Assembly (NCBI GenBank): GCA_030324005.1
Contig: JARDVH010000124.1
Location: forward strand, 34,537,076-34,601,075
Length of the DNA stretch: 64,000 nucleotides
From: Negaprion brevirostris
Taxonomy: Eukaryota
Direction: 5' to 3'
A program made the position numbers and the translations under genes. Position 1 is the first letter of the stretch. Each line of letters starts with the position of its first letter. Positions 1 through 64,000 of the stretch are shown here, piece by piece. Below the pieces are notes generated by a model. The model did no database searches, had not been told where the DNA came from, and saw only the letters and a program-made list of their open reading frames with translations.

Positions 1-70
1 GTTTTTTTTTTAACTGGTCGGCGCAACATCGTGGGCCGAAGGGCCTGTTCTGCGCTGTAATGTTCTATAG
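1..70 (+). mobile_element. CR1/HER1 LINE 3' end
   Basis: GGGCCGAAGGGCCTGTTCTGCGCTGTAATGTTCTAT is the typical elasmobranch CR1 3' terminus. Confidence 0.75.
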
Positions 71-884
71 TTCAGAAAGGGAGACATTGTATGACAGACT
101 CATAATTTTATATACCTACTGATTTCACTGATCTCTCGTGCAGTCAGTGAGATATGGTTTGAACAAACGAGAGGCTTGAGAGCTGCTTGAAAAAATAAAA
201 AAGGAAAGGAAGGAGGATATAAAGAGAACTGTCTGTGGGGAGATGTCACAAAGAGCAAACTGGAGTGAGGCAGACTTATGGTGCAAAACAGAACTACAAA
301 CTGTTTTTAGCTGAAGAAATGGAATACTTAAGAATTCTGGAAGACTAGAACAGGATGTTGTTGTTCCCTTTGTGTCTTTCCTGTTGTTGATCAACTACAA
401 ATTTAATTTGGAGCCTGAAATTAACAAGACTGACATGTTAGTATTTCTACGTTGGATGATTGACCCCTGTAATTATCAGGTATAGGGAATGCCTAAATCC
501 TTCAAAGAGCTGAATGGGCTCAACGAAGCCTGATGCAGCTGGACAATGGATACAAATCTGAGAAGCTACACTCAACCTGTGTGCAAAGTCAATCAGAAAT
601 GTGGCAAAGAGTTTAACTTAGTAGGATGACCTCTAGTGCAACTGGATCCTATAAGAAATACTTCAGTTGCATGGTGTCCAGTTGGAGGAAAAAAGGGAGG
701 CCTATTAAAATATTTAACAGTAGATTTTCCTGCGAATAGCTCAACTGTGTTGTCCTGTATGTAACAGGAAACAACTGGCAATGTTCTCCCTCTTTCCAAA
801 ACAATTTGTTGCATTTTTTGATGGGAGCTGCTATTTAGTTAAAATGAAAACGAGATAATAGCTGTCGCATTACAAATTCTCATG

Positions 885-1222
885 GTACTGCATGATGGAG
901 CAGTGGTTAGCACTGATGCCTCACAGCATTAAGTTTGATTCCTGTCTTGGGTGACTGTGTGGAGCTTGCACATTCTCCCCATGTCTTCATGGGATTCCAC
1001 TGGGTGCCCTGGTTTCCTCCCACAGTCCAAAGATATGCAGGTTCAGTGGATTGGTCATGCTAAATTGCCAATCCACCTTAGTCTCCAAAGATGTGTAGGT
1101 TAGGAGTAAATATGCGGAGTTATGAAGATAAGGCCTGGTAAGATGCTCTGTCAGACAGAGTCAGTGTAGACTCAGTGGGCCAAATGGCCTCTTCCTGCAC
1201 CATGGTTATTCTATATTTCTAT
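885..1222 (+). mobile_element. HE1-type V-SINE, CR1-tailed (type a)
   Basis: tRNA-like head GCAGTGGTTAGCACTG..CCTCACAGC, V-domain GTGTGGAGCTTGCACATTCTCCCC..GGTTTCCTCCCACAGTCCAAAGA, CR1-like tail GGGCCAAATGGCCTCTTCCTGCAC..TTCTAT. Confidence 0.9.
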
Positions 1223-1387
1223 AATTGGCTTTGGGGAGCTAATTCATGAGGATGCAATAGGTTAATATTTACTGATATTTCAAGCTATGCTGCTTGATGT
1301 TAATTCACAAAGATTTATATTTATTTATGTTACTTATCTGGACAAAAGTAACCTGTTTTTGATACTTCTACTATATTGCAGTGAGGG

Positions 1388-1740
1388 GAGGCGGTGGCAT
1401 AGTAATATCGTCATTGGAGCTTGTAATCCTGAAACCAAGCGTACCGCTTTGGGGATCTGGGTTTGAATCCCACCACAGCAGATGGTAAAATTTGAAATCA
1501 ATAAAGAAAATCTGGAATGAGGATCTAATGATGACCAGCAAACCATTATCCATTGTTGTAAAACCGTTCTGGTTCACTGAAGTTCTCTGTCATCTATACT
1601 TGGTCTGGCAACATGTGACTCCAGACCCACAACTATGTGGTTGACTCTTAACTATCACTCAGTTCAAGGACAGTTAGAAATGGGTAACAAATGCAGCCTT
1701 GCCAGCAATGTCCATATCCAATGAAGGACTAAAGAAAATA
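1388..1740 (+). mobile_element. tRNA-headed SINE (Meta-domain-like body, LINE-derived GGGCAATTAGG-type tail)
   Basis: A/B-box-like head (GGTGGCATAGT..GGGTTTGAATCCC), body CTGGTTCACT..GGTCTGGCAACATGTGACTCCAGACCCACA..GTGGTTGACTCTTAACT, and a tail shared with LINE 3' ends elsewhere in the window. Confidence 0.8.
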
Positions 1741-1802
1741 AAGACCAGTTATGCCCCTGATTTACAGGCAACTTCAAGAGCTGAGAATACATATATTGCA
1801 TG

Positions 1803-2085
1803 TGGGTGGCACAGTGGTTAGCATTGCTGCCTCACAGTGTCAGGAGCCCAGGTTCAATTCTTGGCTTGGGTCATTCTCTGTTTGGAGTTTGCGCATTCTG
1901 CCCATGTTTGTGTGGGTTTCCTCCAGGTGCTCTGAAAGACGTGTTGGTTAGGTGCATTGGCCACACTAAATTCTCACTCCATGTACCTGAACAGGCGCTG
2001 GAGTGATGCGACTGGGGGATTTTCACAGTTAACCATGACAGTGTTAATGTAAGCCTACTTGTGACATTAATAAATGAACTTTAAA
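1803..2085 (+). mobile_element. HE1-type V-SINE with alternative tail (type b)
   Basis: HE1 head and V-domain followed by GGGATTTTCACAGT..GTGTTAATGTAAGCCTACTTGTGACATTAATAAAT. Confidence 0.88.
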
Positions 2086-2446
2086 ACATACTACTGAGCT
2101 TCAGTGGAATAGAATGGAAATGTTGTCCTTGTTGTCTGGGAGCTAATCTGAAAAGCAGATCACCCACAGAATAATAATTGAGCAGCTTGCATAGTGGATA
2201 GATGAAAGACTTTGCCAGATTATCATCTAAAATGGGGAAATGTAGTCTAGAACTCTCACGTGAAAAACCAGAGATATCAAGAAAACCACCTTTATCACTT
2301 TCCTAGTTGGATACCAGTTGATAAAGGCATAATGCTTTCAATATGGCAGGCATCTCAGGAATCTAGGGAATTATAGGTAGATTTGGGTGACTACTAGGGT
2401 GCCTGAAATTAAAAATAAATTAATAAATTAATAAATTTAGGGGTTG

Positions 2447-5035
2447 ACAGTGGCATTGTGGTAAGTCAATGGACTCATGTTCCAGAGGCCCAGGATAATG
2501 CTTTGGAGACATGGATTCAAATCCCATCATGGCAGCCTGTGAAATTTAAATTGAATTAATAAATCTGGAAATAAAAGCTAGTCTCTGTAATTGTGACCAT
2601 CAATGCCAATTGTGTGGAAAAACTCATCTGGGTCACTCACATCCTTTAAGGAATAAAATCTGCTGTCCTTACCTGGTCTGACCTATATATGACTCTGGAC
2701 CCACAGCCTGTGGTTGACTCTTAACTACCCTCACAAATGGATTAGGAAACCACTAAGTTGTAGCAGTTCCATTCCAAAGTTTAAAAAGAATGAAAGCAGA
2801 TGTTCCTCCTGATGTTGAATGACTTAAGCATCAGACACAATGACAGCACACTCAACCCTCCCAACCCTGCAAAGAACTCCTTAATAACATCTGTGGACTT
2901 GTGCAAATATTGGGAGAACTGTCCCACAAACTAGTTGAACAGCAGTCTGACATAGTCATAATCACAGCGTCATACTTTACAGACAGTGGGCTATCATTTC
3001 CTCAGAGTGGTCTTCTACACTGACTTACCTGCTCTTCTTAAGCATCTGTCTTGCCCAACATTCCTGACTGAGGCCAGGTGAAACTTGATTAGCAAAGCAG
3101 TAAATGTAAAAGGGTTGGGGTGAAGGAGGACAAATCCCCTTTTTACAGCACCGGCTGCCATAAAGCAGGTGAGTTTAAAGATCCCATTGACCAGGAGAAA
3201 GTAAGTTTCTAAGGCAAGTGAATGGTGTATGGGGGTGGGATTTGGACATTGGGAGGGGAAGATCCAGACATTGTGTGTTTGTGGGGGGAGTCAGATATGT
3301 AGAGTGGGGGTGGAGTCGGGAGTCGGTCTGCATGTTTAAAGTAATTACTCTGAAGAAGTGCCTCTCTTCCTTCTAATTCTTTCAGAGTAACTATGAGTGT
3401 AAAACTGGTAGAATCATCCAAAATCAGTGATTTAAATTGCTTTGTCAGATGCTTGCCAGTGCAGTGCAATTGTACAGGGGAAGTTGACCCTTCTAGAGAC
3501 AGGAACCAATNNNNNNNNNNNNNNNNNNNNNNNNNNNNNNNNNNNNNNNNNNNNNNNNNNNNNNNNNNNNNNNNNNNNNNNNNNNNNNNNNNNNNNNNNN
3601 NNNNNNNNNNNNNNNNNNNNNNNNNNNNNNNNNNNNNNNNNNNNNNNNNNNNNNNNNNNNNNNNNNNNNNNNNNNNNNNNNNNNNNNNNNNNNNNNNNNN
3701 NNNNNNNNNNNNNNNNNNNNNNNNNNNNNNNNNNNNNNNNNNNNNNNNNNNNNNNNNNNTCCTCCAAATTGAGCACCACTTTGAAGAAGTACTGAGGGTG
3801 GTAAGAGTGCAGAATTCACTGTGGGTGGGGGACTTCACTGTGTATCACCACCACTAACCGAGCTGGTTGCGTCCTAAAGGACATGCTGCTAGAGTGAGTC
3901 TGTGGCAGATGATGAGAAAGCCAGCAAGATCTCACCAATCTAGCTTTTGCAGATGCATCTATCCATGATGGTATTGGTAGGAGAGGTCAGTCCTTGCGGA
4001 GTCAAAGTCATGTCTTCACCTTGAAACTATGCACCATAATGTTATGTGGCACCACCACCCTGCTAAATGGGGTACATTTTAAAAAGATCTAGCAAGTCGA
4101 AACTTGGCATCCATGCTGTGGGCCATCCATTATCAGCAGAATTCTATACAACTACAATCTGTAACTTCATGGCCCTCATATTCCCCATTCTTTCATTACC
4201 ATCAAGCCATGGATCAATCCTGATTCAATGAAGCTTTCAGGAGCAACACCAGGTACACCTACAAATCAAATATTGAAGCAGTCTGTGACTCTGTGCAGCA
4301 AGACTTTGACAACATTGGGGTTGGATTGATAAGTAGCAAGTTACTTTTGTGCCACACAAGTGTCAGGCAATGACCATATCTAAAACAAGCAAATCCCAAC
4401 TACCTTCCATTGGCATTCAATGGCATAGCCCCACTGTCAATATAAGCCTCAAGTGGGCCAGCCATATATGTGCTGTAGCTACTAGAGCAGCAAATACCTC
4501 ATCTCCTGACACGTCAAAGCCTGTCCACTACCTATAAGGCACAAATCAGGATAATGATGGAGTTCTCTGTATTGTCTGGATGAGTACAGTTCTTGCAACA
4601 CTCGAGCTTGACATCATCCAGGATAAAGCAGGTTGTTTTATTGCTACTCCATCTACCAGCTTCATTATTTACTCCCTCCACCACTCTTGCACAGTGACAA
4701 CTGTGTATATCATCCACAAGGTGCACTGGAACAACTTACCACGGGTCCTTCAACAGCACCTCTGACCTCTATTACGAAGAAGGAAAAGGGCAGCAGATGC
4801 ATGGGAACATCATCAGCTGCAAGTTCCCTGTCCAAGCCACTCATCAGCCTGACTTGAAACTATATCATTGTTCCTTCGTTGTTGCTGGTTTGAAATCCTG
4901 GAACACTCATCCTAACAGCAGCATTTATATTTGCAGCAGTTTAAGAAGGTAGCTCACCACTGCCTTCTGAAGAGCAATTAGGGATGATAATACATGTTGG
5001 CCTAACCTGCGATAGTCACATCTCATGAAAGAGCA
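2447..5035 (+). mobile_element. Decayed CR1/L2-group LINE with tRNA-like 5' head, internally deleted
   Basis: SINE-like head at 2447-2760. APE N-terminus NNICGLVQILGELSHKLVEQQSDIVIIT at about 2880-2985 and QIEHHFEEVLRVVRVQNSLWVGDF at about 3760-3840. RT C-terminal remnants at 4280-4900 and 3' end GAGCAATTAGGGATG..CACATCTCATGAA. Confidence 0.8.
2988..3490. mobile_element. Non-autonomous DNA element (Harbinger/Tourist-like) inserted in the LINE
   Basis: Interrupts the APE coding remnant; imperfect inverted ends GGGCTATCATTTCC / GGGGAAGTTGACCC. Confidence 0.45.
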
Positions 5036-6024
5036 TGAAAAGTTGAAATATGCGCACCACTAGGAATAATGGAGTTTATATTAGCAGAATGGTGATTGGC
5101 TTCAGTAAAAACTTAAATGGTTAATTTCAATTGCAAACAGAAGAGGATTGACAGCAAACATACTGTAATTACTATTCAGTGGCTTGCCTAAGAAAGTTGA
5201 ATTCTGCAGTAGATGTTTGATTCATCATTCACATGCAGATTTAGCTGTATTGAGATGTGAATCTATATATGTTCAAATGCTAGCTTCGATTCTGTTGGGC
5301 ACAACAGTTGTTCTTGTTGCATTTGTTGGGTGCAATCTAAAACAAAATTAATAGTGGTAGCAAGAGACTGTCAAGGTGTACGCATTGAATAATCCTTGTT
5401 TATGGAAAAAAAATCAGGTTACAATTGTAAAGCTACAGTTAGTTGCACTGAAGTCTTTCTAATTAAGAATAAAATGGTCTATAAAATAGAAATGTGATTA
5501 TGGCATTTAGAAAATTGTTTGAATTTGCATAATCAACTTTACCAGTACAATTGTACATTTGGTATCATGCCCACGTTTTTCCATTAGCCACGTTTCACAG
5601 TCACACAGTAAAGTGCTGAGGAAACAGGCCTTTCAACTATCGCTTAGCCTTACAGTCAGTTTGATATTGATCCATGTGCATTTTGTGAATTAGCCAAAGG
5701 AAGTGGCTGCTTTCTCAAAGCATGTATCAAGTTCAACATCAAGGGTAACTTGTCACTGTCCAATGCAGCAGAATTTGCTAACCACTCCCAGCAGAGTGTT
5801 ATTTACTTGATCAGGGATAGAGATGCAATACCTTGTCTCATGGCCACTGTTCACACCTACAGTCGGGGGAATAAGTTACAGGTATGGGAGAGACAGTCCA
5901 TCAGTCTCTGTGGCTAAGTTGTCATTTGAGTGACTAGCACAGCAACATCAGTGTCGAACATTTTCCTGATCAGGAAACAGTGTATTTTTATCTTCACTTT
6001 CAGTCTTGATAGGTTTTGGAGATT

Positions 6025-6182
6025 CTTTTATTCCTGTCACAAGTAGACTTTCATTAACACATTACATTAATGAAGTTACTGTGAAAATCCCCTAGTCACC
6101 ACATTCTAGTACACTGAGGGAAAATTTAGGGATCCTGGCGCTGTGAGGCAGCAGTGCTAACCACTGTGCCACTGTGCCACCG
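6025..6182 (-). mobile_element. V-SINE type b, internally deleted
   Basis: Reverse tail TGTCACAAGTAGAC..GAAGTTACTGTGAAAATCCCCTAGTC joined directly to reverse head GGCGCTGTGAGGCAGCAGTGCTAACCACTGTGCC. Confidence 0.85.
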
Positions 6183-6184
6183 AC

Positions 6185-6689
6185 CGTGGAGCTTTCTGTC
6201 CGATTTAATATGCAACTCGCTTCGTATCTGTATGGAAGACAAAGGTCAGGAGCATGGAGAAGAAAATGCCAAGTTGGGTGGGGCCAGTGCTGTTTCACTC
6301 CATTCTTTATTCAGAAGCGCAGACATCAAACTGTATAGTGCAGTGAATATTGTTATAGAAGGAACAGATGAGACAGAAGAGGTTTGATGAACAATCAATG
6401 TTTCCTAAAATCTTGCAGAGTCCTGCTCTGCTGATGTTGTTGAATGACTTTGACAAAAGTAAGAGAAAACGATATACCCTGTTTCATACATCTCTCTTGT
6501 AGCTGGCATATGGCAAAGTCCATATGAACAATAGATCTCCTGACACAGCAGTCCCACAGCCTGTAAGCAGATGAAGTCTTTTAAGTAGGTCTGCCCCATG
6601 ACATTAAGGAGTGAAATGCCCCAGCAATTATTGTAGTCTCCACTGTCGCCTTTGTTTTTGTGTACTGTGAACATGACTGCCTGCCACAG
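6185..6689 (-). mobile_element. RTE-clade LINE reverse transcriptase fragment
   Basis: HKNKGDSGDYNNCWGISLLNVMG (cf. YKNKGDRSDCNNYRGISLLS), followed by NGVKQ..LAP..GIFFSMLL remnants. Confidence 0.85.
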
Positions 6690-7164
6690 NNNNNNNNNNT
6701 AATGAGGCCTAACACCAGCACTTAATACTGTCGCTAGAGTGATTGCTATCCACCAAACGTTTACCAGGAGGTGCTAATGCTGATATCGATTAAGCTTGAA
6801 TCTCAATGAAACTCAATCTGTGAAGCAGTAGAAACGTCATTTGGGAAAAGCAGCATGCATATTGTGCGATATTAACATTTAAGCTACATTTGAATGAAAT
6901 AAAATGTCTTTGAGCTCCAGTGTGTTACGCAGCAATCACATTTTATACATGAAATAAGACTCAAAATCTTTGTTTTATTATCAATTAACTCAGCTGAAAT
7001 ATGTGTTGGCTGGACAAGGATCCTGAACAGCTGGCTGGAGTTCCAAGTTTTATACAGTTTGGTGCAGTATGAAACCAAACGAATTAAATCCATAGGTAAA
7101 TAGATATAAAGATGTCAATATATTTAATTGTAGCTATCAGTACAGTATTTTACTTTAGAGATGT

Positions 7165-7325
7165 GGGAGTACCTATACCCTTATGTAATGCAGCAGTTTA
7201 AGAAGATGGCTCATCACTGCCTTCTGAAAGGCAATTAGGGACATCCTTTGTTGGAAGGGCAATTAGGGATGAGCAATATGTGCTGGCCTAACCAGTGATG
7301 ATCACATCTCATGAAAGAACATAAA
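7165..7325 (+). mobile_element. LINE 3' end (GGGCAATTAGGGATG family)
   Basis: GCAGCAGTTTAAGAAGATGGCTCATCACTGCCTTCT..GGGCAATTAGGGATGAGCAAT..CACATCTCATGAA. Confidence 0.85.
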
Positions 7326-7563
7326 ACGTCTAAATGTGAGTACTACTAGGAAAAGTGTTTATATAGTGGAATGATGATTGGCTTCAATAAAAATTTAAAT
7401 GGTTAATTTCAATTTCAAACAAAAGAGGAATCACACCAATTCAATTGCTTGAAGTTTGATTTAACCTCATGCAGTGCCATCCAAATTAGAATCAAAATTG
7501 TCTTAAAGAATTGACAAACATGTTTACACAGTTGTTATTCCTTTTCTGAAATTGAATATGATA

Positions 7564-7890
7564 ATGGGTGAGGAAAAGAAACCATCCATTTCCAAAAAGG
7601 GGCAGCAAGAAAGTCTAGAAGAAGTCACCAAGTAATGCAGCGAAAAGAGGAGGGGATCCAGGAGATAGAACTGCTTCATCTACATCTACAAAGCAATGAA
7701 GCAGTTTTGCCCCGATACGGGCATCTCGTGCAAGGCTATGAATATCGCGAGCCTATTCGCCAGTGATACTTCCGAGTGCACCACGGATAAGGCTTCTGGC
7801 CCACGATAACAACGTGATACCATCAGACCCTGCCGTGTGCCTGCTGCTGCCCGGGGAACTGACCAATCACGCCGTGTCGGGGGGAACGTG
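7564..7890 (+). pseudogene. H2B: Histone H2B pseudogene (stops, frameshifts, deletions)
   Basis: ATG at 7564: MGEEKKPSISKKG.. then [52 protein letters not shown]; the frame is broken and the C-terminus is missing. Confidence 0.9.
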
Positions 7891-7894
7891 CGCA

Positions 7895-8012
7895 GCCCCA
7901 CATGTAAAATTGCTGGCTGGGCAGGTGATGGGCGGGAGGGTGGCAGCAAGATCCTCTGGGGAATTTTACTGACCCCGCTGTCCATTGCGAGTGGACGGTG
8001 AAATTCTGCCCC
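7895..8012. mobile_element. MITE-like fragment truncating the H2B pseudogene
   Basis: GC-rich; ends in GTGAAATTCTGCCC like the other GGG..CCC-terminated elements in the window. Confidence 0.45.
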
Positions 8013-8376
8013 TGAAGGAGAATATTCCCAATTGGATTTTGTTCAGGTCTGTCCCAGTGCGTTGCTGCTGTGAGATTCACCTTGAGATTCACACGGGATT
8101 TACAAAACCATCCCTACATCCTCTCTCGTCACATTTTGTCCACTAAATCTTCACTAATCCTCGATATTTCCATTCCAGTTTACATGTGTCTGTTTCCATT
8201 CTGGTATCAGTCAGGTGAGCAAGTGGCCCTGGCAAATTTCTGTATCATTTTGACTCAGTTTGATGGATAGACCTGGNNNNNNNNNNNNNNNNNNNNNNNN
8301 NNNNNNNNNNNNNNNNNNNNNNNNNNNNNNNNNNNNNNNNNNNNNNNNNNNNNNNNNNNNNNNNNNNNNNNNNNNN

Positions 8377-8655
8377 ATAGAAAGTTATTCCATTTACATC
8401 TACAAAGTGAAGAAGCAGGTCCACCCTGCCACTGACAGCTCCTCAAAGGCCATGAGCATTGCGAACTTGTTCGTCAACAACATTTTCAAGCACATCGCAG
8501 GCAAGGTTTCCCACCTGGCCCATTACAAGAAGCGACAGACCATTAGCTCTCCGGAGATCCAGACTGCCATGTGCCTGCTGCTGCCTGGGGAACTGGTCAA
8601 GCAGGTTGTGTTGGAGGCAACGAAGGCGGTGACCAAATACACTAGCTCCAAGTAA
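8377..8655 (+). pseudogene. H2B: Diverged histone H2B copy, open frame, 5' part in an N-gap; probable pseudogene
   Basis: [91 protein letters not shown]. About 20 substitutions from canonical H2B, many of CpG-decay type; no histone 3' stem-loop seen after the stop. Confidence 0.9.
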
Positions 8656-8869
8656 AATCCACAATGTTCTTGGATGTTCGAGGTGTCTAATTTGGCTGCA
8701 AGTGCAGCTAGTTGCCTGCTAAATTCTGCACTATGCTTGACAGGGCACTCTACACCCAACCCCTAATGTCCATTGTCCAGAGATATTTGTTTCAGTGGAT
8801 TTCTAAATATTAATTTCTGAGATATCTTCGACTTGCTGCTTCCTCAACAGACCTCTTCAATAAGCAAAA

Positions 8870-8970
8870 TAGTGTGCATTCTGGAGATCTGAAATAAAAA
8901 CAGAAAATGTTGCAAATACGTTGGAGAAGATCTGGCAGCATCTGTGGTGAGAGAAACAGAGTTAAAAATA
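8870..8970 (-). mobile_element. Penelope-like pLTR fragment
   Basis: CTGGAGATCTGAAATAAAAACAGAAAATG..TCTGGCAGCATCTGTGG..AGAGAAACAGAGTTAA, same family as 54770-54890. Confidence 0.75.
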
Positions 8971-9180
8971 CGTGCTTTCTGGGCAAAAATCCTGAACAGC
9001 TTTGCTGGCTGGAGCTTCTGGTTTTACACAATTTTCCAGTTGTAGCAAACCAAACATGAATGAAATCCATATATATGTGTACATACAAAAATTACAACAT
9101 ATTTAGTTATAACCAACAACATAGAAATATGCATGAGATGGCAAGACGGAACTGATGGAAAGTTACCGACCTGAAATATT

Positions 9181-10940
9181 GGGTGGAATCTTGCCCATTT
9201 AGTTCTTGCCAGAACAACAGGATCATTTTTGTTTCAGGAATCTGACTTACTGATATGTGCCTTGAGGTTGTTCTTTCTTAGAGCAATCAAATTATCATTC
9301 CACCTCTGTGTGCCATGAAAGATCAGGAAGGGAAGGCAGGATGACAATCCATTCTGGAATGGACCACAGTATGGTTTAGTGTGACTCAACAGCACCTTGA
9401 TTTTTGAGGCTGCAGCAACCATAAGAATGGAGAGAGACCTTGGAAAGCATTTCTCCACAGTTTTTCATCTCATTGTGGGATATCATAGGATCATAGAATC
9501 CTTATAGTGCAAAAGGAAGCCATTTGGCCCACTGAGCCTGTAGTGTCAACAATCTCACCTCAGCCTTATCCGTTCAACCCCAAGTATTACCCCCACTATT
9601 CCCCCAACACTCGGGAAATTTAGCATGGCCAGTCAACCTGACCCACACATCATGGGTTTGCAGTGAGGTTTGCTGTCCCGTCAACAGAAGGAAAATGACA
9701 TTTTTTCTAACAGAGCAGCGTGGATGAATGTGACCAAGAATGTCAACTGCAGAAGGGGGCTCCCTCCAACCTGGAGGCAGTGGACCAAGAGTATTCTGTA
9801 CTTCAGAAAGGCATGGCAGTTGAGTGATGTAATACCACACACCGAATTTCATACTCTGATTTCTACACCTTTCTCACCTGCATATAGCACTCCACAGATC
9901 AACAATCTTGCCTCTCCACTCAGTCCTCTCTGCGTACACACTTCACATCCCATCTAAGGCACCAGCCTTTACAGTCACCTTCAGTCTATTGCTCTCGCAA
10001 CCATGCCTCACTTTCACACGCTAAGGTGTCTTCCGTCCTCTCCAGGCAGTCAATTACAAATACTCACATCTCTATGTTTTCTCTCTTTATAAGAGAAGAG
10101 CATACTCTACTCGGCAAGAGGAGAAACACTAGCTGTGGGAGTGAGTTGGAGAGGTGTCCCTCCAGTGATGGGCACCTTGCCAGCTGTTGACAACATGTAC
10201 CTGCCTTCTCCAAAAGGTAGGGGGGGTTCTTGATTTGAGATGATGCAGATGTCAGCAGAAACCTGCCATGAGAGCTTGAGCTTCCTGAGACACAGGTATT
10301 CAAACATATTGAGAGAGTTGATTCTCTCTGCCTGTGGACCTTGTGTCTTTCAGCTGGATCTTGGTGGCCATAACATCTACCCAATGAAGGGAAATGCAGC
10401 TTAGGAGCCCTTGGTATTGGTGTGGTCTTTGCTGCCCCTTTCCCTCAGTAGAGGTGGAAGGTGAAGCATTATAAACTGCTCCCATGCTATGTTGAGGTGA
10501 GTCACATATAAGACAGAGGAAATCACCTTCCAAGAAATTGGCAATCACCTGTCAAGCAGTGAAGATGCTCCCTGAGAGGAGTGCTTTGAATAGTAGTTTC
10601 TCGATGGCCATGATTGGTGTAACTCATCAAAGCCACCCCACCTTCCCTCCCATCAGTTTCACTGAGGAAGCAGCTTCCACTGCAGTGGGCACAAGGTGGA
10701 AACTATGCATAGTTGGAAAAGAAGGAATTCATGAATCACCTGAGTTGCTTTCCTGCCAGAACCACACGTGTTGTCCATGGATCTTCGAACCCAGGGAAGC
10801 AGGAAGAGGGCAAGGCTACATTGATACCTCAGCCTGGGGTCTTAGTCTGGGGCTTTCCTATCCTGTGAAAACTGGACTCTGCTTCTACTCGGCTCTTGTT
10901 TCACTCTTCAAAGCTGTTTACTGGACCTGCTGATTATTTC
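9181..10940 (+). mobile_element. Decayed PIF/Harbinger element, Myb/SANT (trihelix) gene remnant
   Basis: TIR-like GGGTGGAATCTT at 9181; AAWMNVTKNVNCRRGLPPTWRQWTK at about 9715-9790 fits the trihelix W..VA..VN......RTW.QC.K pattern. Right boundary uncertain. Confidence 0.6.
9484..9655 (-). mobile_element. HE1 V-SINE 3' half (type a)
   Basis: CATAGAATCCTTATAGTGCAAAAGGAAGCCATTTGGCCCA..AATTTAGCATGGCCA. Confidence 0.85.
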
Positions 10941-12419
10941 TGGCAGTTTTTGTTGTTCTTTTAGACCTCTTGAAATTATTGTTACTATAATTAAACAATT
11001 CACAATCTAAAACAGTGAAGGATGTTCCTGCGGAGGTGGCTCCACCAGCTTTTCAAGGCAGAAGTATATTGTGGAAGAACATTTGGATGAATGAAAATTC
11101 TGAGGAATTCTCAGTGACTGTTGAAATGAGCATTCGAGCAAAACTGATTCGTAAAATTGTCTGATACATTTGTTACCACTGTCATAAATCTCTTGCTTCA
11201 AAGTTGAAATTAAGGAGGACACCTTCCATTTAGTTTCATGGAACAACCAAGACTGCCTCCAGATGATGTCAACTGTCTGCCTGTTTCACCCTGTTTTATT
11301 GTAGAAAGAGTTTCTGAGATTCTCGTAATCGTTGTCAGGGGACATGGTCCAATTCTAAAGTTTACAGAATCAGCAGGTGAAGGCAGGGTGATTATATGGG
11401 TTGCTAGGTCCTGCCTTGCCATTGTCATTTACTTGTGGCAGGTAGCGAAGGGGCAACTAATGGCTTTTCCTGTCAAAGTGCTGAAGGGGGAGTAGTATTT
11501 TTGTCAGGGTGCGGTAATAGGCTTCGGTCGTATCATTTCATATTTTCTGTTGCACTATAATTCCATTTGGTTGAGATATCTTAGATGAAGATCAAAATAC
11601 AATTTGGCATTTCAATTGCCAGNNNNNNNNNNNNNNNNNNNNNNNNNNNNNNNNNNNNNNNNNNNNNNNNNNNNNNNNNNNNNNNNNNNNNNNNNNNNNN
11701 NNNNNNNNNNNNNNNNNNNNNNNNNNNNNNNNNNNNNNNNNNNNNNNNNNNNNNNNNNNNNNNNNNNNNNNNNNNNNNNNNNNNNNNNNNNNNNNNNNNN
11801 NNNNNNNNNNNNNNNNNNNNNNNNNNNNNNNNNNNNNNNNNNNNNNNNNNTACTGCTACTTAACACAGAGCATTTTTCTGTAATATAACACTGTAGAACA
11901 ACATTGTGAAATGCTCTGAAGATAGGAGTAGCTTTAAAGGAACAATCTTGCACTTTCCCTGGTGCTTCAGAAAAGCTTACTTTGCCATCAGCCTTTGCCA
12001 CTTGTGAAGGGTTGACATTTTAAGACATGGTAAAATATCCCTGTCTTTGTTTTTTTTGGAATCAGATGATAAAGCCAATCTGTTGCCACCTTCAATAACC
12101 CAGCCAGCTTAATTGCACCATGCAGTGTGTGTCAGGAACACCAGTAATTTATTTCAATGATTTGATTTTATATGGTGCTAGTTTACCTTATTGTACTGCA
12201 AGAATATTCAATACTCAAACAGCAACACTGCCAAAGCCATCGTGGCAGGCAGCAAATAGCATCGTATTTTATATTTTAGCACTACTACTAAGATGCGAGC
12301 AACTGTTAGTTTAATGGCCTGAAAAAAGAGCACTGTGGAAAAATTACTGATATTATTTACAGCTAATTCATTTGAAGATTGAAGTAATTTTATATATTTT
12401 CAACATCAGATCATCATAA

Positions 12420-12612
12420 ATGATCCTATCATAAATAGGAACAGGAGTAGGTCCATTGAGCTGGCCCCATCATTTAATAAGGTGATTTGATTGTAGCCTT
12501 AGTTCCACATTCCAGCTGGTCCTCCTCCATAACCTTTACCTTCCTTGTTAATCTTGGCCTTGAATATATTCAATGACCCAGCCTCCACTGGTCTTTGTGG
12601 AAGAGAATTCAT
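12420..12612 (-). mobile_element. CR1 LINE 3' fragment
   Basis: AATAGGAACAGGAGTAGG..CCTTGAATATATTCAATGACCCAGCCTCCAC..GGAAGAGAATTC. Confidence 0.8.
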
Positions 12613-12659
12613 CCATTTGCTTGCCTAATTACATGTTGTACCCAACTGCTGCTAACATT

Positions 12660-13045
12660 TTGTGATTCAAAAGGGGCGATCGGGGAATGGGGGTAACTCT
12701 GTAAAGGGGGTGATAGGGGGATTGGGTGTGGGGTAANNNNNNNNNNNNNNNNNNNNNNNNNNNNNNNNNNNNNNNNNNNNNNNNNNNNNNNNNNNNNNNN
12801 NNNNNNNNNNNNNNNNNNNNNNNNNNNNNNNNNNNNGCAAGTGGAGGAAGGATGGATCCTGCTGCCCATCCGGGGGGGGAGGGAGAGACTGGCACAGGGA
12901 GCAATCAGCAGGAGGGACAGCATCCCAATATCCCAATTTCCTTGCCAGAGTGGGGTGGGGGGGGAGGAAAGAGGTGGTGCAGGTGCATGCGCAATGGTAC
13001 ATCAAGAACCCAGCAGCCAGATTTACTGGTAAGATTAGGCGCCAC
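12660..13045. mobile_element. Non-autonomous GC-rich DNA-element remnant
   Basis: G-rich interior with a gap; terminal CTGGTAAGATTAGG. Confidence 0.35.
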
Positions 13046-14018
13046 CATATCTGGGCTCTTATTTTTTGCACTAAGTGCCATAATGTTGTGACTCACAGCT
13101 CACCCCAAAAAAACTAGCATGATTCTCACCCTTTTTCCCACTTGTTTGGCACTTAGAATTTCTTTCCATAAAATTCTGTCCAAGGACTTTGGAGAAACAT
13201 TGTCAAAAAAAAGCTTGACATGCGCTCTATCTGGAAAGATCTGCTATAGCACAGGGAGCACTGTGAGAAGCAAGTACCCTGCAACAATAAGCTTAGAGCT
13301 GAAGGTTTTGCAAAACCTGGAAGGAAACAGGCTGAGCTGAGGGGTGCCTTATTTGAAAAAGGAAGTGATGTAGTGCTAGAAAAACATAGTAAAAATGGGA
13401 GGATTTATTGGTGTCGTGGGGCCATATGATGAGAATCCCAAGCTGTGGAGCGGTGAAAGATTTGATTATTTTGTCCGAGTGAATATAATTGTGGCAGATA
13501 CTGTAATCTCAACTTTCCTGCGTACAAATTATTCAACCTCCTGAGAAGTGTGGTACAGCTGGAAAAGCCAGCCTTGAAAAGCTATAATGAGATAATGGGG
13601 ATGTTGCAGGGCCACTTTTCACCTAAAACGTTTTAGTCATCGCCGAGGTGTTCAGATTCCATGAGCGTAAATTACAGGAAGGTGAATAAAACACACATTT
13701 TGTAGCTACTTTAAATAAATTAGTTGAANNNNNNNNNNNNNNNNNNNNNNNAAATGACACCACTGGAGAAAGACTAGTATGTGGATAAAGAAGTGAAGCT
13801 ATCCAAAAGCAGCTGTTAACAGAAGACTTTCTAAACTAAAAGAAGGCTTTAGAAGTCACAGTCTCCATGGAATTGGCAGCCAAGGAAACTAAACAGTTAG
13901 GTCGAGCACTAGAATCCATAAAATGTTGGTTGAGACCTGAACACAGACACTGGCTCAAAATTGCCCTCAATGTACAAATGCCGAGCGTGCAATACCAGAT
14001 TGCTGGAGCAAAGACATA

Positions 14019-14153
14019 GGGCGGGATTTTCCGGCCTCACTTGCCCCAAGGCTGGAAACTCCTGCCCCACGTCAAAAGACCATTGCATGGTCCACCCACC
14101 ACCCGTCCCTCCCCCCACTATGATTCCAAAGGTGGGATGGGAAAATTCCACCC
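14019..14153. mobile_element. 135-bp MITE in Gypsy gag
   Basis: TIRs GGGCGGGATTTTCC / GGAAAATTCCACCC; flanks ATA / ATT (possible decayed 3-bp TSD). Confidence 0.75.
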
Positions 14154-14662
14154 ATTAAAGTGCAGAAAGGTGCATGTCCAGTGTACTTGTTAAAGAAAGA
14201 AGTTCCAAACAAGACCTATGAAAAGGAAGAACTGAATGCATTACGTGGAAAACTGACTAGAAGTCAAGGAATCCATGTAATATGAAAAGAGACCAAAAGA
14301 CAAACTGTTACTGAGTCACTTTACTGGACAGACAATCAGTTAAAAATGAAGTGGATACTGGAGCAGCAACTCTGTTGGTACCAGAAACTGTTTACCAAGG
14401 AAAGCTGCGACATATTGCTTTGAAACCCTGGAAGAAAATATCAACAACCTATATTGGAGAAGTTGTTCCATTTTGAGGCTAATCGATGTAAACTGTAGTT
14501 GAATTGGCAGATGAAGGATTTGTCCTTGTACATTGTTAAAGGAAGACATTCAGCATTAATGGGAAGAACCTGGCTGGAAAAGATGAATTTAAACTGTGCT
14601 GAGGTGAATCTCATGTCAGATTACAAAACAGGTCTACTAAAGATTTTAAAGAAACATGCCAT

Positions 14663-15089
14663 TGGGGAGATCTTACCAGAATTTGGTAGTGTTAGTTCAG
14701 GCGAGAGAAACAATATCTCTTTCTCCAAAGATGCAGGTCGGTTTTCCCTCCAGACCTTAGGACATTCCGTCAAACAAACAGCTGGGCAAGTTTCACTCCA
14801 TCATGTAGGGGGCTGGGTGACACGCAGCAAAGCTTGGCTGCACTGAGATTGGGGTACCATGTTAAAAGGGCACTCTGATCAGAACATGATAACCCCCACC
14901 AATCCTTCACAGAGATCTCAGGGTCTCCAATTGGAGTCCCTGATCAAAATCGGCACTGCTCCCCCATCCCCTTGGGAACTGGCACCTCTCATATCTAGGT
15001 TAACTGTTGTAAACTGCGCCAATGTGATTGTGAATATATGGTCGGGGTGGGGGTGGGGAAGGAGTCACTGTATGGCTAGGGGGCATAAC
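14663..15089. mobile_element. Non-autonomous DNA element inserted after the Gypsy protease
   Basis: The Gypsy frame (..ILKKHA) switches abruptly at GGGGAGATCTTACC; the element runs into an N-gap. Confidence 0.5.
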
Positions 15090-15679
15090 NNNNNNNNNNN
15101 NNNNNNNNNNNNNNNNNNNNNNNNNNNNNNNNNNNNNNNNNNNNNNNNNNNNNNNNNNNNNNNNNNNNNNNNNNNNNNNNNNNNNNNNNTCTAGATATTA
15201 TTTTAAGAATCAAACCATTTTATCAATTCCTATATGCAAGACTTTATTAATGGATCATTGAATACTGACAACAATATTTGGGCTTCATACCATGATTCCA
15301 TCACTGGCAGTGAGCCGGATGCAGAGATGCATTGCTCTTGTCAGCACACACATAAACAGTATAAAATATCATCAATCAAATATCCGTTAGAATGCTGATG
15401 GACTCTCCTGATTACCTTTACCCAATGAGATGTCAATAAACAGATTGAGTCAAAACATTTGCTACTTTAAGTAGATGAGAGTCCTGTAACTGTAGGACAA
15501 GTTAAGAAGTACATCAGAAATTATCCACTGTTGTCAGAAGTTACGGACATGATATTCCATGGGAAGATTGTAGAAGCGAACCCAGAGTTGAAGCCGTATG
15601 TCACCTGAAGACTCCAAGTCAGAAGTCAGGAAGTTTGTTTACATTTGCAATGTTCTGCACAATTTGTAACTCCTCAGAT

Positions 15680-16450
15680 ATGGAAGCTGTCTCTATCTGT
15701 GTGTAGCAAGATCTGAACAACATTCAGGCTTGGGCAGAAAGTAGCAAGCAACATTGATGGCACGCAAATTACAACGTCCATCAAGAAAGAGAATCTAATC
15801 ATCTCCCTTGACATTTACTGGCATTACCATCGCTGAATCTGCTGCTATCAGCATCCTGAGGATTGCCATTGGATAGAAACTAAACTGGACCAGCCATATA
15901 ATTACTATGGCAATAAGTGCAGGTCGGAGACTTGGAATTCTGCAATGAGTAACTCACCTCCTGACTCCCCAAAGCCCGATCGCTACCTGCAAGGTTCAAG
16001 TCAGGAGTGTGATAAAAAACTCTCAATCTGCCCGAAAGCAGCTCACTTGATTACACTCCATCCACCACCTTCAACATCCACTCCGTCCGTCACTGATGCA
16101 AAGTGGCAGCAGTGCCATCTGCAAGATGGAATGCAGCAACTCATTGGACAGCACAATACCCATGACTTCCACCACCTACCAGGGCAAGGGCAACAATTTA
16201 TGGGAGCACTATCAACTGCAAGTCCCTGTTCAAGCCATATACCATCTGTATTGGAACTATTATTACCATTTCTTCACTGTTGCTGGGTCAAAATCCTGGA
16301 ACTCACTCCCTAATTGCACTGTGAGTGTACCTACACCACACGGATTGCAGTACTCAAGGATGACATCTCACCACCACCATCTCAAGGGCAAGTAGGATTG
16401 AGCTGCAAATGCTTATCTAGCCGGTGATTACCACATCCTACGAAATAATT
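15680..16450 (+). mobile_element. LINE 3' part (GGGCAATTAGG family)
   Basis: QDLNNIQAWA remnant; TCACTGTTGCTGGGTCAAAATCCTGGAACTCACTCCCTAA; 3' end CAAGGGCAAGTAGG..CCACATCCTACGAA. Confidence 0.85.
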
Positions 16451-19400
16451 TTTAAAAAATATACTGTTTAAAATTTGAGGGGCAGAGAGGCGGGGATGGG
16501 GGGGGGAGCAAAATTCATCTTGAGTTGTAGAGGAAAATGAACAGTACTGAATTAACACACCACATTTATTTAACACACTACACAATTTTCTGAACCATTA
16601 AGTCAGTACAAACTAAAATTGGGCAATGTATAAAATGGGCTGTTGATTTGCTGTTGCTCTTTCCACATGTTCCCCAATATAAATTTTACCCCATAATGTG
16701 TTTAGACATCAGTTGAGGATGCAAAGAGCTTCCCTGTGATTCCTCATATGGTCAGATTGCCTGGCATATTCACTGGACTGAACTCGAACCTAGATCTAAG
16801 ATCCTAGTCTCCTAAAATTTTGAATGCTTCCTAATGTTAGCAGAATTCTGTGGCCTGTCTCATAACATAGAAATATAACTGGCTGGTAATCCTGACTGCA
16901 GTTACAGAATGTCTTTATATCTGAGCAGCACTTCTAACCCTGAGCAAAATGCACTGCGCAGTGAATAGTATAATTCATACCTCGTGCGTAGATTTCATAT
17001 TTCATAGGTACCGGCCTGAGATTAGGACTTGTATCTGAGAGATGCCCAAATAATCAGATCCTGTGGAGCATTAATTACTTCAAAACTGATGTAGACTTGT
17101 TGATAGCACTTGTTTCATATTGGCCTCAGTGATGAGTCCCTGTTTCTTGTTTCCTTTTTTCCCCAAACAACATTGTGTGCATACACTTTGTGTACACACA
17201 CATTTAAATAACGTCTGGTGTTGTTCTTGCTTAATTGAGCCTGACCCCTTTGAAACAAAAGGCTTTGATGACTTATGTTACTATTCATTGAATACTGAGG
17301 CATCTACCAGTGCAAAGATTACAATTGTCATCAATCAAAATTGCAGTTAGCTTTACATTTTCCAGTTTGTTATTCACGCTAGTGAAAATAAACTGGCTGT
17401 TATTACCACAGGCAGTGACACCATTCATAATATCAAGGAAGCAATTCTACAGAATCAAATTATTGAGCTACAAGATCCATGAATCCTATTAACACGCGGT
17501 TTCTTTTACAAACAATATACGTCACATATTGACATTTTAAATATTAAGTTACATATCATAAGTTTTAGTTAAAAATTGTCGACAAAAAGTATATAAAATT
17601 GATATTACATCTTAGTGCTGTATTTTGCACTAAAATTATATTTTCTTATAGCAATTAGTAGTGTGTTGCTTGTATAAAATCTGTGTGTCTGCCAGCTCTT
17701 AGCATATCCATTACATTAAGCCTTTTTTCGGGCATGGTTAAGAAATGCATTTGTCCATAATATTTTTAATGACAATTTTTCATATCTGGAGTACATGGAA
17801 ATATTATGCAAATTCAGACTAAGCTGTTTCACAACATTGTCGGTATTATTTTTCATAGATTACTGTAATAGCCAGATGCTAGAAGATTGTTGTTCGGTCT
17901 GTGTTCTTTGGGTTAAAATTTTATGAGTACTACCTCTCTGATGCCCAGCATCATAAGTATAATTACCAGGTGCAGTTGGGGAGTGAAGTCCAGTGTNNNN
18001 NNNNNNATGGGCAGGAGTTGCGTGTGAATGATTGCAGAAGACTCAGAGTGTGTCAAAAATAATTCAGGTTGGCTAAACTGTGAGGGACTCCCAGTTGGTC
18101 AGGCCCGTGGGGGAAGCATGGGGAGTGCCTCAAGTCTTGACACGAAGGCACTGCAGGGAATAGGTTCATGAAACTTCAGCAGAGGCTGTGGGGCTTGTTT
18201 TAATTGACATGGACATTTGCTAATCTGAAGGTAGACATCAAAAGAAAAAAGTGAACAGCAGGCCTCTTCACTCTATTGCCTCTGCTGAAGTCCAAAACAC
18301 CTCCTTCCTGTGGTTCTGTGTGTGTTCAGATCTAACTCATTTCTTCTGCTTCTTTCGCTAATCTAAACTGCCTGAATTCCTTATCATTCGGTCAAACTGA
18401 GTCCAAGACTATCACCGTGGGATTGGACCTCCACGATAAAGATATTTCCACCTTATGTGTAGATCTTTCAGAAAAGATTAAGTACTTTATTCAGAATTGT
18501 TGGTGAAACTCAAGGTGGCATGTTCAACTCGGTACCGAATCTGTTTGAGAAAGTAGATTGATTAGTTTTGGCTCGTTAGTCAGGTTGTGTTCTCTCTAAA
18601 TCAAAAGCAAATTGTCAGGAATGCTGGAAATCAAATGCAAAAACACCATATGCTGGAAACAGTCCATTTGTCAGACATTTCTGGATTAATACATTGATGT
18701 GTTTCTGTTTTCTGCTGTTTGCTCATTTCTCATTTTTACGTTAGACATTTGGTGAGCCCGGCAATAGATACCCTGGATAATGCTGCTAGGAGAACTTTGC
18801 ACTTTACATTTCCCGCCACTGCAGCAACTACATCCCTGTGCAACAACCCATTGCTGCTTCAGAGAAGCCTATGATGCCACCCCCACAATCTTGTACCAAG
18901 CCAGCCTCTGCTTCAGGCTTCCTGGAAGAGGGCCTAACTTGAAGGGGTGGNNNNNNNNNNNNNNNNNNNNNNNNNNNNNNNNNNNNNNNNNNNNNNNNNN
19001 NNNNNNNNNNNNNNNNNNNNNNNNNNNNNNNNNNNNNNNNNNNNNNNNNNCAGGCGTCCTGGAAGAGGGCCTAACTTGAAGGGGGGGGGTCTAGGATTGG
19101 TGGAATGGGGAGGGGAAAGTAAGGGAAATGCTGAACTGGGCAGGACAAGGACTGGGGAAGGGAATTGAAATTTGAGAGAGTGGGGAACTGCAGGATTGGG
19201 GGAAAGGGTGAAATAGGAAGACAACAGATGGGCCTTTGGAAAGAGAGGTCAGACTGAGAAATTAGGTTTTTGAGGAGGGAGGTTGGCGACAGAATGGGGT
19301 CAGGGTTGGGCCGGGGACAGATTACTAGAATGAAAACTAGTGGATTGGAGCACGGGTAGAGTGAGGAAAGGAGATTGGGAATGAGATGGCTGTGAGGCGG

Positions 19401-19756
19401 CCCAGCAATTTCTGCACAGTCTGAATCCACAGCAATGTGGTAAGTGGGAACAGCACAGAGGGAGGAGTAACCAGTAAATCAGTGAATGAGATCTGAAGTG
19501 TTGCTGTGGGTAAATACGGAAAGATTGTTTCCATTATTGGGCACCAGGTTGATGATTCTTGTTAGAAGCATCATAGGGAAAGAGAGAAGAAAAGTTTTGA
19601 ACTGACTGCTATTAGACTATGGGACGCTTTGCTGGAACTGGCTATTGAGGCAGAGACTAGAAAATTAATTTCAAAGGGAATGGGATAAGTACAGTAGGCT
19701 CAGACTTGACTCACATAATGTTATTTCAATTTAACACTGTGAATAAAATAATGTCA

Positions 19757-20670
19757 AGAACACAAGAAAGAACAGGAGTAGACTACATAGTGTGTTGCGC
19801 CTGCTCCACCATTTAATAGAATCAGGGCTGATCCTGGGTTTCAACTCCACTTCCTTGCCTTTTCCCATATCCCTTGATTCCCTGAGAGACTGAAATTTTC
19901 TGTTCTAGCCTTTCAAAGGTAAAGCATCCATAACCCTCTGGGGTATGAATTCCAAAGATTTACAACCCTATGAGTGAAGAAATTCTCTTCCATCTCAGTC
20001 TTAAATGGCCAATCCCTTATCCTGCCTCGAACTTTGAAAACAATCTCTGAATCTACCCTATCATCCCTTCAGAATCTTGTGCTTTTCAATGAGATTACTT
20101 CTTATTCTTCTAAACTCTAGAGAAAACAGCTCAGCTCATTCCTCATTTGTACATCAGACATTTGATGAGTCAGGTTTAGCAAACTTTCTGATTGGTCAAT
20201 AGCTATCCTGTGCAATGCCACTGACAAGCCTGGAAAACTTTGCACTTTACATTTCCCGCCAGTTTGGCAGCCCATCCTTGTACAACAATCCCAGCTGCCC
20301 CAAGATGCTAGCTTTCTGTGTTTCATGTACAAGTACCCCCAAATTCCCGTGTGTTGCAGTTTTCTGCAGGCTTTCTCCATTTATAAATACTCTGTTCTTT
20401 TGTTCTCCCTTTCAAAGTGAATAACTTTACATTTTCTCACCTTATTCCTCAATTGCCAACTTTTTGCGCGTTTACTCAACCTATCAATATCCCTTTGTAA
20501 GCTGACTCTTACAGCTTACCTTTCTACCTATTTTTGTGTCATCTGCAAATTTAGCTACAGTACGTTTGCTTCCTTCCTGCAAGCCATTTATATATATTGT
20601 AAACAGTTGCAGTCCCAGTCCCTGAGAAACCCCACTGGTTACAGGTCACCAACCTGAAAAAGATCCCTTA
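19757..20670 (-). mobile_element. CR1 LINE 3' part, interrupted near 20190-20300
   Basis: GAACAGGAGTAGAC..CCTGCTCCACCATTTAATA; TGTGTCATCTGCAAATTT (reverse of KFADDT). Confidence 0.85.
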
Positions 20671-21904
20671 TCCCCACTCCACCTAACGCACACATCTTTT
20701 CTTCCTGCTTTGCCAGCCTTCACCTCCAGCTTTGCCTCCTTCCTTCATGCCATGGGGTGCCAAGATGATGTCAGGAGATGTGGGGGGTGCACTTGAGCGA
20801 ACATTGTTTCCTGGTGTGGTTGCTGCGCACTGGGATGGCCTTTAAAGATAGCATCTGGATCATTGATTCGATGAGTTAATGGTGGACTGGGTGAATCAGA
20901 GGCCACCTGCCAGCAATACAACCGGAGCCCCTACCTGCCTTTTTCTTGAAAGTCCAACACTATACAGCAGAAACAGCCATCATCGCTGGCTTCAACACTG
21001 CCTTGCCCGCCCCCAACATTGGCCTTGGCCGTTGTCAGAAAAAATCTCACTCCTGGTCCTTGAAGTCTGCTTTTCAGTTAGCTGGTTCCTGTTCTGAACT
21101 CGCACTGAAGACCTGGGCTCCAACTAGTGGTAGAAGCTGGTCAGTTCAAGTAGTCCTAGGACTTCAGAACACATGCTACCTGCAGTGACCAACTTCTCCC
21201 ACTAGGAAGAGCATGGTGAATGGTGAATCTAAAAGTACTGTAGATGTGTAATTTTTTTTGAAAAAGTATTGTATTTCTTCGATATTTAGTGGGGTTTTTT
21301 TGCAAGTTATTCTAGCTAAGAATATACATTTATGGTACTATGGTACAATAGTTCAACTTGTACATTTGTTTTCATTCAGAAATTGCCCAAAGGAACCTAA
21401 CTCTGGCTTTAACATAAAATAAAGAATCTTGGGGAATGGGGTTGCAGCACTGACACATGCACTGGGGGCTGAACACCATCCTTTTATAATGAATTTCTAT
21501 AATACTACAAAAGCTCACTTACTCAGTCCAAGCCCAGAGAGTGATCTAGAAATGTTAACATTGAGCTTAATTTGAGAAGATGTGGCCTGTGAGAACTGCC
21601 TGCCCTTCATGAGAGCTCTGGTTTAGTTTAGGCTCATCTGATGCGGCGAGGTTTGATGTGTGAAGTCCAAATACAGCGTGTTTCCCAGGGACTAGTAGTT
21701 CAGAGTTGTCATCTTCGCATGGAACCCAAGTCCAAAGGAATAGAAAGAGAAATGGAGGCTGTTAAAAATGGCTTGGGAGCCTAACTGCAATTTGTGCAGT
21801 GCAGGGAATATGGGTAGCAGTTACATGGTGGTTTTCAATAGGTGAAAGGATTATTACCATTTACAATTTGTTTATGTGGGCCCAAATCTTAACTGTCAGT
21901 CGTG

Positions 21905-22410
21905 GAATCAAAAAATAGTTCCAGCACAAAAAGAAATCATTTGATCCCTACAAGTCCGCTGCCCTTTCTGCATAGTCCAATAGTTTTTTGTTTTGCCTTC
22001 TGATGCTTCTACAATTTTCTTTTGAATGATGCAATTGAATCTGCCTCCACCACCTTTTCAGGCAGTGCACTCTGGATCCCAACCACTCGCTGTGTGAAAA
22101 TAAAATGTCTTTCCTCATGTGTTTGACTCTCTTACCAAACACTTTGTATCACTGTTTTCTGAATTCCTGGCCCTCCTGCTAATGGGGACAGTTTCTCTGT
22201 CTACTCTATCTAGACCACTCATGCTTTTGAACACCTCCATCAAATCTCCTCTCAACTTTCATTTCTCTAATGGGAACAAACACAGCTTCCCCACTCAATC
22301 CATGTAACTGAATTCCACCATCCCTGGAACCATTTTCATAAATCTTACTGATCCCCCTTGAAAACTTTCCATCTTTTCTAAAACCTGTGCCCAGAATTGA
22401 ACAAAAATTC
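21905..22410 (-). mobile_element. CR1 LINE 3' part
   Basis: GAATCTGCCTCCACCACCCTTTTCAGGCAGTGCACTCTGGATCCCAACCACTCGCTG..AAATCTCCTCTCAACTT..TGTGCCCAGAATTGAAC. Confidence 0.8.
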
Positions 22411-23909
22411 TCTAGCTAAGGCCAATCCAGGTTCATTATCATTGTTATTGTATTGTATTACCATTGGGAATGAGTGTTACCAGTATTATTTTAGCTACCG
22501 TTCCACTTTTGGTGAGTTAGTACTTGTTACTAATAAAGTCAACATTCCTCACATCTCCCTTCGTGCAACTCTTTCTGCTTCCAACTACCCTGTTTTCTCT
22601 GTCCTCAATTCCCCTTCTTTACCTACTCAGGACTGGCCTCCTAGTTCTTTGAACTTCTTGTTTTACAGCTGTATGCGTTATAGATGTAAAATCACAGGGG
22701 ACCCAGCCTTTTTAAGATAGATACAGTAATATTTGCAGATGTCATGTGATCAGTTCTTCAGCAATGCCATCAACTGGAGTTGGCAACCTTTTTGATTAAT
22801 AATATAACAGTGATGTGCATGTTTCAGTCCATCAGTGATGTTTTTCCTGTAATTTTTCAGAAGTCTTGGCTCTAAGACCACACTTTCAGGTGTAATATCT
22901 TTGAAAGGCATGATGGATAGCTTTGTGATAGATGCAAAGCTTAATGATGCAGATAGACTCAACCAGCTGGGCACTGTTCCTTTTGAAAACCTGACTCATT
23001 ACAAAAACTTCACAGTGCCAAAATATTCACTGAAGAAAACCGCTTACTCAGCTGTATTTCTGCTGAAACATAAAAAGAATATTACTCATATAATGTTGAA
23101 CAATGGTCCATGTCAGCTGAAAGTCTAGTCATAATGTCCTTTGATGAATTGAGTATTAACTGTTCAATATGTTGTGAAATGTACCTTGGAATATGAATAT
23201 TTTTTAGCAATATAGAGTAAAATAATTTTACACTTGATTTAAATTCCTGGTGAAGGTGTAGAAAGTAGTAACAATTTGGGCTATATTGTGTAAATAGTTA
23301 TGTCAATAAATTGGACACATTGACTAATTAACTTCGATAAAAGCTTAGTGTTTCCTTTAGCAAAAAAAAACAATTATTGGACTTTAGCCAGAAGCAGATG
23401 TATCAGAAGCAGAAATATTTAATTTTGCAGGGGTCATTAGAAATGATGTAAATATTATTGAATAAAATGTTTCAAACACTATTTTGAAAGGAAAAATAAG
23501 CAGAACGTGTAAAATTACAAAATGAGTTGGAAATCTTCAGAATATTTTTTGTGTGTGTGAGAGATTAATCCTCATACCAAAGTTATTACAATCTCTGCTC
23601 TTACATATCTTTAAAGTAAAAGAAAAATCACTTCTATTGACAATTTTATTTTGTGCTTAGGTAAAGTTCAATAAAATCTAATTTGCTTTCACCAAGTTGC
23701 ACCTTAAAGCTTGAGGACCTTCAGAATTAAGAGTTTGCAATGTTGTCAGTTGGAAGACTTTTGATCCATTCTACCTTTCTTCTTCCAAATGGAGACTTGC
23801 ATGACAATTGAGAGAGCCAACCACTAGATTAGTCCAGCAATGGGCACACTTACAGAATCACACCTTTCACCCAATTTCCCAACCTCCTTTATTGTAATCC
23901 CTGGATGCA

Positions 23910-24120
23910 TCCACCAAAATCTTGCTGGTGCTTACACTGGCGGGAGCTTGCATTCCCGTTGACGGTACACCCCACCATGGGTTTCTCAGTGGTGACGGGT
24001 GAGCTCAATGGGAAAACCCATTGACAACGGTGGGACCATAAAATCCCACTGTCAGTGAGCAGTGCACCGCCTCCCACTGCCAAGAAACACACTGCAGGGG
24101 GAGGAAACTCGTGTACGAAT
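23910..24120. mobile_element. MITE-like element
   Basis: Internal inverted motifs ATGGGTTTC / GAAAACCCAT and GTGGGA..TCCCAC; GC-rich block in AT-rich flank. Confidence 0.45.
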
Positions 24121-24149
24121 GGCAGGAAAAATCCACCAGATGTAGCAGC

Positions 24150-25075
24150 ACAGTGTAATACAGCTGGGAAGGAGTGGCATTGGAAGCACGATTGATGCCA
24201 AAACCCATGAAAACTCCTGGCTCTGTGGGAGTTGATGAGGGAACCAACACAAGGGAAAAATTTATGTGATCTTGTCCTCACCAAACTAGCTTTCACAGAT
24301 GCATCCATTCATGACTGTATTGGGAATGTTGAACTGCAAGCACATAGTCCTTGCGGAGACCGAGCCCCATTTAGATACTGAGGATCCATTTCACCTTCGC
24401 CTGCCACTATCATCATTCTGAATGGGATAGATTCTGAACAGATCTAGCAGTTTAAAACCAGGCATCCGTGAGGAACTGTGGGCCATTGGCAGCAAAGAAT
24501 TATATTCTACTGCAAACTACAACCTCATGGATCGACACATCCCTTACTTTGCATNNNNNNNNNNCACCAAGCCAGGGGATTAACACTGATCCAAAGGAAG
24601 TATACAAGAGTATGTGGGAGGAATACCATATGTACTTAAAAATGAATTGCCAAACCATTAAGCATACTACACCGAACTATGTACGTATATGCAGCAGAAG
24701 CAACATGTTGTAGACAAAACTGGGTGATCACACAACCAATCAATCAGATGAAAGCCCTGCAAACTGTCGCATATAGTTGTGAATGATAGTGGACAAAGAA
24801 ATAACTAATGAGAGTAGGAGGTTCCATGGCATCCGTATCGCTAGCCTTGACAACAGTGGACCTGTCCAATTCAGTGCAAAAGAAAAAGCTGAAGCACGTG
24901 CAACCATCTTCAGTCAGAAGTGATGAACAGGTGATCCATCTAGGTGTTGTGCTGAGCCCATCATCGCAGTCTTCCACTAATTTGAATCTTTTGGTGTGAA
25001 ATCGAGAAATTGGTGAGCATCCTGGATGCAGCAAAGGCAATGGGCTCCCTTACATTCCCAGTTGATAATACTGGA
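24150..25075 (+). mobile_element. LINE ORF2 internal fragment (same family as 2447-5035)
   Basis: VDEGTNTREKFM / GAACCAACACAAGGGAAAAAT..GTCCTCACCAA..GATGCATCCAT; GAATGGGATAGATTCTGAACAGATCTAGCAG. Confidence 0.8.
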
Positions 25076-25599
25076 CAGAAGGATCCCAGAATAGAACCCT
25101 GGCTCAAATGACATTAGAAAGCATGGATGAACTGAGTCACGTGACTGCCAATTAGCTTTTAACAACAAAACTGAACAGCCACCAATTTGCTTTGCAATTG
25201 CTTCAACAATTACTGCACAGGCCGTGGTAAGATTCCACAAACCTTAGAATTACTTCAGATATCTTTGGCTTCTTATGAGCCAACTCCTTATCAATCTTTT
25301 CAGCTCTATCTGGAACCTCAATGAGCAGTACCCTGTTCCAGTTCCAGTTTCTGATTGTTCCTTTGACTTCAGATTTCCTGGAATGGATCTTGGCAGCTCA
25401 TCTCAGGCAAAAGGGTGTGGAAATCAGGCAGTCCCTCAGCGTTTTCTGTGGATTCTGGGAATATATCTAGATGTACTGGGAGGGTGAATAAGATTAACAA
25501 ACCATAAGCACATAGTGGACATGGGTGAATATAGACACTAATGTAGATATTTTGTTTCAAATATTTGGCATTAAATTTCACTTTGTTCACCCACATATC

Positions 25600-26415
25600 C
25601 TCCACCAGGTCGTCTGGGGGCCAGGACCTTGAGAGTCCAGGCCTGCTTTTGGGCAACATGGATGTTTGACTGCCTCCCCCCTTGGAGTCAGGAGCTGGGG
25701 TTGTGATGCTCACAGGGATAGAGGTGTCAGATGGGCTGGAGACCCTGGCAGGAGAGCTCCAGGCTATATTCCTGCCGATTCCCTTCCCTTCCATTCCCTT
25801 TGGGTTCCCAGAGGCTTGTGTTCATGCTGGGATGGAGGGACTTCTGGAGTGAGATACAGAAGTCCTGCCGCCCTCTGGCACTGACGCTCACCAGTTCCTG
25901 CACCATGACGTCGAAGCTCTGCACCATATAGCTCACGTACCGAGCCATGGTATGGACTTCTTCTGCCATGGAGTGCATCTCCTGCACCGTCTCCACTGTG
26001 GATGTCACCCTCGCAGTGTTGGCCTTGGTGCACTCAGTGATGGCATTGTCTCCTCAGGTACAAAGTGTTGGGAGTTCTCCAAAAAAGGTGATGGGACTCC
26101 TCCACTCGGCTTTGCACTCTGAGAAGGGTTGCTGTCATCCCCTCCTGATACTTGGGACTCTACCTTTGCAACTCCAGCAGCTGTGGGATGACCGGACCCA
26201 GGGACAAATCATCAGCAAGGGGCTCAGCAGAGTCCTTGAGTGTCAATTCGCTGGAACGCCCCTGCTTCCACCTGCTATGGATCTTTAGCTGTGAGTTGCT
26301 CACCAGTGAGTGACCAAGAAGCCTGTCTACTTAGTGAACCCACTGAGGTGTGAGTGTATGTGGTGTTGCCAGGTGAAGGTGACAGTTGTGATACCTCTTC
26401 AATGGTGGGGTTGCA
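25600..26415 (-). mobile_element. Harbinger-associated Myb/SANT gene C-terminal coiled-coil remnant
   Basis: TKANTARVTSTVETVQEMHSMAEEVHTMARYVSYMVQSFDVMVQEL, a heptad-like Met/Val repeat followed by a Pro-rich tail. Family assignment is from recall. Confidence 0.55.
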
Positions 26416-26419
26416 GAAG

Positions 26420-26655
26420 CTATTATTTATTTATTAGTGTCGCAATTAGGCTTGCTATAACACTGCAATGAAGTTGCTGTGAAAATCCCCTAGTCGCCAG
26501 ATTCCAGTGCCTGTTTGGGTACACTGAGGGAGAATTTAGTATGGCCAATGAACCTAATCAGCGCATCTTTCGGACAGAGGGAGGAAACCCATGCTGACAC
26601 AGGGAGAATGTGCAGATTTCGCACAGACAGTGACCCAAGCCAGGAATTGAACCCA
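26420..26655 (-). mobile_element. V-SINE type b
   Basis: TTTATTAGTGTCGCAATTAGGC..GTGAAAATCCCCTAGTCGCC..CACAGACAGTGACCCAAGCC. Confidence 0.88.
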
Positions 26656-27359
26656 GCAATGAATGCAGCAAGACCTGAACAACAACTGGGCATGGAGTGG
26701 TAAATGACAGGTAACATTCATGCAAACTAGTGTCAGGAAATTACCATCTCTCCCTCTCTTTGATATTCACATCCAGATTTTTGAAATACCCCATTATCAG
26801 CATTTTGGGGGAAGAGTGGATGGAGATAAATGCTGGTCATAGAGGTGATGACCACTTCTTGTGAATGATTAATTATAAACATAATATTAATTTAGAATCA
26901 CTTTCACCTGACCTTCATTGACCTCAAAAATATAATTACATAGCCCCTAATTTTTATCTGATAAGCAAGAGATAGCATAGAGCAGGATTTTCATTCTCCA
27001 GTAAGAGTTCATATCAGAAACTTGGATATGCTCTGCCTCTTATTTTTGAACATAAATTAACACTTCTTTTTCTCTTTAAATAGCAACCAGTTGTGTTATG
27101 TTACTTGTATTGTGTGCAAATTGAAAGCTAACATACCGAATGCTAATTTTCTTTTCCACTATGGTAGAAAAATGTGATTAATAGGAAGGTTAATTCACAA
27201 TTGGAAATCCACATAGTGTACACAACACTTGAGCGATTATTGTGCAATGTCACCTTTGCAAGGTTTATGTAAAAGTTACACACTGCCAGATGCTTAGGGA
27301 TGAGGAAATCTAATTGTCCCATTTCTCAACATCCATTCAGGACTCACTCGTGTCCACCA

Positions 27360-27995
27360 CTGCACAATGGTATTGTCACTGGACCAGTAATTCAGAAACC
27401 CAGGGTAATGTTGTGGGAATCAAGGTTTGAATCCCACTATGGCAAATAGTGAAATTTGAATTCAATAAAATTCTAGAACTAGAAGTTTAGTGAAGACAGT
27501 GAAACCACTATTGATTGTCTTTTCTTAATTTATTAGTGTCACAAATAGGCTTACTTTAACACTGCAATGAAGTTACTGTGAAAATGCGTTAGTTGCCATA
27601 CTCTGGCACCTGTTCGGGTATGTACACTGAAGGAGAATTTAGCATGGCCAATGCACCTAACCAGCACATCTTTTGAACGGAGGACACAGGGACAATGTGT
27701 AGCCTCTGCAGACAGTGACCCAAGCCGGGAATCGAACCAGAATCCCTGGCGCTGTGAGGCGGCAATGCTAACTGATGTGCCATTCTCAAAAAAAAATCTG
27801 GTTCGCTAATGGGAAGGAAATCTGCTTTCTTACCTGGCCTGGCCTACATGGGACTCCAGATCCAAGCAATGTGGTTGACTTTTAACTTCCCTCTGAAATT
27901 ACCTAATCAGCAATTTGGTTTAAGGGCAATTAGGAATGGACAACAAATGTTGACCGAACCAGTGATGTCCACATCTCAGGAATGATTTTTTTAAA
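27360..27995 (+). mobile_element. tRNA-headed SINE interrupted by a V-SINE
   Basis: Head at 27360-27520; body resumes at 27797 (TCTGGTTCGCTAATG..GGCCTACATGGGACTCCAG); tail AAGGGCAATTAGGAATGG. Confidence 0.85.
27525..27785 (-). mobile_element. V-SINE type b nested in the SINE
   Basis: TTATTAGTGTCACAAATAGGCTTAC..GGCGCTGTGAGGCGGCAATGCTAAC. Confidence 0.9.
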
Positions 27996-29688
27996 AAAAC
28001 CTAGTTGTATCATAAATGGTTTGTGTTTTTTTTTCACTAACTCTGCATGATCTCTGAATAATCCTGAAGTCGCCCTGTGTCTTTTATTTTAATTTAACAA
28101 GCATTTCAGATTTATTTTTTCCATAGTGTATACCCCACTTCACAAATGTCTCAATCCTTTCCAACCGAAGAGCCTTGCCAGGCTTTTCCTCGTAACTCGG
28201 GCTCCTAGATTAGGCATTAGCCTTTATGGGTCTTCTGTGCCTCCAGCACTTGATTCTCCAAGACCGACATTGGATTATGTTCTAAAGCTGCAGCTTGAAT
28301 AATGCACTATACAGTTTGATCATGACTCCACCAAACTTGTATTTAATAGTTTTTACTCCACAGTAACTTTCTATTGCTTTGTGAATTGCTATTCTTTATG
28401 TATAGTCCAACCCACTTGTAAGAAACTTAGAGAAACTCCAGGTCATGTAAGTGTGACTTTGAGCAGCTCTTGGCCTTAATTGGTGACAGCATCTCCATGT
28501 GGTCTAGGGCATTCTGACCCAGCTGGCTAGCAAGAGACACTGGGCAAAATGTTTAAAGTTTAAACTTTCTTTGAGCTGAATTAATTGGTATCAGTTTGCT
28601 AATAGTTAGGATACTATAATTAGCCTCTTGCTCTGCCATTCTTCATGTTGGTAAGCATAAAAATTTGTAGTATATAAATAAAGAGCAATAATGTTAATAC
28701 ATTTGCCATATAAGGTATTTTATTTTCACCAATAGTTCTTCAGTTCTAGGTATTACAGTAGTAATAAAACTTAGCATTTATGGTGTCATTGAAGTCCCCG
28801 TTGCCTTGCTTCGAGGTAAATGCAATGTTGAAATGAGGTAAAATGTAATAACAGCAACAGTTCTACTCCTTTAAACATGTCAATGTCCCTCAGGCACATG
28901 CACTGCATTTTCTTCCTTGTATCATGGAGATTTTAGTACATCTCAGATCTATTCTCTCAGTATTTTACATATTGATGTAAAAATTTGTCNNNNNNNNNNN
29001 NNNNNNNNNNNNNNNNNNNNNNNNNNNNNNNNNNNNNNNNNNNNNNNNNNNNNNNNNNNNNNNNNNNNNNNNNNNNNNNNNNNNNNNNNATCTATTCTCT
29101 CAGTAGTTTACATATTGTTGTAAAAATTTGTCAATGCCAGAAAGACCACTCTTCGTAAATCCAAGTATTCAGAATTGAACCCTAGAAATAATTGAATACG
29201 ATTCGCGATATGAAAGTACAACAATGAATGTGAACCATTATGCTTATTGTTGGTTATAAGATATAAGACCCAATAGGGACATATGTGTCATAAATTAATG
29301 AGCACCTTTATATAGAACAGGTTTATGACTTTATTACATTGAGTAATGAAAGGAAATTTTCTTCTCCACCCTTATATTACACAAGGACAACACACTGCTG
29401 TCACTTCTTTACAAAAGCGTGTTTCCTATTTTGGTGATCTTTTGGGAATATTTCACAAGAATTTTTGGACCTGCTCATTTGCATTCTCACTTGTGCAGAA
29501 ACATTGCTGTAAAATCAGTGTAAAAGGGTGAAAGCAGTTGAACTATTTGCAGACTCATGAGCAGCGTTTAAAAAGACAGTTGACCTGCATGATACAGAGG
29601 AACAGTGATTGAGTTTTGCACTTCATTCTCCAATAGTGTCATGCCTTGGAAATATCTTCATCACAAATGTACAAAATTTTGACCCTTT

Positions 29689-30434
29689 GGGCACCATTTG
29701 GGATTTATTCTGCCAGGGCCTGGTTGCTTTTGAGAAGAACTGTAGTATTCAATTCGGGTGTCAAGATTTCTCATGGGTCTGCTGCATCCTGCGCAAGTTT
29801 GCCATCATGAGGNNNNNNNNNNNNNNNNNNNNNNNNNNNNNNNNNNNNNNNNNNNNNNNNNNNNNNNNNNNNNNNNNNNNNNNNNNNNNNNNNNNNNNNN
29901 NNNNNNNNNNNNCCCCATTCGCTCCTCCCACAATGGCCCCCCCGTTAGCCCCACCCCCTGTCACTCCCCAGTGGGCATTGCCCAGGTGCCCTATGGGCAT
30001 TGCTCAAATGCCAGTCTGCCCAGGGTGGCACTGCCAGTCTGACACTGACCAAGGGGCACCTCCGCTTGCTCTCAGTCTCCCTGGGGGGCTTCAATGGCCT
30101 CTGATTCCACCAGCGAGGCCAGGTCAACTGCTCCCCGTGAATGGGGGGAATATCTATTTTTCATTGGCGAGAACCTTTCCCTGTGAGGTCATAAAGGCAG
30201 GCGAGCCCAGACGATTGAGTGCCAGTTCGCTAATGTCATATAAATGCTTAATTAAATAAATTTAAATATATTTATTTCCCACTTCTGATGAGAGGCTGAC
30301 CGTACCAGACATCTGGCACTTGTGAAATGGTGCTGGTTGTGAAAATCAGCACCAATTGCTCTATTTACTTTACGCCCGACTTTACAATTGCACCGCACCC
30401 AAAACAGGTAAAATCGGTTTGATAAAATCACCCC
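29689..30434. mobile_element. Non-autonomous GC-rich DNA element (Harbinger-like)
   Basis: Begins GGGCACCATTT and ends GATAAAATCACCCC; interior GGGCATTGCCCAGGTGCCC / GGCACTGCCA motifs. Confidence 0.5.
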
Positions 30435-30730
30435 TATAATATCAGGTGTGAGTATCAGGTATTTGCCAGAACAATGGGAGTGTCCGACCAGTTTCACTTA
30501 ACCATTTGAGATAGTCTAGGTCATTTATTCCCTTAGTAATATTAACTGCTTAAGAGTTAAACCATCAGGATGGCCATTATGTTACATCTGGAAGTTAGGC
30601 AAGAAGGAATGGTTTCAAAATACACCATGTGATGTAACTCACAAAGTAAAGGTTAAAAAAAGCAGGAAAAATCGCCTCTAAAGGCCAGAACTCACAGGGC
30701 CATCAGAAGTCGAACATCTACAAAGGCCAG

Positions 30731-31115
30731 TGTTATGGCTCAGGTTGGAAACTCCAAAATGTTTTATCAAGCCCGCCTGAGTCATAAATTTTACATTTTG
30801 GCTAGGACAAGTGTGGTAGCTGTTTCTAGCTTTTTACCATTTGGCAAGTGTAGATGGTGTTTTTTTAGAGACTAAGTATTATCAAAATCAATAGCTAATA
30901 CAAAGACTTGTAACATGGTAGTATCCTGGTGAAAGGTGTCCTTTACTGATCAATGCATGAAGGGAGGAGACATCAAGCAGTCTTATGCCTCTCTGAGATT
31001 ACATTTGTCAATATTATTATAGATCTCAAAAGACATTTTACTCGCCTTCTAGTTAACCATAAGCCAATCATCATTAGTACAGATCATTATTAATAAATGT
31101 CATACTTTAGCCAAC
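30731..31115. mobile_element. Possible solo LTR
   Basis: Starts TGTTATGG, with AATAAA near the far end; resembles LTR-type repeats by recall only. Confidence 0.3.
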
Positions 31116-31894
31116 TGCATCCTGCCTCGATCTAGAAATACCTCCTGTTGCCTGCCGCACAGTCTGTTTTAACCCTTATATGGTGGACAAATAACTACGA
31201 GTAGACGTCTTGTTAGTACAGGTTTTTGCCTTTTGTTGACCAGAATAAATGCCTGCAATGAGGTGTTAGGGGTGCTTTTGTGGTGAAACCCAAGTGGAAT
31301 AAATCTTGGAACTGTTTGAGAGATTTTGGGCTGATATCCTTCTTCCTGTCCCTTCAATTGACCATGAAGTATGGCCGGGTTCCTGGTGAGGCAGCAACAA
31401 ATTCATTATTCTTTCAGACTTGAACGCTGAAGCTGCCTTTGAATTTTAGAGTACAGGTCACCATGATCAATCAGAAATATTAGGATCAGTCCCACAGTGC
31501 TGCCCAAAGTGGACTGAATTTTCCAGTGGGTGCCAGGGCCCCAGTGACCGGACTGACCCAATATGGATCTTGACCCTGATAAGATTGGAGTCCCACCCAA
31601 CTAGGTGCAATCTTCGCAGAGGCAGTCAATTACAGAATGTTTCCCGGAATCCCATCCAATTGGAGACGGCAGGTAGACTGTACAGGAGGGAGAGTCAATC
31701 TGAGCAGCTAAGGGTGTGGGCAGTCAGCAGTCCCAAGGGTGAGATCAGACTCTCCCTTCAGTAAGATTGCTCAGAGACAGAAACATGTCAAGGAATCACA
31801 ACACTACCTGATTCTGTAATTTTGCTCCCAATCCCATCTCCAGACCAGTGTTTGTGATGCCGGGAAAATTCATTCCAGTGTGTTTGAGTCAGAC

Positions 31895-32330
31895 TAACAG
31901 CAGCTTGCACTTAAACAGCATTTATAATGTAGCAAAACAGCTCCAGGCACTTGACAGGAGCCTCATCAAAGAGAATTTGACAGTGAACCCATTAGACATG
32001 TTAGAACAGGTAGCCAAAAGCTTGGTCAAAGTGTTAAGCTTTAATGAGCGTTTTAAAAGAAAAGAGGTCGAGAAGTACAGATGCTTAGGTTGGAATTTTA
32101 GGTCCTGGATACTGAAGGCACGGCTGCCAGTTGTGAAGCAATGGACATCGAGAACGTGGAAGAGGCCAGATTAGAGGGCTGTATGGCTGGAGGACATGAA
32201 GATATTTGGACATATAAATACAAATTTTAACTTGAAGTACTGGGGGTCTGGGAGCTAAAGCAGGTGAGCAAATGAAGGGGTGTTAGGTGAATGGGACTTG
32301 TGCTGGATGTTTTTTGAGCTGAGCTGAGTC
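31895..32330 (-). mobile_element. L2 LINE 3' end
   Basis: AACAGCAGCTTGCACTTAAACAGCATTTATAATGTAG..CCAAAAGCTTGGTCAAAG..CTGAAGGCACGGCTGCCA. Confidence 0.75.
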
Positions 32331-33129
32331 AGGAGACCTTTAAAGGTGGTCTGCAGGACAGTCCATGATTCTCCCCACCCCCTCCCAATCTTACACATTT
32401 ATGGCATTTTTTGCCAGCGCAAAATGGCACAAATAGTAGGCTCACCAGCAGTACTTCTCACCTGACTGGCTTCACTATGGGATTCATGCATTTCAAACTC
32501 CCACAGAAAATTGATGGAGATGGGTTTGTTTTGTTACTAGACATGTATCATTGCACCCCAGAGGAGATGTGAACTCCAGTCCTGAGTCAAGAACCAAAAT
32601 AAAACAGCCACTCAACATTTCCTTTGAAAACCGTTGCCCCTCTCACCTTCTCAGAAAGCTGATAGTGAATCACAGACAGTGAAAGTTTCATTGAAGAAAC
32701 CTTCCAACCACTTCACAACACTTAATCTAGTCCAGATAAACGCACAGGGATTGACAAAAAAAAATCTATGAGAGAAATTGATCTAAATGCAAGTTATTAA
32801 TGATGTCAAATCAGACAAAGCTGACATCACCCTAGAAGCTTTGTCAAAATTGCCTACAGGGCTGAGTCTATTAATCATTCTTGGAGCTCAGCCAAGCATT
32901 TATCATGAGGTCCTGTGGAAAAATAAATGTCTAGTCATCTGCTCAACCTGCTGTTATTGTTGTGCATGATTAGGTTATGGGACCTATGTGGAGGTTTAAA
33001 ATGCCCTTGGCTCCACATGAACCATCTATCACCACCCTTGGCATCGGAATATTGCAAAATATCATTCTGCCTTTAGGTCAAATGTGTTGTCGACATTAGT
33101 TTTATAATGTCTTTTGGGAGTGATCTATA

Positions 33130-33318
33130 AAATCTATAGAATCCCTGCAGGGCAGAAGGAGACCATTTAGCTCATCAGGCCTGCACCGACAACAATCCCA
33201 CCCAGGCCCTATCCCTGTAACCCACATATTTACTCTGTTAATCCCCCTGACACTAAGGGACAATTTAGCATGGCCATCTTTGGACTGTGGGAGAAAACCA
33301 GAGTACCTGGAGGAAATC
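33130..33318 (-). mobile_element. HE1 V-SINE 3' part (type a)
   Basis: ATAGAATCCCTGCAGGGCAGAAGGAGACCATT..TTTGGACTGTGGGAGAAAACC. Confidence 0.88.
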
Positions 33319-34511
33319 TGTCTAGGTCTAAAGCTAGAACATTATAGGTTGGGTTTTCTGGTTGAGTTTACTCCAAGGTCAACAGATCTTTAAATAGCGC
33401 ATCAGATTTTTCATCGCGCTACAATTATTCCCACAGTGGCGGGAACGGAAAATTCATGCTTTATGTTTATAATTTGAACCTTATCTTTAAAAAGTTAAAA
33501 ATGCATCAGTTTTGACTTGCCCTGATATTTCCGGCCTGCGGAGAATTAAAATGACATCTGTTATATGTCCTTGGAAATTTTTAGGAAATAAGCTTAAGAA
33601 ATAAGCATATGTCTTAAGAACTAAGCATACTTGCGGCAGAGGCCCCGATTGTATAACCATTCTCTGTTCAATTTCAAAGCCTTATTCAAGTGGTAGATAT
33701 TAAATGCATTATAGAGTATTCTCCACAGAATAGTTATTGTTTCGATCCATCACCTCCTTCTAGCAGGTATTTTAGCTTTATAGTTTGTGAGGTGCCTTAA
33801 TGTTTTAAGAAGAAAACAGTCTTTAGAATCTGTAGAATTTTTTAAAAAGACGATTACATTAAAACCATTAAAAGCAAAAACTCCATTCAGAGCATGGGTC
33901 TAAACTAATGGAATTTGTTAATCCTATACAGATTTTTATAGTGATTTGCTGTTAAATATTTATGAATTATAGGTAGCTAATAACAAATGGACAGTATATT
34001 TAGCAGAATGAGGAGTCATGTGATGTGTTTAAAGGCAATTACAATAGTAATTTATATCATTGGAAATTGTATGGCAAAAAGAGATAACATTCACAATCTC
34101 CACTTTCAGAAAGCTGAGGTAATTATTGTGTGAACTGCAGGCTGTCACCTGTGGTGCAATGAATGTAATAGAAAATTTGAAACATGACCTTTGATTCCTA
34201 TACTTTTTTAAACAATAAATAATTCCTGCTTTGCTTCGAGAGAGCAACAATTACAGTAAGGAATAATTAAAATAATTTTATTTGCATTTTCTACAAGCTT
34301 CAATTTAATTCCTGAACAATGACTTCCTTTTCAAAAACGAATATTTACAAGGATCTGCGCAAACACATAGAAGGAGCACTTGTATAATGGGAACATGTTA
34401 TCTCTTGGAATACACAAGTTTGCTCTTAAGATGAGTTAGAGAGAGGAACAGTTCCAATTTCAGTTCAGGAACACTATTCTGACAGTCAAGATTGTCATAA
34501 TAATTCCTTTT

Positions 34512-34850
34512 GAGTCATAGTGGTTTACAGCATGGAAACAGGCCCTTCAGCCCAATTTGTCCATATCACCCTTTTTTTTTACCACAAAGCTAGTACCAAA
34601 TGCCTGCATTTGGCCCATATCCTTCTATACTCATCCTACCCATGTAATTGTCTGAATGCTCTTTAAAGGACAAAATTGTAACCACTTCTACTACCTCTGG
34701 CAGCTTGTTCCAGACACTCACTACCCTCTGTGTGAAAGAAATTGCCCCTCTGGACCCTTATATATCTCTTCCCCCTTCCCTCTCACCTTAAACCTATGCC
34801 CTCTAGTTTTAGATTCTCCTACCTTTGGGAAAACATGTTGATTATCTACC
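34512..34850 (-). mobile_element. CR1/HER1 3' end
   Basis: GAGTCATAG..TACAGCATGGAAACAGGCCCTTCAGCCCAA..CCTTAAACCTATGCCCTCTAGTTTTAGA. Confidence 0.88.
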
Positions 34851-37199
34851 TTCTTGGCTATAACTGTGATTAAGCCTTCACCTTAAATATAACAGAAGAT
34901 CCATACATGAAAATGATTGTGTTTCAATGTTATATTTAAATATTGCCTACCCGCCTCTCCCAACCTGAAATGCCACTGGGAAGTTCGGTGAAGCACTTTT
35001 GGTGAGATCATCCACAGTTCCACTGCTGCGGTGGTCCAGGCAACAGGAGTCCCTGCATTCCTTCCCTCTTCCCATTCTNNNNNNNNNNNNNNNNNNTAAG
35101 ATTGAGTGGAAGCTCTTTAGAGCCATGCAGCTAAGATACCCTCATAGCCACTTACCCTTGATCTACATGTTGCTTGCTATTAGACCAAGTGGGCATAGTT
35201 TAAGTCCAACCAGGTTTCCTCTTCTGTTCTGTCAACCAGAAAGAATATTTACAAATAACAAAAACATTTTTAATGAAATACAATTTGCAAAATGTACTGT
35301 GCTTGGACTGGGCATCAAGGGATATAACTGTTAATCCTAGTCTGGAAATAATTACAATTATCCTACTGAACCTTGCATTTTAATCACTGAATTTACCTGC
35401 CAAATGATGTATTTGCAATTGAGTTTGCTGAAAATGGATTTGGTGTGAATATGGATTTGTTGGTCTGGTGTCAAAATCTAATTACAAAGATAGGTATTTA
35501 AAATATAAAGGTAATTTTGTTCAGCCTTGCACCTAAACTGCACAAAGGGTGAGGAGTGCAGTGCAGGACAATTTCATGCTGACTCGCAACAGTGGAATTT
35601 CAAACTATCCCCACATTATTGATTTTCCAGTCTGCCTCCATTTCACAAACAATTAGAAACACCTGAAATGAGCACAATCATTGAAATGACATGCAGATGA
35701 ATGTAAATCGGGGTCATCATATGCCACTCTGAATTGCAAACAGATTTCCACTAGTCAGGAACAGCACCAAGAGGCAAAACTGTTGTGCAAGTAGCATCCT
35801 TATAGTGTAGATCTGAATATAAATGGCAATTGTCCAGTTATTTTGCTGTCAGGTTTTGTTCCCTTTTAATAGCAAGCACTGTAAAACATAAATCTACCTG
35901 GGGGATAATTTTTGAATCCAATCATAGGTAGCTTAATTAGTAATCTAGCAACAGGAGGATTAAACTCTTTACTTGATTCTTATATTCAGTTGACATACTT
36001 CATAATGCACATCATGACAACTTCCTGGGTATCTTAAAGTCACTTGCAATTGTCATGTGCCAACTGAATAATGACAGAGGAAACTTTATCCTACATACAT
36101 ATGGGGCACTGAAGGAAATCCATCAAAGTACATGTCCAACTATTTTAATGTTCATTTTCAATGGAAACCCATAAATGTTAGCTGAAAGTTACATTTCCGC
36201 AAGAAACTCTCTGTCTGGGGCATTAAGGCCTCTTGAGAAATCTACTTCTGAATGTGAAACGCCGAGTAATATATCTTCAATCTGGGTTCACTAAAGTTGT
36301 TACAAGTGCACAGAAATGGTGGGGTTTCCACCATGTGAAAACGTAACCTCATCTGTTTGTAATGTTAGCCAATCCCTCTGTATATCTCCATGTCTGTGTG
36401 GGAACAGACCAGTTATAACAACAAAATTGTTGAGGCTCTGAGCTAACGTACTCACTTTGTCGACCAAACTGGTGCAAATATGTGGCCATGTAGTAAGGCT
36501 ATGCATGTAGCATTGGGGTTGTGATAGGAATGTCCTGGTTGTCCCTCCCTTCAAGATAGACTGTACGTTGAACATCCTTGCAGTAGTCCTCTACATGTGG
36601 GATTTCTCGACCCTGTTACATGTTTATTAAAGGCTGGAATGCAGCCTAACCAAGGTGCTCGGCAAGCAGTTTTCTTTTAAAGATTAAGTGTGGAGTTTGA
36701 GATTCCTGATGTCACAAGCTGTGGAGCAAGGGAACCTCACTCTTTAACTAGGAATCGTCTGTTCCTCTTCTAACACTTCTGTCAGGCTACAATGCAGCAT
36801 TCTACCCAGTGGCCTATCTTCAAGTTGACTGTCTAGATCCCTGGAGGTGATTTTGTTTGAATGGGTACTATATGTGTAACAGACAGTAGGCAGAGTGCCT
36901 GGTGAGATTTCTGGCACTGTTCCTATGAGGTGCTCTTTGTTTATTCCTGGGCAATGCTTGTGAATAGCTGAAGAAACAGTACGAGAGGGAAGATGCTGGA
37001 GTTTAAAGTGAGAATCGAATAAGCAGGTGGTATGTTGCAGTAAATGATGCTTGGTTTGTATAGTTTGAACAATTTTATACAAAACCCTGCACAAGGAATA
37101 TCATGCTGCTTCACCAATCAGGCCTCGTGAAGCTTGTGTGTGCAGTCAACTGAAAACTTTGTGAAATTTCACGTAGAGAATTATTTGGCCTGCTTGTCT

Positions 37200-37480
37200 C
37201 CTTATCAAGGGTTGCAATAGATTTTGCATAGAATGATTACAACTAAAGTGCATCGGACCTCATTGAAGGTCTGGGCTATTATCGCATGAGGTGAGAGAGA
37301 GTAGATCGGACCTGTGTGCTGGACGCTGCCAAGGATGTGAGGCTATCTGTGTGAGGCATCAATAGCTCTTACGGGGCTGTGCAAGATCCATGCAGGAAAG
37401 ATGCTTAACTTGGCCGAGGTGTCTAGCATGATGGATCACAGTCTCACAGTAAGGTTGACTGGAACTGAGAATTGTAGGAG
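37200..37480 (+). mobile_element. Old CR1 ORF2 C-terminal fragment
   Basis: Degenerate GL.Y.ER.DRL..GRCQG remnants; GCAGGAAAGATGC..GGATCACAGTCTC. Confidence 0.5.
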
Positions 37481-38220
37481 TAACTGCAGTTGGAAGGTCT
37501 GGAGTTTGTTCTCACCCATCAATCCAAAGGAACCACAAAACATCTTGGGATGATAAAGGTGTCAAGGTATGTGGTTATTATTGGCAAGTGGAGATCAGGA
37601 AGCAGGAACACAAACTTCCCTGATCTATCAACATGGAGGAGAGATCCCGAGTGACCAATTGATGTTCTCGTCCTGCTTTTTCCTATGCGCGAATATATCT
37701 GGCTCAGCCTAAAACAGCTCTCTGTAAGGCTTGCCCCCAATTGAGCTAAGGTGTGAGGGTAACCTGGGGGCATCCCTGCTGAGGTAAGATTTCATATTGC
37801 TTTTAAGGTGCCATGCATATGGACTTTTTGAGGGAATGAGAAAATATCTAATTTCTACTTAAAAGTGCCCAAGGTCACGGGAGAACAGAGTGCTGAGCAG
37901 GTTTTAATGCTCACATTTGGCGCCAGGGTTCTGTGCATCAGCACTGTTGCCGTATCACCAGAAGAGCAGACGTGAAGTATTGCAAATTAATCAACAATGA
38001 TAAATCAAAGTACAATGAGAGCAAAGCATAATGAGTATAATACTTGTTACCAAAAAGAAGCTGTGGTCTGCCAGCTAATGGATGATAGAAAACCAAATAC
38101 TAAAGGAAAGGCAGCTTACTCTGCCTGGAATCTGTTCGGAAAAATCCCTCTCCCTGTTATACACCAAGTTCACCCCATCATCCTCCATAATCACTGCCAT
38201 GTCATTCCTGAAGTGGGTAA

Positions 38221-38558
38221 ATCATAGAATGCTTACAGTGCAGAAGAGGCCATTCGGTCCATTGAGTCTGTACCGACTCTCACAGAGTATCCCAACCAGG
38301 CCCTCTCCTATCCCTGTAACCCCACCACATTTCCTATGGCTAATCCCCCTAACTACACATCTTTGGATACTAAGGGGCAATTTGGCATGGCCAATCCACC
38401 TAACCTGCACACCTTTGGACTGTGGGAAGAAACTGGAGCACCCGGAGGAAACCTATGCGGACATGGGGAGAACGTGCAAACTCCACACAGTGACCCAAAC
38501 CAGGAATTGAACCTGATCCTGGGCGCTGTAAGGCAGCAATGCTAATCACTGTGCCAAC
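38221..38558 (-). mobile_element. HE1 V-SINE, full length (type a)
   Basis: ATCATAGAATGCTTACAGTGCAGAAGAGGCCATTCGG..GGCGCTGTAAGGCAGCAATGCTAATCACTGTGCCA. Confidence 0.92.
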
Positions 38559-38699
38559 TTATTGCCATTCGAAGCATCCTTAACTTCATGTACTGATCAA
38601 AATGGTCAAGTTCATTCCATAATTTTGATGGCCATTACAGATTAATGTACACATCAATTCAATTTTAAAGCCATTTTAAAGCATTATTAGAATCATCAA

Positions 38700-39047
38700 A
38701 ATGATAGAAACTCTATAGTACAGAAGCAGGCCATTCAGCCCATTGGGTGTTTACTGATTCTCTCCAATGGAGCATCTCACCCAAGACTCTACCCCTGTAA
38801 CCCCACCTATTTACCTCGCAAATTCCCCCCTAACCTACACACCTTGTGATACTAAGGACAATTTAGCATGGTCAATCCACCTAACCTACACAACTTTGGA
38901 CTGTGGGAGGAAACCAGAACACCCGGAGGAAATCCATGCAGACATGGGGAGAACATGCAAACTCCAAACATACCCAAGACTGGAAATGAACCTGGATTCC
39001 TGGCGCTGTGAGGCAGCAGTGCTAACCACTCTGCCACTGTGTCACCC
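38700..39047 (-). mobile_element. HE1 V-SINE, full length (type a)
   Basis: Same head, V-domain and tail motifs as 38221-38558. Confidence 0.92.
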
Positions 39048-39105
39048 ATTATTGTATGAGTTAATTTCACATGGGTCCTGGCATTAAAGGGTTAATGCGT
39101 AGGTT

Positions 39106-39600
39106 ACATAGAAACACAGAAACTAGAAGCAGGAGTAGGCCATTCAACCCTGTTGTGCCATTCATTTTGATGGAATTCGATATGCTGATCACCCAAACTA
39201 TGACCCCAAACTTGCCCCACCATTGGGAACATTCTTTCTGAATCTACCCTGTCCAACCCTGTTAGAATTTTACAAGTTTCTATGAGATCCCTTCTCACTC
39301 TTCTAAACTCCAGTGAATATAATCTTAACCAACTTAGTCTGTCCTCATATGATAGTTCTGCCATCCCAGGGATCAGCCTGGTAAACCTTTGCTGTGCTCC
39401 CTCTATAGCAAGGACATCCTTCCTCAGATAAGGACAACAAAACTGCACACACTACTCCAGGTGTGGCCTCACTCAACACCCCATACAATTGCAGTAAAAC
39501 ATCCCTATACCTATACGCAAATCCTCTCGCCATGGAAGTCAACATGTCATTTGCCTTCTTTCTTGCCTGCTGTACCTGCGCGCTTACTTTCAGTGACTGA
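39106..39600 (-). mobile_element. CR1 LINE ORF2 C-terminus and 3' UTR
   Basis: QFCCPYLRKDVLAIEGAQQRFTRLIPGMAELSYEDRLSWLRLYSLEFRRVRRDLIE. Confidence 0.93.
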
Positions 39601-40325
39601 TGTTCAGTATTAATGCTGGTGTTGAGGATTAATGTATACATTCCTTTACTATTGAAAGTGGCCACGAATGGCTAGCTCATGAGTTAATTGAACTATCTGA
39701 TTAGTTTTGAGATCTGCAATGATCAATATGATCCAATTTGTGTGAATGTAGATTCATACTTGGCTAATTCTCAAATGGGGGCATTTAGCCATATAAGTAA
39801 CAGTTTGGCACATGATGTTTGTCTATCAGAGACAAAGTATGCTGATTGCTTTGCAGTCAATGTGATATTTGATCCAGTCAATAAACACTTGCATTTCACA
39901 CTTACTGTTTTTGTACGTGTTGGAGACTCTCACCAGGCAGATTGGGTAACTGTGGATTCATCTGGTCCTTTCACCCCAGGAGTTTGTGCCCATTATCACT
40001 GCCATGTTGACAGATTTATCAGTCTTACGGGTAGAAGGGATTATCTTCCTGCCAACCGGATAGGCATCTTGCCAGGTGCAGGTCTGTTGTTCCTAATGCT
40101 ACCTTAAAGGAAATGGCCATTTTCTCAATTGGTCGCATGGATTAGCCAACAGGGTTAATTTAAATGTTTGGGACCTCAGAACCCAAACCCCAAGCCTATT
40201 TGCTCAACAAATTTATCTTTGGCACAACACAAAACACGATCCTCACACAAATTAAAATTAGCTCAAAGGTATGCGGCTTAGGTTGATTGGCCATGCTAAA
40301 TTGCCTCTTAGTGTCAGGGGCATTC

Positions 40326-40443
40326 ACAGGAATTCTCCCCCACCTGCCTTGGGAATTGGGCGAGGGGCAGACAATGGGAAGTTTTGTTGGCCTTGGGTGG
40401 GATTTTATGGCCTCGTTCGTCCCAAGACTGTAAAATGCCACCC
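40326..40443. mobile_element. MITE, same family as 14019-14153 (opposite orientation)
   Basis: Terminal hairpin GGGTGGGATTTTAT..GTAAAATGCCACCC. Confidence 0.6.
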
Positions 40444-40444
40444 A

Positions 40445-41346
40445 TGAAGTTTAAGTTTATTTATTTAATAGTGTCACAATTAGCCTTACATGATGAGATG
40501 GTGCACAGGAAAGTGATAGAGAAGCTGGTGAACTGGGGCGATGACAATAATCTCTCCCTCAATGTCAGCAAAATGAAGGAAATAGTCACCAACTTGAGGA
40601 AGCGGAGTATAGGGCATGCCCCTGTCTACATCAATAGGGATGAAGAGGAAGTGGTCGAGAACTTCAAGTTTCTAGGTGTCCAGATCACCAACAGCCTGTC
40701 CTGGTCCCTCCATGCTGAGCTATAGTTAAGAAAGACCACCAATGCCTCCACTTTCTCAGGAGGCTAAGGAAATTTGGCATATCCATTATGACTCTCACCA
40801 ATTTTTACAGATGCACTGTATAAGGCATTCTTTCTGGTTGTATGACAGCCTGGTATGGCTCCAGCTCTGTCGAAGACGGCAAGGAGCTACGAAGGGTTGT
40901 TAATGAAGCCCAGTCCATCACTCAAACCAGCCTCCCATCCACTGACACTGTCAACACTTGCCACTGCCCCGGAGAAGCAGCTAGCATAATTAAGGACCCC
41001 AAACACCCACTCTCTTCCATCGGGAAAAAGATACCAAAGTCTGAGGTCACGTACCAACCGACTCAAGAACAGCTTCTTCACTGCTGCCATCAGACTTTTG
41101 AACGGACCTGCCTCATATTGAGTTGATCTTTCTCTACACTCTAGCTATGACTGTAATACCACATTCCGCACCCTCTCCTTTCCTTCTCTATGGACCTTGT
41201 GCTTTGTCTGAATAGCACGCAAGGGACAATACTTTTCACTGTACGTTAATACATGTGACAATACTAAATCAAATCAAATTATTAACACTGCAATGAAGTT
41301 AATGTGAAAATCCCCTAGTCGCCACACCTGTTCAGACACACTGAGG
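40445..41346 (-). mobile_element. V-SINE type b tail split by the Rex1 insertion (pieces 40445-40490 and 41281-41346)
   Basis: ..AGTGTCACAATTAGCCTTACAT | ATTAACACTGCAATGAAGTT..AATCCCCTAGTCGCC rejoin to match intact copies. Confidence 0.85.
40491..41280 (+). mobile_element. Rex1/Babar LINE, 5'-truncated
   Basis: LVNWGDDNNLSLNVSKMKEIVTNLRK..FKFLGVQITNSLSWS..FLRRLRKFG..TAWYG..IIKDPKHP; 3' tail TGTGACAATACTAAATCAAATCAAAT. Confidence 0.92.
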
Positions 41347-41462
41347 CTTAGCAGGGTAAATGCTTGGGGTTACGGGGATAGAGCCCGAGTGGGAATGTTG
41401 TTGGTGCAGGCACGATGGGCTGAATGGCTTCTTTTTGCACTGTCGGGATTCTATGATTCTCT
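41347..41462 (+). mobile_element. HE1 V-SINE 3' tail
   Basis: TTAGCAGGGTAAAT..GGGGTTACGGGGATAG..GATGGGCTGAATGGC..GGATTCTATGATTCT. Confidence 0.85.
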
Positions 41463-43261
41463 GATAGAAACTGTATATAAATCAAGGCTAATTCCCTGGA
41501 ATCCTCAACAGTTTCTTTGGCTTTCTGCTTCCCTCACCTGCTGGAGTTGCAGTCCATGATTACAGCCTCAAATTATCTGGTCATTTTTCTAAAGGATATA
41601 ATTCGGCCCGTACCACTTCCCACTGGATGATGCACTTCCTTGCANNNNNNNNNNNNNNNNNNNNNNNNNNNNNNNNNNNNNNNNNNNNNNNNNNNNNNNN
41701 NNNNNNNNNNNNNNNNNNNNNNNNNNNNNNNNNNNNNNNNNNNNGGCAGTGCAGCTATGACACCCCCCCCATCCCAAAAGACCATCTACCCATGAGTCCA
41801 GCAGTCCTACTGTTATTAATCAAATTCTGTTTTTTGACCGTGACTGTATCCTTTGAATCCCAGTACACTCCTCAGACCATAGGACCAAATAAAAACTAAT
41901 GGACTATGCCCTTTAGACATATCACTCTAAGATGCTCACTGGTCAGATAAGCCATCCATCTTCCTTCAAGGGCACTTAGATGTGGTTGACATGTTCACCC
42001 TTCTAAATGAGCCCCAGACAATCTGGCTGCCTACCCTGGACAACAGTCTAACATGCCCAGCTTCAAATAAGCCCTTGTCTAGCTGTCCTCCTTCCCAGAA
42101 TTACCACAATTTCACCCTTTCCCAGTTAGTTTCCATCCCCTGTCCAGCCTCCGCTCCCCCTTTCGCAGATGGTCCTACCTCCAGTGTCTGGCCTTCGCAC
42201 AGCTAGGCCTACTAGCTGTTGCTCTCAACCAAGAGGCAGAGATTTCTGAGCGGCCCTAGGAAGGCCAAAGCAGTGGCTATTCACTTCAAATCAGTCTGCC
42301 TCACCACGGGCACACCATTTGTACACAGTCACAACTGTGAACGTTCTCATTTCTGACTGACTGGGAACTTAATTTGGAGAGGAGAACTTAATTCTACTGA
42401 GCTGACCTTTGAATGAGCATGCATGACTTCTAACTGCCTGGTAACTTTTAACACCAGAATTATTTTTAACGGTGGGGGGGGTTTTCCTGGTGATTTATCG
42501 CTCTGCCGTAAGCTAGGTAAATCATCCAGGCTTGTTTCCAATCCTCATGAATTTGTTCTTTTGAATCCGAGTGGGTGCTCTCTCCCACATTGCTGCATGG
42601 TGAACTACAGAGACATTTGGCCTCTAGCTGCTTGTTTTCTCCTGGATCATGGCAGATTGTCTGCCTACATGAATTTCAGGGATTTCTTGGAAGCCCTACC
42701 CCTTTCAAAACCCATCTCCACAGCAGTGTGACTCACATGGGCTTTGTATTCAGGTAAAAATGCAGATTAGATATCCTTGAAATCCCATATCCTTTGTGTC
42801 TTGGAAATAAAGCAGAGCAACTTACAGCCCACCATTGTCAACATCTCCCTGGGCCTTTGGAGACTAAGAGTCTAATCACTGTAAACACTATTGCTATCGC
42901 GAACACCTTGAACCACCTTTTCAGCAAAGCAACAGCCACATCAACCAGGCCCGTTGTTGGGCAGATTCCAGAACAAGTCACATGACCCCTTTCATTTTAA
43001 CCCAAATTACAGACACAGTCTCAAAAAACCAATCTTATAAAATTTACTTGTAACAAAGATGACAGAGCCTTTGAGGCTTCCACTACAGTTACTGTTTCCT
43101 GAAAATTTGCTCAGTGGCTATATGCCACATGTGCGCATTGTGTGCATACAAATCATGAGCCAATAAATTAATCCAATCACTTAATGTTTCATTACAATTT
43201 TTCTGGCATGCAACACTGTCATTCCACCTTTCACAACAAAAGTGGCCTTGCAGTCTTTTCA

Positions 43262-43597
43262 TCGAATCATAGAAAACTCTACAGTGCAGAAAGAGGCCGT
43301 TTGGCCAATTGAGTCTGCACCGACCACAATCCCACTCAGGGCCTATCCTCATATCCGTACATATTTACCCGCTAATCCCTCTAACCTACAGTATACTAAT
43401 GGGCAATTTAGCATGGCCAATTAACCTAACCCGTACATCTTTGGACTGCGGGAGGAAACCGGAGGACCCGGAGGAAACCCAAGCAGACACGGGGAGAGCA
43501 TGCAAACTCCACACAGACAGTGACCTAAGCCAGGAATCAAACCCAGGTCCCTGGAGCTGTGAAGCAGCAGTGCCAACCATTGTATTGCCGTGCCACA
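43262..43597 (-). mobile_element. HE1 V-SINE, full length (type a)
   Basis: Complete head, V-domain and CR1 tail. Confidence 0.92.
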
Positions 43598-44994
43598 TTG
43601 CACTGTGATTAGCACTTTGTAGATGAAGCCGACACCACGTGGGCCACAATGGTTCCTTCCTTAATTCATTAGGTGCTACTGACTGAATGACTACTGCTGG
43701 ACTCCTGAATAGAAGCAAAAGTCATTTTAGAGAAAGCAGTGAAGCAAATTATCTATTTATTTGTTTACTTCTGTCCAGCTTCCACCAAATATAAAACTAT
43801 TCTCATGAATCAAGAGGAAATATTCTGTCCAGAGAAATGTTATATATAAAGTTCATTTTTTCTAAAGTAGTAATGATATTTTACTAGTGCTGTTGCTATG
43901 CATTATGTTATAAACATTATGGTTATAGTCAGAAACTTAATTGGAAATGCTGGTTCTTTCATTATTTTATTTGAAGTTTTCTTTTTTTTTACTCCTCTTT
44001 TGAAAATATTGATTTCCAATCTGATGTATGATCTTAAGCACTCATCTTCAATAGCCCCTCAGTGACCAATTTAAAACTGAAAAATAGTGGCAGCAAATTT
44101 TGGAGGAAATAGTATATCTCTGAAGTGATTTTGTAAAGATTTTTTATATTGAGGGAGAGCTACATTTCATTGAATTTTCTGTTGAATATTGTGAACTTTG
44201 GTTGCGCTGCAGTATTCTTGATAGTCTCTGTGAGCCACCCTTTGTCTATCTCCAGAGGCATTTCTGCAATCAGATTAGAATTTCCTATGCCCTTATTAAA
44301 TCATTGCAGTGTCAAAACAGTAATCATTTGTAATAATACTCAATTAACTTTGACTTTTTAGATTTCTTGGAGGTCATTTCAATTTTTAGTACTGTAGCAA
44401 GTCAGCTATCTGTGATTTGTGGTGAAGAAGAATAATTTAGGATTGTCTCAACCCCTGAAAGAACTGAAGATTTTGGCCATACTTAGAAGTAATTATTGGA
44501 TGAAGTATTGGAGAGACAATGTGTTAGGATAGGACATTAACAAGGGCAGGAGGTAGCAAAATTTGTGGGGGTTCTAGGAGGTCAGAAGTGCCCATCCTAC
44601 TGAAGGCCAGCATGCATTTTTTTTTACTGGAGAGGTGATTTTTCCTGGAAGTTATTGTCAAAGTCAGCTTGAACTGTAAAGTCATGGAAGGTCAGAGGAA
44701 TTACATAAAATGGAAAAGACTGAAAGTTAAGGTTCTTTGATGTGGCGCTGGAGACCTTGGATCAGGAGGTTGACAGTGGGAGAAAGGTTGTTTATCCGTT
44801 AATAATCAGGAGGTCCTTCAGAAAAATGCTGAGAATGTGTACAGAGCTTTGTAGTTAATGCCAGCAGTGTAGCCCTAAGGTCTTGGATGCAGTGCTGAAA
44901 GAAACTCAATTACCGCACACACGTGGTTAAAGTCGCTCAATGCATTGTCAAACGTCATTTTCCACCAACTTTCCTCATCAGGAAATTTATAACT

Positions 44995-45275
44995 TTTAAG
45001 TTTATTTATTAGTGTCAAAATAGGCTTACATTAACATGCAATGAAGTTACTGTGAAAATCTGGTGCCTGTTTGGCTACACTGAGGGAGAATTTAGCATGG
45101 CCAATGCACATAATCACATCTTTCAGACTATAGGAGGAAACCGAAGAACCTCGAGGAAACCCACACAGACACGCGGAGAACGTGCAGACTCCACACAGAC
45201 TGTGGCAGAAGCCAGAAATTGACCCTGGTCCCTGGTGATGTGAGGCAGCAGTGCTAATCACTGTGCCATCATGCT
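44995..45275 (-). mobile_element. V-SINE type b
   Basis: TTTATTTATTAGTGTC..AGGCTTACATTAAC..TGTGAGGCAGCAGTGCTAATCACTGTGCC. Confidence 0.9.
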
Positions 45276-45351
45276 ATTTTGCCTTGTTTTCACACACTTA
45301 GCATTGCTGCAAGCATCACTCTTACAGCTTGCATGCACTGCCAGTTATTCA

Positions 45352-46045
45352 ACAGTCTCTCAACACCAGGTTAAAGTCTAACAGTTTTATTGGTAGCACG
45401 AGCTTTCAGAGCATTGCCCTTCATCAGTTGAGTGTAGGATTTGTTTCACAAACAGGGCATATACAGATACAAACTCAATTACAAGATAATAGTTGGGATG
45501 TGAGTCTTAATGGGTAATCAAGACTTTACAGGTGCAGACAATGGGAGTAGAGAGAGGGTTAAGCACAGGTTAAAGAGGGGTGAATTGTCTCCAGCCAGGA
45601 CAGTTAGTAAGATTTTACAAACCCAGGCAAGTCATGGGAGTTACAGATAGCGTCACATGAACCCAAGATCCTGGTTAAGGCCATCCTCATGTGTGCAGAA
45701 CTTGGCTATCAGCTTCTGCTCAGCGATTCTGTGTTGTGTGTTGTCAAGGCTCCCTTGAAGAACACTTACCCGAAGATCAGAGGCTGAATGCCCTTTACTG
45801 CTGGAGTATTCCCTGACAGGAAGGGAACAAACCTGTCTGGTGATTGTCCAGCAATGGCCTTTCATCCATTGTCATAGCGTCTGCATGATCTCGCCAATGT
45901 ACCATGCCTTGGGACATCCTTTCCTGCAGTGTGTCAGGTGGACAATGTTGGCCGAGTCACAAGAGTATGTACCGTGTATGTATGTATTGTTGTGAGGTTA
46001 TTTACTGTGTCTACCCCAGTCCAATGCCAACAACTCAACATCATA
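45352..46045 (-). mobile_element. Penelope-like element: GIY-YIG endonuclease 3' part plus pLTR with hammerhead core
   Basis: CDSANIVHLTHCRKGCPKAWYIGE..HSASDLRVSVLQG..RIAEQKLIAKFCTHEDGLNQDLGFM; CTGATGA-stem-GAAA at 45427-45404. Confidence 0.92.
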
Positions 46046-46204
46046 GTTATTTAACAATGAGAGGAATATTCCAAAAATTTTGCACCATCTCTCATGCCCA
46101 TCAATTAGGTGGCATACAACTAGAAGCAGCAGTACCTAACTGATGGACATAAGCATAGCCACACCTCCTTATCCTAATGGAGGAGACTGCATTCGCCATT
46201 TGTT

Positions 46205-46600
46205 TTTGTCTTTTGTTGATGGGGTGTGACATTTATTGCCAATCCATAAATCCCTTGGAATGTGGGCTGCCTTCTTGAACTGGGGCAGTCCGTGTGCTGG
46301 AGGAACATCCACAGTGCTATTGGGAATGGAGTTTCTTGAATTTGACCCAGCCACAGTGGAGGAATAGCAGTATATTTTCAAGTCAGGATGTTGTNNNNNN
46401 NNNNNNNNNNNNNNNNNNNNNNNNNNNNNNNNNNNNNNNNNNNNNNNNNNNNNNNNNNNNNNNNNNNNNNNNNNNNNNNNNNNNNNNNNNNNNNTGTGTA
46501 ACTTGGAGGGGAATTTGCAGATGGTGGTGTTCCCATGCATCTGCTGCCCTTGTCCGCCGACCTTATAGTGGTTACGGGTCAGGGAGTTGCTGTTGAAGGA
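46205..46600 (-). mobile_element. LINE 3' end (GGGCAATTAGG family)
   Basis: CATTTATTGCCAATCC..CTGCCTTCTTGAACTG..GGAATTTGCAGATGGTGGTGTTCCCATGCATCTGCTGCCCTTGTCC. Confidence 0.85.
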
Positions 46601-48239
46601 GCTGCTACAGCTGTGGCTGTGGCCAGCAGCTGGGCTGAAAGCATCCAAGGTGACGGTGTCCTCCTCCTCACATCTCACTTCACCCTCTTCTCACAATCTC
46701 TTCTGATTTACATGCTGTGGATGGTATAATAATGCACCTCTTGCTTTCCCTCCTCCCCTCAGAACAATCCTACCCTGTACCTCTCTTAAATACTTAACTG
46801 CAAGCCAGTGATGCAGGAGCAGGAATCACAAGAGGAAGAGGAGGCTGATGATGCTGTAACTCTTGATGTGGATACAGGTACTTTTGAGGATAATAGAAAG
46901 GCAGGATCTGCACATGGTAAATCACCAAGCATGAGTAACCTGCAGTCAGGTGAGGAAAAAGGGTAGCACAGGTGCCAGCTCACTGGAGGGCAACGTTGAA
47001 CACTGGGTCTGTTGTAGAGGACTGGATAAGGACTTTTGATGCCTCTTGGGAAAGGCTGATGGATATGCATGTAGTCATATGTGGTGCTTTTGCAGGACTG
47101 CCAGAAAGCCTGCAACCCATGTCTTCTAATACATTGTCAGGAATGCTATGAACACCCCCAGGGAACTGGCAGTGGTTCTGCAGAGCACAACACTGTTATC
47201 CTCTCTCAGGGTGACAGCATTCTCTAGCGCCACTGCAACTCTGTCAGTGCCATTGCTTGTCAACCAGCCAGACCAGACTGATGGAACCATGCCAAGGAGG
47301 TACAATCAAAATCAGGATTTCTATAGCCAGGGCGGTGTAGCATTATCCTGAAATGCTTTCTGGAACCTCCCCATTCCTCCAGTTCTGCTGCAACCACGAG
47401 GGCAATATTGCACAGGAGCACTACGACAAGCAAATACACAGTAATACAAGTACAAGGAGAAAGCACAAAATTAATTAGTTGATTTGTGTATGGAATATTG
47501 AATAGTTTATTTGTCATGCACACTCTACCCATTTGTTCCCCTTTCTTTGCAAGAAGTGCGTTACCGTACTGTGAGAGATGGGAAATGATTCCTGCTTCAT
47601 CCTGAAGCATCCTCGGATAAAGAAGCTTATGGATGTGATCAGCTTCACAGCCACAGGCAGTTCCACCCTCACCTTGTGAGGCTGCTGGTCTGCCTGCATC
47701 CATCAGTGTGCTTTCATTTATGTAAAATGATGGTAAAAGAGCAAATCCATTGGCGATGGAGGAGGCTTCATCTGGTGTATTTTTGCTGATGTTTGAAGAG
47801 ACTAGTCCATGAGAGACTGGTTCTGNNNNNNNNNNCAGTGTTTGTGTCTATTGCCAAGCCATGATAGCTACTGATGAAGCTGGTGGAGCACACTAGCCCA
47901 CATGCAATGTTCCCATTTTCCATTGTCATTGGATAGTGTTTTCCAGATGCAAAAATTGATGTTTAGTACCTTCATGTCATACTAGCAAGCATTCTTGAAG
48001 TGGAGTTTTGGGCATCCTACTTGTCATCTAGCCCTGGCTGTCTCACCATACATGTTTGTTTTCCATTCTGCAAAAGTGCCCAAGCCAACAAAGTCACCCC
48101 TGCTTGAAAAGTGCCAACATACTTGAGAAACTTGTATTTGGGAGGACTGCTGCTTTTGTGATTTTGTTCTTTCATGAGATGCCCAGGATACACTGCAAGC
48201 AGTGAGGATGAATGTTGTTGAGCTTCCCTATTCTAGTCT

Positions 48240-48445
48240 AGGCTAGACAAGGTAAAGGTGGCAGATTTCTTTCCCCAAAGGAGACTTTTGGGCCAAATGT
48301 GTTTTTACAACAATCAATCAGCATTAGGCTTTGAATTCCCGATGTTACCAAATTCATCTGACATTGTGAGATTTAAACCTGGTCCCCAGAGCATTGCCCT
48401 CCATCTCTGGATTACTAGTTTAGTGACAATCTGACTACACCACTG
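48240..48445 (-). mobile_element. tRNA-headed SINE (same family as 1388-1740)
   Basis: GGTAAAGGTGGCAGATTTCTTTCCCCAAAGG..TCCCCAGAGCATT..TCTCTGGATTACTAGTTTAGTGACAAT..ACTACACCACT. Confidence 0.75.
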
Positions 48446-49276
48446 TCCCTTCCACATATCTTATGCAGTACACCTGATTAGGTTGAAGTAGGAGAATTAC
48501 TGCCCAAAGACCCTGGGTGCATGTGGCCATCAGCTGAGAATCCAACTCTCCCCTCCTTTTCCCCCTGCACAAAGCTTGCCCTCATTTCTTTGTCATACTG
48601 CTGACTAAGTGGCAATATAAACTACAGCACCTGTAACGGGGAGCACGTGCTCTGAACAGAACCCGGGGTTAAGCATCAAGGTCTCCAGCATCTTCTACCC
48701 CACCCCCTGTAGTCTTAAAAATGGCAATGCAACCCCATGAAACAATTCCATTAACTGCGCGGCAACCAATGGGAATCAATCAGTAATCAGCTTGAAAGTA
48801 GTTGATGGTTCTTTTAAATATCACTGGCGCAAGATCTTCCTACTTATTGTATATTCGGCTGTATGAAGTCGAGGGCGAATATTGTGTTGAGAATGGCACT
48901 GCTAGAGTCAGATCAGCATTATAGGCTGTCGTAGTTCGCCACTCAGTCGCACCCCCAATGCTCGCACTACTGACCAATTCAAAATGATGCTCGGTGCAAC
49001 CCGCACTTGAGGTTTTGTGTGCAGGTTATGTATTAATGTTGAAGTCAAAATAATCAATGTAACGCTGAAAAATTGGACATAATGCATCCGACTTTTGCAG
49101 CTGTTGATTGAAACCGCCTTAAATTGCCAGCGCAGGAGCTGTAGCATGTATCCAGACACAGCTTTGTAACCTCATGCACCAAATAGTACAGGGGAAGATT
49201 CCACACTCTGATTTAATTAGGGTCAACTGTTCCTTTCCTGGATATTTGAATTCCTTACAAGGCAGAAAGGAGCTCC

Positions 49277-49505
49277 TTGTTTTCTGATTTTCGCTAAGAT
49301 CAAGCGTCAAATCAAACCGAAGGTGGGATGCAATGCCTCATCTTGTCAGCTTGGATCATCTGCCTCCCTTGTGGGCACCTTGAATTGGATTCAATTGGAA
49401 ATTGAATTGGTTTTTGGAGCAAGCAAGGAATGGATTTGGGTTTGCCCAGTCCATCTGAGCATTGGCTTTCTAACTTTAAGAATGGAGTAAAAAGAAATTT
49501 TAAAA
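49277..49505 (+). pseudogene. U2 snRNA-derived element (diverged pseudogene or SINE-like copy)
   Basis: TTTTCGCTAAGATCAAGCGT matches U2 nt 15-34 at 18/20. TCTTGTCAG..ATCTG (stem IIa region), TTTTTGGAGCA (Sm region) and a stem-loop III equivalent follow in colinear order, then an A-rich tail. Confidence 0.8.
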
Positions 49506-49609
49506 ATGACCCTGCTAGCACCAGGGTGGTGGTTGGGGGAAAGGGAAACATAAATTGGGTGAAATAGCAGTGGTGTTATGGCCATTACCTAACCATCTGT
49601 GCCTGCCAC

Positions 49610-49705
49610 AACTGGTGAATTGTCATGGGATTTGAACGCAGGAACCCAGAGACTTTCCGTGGGTCTGTGGATTACAAGTCAAACGACAATAGCACTATGC
49701 CACTG
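49610..49705 (-). mobile_element. tRNA-headed SINE 5' fragment
   Basis: GGGATTTGAAC..CCCAGAG..TGGATTACAAGTC..GACAATAGCACTATGCCAC. Confidence 0.7.
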
Positions 49706-50689
49706 GCTACTTATACTGTGACTTTACCAGAGACAGCTGGTGGCCCGTTCATTTATTGGCCAATTGAGGCAATTAAGTATCCAGTTAATGGTCACTGAAG
49801 GCCATCCTCCTGCCACTGTTGGTATTTTACCCACTGAGGGAGGCTGACACCAAATATCCAGCCACCAAGTAAAACCTGGTAAACTAGGTAAATCTGCCAG
49901 GGGGATGGATGGCCCATCTCAAGCCAATTAGCTGCCTAATGGCCATAATACTTGCTCTTATTTCTATTTCAGACTGTTAGGGCAGCTGGTAACTTTCTTG
50001 TCTATGCCAACAAAGGTACAATAAAACCGTTATTGGATGCACTCATCCATAACAAGGTTGCCACAGAAAATGCAGGTGAAGCACAAAGGAGGCTGAGACT
50101 TGCTGGCAAGCAGAAGCAGTATTTCAGGTAGAAAGGAGATAAGGGCAAAATCACACACGCTAGGTGACCATAAACAGGGATGAGAGGGCCAGGTAGCCTG
50201 TAGAGGAGAGAACCAAAGTCTCTATGTATGACCCAGAGTAGCACTCATCACCCANNNNNNNCTGGGAAAAATAAAAACAGCGACCTTCCTGGGCCTTTTG
50301 GCCCCATTCCTGCTGGGCGGGCAGTGCTAATATCAGTGCTTTTGTTTTATTTTTCACATAAATGAAAGCCTGCATTGTAAAATGCAATGAAAGGTTTCTA
50401 TGGTAATGTAATTCATGAGTAGGATAATTAACAGGATCTGCTGGTGTGTGACAACTGATTTAATGGCATTTCTAGATAACAGCTGTGTGTTTGCATTTAT
50501 GATTCATATTCACTCTAAAGTGATCACTCCAGTCTTGAAAGATCCATGAACTGATGCAATTCTACTTGCTGATGTATTTGCTGATATATGTGTTTGATGG
50601 AATGTGGGAAGAAATTAAACTACAACCTAGCTATTGCTTTTTTGTATATTAGATGTGACAGTATGGCAGCTTAGTGGTATAGAGTTGTG

Positions 50690-51875
50690 AGGAAGTGACC
50701 GTGGAAATCCTCAACATTGACTTCAGACCCAATGAAGTCTCATGGCATCTGGTCAAAAATGGGCAAGGAAATCTCCAGCTAATTACCACTTACTGCTTTC
50801 CCTTAGCTGATGAATCAGTATTGTTCCTTGTCGAAAATCACTTGAAAGTTGCGTCACAGAATGCATTCTGGTTGGGGATGTCCAATGCCAAATATGACTC
50901 AATAACATTACTCCCGAACAAGGTAGCTAAGTCCTGAATGACGTAGCTGCCAGACCTGGCTTGCAGCAGTAAGTGAGAGAATGAACGCAAGGCCAAAACC
51001 TACTTGACCTCATCCTCACCCATCTGCTTGTCGTAGATGCACCCAGCAATCACAATATTGATAGAAGTGACTGTTTACAATCTGTGTGGAGGTACTGACC
51101 TGTCTTCATACTGAGGACACCCTCCATTGTGGTGTGCCATTATGCTAAATGGGAAAAATTGTAAGTGTTCAGTTCCATTCAAATAACGCAATATTTGCGT
51201 GCACTAGGACCTGATAAACATTCAGTTTTGGGCTATTAAGTGACCCTGTGGGTGACCATCATGCAGAAACTTAACAGGAGTAGCCACATAAATATTGTGC
51301 CTTCAAGAACAGGACCAAGACAGGATATTTATTGATGAATAATTTGCCTTTTGACTCCCCAAATCCTTTCTATCAAAGTCAGAAATGTGAAGGAATGCCT
51401 TCCACTTGCCCAGATGAGTGCAACTGCAACAACACTGAAGAAACTTGATGTCCTCTAGGATGAGCAGTCCATTTTTGATATCCCACACACCACTTTAACC
51501 ATTCAGTCGCTCCACCATCAACACAACGTGGCAACACAATATACCATCTATAAGATGTACAACAGCAACGTGCCAAAGCTTCTTTGACAGCACCTCCAAA
51601 ACCTGTGACTTCTACTGTCTAGATGGACAAAGGAAGTAGGCAAGTGAGACCACCACCATCAGCAAGCTGTCCTTAAAGCCACACATCATACCAACTTGGA
51701 AATATATCACCGTTCCTTCGTTGTTTTTAGGTCAAATTCCTGGAATTGCCTATCTAACAGCACTGCAGAAGTATCTTCCTGAGAGGAATTGCAACAATTG
51801 CACTTCTTCTCGAGGCCAATCATGAATGAGCAATAAATGTGGACCATGCCAGTGATACCCACATCTCACAAATTA
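50690..51875 (+). mobile_element. LINE (GGGCAATTAGG family), APE fragment fused to the 3' end
   Basis: EILNIDFRPNEVSWHLVKNGQGNLQLITTYCFPLADESVLFLVENHL; 3' end GCAATAAATGTGGACCATGCCAGTGATACCCACATCTC. Confidence 0.85.
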
Positions 51876-52024
51876 ATTTAAGATATCATTTGAGTTCAGT
51901 AGTTCAAGATGTAGGATTGTGCACCTGTTCCAGTTTACAACTGAACAAGGAGAAAGATTATTTCAAAAATTGGATTAACTGTAAAAACTTCATATTCCAG
52001 GTTCCTATATTTTCAAACAACAGC

Positions 52025-52332
52025 AGCACAGCACGGTAGCACTGTGGTTAGCACTGCTGCTTCATAGCTGTGTTCAATTCCTGGCTTGGGTCACTGTCTG
52101 TGTGGGGTGGGCACATTCTCCTCATATCTGCGTGGGTTTCCTCTGAGTGCTCCGGTTTCCTCCCACAGTCCAAAGGTGTGCGGGTTAGGTAAATTGGCCT
52201 TGCTANNNNNNNNNNGTTCGAGGATTAGTGGGTAAAATATGTAGAGATGAGGGGGTGGGGCCTGGTTGGGATTGTGGTCAGTGCAGACTCGATGGGCCAA
52301 ATGTCCTTTTTCTGCACTGTAGAGATTCTGTG
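52025..52332 (+). mobile_element. HE1 V-SINE (type a)
   Basis: GCACGGTAGCACTGTGGTTAGCACTGCTGC..GGGCCAAATGTCCTTTTTCTGCACTGTAGAGATTCT. Confidence 0.92.
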
Positions 52333-52879
52333 AAATGAGCAATGAGTTGTATGTAGCAAATACTTTTATATATTTCATACATTAACTTTATATTTCCATA
52401 CATTCAGCTAAAATTGTTGCCACGTCATTCTCATGAATGTTAAACTGAAATTCCCTGGAAAGACACATTTGATGACAAGCATGGTAAGTTGGTCTAGTGA
52501 GCCCCTTGATTCTCTAGTGATAAATTACTCCAAGATTCATTGGAGAAATCATTAGAATAGGTCTTGGTGAGAACAGTATTGATTCAGGACCAATGCAACT
52601 AATGACCAAGTTATTGATCCCACAACTCTAAAGGCTAAATAGGTGCGACGATCTCCAACTTGTTGTCATGCTGCATTAGATCAATGATTTATACCTGAAA
52701 AGGCGACACATTAAAATAAGAATATCACTTCATGATGGCCTGGCTGTTATGAGACAGGTTCTAATATCCAATGACACCTACAGTCTTGATCAGACAGTTT
52801 TGGAGAAAGATAACAATTTCTGATGTTTTGAAAATTTATTTATTTAGTTTTGGCCAGGTCATTGGAGGTAAAAATCAAA

Positions 52880-53170
52880 CATCAACCAACTGTTGCCTTC
52901 ATAAGGTACTTCAAGGATGTAATGTTAAAACCCAGCCCATTGTGCTGTCAGTGCAGCCAAAGACTCGATATTACTTGCAATTTTCCCCCAAACAGCAAGG
53001 AAATAAATAAGGAGATCATCTGTTTGAGGTGTTGATTGAAGGGAAAATGCGAGGCTGGTCAGCTGAACAACTTCCCTGGTCTTATTAAAATGGTCAAATG
53101 GAATCTTTTAAATCCATCTGTGAGGGGCAGATGCAGCCTCAGTTTAATATCTCATCAGAAAATTCACAAT
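52880..53170 (-). mobile_element. Deu-domain SINE (SacSINE1/AmnSINE1-like)
   Basis: Reverse reads GATGAGATATTAAACTGAGG..TCTGCCCCTCACAGATGGATTTAAAAGATTCCAT..CCTTCAATCAACACC..AACAGATGATCT..TTGCTGTTTG, the Deu central domain. Confidence 0.75.
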
Positions 53171-53329
53171 ACAGTTCACCAGAGACCATTAACCAGTGAC
53201 ATGGCATAGAACCCTGCCTGCAAATGTTTTCTTCCAAGTGCCACACAGTACGGTAGACAAAACTGGCATTGCCATCAGTGGGTTCAACACCACTTTCCTC
53301 ACTTTGTCAATCTTGGAGATGACTCTTGT

Positions 53330-53775
53330 CCTGCATTGTGTGTAGTTTTGGTCTCCTTACCTAAGGAAGGATATACTTGCCATAATGGAAATGTAATGAA
53401 GATTCATTCAACAGACCTATTCCTAGGCTGACAGGATTGTGCTTTGAGGAGGGATTGAGGAAACAAGGCCTGGATTCTATGATTCTATCGTTTAGAAAAA
53501 TGAGAGTGCCCTCATTGAGATAAAACAAAATTCTTACAGGACCAAGTACTTGTGGGAAGGATGTTTCCCCTGGCACAGAGGGTGATGAATCTTTGGAATT
53601 CTACATCCCACTGGGCTGTGGAGCCCCAGTCTATGAGTATGTTCAAAAGATCGATAGACCTTTGGTTATTAAAGATACCAAGAGAAATGGGGATAGTGCG
53701 GGAAAATAGCAGTGAGAAAGAAGATTAGCCATAATCTAGGTGAAGGCTTAAAGGCAGAATGGCCTACTCCTGCAG
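53330..53775 (+). mobile_element. CR1 LINE 3' part
   Basis: TTTTGGTCTCCTTACCTAAGGAAGGATATACTTGCC (FWSPYLRKDILA)..GAATGGCCTACTCCTGC. Confidence 0.9.
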
Positions 53776-54599
53776 ATATTTGCTCTGCTGTCAATGTCAA
53801 TTGTCCATCAGGCCCTGACAGACAGGTATCCTCGACTGGAGCTTACTCATCTCTGAGACGATTGCTGTCAGGCTGGAACATAACAGACTGCTGACTGAGA
53901 AATTCCTCACGATCCTGCCTTGAAGCCCAGCCCTTCGGGACCGGGAAGATACTACACATCATAAGCGACTCCATGTTAAGTGTTGTCCAAAATCAAACCA
54001 CGAACAATAACCTACATATTTATGCTGAAATAAAACTTACTAAGATGTGAATTGTCCAACAATCCTTGGACTGGATAAAAACATCTCATAAATTACTAAG
54101 CACAAAAGTTCCTGGATCACTCTTAAGTTTAACGTCTTGAAAATAACAGTTTGATGCAACCACCTGTGTCTTTCAAGAAATTGGTTCATTTGCACATAAA
54201 ATGACAAATAGACCTGAGGAAGTGTATGATTTAACAGCGTAGGTATCTATTTAATTATGTCACTCAACTTGTCCACCCCAGAAAGGAAGCAATTTAAAGT
54301 GAGGTCTTGTTATAGAGGTTAAAAATTGTTGGAGATTCTCATAATGTTCCTATCTATTCCTTTCCCTCTTAATCCAATCTTTCTTTCCCTTCTAACCTTT
54401 AGACTTTATTTGACAAAGGAAAAGATCATTGGTCCAATCCTTCACCAAGGTGTCAGGTTCCCTGTTGTCGTCACCATGTTGTAACATGCTCACGTTGCAA
54501 GGCAGAACTTTTCAATCTAAAATGCGAGGGGAAAAAAATGCCACAAAGCGTCCTACTCTGTCAAAATCTGGGCCAATAAAGTTAAACTGTATTGCAAGT

Positions 54600-54760
54600 T
54601 AAGTAATGAACAGTTTAATTTTAGAAGCAGGCAGGGACTGTTTGATTTGCGAGTGATTTATGAAAAAGAAATACATGTGATCACAAAAGTATATCTGCTT
54701 TATAGGTCGTGAGAAAGTATTTGACAGGATGAAACATGAAAAATCAATCCTGAACCAGTA
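54600..54760 (+). mobile_element. RTE-clade RT fragment, 5' piece
   Basis: EQFNFRSRQG..LFDLRVIYEK..YICFIGREKVFDRMKHEK (cf. YICFIDYEKAFDRVKH). Confidence 0.75.
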
Positions 54761-54769
54761 CGTTTCTGT

Positions 54770-56680
54770 GGAGGATGCTGGAAGTCTGAAATAAAAACAG
54801 GAGACACTGAAAATACTCAGAATATGTCACACAACATCTGTGGAGAGAGGAACAGCGTTAACATTTAAAGCAAATGACCTTTCATCAGAACTGGGAAAAG
54901 AGATATGACAGGTTTTAGGCAAGAACAGAGACTGGGAAAGTGAGGGAAGGGCAGGAGGAACAAATTGACATGGCTGTGATAGGCTGGAAGATAGGAAAGA
55001 TTGAATGACAAAATGAGTAATAATGTAAGACAAAAATGAGTGGCAATAAGGGATGATGAAACTAACAAAAAATGGGTTCAAAGGAACTGAAAATGACAAA
55101 AGCCAAATTGTTACCAACATCTACCATGTGAAAAACTGGGAGCAATAGAAATTATTAAATTTAATATTAAATGCAGAAGGCTGCAAAGTGCCTAGTTGAA
55201 AGATAAGGTATTGTTGCTTAAGCTTCCATTGCAATAAATTTTTAGAATAATGTGGGAGGCCAACAAAAGAGTGGTCAGAATGAATTAAAATGTCAGGTGA
55301 CTGACCGGTCACAGTCACTCTTGTGGACTGAATAGAGCTGACCCACACAACAGTCGTCCAATCTGTGTTCGATCTCCTCAAAGTAACGCAGACCACAATA
55401 CATGCAGAAAACGTAGAGCCTGGTGGGTTGGAAGGTGAGGATAAGGTGAACCCCATTTTGATGCTGCGTAGGAGGGAAAGACATGAGAGCAGGAGTACTG
55501 AAAACAGGATTGACAGGGCTGAGGGTCCTGTCAGCCTGGATGGACGAGAATTCTCAGCTGAGAAAATAGAAAACATGTCAGAAGTATGGGAAGTGGCATC
55601 ATCAAAATCAATATAACAAAGAAGGGGAATCTCAGAATAGAATACAGGGAGTGGGGTCAGAGGACATATAATCAAGGTAGCTGCGAGAGTGACTGTTAGC
55701 AGATCAACAGCCCATTTAAAAATGGAAATTAGGAAGTCAAGGAAGAGAGTGGAAGAACTGAAAGTAAAAAGCTGAGTTAGGAGCAGAAATTAGAAGCAAA
55801 ATTGATAATTTTTCTAGTTAGGAAGAGAGCAGGAATTGTCCTGATGACAGCTGATGTTCTGGAAAAAGAGATGAGGGGGGGACTTGAGTAGAACTGGTAC
55901 AAATAATGTTCCATGTATGCCAGAAAGATGTAGACATAGCTGGGCCTCCAATAGATTCCCATAGAGACAACTTTTATTTGGAAAAAGTGTGTGGAAACAA
56001 AGGTGAAGTTGTTCAACGTGAGGACAAGTTCAGCCAGGCAGATGGTGGTGGCTAGGAACTGATTTGGCCTCTATTCAAAGAAGAAATGAGTGACTCTTAT
56101 GCTGTCCAGATAGGGTATGGAGAGCTCATTGGTTGGTAATTGAGGACAGGAGTGGAGGTCATTGGAGGAGTTGTGGATGTAGGCAGATGGGAGGCACAGT
56201 GGTTAGCATTACTGCCTCACAGAGCTAGAGACTTGGGTTCGAATCCAGCCTTGGGTGGCTGTGTGGAGTTTGCACATTTTTTCTGTGTCTGCTCGGATTT
56301 CCTCCAGGTGTTCTGGTTTTCTCCCACAGTCTGAAAAACTGCACGTGGATTGGCCATGCCGAATTACCCCATGTGGTAGGTTAGTGGATTAGTGGAGTAA
56401 ATATGTGGGGTTCCCCGGATAGGGCGGGGGGAAGCGGGGTGGATTTGGTAAGATGCTGTGTTACAGGATCCATACAAACTCGAGGTCAAATGGCCTCTTT
56501 CTGTGCTGTAGGGATTTTATGATTTTATGAAAGGGATTGGACAAGGGAGTTGAGATTAGAATAATTCAATCCCATGGGGAAAAATATAAGGCTAGAATGA
56601 CTGAACTCCAGGGCTGTTTGCATATCTTGTGATGAGGGTTATGTGAGGTTAGAAGTCTGTGAAGCTGGAGCCCATTGATA
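54770..56680 (-). mobile_element. Penelope-like element (RT, GIY-YIG, pLTR), decayed
   Basis: RT NNFTFVSTHFFQIKVVSMG..PSYVYIFLAYME; endonuclease tail KLKQQYLIFQLGTLQPSAFNIKFNNF; pLTR TTCTGATGAAAGGTCA. Confidence 0.88.
56188..56530 (+). mobile_element. HE1 V-SINE nested in Penelope
   Basis: GGCACAGTGGTTAGCATTACTGCCTCACAG..GGGTTCGAATCC..AATGGCCTCTTTCTGTGCTGTAGGGATTTTATG. Confidence 0.92.
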
Positions 56681-56699
56681 CACTGCAGAATTGAAATTT

Positions 56700-56990
56700 C
56701 ATAGAAATGCTGACTGGAATCAACAGGTAACATTGAGAGTTGACAATGGGTTAATCACAATCAGAAGAGGTCTTTCAACTGAACTCCTCTTTGCAAATAT
56801 TTTGAATTCATTATGAGAAACAGTCTGATTTAGAATTTGAACACCAGATCAATAAAAATCGATAAACAATCTGCAATATGAACAATGGTCCAAAACAGAT
56901 TCTAGTTGCACAAGAAAAACAAGAGACACTTGAGAAAGAAAGAGATTTGGAATATAGATTGAAAATAAATGCTAAATTTCTGCAGGCAAT
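56700..56990 (+). mobile_element. RTE-clade RT fragment, 3' piece
   Basis: WNQQVTLRVDNG..ITIRRG..INNLQY..LKINAK. Confidence 0.6.
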
Positions 56991-57174
56991 ACAATCACAA
57001 GGAAGGAGGACCTCTTTAAATATTGATATTAGAGTGATTGGTACGAAGTGGCGAAGTGGATTTCTGTTGTTTACTTGGATAGTGAAATATCATCAAATAG
57101 CCAAAGCAATGAGACACTAAAGCGAGGATATTAATTTTAAAAGAGGTATTTAACAACAAGAAAGTATTTTTTTT

Positions 57175-57720
57175 TATTGTTTCATAAGATGTGGGCATCA
57201 TTGACTAGGGCAGCATTTACTGCCCATCCTTGAGAAGATACTGGTGAGCTGCCTTCCTGAACCGCTGCAATCCATACATTGTAGGCACACCCACAGTGCT
57301 GTTGGGATGGAGTTACAGGATTTTGAGCCAGTGACAGTGAAGGAACAGTGATACATATCCAAGTGAGTTTGGCCTGTGACATGGACAGGGACTTGCAGGT
57401 AGTGGTGTTTCCATGCACCAGCTACCCTTGCCCTTTTAGGTGGTAGAGGTCACAGATTTAAAAGGTGCTCTCAAAGGAGCCTTGGTGAGTTGCTGCGGCA
57501 TATCTTAGATGGCACTCACTGCTGCCACTGTGCCAGTGTGGATGGAGTGAATGTTTGCGGATGGGGTGCCAATCAAGAGGGCTGCTTTGTCCTGAATGGT
57601 GTCAAGTTTCTTCAGTGTTTTTGGAATTGTACTCATCCAGACAAGCAGAGGTCATTCCATCACACTTGTGTCTTATACCTTGTAGATATTGGAGTCAGGT
57701 GGTGAGTTCCTGCCACAGAG
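57175..57720 (-). mobile_element. LINE 3' part (GGGCAATTAGG family)
   Basis: GATGTGGGCATCATTGACTAGGGCAGCATTTACTGCCCATCC..CCAGTGACAGTGAAGGAACAG. Confidence 0.88.
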
Positions 57721-58119
57721 TTAGTGATCAGTAGTGGATAAAAGTGGAGTCCTTAATTGCAATGTAGAGTCAATGACATTGGTTGGGATTTTCCAGCCTC
57801 GCCATGGTAAGACCAGGTGGGACTGCAAAACGTGGTGAGCCAGCCTGAAGTCTGTTGACTTAAGTGGCACGAATAAATCCTGCCTTTNNNNNNNNNNNNN
57901 NNNNNNNNNNNNNNNNNNCTGTGTGGATGTGAAAATTGGAAGCTGACCTCTGAAAGGTGAGTCACGGTGAAATATGTTGCTGCAGTTGCATATTAAAAAT
58001 TGATAGGTCAAGAATAATAATTAATCAGAGGCCCTCAATCACACCTATAGCATTAGAAAACTAAAGACATGGAAACATGAGGCAATATTGCCTTTTATTT
58101 CTGAATTATAGTAATATTT

Positions 58120-58720
58120 TGTTAGCCATTGCTGAGAACTGAGCATAACTAACAAGGCCAACTTTAATTGCCTATCTCTATTTGCCTGTGAGAAGGTTTG
58201 ATGTGCAGCATTTTTGAACTGCTGCAGTCCATGAGGTGTTGGTATTTCCACACTGCTGTTGGGGAGAAGGAGGGGAGTGGGCGGGCAGGAGTCCCTCATG
58301 TTGATTTTTTCACAGTCTGGTGCAGACCAGAATAGAAATGATGTGCTTCAGTGGTTGGTCATTTTCATCATTAGTACTACTATCAAGCCACTCTTGGCAA
58401 TGGACATTGAAGTCCCCCTCCCTTAATCACTACCCTCAGTGTTTCCTTCCAGGTGGTGTTCAACATGGATGAGTAGTGATTCATCAGCTGAGGGAGGACA
58501 GTAAGTAGCAATCAGCAGGGGGTTTCCTTGCCTGTGTCTACCCTGATGTCATTAGCCTTCATGCGGTCCAGAATCCATGTTGAGGGCTCCTAGGGCCATT
58601 CCCTTTCAATTGTACATCACTGTGTTGCTACCTCTGGTTAGTCTGTTCAAGCAATGGGACAGGGCATACAAAGAGATAGTATTGGAGGAATTTGAATATT
58701 GGCTAAAAGGCACAATTCTG
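58120..58720 (-). mobile_element. LINE 3' end fused to APE fragment (same family)
   Basis: TTAATTGCC..TTGAACTGCTGCAGTCCATG; GACATTGAAGTCCCC..GATTCATCAGCTGAGGGAGG..AATCAGCAGG. Confidence 0.8.
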
Positions 58721-58794
58721 ATTATTGGGCTTGTTTCCATTTGAAAATTTGATGGCAGTAATTATTTGGCTCTTGGTATGTAGCCTTGTAGGTT

Positions 58795-58915
58795 ACAGCA
58801 CTTTTGAAATATATTGAGGAAATGTAGTTGGGGAAAGGGTCATGAATTGCTGTCAATCAGTATGGACTCAATAGGCTGAATGGCCTCCCTCAGTGCTATG
58901 ATTCTGTGATTCTAA
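58795..58915 (+). mobile_element. CR1 3' tail fragment
   Basis: GGACTCAATAGGCTGAATGGCCTCCCTCAGTGCTATGATTCTGTGATTCTA. Confidence 0.7.
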
Positions 58916-59414
58916 TAGTTGAATGCAAGGGAGGGCAAGAATGAAGAAATGTTATCCTCCTTTCGGAATATTTATTCCATTTTTCCATTCTGGTTGAGTA
59001 TCACTTGATGAAATTGACAGAAACCAAACAAACAAAACCTGCCAGTTTTACACTCCTCGAGATGATAATGATCTATTTAGCCATCTGAAGTGTTCAAATT
59101 GGTAATCTAGCACTTTATTCAGGGAAGTGGTGTTTTTTTGAAAATGTGCGCACATCCTGGTTTGCATCCCAAGCATTATGTTTTCTCTTTCAAGGAAATA
59201 CATTCAACTTCACCTGATCCTGCTGCCACAGCTCAGCCCACTCCCTGCCAGCATTATGTAATTCACCACCACTTAACTGCCCTCAATAAAATGTATTTTT
59301 TTAAATTATTTGTGCTCGACATCGGAACAATTCTGGCCAGGCTCCATTTACTGAGCCCCCAGTTGCATCTGAATGTATGGAGGACCTTTGCCTTAATCCC
59401 AATCCCTCATGGTT

Positions 59415-59727
59415 AGAATCCCACAGAATTCCTACAGTGCAGAAGGAGGGCAATTAAGCCCATTGAGTCTGCCCCAACTCCTCCATCCTATACTGTAATC
59501 CTGCGCTTTTACCATGGCTAATCCATCTAGGCTAAACATCTTTGGATAATTTACCATGGCCACCTAACTGCACATATTTGGACTGTGGGAGGAAACTGGA
59601 GCATCTGGAGGAAAGCCATACATATGCGGGACGAACATGCAAACTTCACACGGACAGACAACTAAGACCAGAATCAAGCCTGGGTCCCTGGTGCTATGAG
59701 GCATCAGTGCTAGCCATTGTGCTGCCC
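59415..59727 (-). mobile_element. HE1 V-SINE (type a)
   Basis: CCTACAGTGCAGAAGGAGG..TTTGGACTGTGGGAGGAAAC..GTGCTAGCCATTGTGC. Confidence 0.9.
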
Positions 59728-60049
59728 ATCTTCGATGATGGTGCTCGGGAAAGAATCCCAAAATGACAATGATAGAATGAATATATATGTCCAATTCACA
59801 ATGCTTTATTTCCTGAAGGGGAACTTAAACCTTCTTTTTCCCTTATCAGTGTTAAAGGTGGGAGGGTAAACTCAACTTTATTTCTAGTAAAATCTTTCAG
59901 TGCCTTCTATAGATTATACACACAGCAGCCAGAGTTTGCTGGTGATAAGAGAGAGTGGATATTGAGTGCAGTGGCAAGGGCCACAGTCATGTATAATCTA
60001 CTGCCTTGATTACGTTGGGATTCTTGAGCATTGTTGGCACTAAATGTCA

Positions 60050-60160
60050 TCAGAACTCCCACCCACCTGACGAAGGAACAGCCAGTTCCAAAAGCGAGTG
60101 GCGTTTGCGACAGACAAACCTGTTGGACTTTAACCTGGTGTATGAGACTTCTTATGGCAC
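60050..60160 (+). mobile_element. Penelope solo pLTR with decayed hammerhead core
   Basis: CACCTGACGAAGGAACAGCCAGTTCCAAAAGC..AAACCTGTTGGACTTTAACCTGGTG..GAGACTTCTTA, same family as 45352-45430. Confidence 0.8.
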
Positions 60161-60250
60161 TAAATATATCCAGAGGCATGGTCAGTATTCTGTTGTACTC
60201 ATCATATGAGCCTTGTCAATATGGGTAGGCATTGAGAGGTCAGGAGGTTT

Positions 60251-60545
60251 TCATAGAACATTACAGCGCAGTACAGGCCCTTCAGCCCTCGATATTGTGC
60301 CGACCAGTGGAACCAATCTAATGACCCTCTAACCTAAACTATTCCNNNNNNNNNNNNNNNNNNNNNNNNNNNNNNNNNNNNNNNNNNNNNNNNNNNNNNN
60401 NNNNNNNNNNNNNNNNNNNNNNNNNNNNNNNNNNNNNNNNNNNNNTTTATTTCCCTCTAGATGATTATAAATCCTATCCCTTATAATTCTTTCCAAAACT
60501 TTGCCCACAACAGAAGTAAGGCCCACCAGTCTATAGTTTTCAGTC
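60251..60545 (-). mobile_element. Young CR1/HER1 copy collapsed across an N-gap
   Basis: 3' end CATAGAACATTACAGCGCAGTACAGGCCCTTC; RT NYRLVGLTSVVGKVLERIIRDRIYNHLE. Confidence 0.9.
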
Positions 60546-60559
60546 AATCCAGCCTCTAA

Positions 60560-60980
60560 CCTGTACTAATATTGATGTGGTTGGTCTAGTTAATCTTGTG
60601 GTCAAGAGTATTGCTTCAGGTATTGATGATTGGGAACTTATGGATGCTGTTGAAGGCTTGGAGAAGGTGGCTCGGTTTCTCTTGTTGAAAATGAACATTA
60701 CCAGCACTTAAATGTCATGAAACCTTCTACTTATCAGTTTAAGTTTGGGTATCATCCATCTCCTGCCAGAGACGTTATTGAAAGAGTAATGATTATAAAT
60801 GTGGAACAGTGAACAGTTCACTCCTGACTTTATGATGTTGAGAAGGTCATTAATAAAACAGCCGAAGGTGACTGAGAAGAACTTGCTCGGCCAAGGAATC
60901 CTGCAGTGGTGTCTTCGGGCAATGATTGACCTCAAACAATATAACAGTTTCACTGGAAGGTTTTCCTTTAACCCCCAGGT
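60560..60980 (-). mobile_element. Old LINE ORF2 fragment
   Basis: Minus frame FFSVTFGCFINDLLNIIKSGV (cf. FSCFINDLPSIIRSEV). Confidence 0.7.
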
Positions 60981-60999
60981 AGTAAAGAAAGTTATAAAT

Positions 61000-61265
61000 A
61001 ATCTAAAGTATATGAATGGGGAAGAGTAATATTTGGAAGATGTGATTTAGGCACCACAGATAGAGGGAGAACAAAAAGGTGTATCTAAAAAATCAGAAGA
61101 GAAAAGTAAGAAATGAGTAAGAAAAACATTTGAGGTGAAGGATAGTTTAGGATATATGACCTAAGTAAGCAATTAGTAAACATGAGGAGTAAAAAGAGCA
61201 AATTGAATGAACTGCAAATTCAACCTAAAAGTTACAACATGGTAACCATTACTGAGGCATGAAAA
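61000..61265 (+). mobile_element. Old CR1 ORF1/APE junction fragment
   Basis: NMRSKKSKLNELQ..YNMVTITEA* (cf. NARSIRNK.DEL..YDIVAITETW). Confidence 0.5.
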
Positions 61266-61353
61266 TCTTTTAGACTCTTGATAGCTTAAAAGTAGAGACA
61301 ACCTTCAGCGAAAGCAATCAATATTGCCTGTTCAATACAGTATCACCCTAAAG

Positions 61354-63417
61354 CAGACTTGTCTAATCTCCAGCCCATGGGCCACTACTTGGCCTACAAC
61401 GCTGCTCTATCCGGTCTGTAGACCTGATGTTCAGAATACACCAAATGCGGGAGATAAACAACCTCAGGTTGGAGGAGCAAAATGAACAATGTGAAGGTGA
61501 ATGGTTTCTCTTTTGTTTACACAGCATGAGCTTTGTCTGAGCCCTGTCATTAAATATTGAGGACTAGGCGATCTAACGTCAAAAACACCAAAAGCAGTCC
61601 TACTGCAAGCTGCGGAATGTTACAGCTTTTGTTTTTCTTCATCTGTTATCCCATTGGTACTTAGATCAGAGATTTGTTATACGGATGCTTGCCAGCTGAT
61701 TCACTTATTGCTCAAATGGCGTCAAAGATTGATCAAGAGGCATGCAGAGAGTTGAATAACCTGATCCAGGTGGTAACTACCATGTCAATTTGAGTTATTT
61801 TCAAAATTGATGGATGACTTATTGTTCCTGATTCAAGACTTTAAACTTCAATGCAGAAATTAGCACCCTCTTTCTCGCCTCCCCAGCACAGGCACAACCC
61901 CAAAAGGAGCACAGGGCCAAAATGATGGAGAGGCCGTGAAGAAAGGCAGAGTGGTGGCAACAGCACCTGCTCAGCCTCCCATGCCTAGGGCAACTGGAGT
62001 CTCTGATAGGGCAGGACAAGGCAGAGTAATTTGGCACCATCACTGCCATTGCACTTTCTTTCAAGTGTAGTTGGTTAAGTCTGGTACATTTTGGGTATTC
62101 AATCCCTACAACATAGGAACTAGTCCATAACCTCACCTAATATATTCCTTTTGGTTGTTTCTCTTTCTTTTCCAGTCCTTGCTGCCAGCAAAATCTTCTA
62201 GTCCCACTGAAGTGTGGAATTCACTACCACAGAATATAGTTGAGGCCAAAACGTTATCTGATTTCAAGAAGAAATTAGGTATAGCTCTAAGGGCTAAATG
62301 GATCAAGGGATATGAGGAAGGGGGGGGGAGTGTATCAGGATGTTGAATTTGATGATCAGCCAGGATCAAAATGAATGGCAGAGCAGGCCTGAAGGGCCAA
62401 ATGGCCTACTCCTGCTTCTGGTTTCTATGTTTCTAAGTAGACCCACTGGTGAGCAAAGATCTGTAAATTTGACAGGATCAGAAGATCTTGTTGGCAGCCA
62501 ATGAATCATTTCTGTCCTTTATCTTTCAAAAAAAACTAAAGTAAAACGTCAAACACAGATATAAACGGCTTTTTGAGGACATGAGGTTAAGTCATGCTGA
62601 GCTCCTGCAAGCTTTCCCAAGCAAGGGCTCTAGAGAGGGTTAACAAGAAGGTTGGTAAGCAGGACGCAATGTGGCACTCAAGAGGAGGTTGGGAAAGCTC
62701 ATGATGTGGGAAGACCCACCAAATAGGAGGAGTTCCAGCCCACTGTCTCTTGATTGATTCCTCCTGAGGTAGAGTGTCCAAACTTGTGGGCTTGGGTGGG
62801 AGATGTGTGAGTGTGTGTCTGTGAATGGAAGAGAGCGAGAGCTCTTGGACTGGGTGTGAGCCAGACATGCGTACACACTTCCCCTCCATCTCCTCTGTCC
62901 CAAAAACCTATCTACAAAGAGGAGGGAAAACCCAGGCAAAGAGGTAACCTGCTTCTGACCCCTGCTTTTGTCTGAATTTTGCTGATGCCAGCTCAGATTG
63001 TGGCAGAAGCAGGAAAAAGTAGTAAAATGGGAAAATAAGAATACTGGTCAGAGCTGTTTTTATTCCTTCTGGGAGTGCAGTGTTAGTTGAACTTAACACC
63101 TTAGCTCAGTCCCAGTATCAACCCCTTCCCTGGTGACCAGGACTTGGGGCCTAGTCTGTCTCTCTATCTCTGACTCTTAAGTGAAAGGCAAAAAAAGTTT
63201 CATTGGTTAGCTGTGCTGTTTGTTTTTTTTAATGATAATTTTTATGAATTGCTGTTTATTTAGAAAGATCAGTTTGTTGTTTTGACATTGATTTCTAAAC
63301 AAAAAATAATCTTTCATGTAGTGCCAAATCTCCTCATCCTGAAATGTGCCGCCAGGCTCTTTATTGAGAAAAAAAATTGACATGTGATCCTTGATGCTAA
63401 AAGGTTGGACAAGCCTA
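61354..63417. mobile_element. hAT (Charlie-like) non-autonomous element carrying nested insertions
   Basis: Left end CAGACTTGTCTAATCTCCAGCCCATGGGCCAC; right end AAAAGGTTGGACAAGCCTA; 8-bp flanks CCCTAAAG / GCTTAAAG. Confidence 0.7.
62205..62435 (+). mobile_element. CR1 3' end
   Basis: GTGTGGAATTCACTACCACAGAA..GAAGGGCCAAATGGCCTACTCCTGCTTCTGGTTTCTATGTTTCTA. Confidence 0.92.
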
Positions 63418-64000
63418 GCTTAAAGGATATCACCCCTCAGCCCCTACTACAGCTTATGTAGTTATAATCGCTTTTTGCGTTGGGAATTTGTAGAGAATTG
63501 AGCGAGAGGCTAGTCATGCCCACTTGACCCATTTAAATATAGCAGGATGCATTAAAGGAAGAAAGGAGAANNNNNNNNNNNNNNNNNNNNNNNNNNNNNN
63601 NNNNNNNNNNNNNNNNNNNNNNNNNNNNNNNNNNNNNNNNNNNNNNNNNNNNNNNNNNNNNNNNNNNNNNNNNNNNNNNNNNNNNNNNNNNNNNNNNNNN
63701 NNNNNNNNNNNNNNNNNNNNNNNNNNNNNNNNNNNNNNNNNNNNNNNNNNNNNNNNNNNCAGTGAGCAAATCTGAACCACCACTTGCAGGTCAGGGGAAC
63801 ACCACTGTGAAAGTGGTGATGTTAAAGACTGCAAGCAAGGTTGTCACTGATGGTTATCATAACATAACAGTGCTTGACTGAAACTGATAACCTACTGAGC
63901 ATTGAAGTTGCACTTTAAACCAAAGGTAGATTTAAGCATATCAGAATATCATCCTCATCTTCTTTGTAGACATATGTTGAGAATGGTTCCATGCAAATAA

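Follow-up and report, generated by a model that had tools for sequence, protein, structure and literature searches.

A dead copy of a dispersed U2 snRNA-derived retroposon in a shark genome and its likely route of transcription

The window copy and its family

The segment at 49277–49505 of the window (the whole 64,000-nt stretch of DNA analyzed here) resembles U2 snRNA, which raises the question of whether it is a decayed U2 retrocopy, a variant snRNA, or a copy of a mobile element and, in the last case, how such an element was transcribed and spread. An earlier note on this DNA described it as a candidate SINE or variant snRNA. It carries a U2 head (nt 15–34, from the 3′ half of stem-loop I onward) at 49288–49307 on the plus strand, the strand of all element features given below. 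The 18/20 identity reported for this head is reproduced with the genome's own U2 gene (L031, 188 bits), which served as our U2 reference. The single copy by itself is weak evidence, because Rfam is silent on it: RF00004 gives no match in the window at its gathering score (cut-off 46 bits) or at E ≤ 1, a result that the earlier note had said would count against its reading. A head 17-mer with three mismatches allowed is also weak alone, with 0.28 matches expected by chance in 64 kb. Neither U2 upstream flank (the snRNA promoter) has any similarity anywhere in the 64-kb window, and no host gene was identified at the locus from the window's open reading frames.

The genome itself (2.69 Gb) yields 4,461 candidates, a count that may include a sister family, family B. 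Among the 40 of these that were scored, 39 are non-self loci that match at 83–88% over the same span, which bears out the expectation of a multicopy element. Exact-motif searches genome-wide return 112 matches for the head and 300 for the tail, with 0 for reversed controls. On contigs C1–C97, for which neither match list is cut short, the 41 head and 98 tail matches overlap in 3, giving about 3,200–4,100 copies genome-wide with a wide error. The copies are units of ~237 nt with unrelated flanks and have two insertions relative to U2 in common. Many begin at U2 +1, others are 5′-truncated, and the 3′ end is an A-rich tail, with the hexamer AGTAAA in 52 copies and AATAAA in 9. Target-site duplications (TSDs) scoring at least 10/11 are found in 6 of 93 copies versus 1.3 expected under a shuffled-pair null (p = 4e-5), a modest signal; the excess in a 73-copy set has p = 0.0025. 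The proposed TSD check thus succeeds at the level of the family but not for the window copy, whose score of 7/11 lies inside the null. Positions 49288–49506 are one dead copy of this dispersed, many-copy U2-derived retroposon, here called family A. The claim that the segment was copied from a master element, and is more than a decayed retrocopy of U2, holds, as its source is common to thousands of loci.

The source was reconstructed from the copies, with four CpG sites restored. The window copy, a long-loop form with a duplicated head, is identical to source positions 15–221 at 187/203 sites; the 11 nt at 49277–49287, ahead of the point where the source alignment begins (position 15), are either flanking DNA or what decay has left of U2 nt 2–12. 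The source is colinear with U2 from nt 1 to about nt 186 and matches the genome's own U2 at 72% over 177 positions, with 30/30 identities at nt 1–30 and 97/147 (66%) beyond. The family A consensus finds the same U2 with E = 1e-10 for the head and 5e-4 for the Sm/stem III region, and two other family A copies among 20 loci give sub-threshold RF00004 matches of 29.5 and 28.4 bits (cut-off 46). Relative to U2, the source carries 24 nt inserted after nt 30 and 18 nt inserted before the Sm site. By alignment with own U2, the first insertion occupies 49304–49327 and includes a second AGATCAAG; because AGATCAAG is repeated, its placement is ambiguous by a few nt. The non-U2 insertion described earlier behind the head is therefore present, but it measures 24 nt instead of ~30 and follows U2 nt 30. 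It had been placed within the branch-point sequence GUAGUA, ahead of the stem IIa region; that hexamer is missing from the source, and stem IIa lacks two of its six pairs.

The insertion at this locus is found in other organisms. In seven of eight sequencing runs at least one junction is bridged by at least 31 bases, and in four of the eight both are; no empty orthologous site is seen in these eight runs, whose flanks differ by up to 7–8%. In each of six deep runs, 2,699–5,305 contigs map to the stretch; most of the depth falls on the element, and the depth ratios are not copy numbers. The orthologues carry indels at 49267–49277, just 5′ of the element, and organism E has a 16-nt insertion there that is loosely similar to the U2 5′ end. 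Old orthologous insertions are usable as phylogenetic markers.

Family A looks extinct. BLAST-type searches for a master, with 40 candidates scored in each, give no near-consensus copy among the scored matches (the best is 89–90% identical to a copy that is itself 93% identical to the consensus), and the lowest divergence among 123 copies is 4.4%. No intact or promoter-linked family A master was found among the loci scored or examined. No abutting flank, target, or 5′ extension is shared across 136 unique copies, and none of 196 loci examined contains a U1 piece. Tandem family A copies are present at L080:1123–1538 and L092:925–1525; the second copy at L080 starts near source position 34–36, right after the tail of the first.

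Predicted structure of the source RNA and its variants

Folding predicts two long hairpins in the source, one from each insertion; the earlier note mentions neither these hairpins nor the second insertion. Hairpin A (49309–49357 in the window), modeled in the source with a 9-bp outer and an 11-bp inner stem, would stand in place of the branch-point region and stem IIa. Hairpin B (49382–49413) would be built by the 18-nt insertion, which lies at about 49387–49404. Compared with 500 shuffles of each segment, hairpin A has a z score of −4.5, hairpin B −3.6, and stem III −3.2, whereas the 3′ end is not below its shuffles. These predictions suggest that the source RNA gained two long hairpins that replaced the splicing-active region; the hairpins could have begun as inverted duplications. 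The proposed loss of splicing function is made plausible by the absence of the branch-point sequence from the source.

Elsewhere, the source retains much of the U2 pairing: 7/7 pairs of stem I, 6/6 of stem IIb (one of them a wobble; remnant at 49362–49378), 4/4 of upper stem III, and 4/6 of stem IIa. The Sm site at 49410–49417 has the A>G change noted earlier, which is common to all of family A, and is partly paired in predicted hairpin B; in the long-loop form, an Sm-like run is present at source position 127. At 49428–49455, the stem-loop III homologue has a re-registered lower stem, and its upper stem differs from U2 by G–C to U–G and G–U to G–C. The stem had been read as preserved through compensatory pairs, of which the preservation stands. 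Its arms are GGGG/CUCC in this genome's U2 and UGGG/CCCG in the source, and the A at 49448 is CpG decay of a source site, so the perfect U–A pair in the window's stem III arose after insertion. Stem-loop IV is shortened rather than replaced by an A/T-rich tail, as had been supposed. The region at 49456–49490 (z −0.4, no structure above shuffles) combines it with the homologue of the U2 3′ end; over U2 147–191, the source shares 19 of 32 aligned bases and has an 8-nt deletion in stem-loop IV. The homologue closes with AGTAAA at 49486–49491, which we take to resemble a polyadenylation signal, and an A-rich tail with an internal T run does follow, at 49489–49506.

The predicted fold of the whole source has a z score of −3.3 (300 shuffles), compared with −3.8 for U2, −0.13 for the window copy, and a mean of −1.35 for 59 copies. 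Under a neutral-drift null in which U2 is randomly mutated to equal distance, the probabilities are 0.014 for the whole source and 0.004 for the minimum free energy of the stem III region. The copies themselves decay neutrally and show no covariation: substitutions amount to 0.084 in paired and 0.072 in unpaired columns, 23 double changes are observed versus 17.8 expected, and the covariation term is −0.02. The covariation anticipated among copies is thus missing. Because the copies decay neutrally, structural constraint can be inferred for the sources only, from their consensus sequences; the idea of a structurally constrained master remains consistent with the predicted folding, which exceeds both shuffles and the drift null. 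The window copy, a neutral fossil, shows no sign of being functional.

Several forms of the source can be distinguished. A 6-nt indel that separates subfamilies is located in the loop of hairpin B, and a head form without 12 nt of the insertion 1 duplication has 49 exact matches. Head and loop forms are combined in all four ways, in 64, 16, 11, and 9 of 136 copies, with 36 unclassified. An older subfamily, whose stem III is U2-like (72 motif matches), is 14.8% diverged (n = 30) versus 10.0% for the main form (n = 23); for the other forms, the differences in divergence are too weak to give an order (short versus long loop, p = 0.21; head forms, p = 0.05). The four combinations and the older subfamily fit several masters, and they also fit slippage or template switching.

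Family B, which was reached through weak U2 matches, is about 300 nt long and has 3,326 candidates. Its best 30 copies lie 4.7% from their consensus, a figure biased low since these are the top-scored copies. It is laid out as a U2 1–40 head and its inverted complement, an A-like head/hairpin unit, an A-like 36–140 unit, AATAAA, and an A tail. Judged by sequence, family B is a younger sister family that shares hairpin A with apparent compensatory pairs. The hairpin A arms read CAAGAU/AUCUUG in family A and CAAGAC/GUCUUG and UUGGAG/CUCCAA in the two family B units. For stem IIb, the arms are GUCCC/GGGAC (U2), GUCUC/GGGAC (family A), and GUCUC/GAGAC (family B). At family B loci L182 and L228–L257 (G000, e.g., C73:20249061–20249329), the U2 1–40 head is predicted to be locked in a 15-bp hairpin, with two further predicted hairpin units beyond it. 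L158:1568–1860 is a family B copy whose second hairpin has the family A loop sequence, an apparent intermediate, and is followed by a 3′-truncated A head.

The U2 nt 38 site and transcription of the family

A single position in U2 bears on how family A was transcribed. In eight places an A-run is joined to U2 nt 38, preceded by family A in one case, family B in two, a LINE 3′ end in three, masked DNA in one, and a U2 5′ piece in one. A search for U2 39–53 with an A-run gives 11 matches (3 control matches), two of which follow family A and one family B; read-through into U2 38–53 is recorded in two family A copies. At the second family A junction, L339, the element is 5′-truncated and no U2 sequence precedes it, which is what retrocopying of a read-through RNA should produce. 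The chance of one such family A–U2 nt 38 junction over 4,000 copies is about 0.001. These two junctions are the only ones found and may have one common source. At L182, a family B element interrupts U2 sequence at nt 37/38, and at L269 and L060 family B lies directly behind native U2 upstream flanks. No family A copy is seen behind a U2 promoter flank among the matches examined in two promoter searches, 20 of the 46 and 25 of the 41 listed. Insertion at the U2 site is rare: there is no U2-like target at 109 ordinary family A copies, at 29 of 30 B copies, or at 28 of 29 LINE ends, the exceptions being the queries. Relatives of the LINE carry RVT_1 and zf-RVT, and we presume the LINE at the U2 site to be Tx1-like from the resemblance of its C-terminus, along with the shared U2 nt 38 site. 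Its 3′ end has no homology to the family A tail, so a LINE-derived tail for family A was rejected, and there is no enrichment of family A near the LINE (1 of 136 loci).

Several neighboring observations concern the same site. L269 (C182:15361113) and L266 (C115:506022), where a U2 upstream flank is followed by family B, are candidate master-type loci, partly masked or interrupted. At L266, the U2 flank is followed by a 5′ piece of family B and by a disrupted reading frame, presumably LINE-like, with no Pfam or PDB match to an endonuclease domain. At L383, L391, and L397 (3 of 30 loci), family B pieces lie close to the LINE 3′ end, either no more than 30 bases beyond it or some 300 bases ahead of it. 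Divergent U2 genes at L036–L038 (C157:37354999–37356174) and L032–L034 are 81–84% identical to L031, and one divergent type forms a 492-bp tandem array that also has LINE and family B insertions (L060, L264). L039, L040, L056, L183, and L270–L281 comprise U2 retrocopies that extend ~35–40 nt into the 3′ flank of the gene, together with 5′ fragments that stop at U2 nt 44–64, and L331 is U2 15–53 with an A-run.

The reading that we favor, with a fair degree of confidence, is that the window holds a dead copy of an A-tailed, near-whole-U2 retroposon with two predicted hairpins, which probably owed its transcription to U2 promoters after insertion before nt 38 and was probably mobilized by a Tx1-like LINE. 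Rare copies landing at U2 nt 37/38 would be transcribed by Pol II from the U2 promoter, and the transcript would be polyadenylated and then copied by a LINE in a poly(A)-dependent manner, mostly to random sites. Transcription from a U2 promoter would be in keeping with the start at U2 +1, the unaltered head, and the copies with read-through. Use of such promoters by the masters of family A is suggested by promoter linkage seen in family B only; the LINE found at the same U2 site may have been the mobilization partner, and the shared U2 head sequence might help re-entry into U2 genes and so renew masters. A bolder version, to which we give slightly less than even weight, is that of an independent shark lineage of U2 parasites whose splicing region is lost or locked in hairpins, which home to the Keno site in U2 genes and take over the Pol II promoter there, and which renewed themselves in three or more waves (an old A, the main A, and composite B) under selection on RNA structure. 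If true, the capture of promoters by homing into U2 genes would explain how SINEs derived from snRNA come to be transcribed. A whole-U2 lineage in a shark, with aged subfamilies, stems that are compensatory between the families, and junctions at a fixed U2 position with native promoter flanks ahead of them, makes promoter capture testable.

Some of the same evidence could be explained if the copies were processed pseudogenes of a single variant U2-like snRNA gene, itself evolving, that has its own external promoter and a cellular role, with no copy ever becoming a source. Such a gene would account for a source that begins at U2 +1, extends over almost the whole of U2, and has a predicted structure, as well as for the Sm-like run in the long-loop form, and variant U2 genes do exist in this genome at 81–84% identity to L031. 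This explanation seems unlikely to us, however. No near-consensus locus is present among the scored matches, even the least diverged of the 123 copies stands at 4.4%, and a single gene sits poorly with head and loop forms mixed in all four ways, with a composite daughter family, and with family A copies joined to U2 nt 38. Between the SINE and the variant snRNA left open by the earlier note, the several source variants and the lack of an intact master among the scored matches favor the SINE.

Rather improbable is a SINEU-like retroposon whose masters owed their transcription to introns or to unrelated promoters in the flanks, its U2-site insertions being incidental products of a weakly U2-preferring LINE. 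Transcription from flanking sequence was proposed for crocodilian SINEU in the portion of that report available to us (Kojima 2015, PMC4494074), and it would suit a family in which nearly all copies are dispersed and no promoter-linked copy is seen among the loci examined. However, the 136 copies share no 5′ extension, full-length copies start at U2 +1, where a transcript from a U2 promoter would also start, and two copies read through into U2 38–53.

That the insertion created an internal Pol III promoter, which would make the element a Pol III SINE, is very improbable: one B-box-like 9-mer is present at source 37–45, but a Pol III promoter was rejected on the three T runs (T4, T4, and T5) inside the unit and the lack of an A-box match, and the tails with AGTAAA (52 copies) or AATAAA (9) also stand against it. 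It is scarcely credible that the segment is the terminus of a Keno or Utopia LINE, or a decayed U2 pseudogene of the ordinary kind. This genome does have a LINE that inserts before U2 nt 38, and plain retrocopies of U2 abound in it, but the explanation is largely refuted by discrete ~237-nt units with unrelated flanks, two shared insertions, and no similarity to the LINE 3′ end.

Relation to known snRNA-derived elements

Family A has several of the features by which SINEU elements are recognized: a U2 head (nt 1–30), a multicopy unit of less than 500 bp with shared insertions, an A-rich tail, and family-level TSDs. The part of the SINEU report available to us describes these elements from crocodilians only and leaves their transcription as an open question, snRNA promoters being external (Kojima 2015, PMC4494074). 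The closest known system to family A is SINEU-3 of crocodilians. As described there (PMC4494074), SINEU-3 is likewise short, A-tailed, and made of U2 with a shared rearrangement; like family A, it has a U2 5′ piece (~32 nt), internal T runs, no Pol III promoter, and no LINE-derived tail. Both have old copies in the thousands (about 1,600 for SINEU-3), and mobilization of the Tx1 type was inferred. The same excerpts (PMC4494074) give SINEU-3 an internal U2 deletion of ~50 nt and a unique 3′ 40 nt, whereas family A has two hairpin-building insertions and a 3′ end that aligns to U2. They also place SINEU-3 insertions in Mariner-N4_AMi, whereas the 136 family A copies share no abutting flank and insertion at U2 nt 37/38 is rare. 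From this difference in architecture and from the hosts (crocodilians versus a shark), compared by description and not by sequence, we infer that family A originated independently of SINEU-3. An immunoglobulin V segment of the genome matches 3 of 6 candidates, the two with names being lambda light chains of sharks at 80% and 69%, so we take the host as a cartilaginous fish.

SINEU-1 and SINEU-2, in the same partial account (PMC4494074), have recurrent 5′ U2-derived heads and partial duplications, as do family B and probably the family A head. They differ from family A in that the 196 shark loci contain no U1 piece and the family A body is itself derived from U2. The available text on Keno and Utopia reports that they insert at the U2 site, with downstream U2 beginning at nt 39, which corresponds to nt 38 in this genome's numbering (PMC4640811). 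Both are LINEs, whereas family A is non-coding and non-autonomous (PMC4640811, PMC4494074). Keno is described in that text as strictly U2-specific, in contrast to the mostly dispersed LINE of this genome, which has 28 of 29 ends outside U2 and precise nt 38 junctions in 3 loci. Processed snRNA pseudogenes and P7SL-type retrocopies, as far as the accessible text describes them, resemble family A in combining a full-length small RNA with an A tail and a TSD (PMC7245038), but family A has shared insertions, a source 28% diverged from U2, subfamilies, and a daughter family. No shark snRNA-derived SINE was found in the literature searched, the scope of which ended short of subscription journals, Repbase Reports, Dfam, and genome-paper supplements; the portions available of PMC5786205, PMC7245038, PMC5381603, and PMC5499810 add no shark case. 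Family A is real and is probably an uncatalogued SINEU-like family.

Three other features of the window were recorded. A short stretch at 50285–50301, beside an N gap, is similar to the U2 5′ end; it has no BLAST match to the families and is probably there by chance. An open frame at 8254–8655, with its 5′ part masked, resembles what we take to be a decayed histone H2B. Just downstream of the family A copy, on the minus strand at 49570–49720, lies a second repeat fragment with raised contig depth at 49618–49719, which presumably resembles the head of a tRNA-type SINE.
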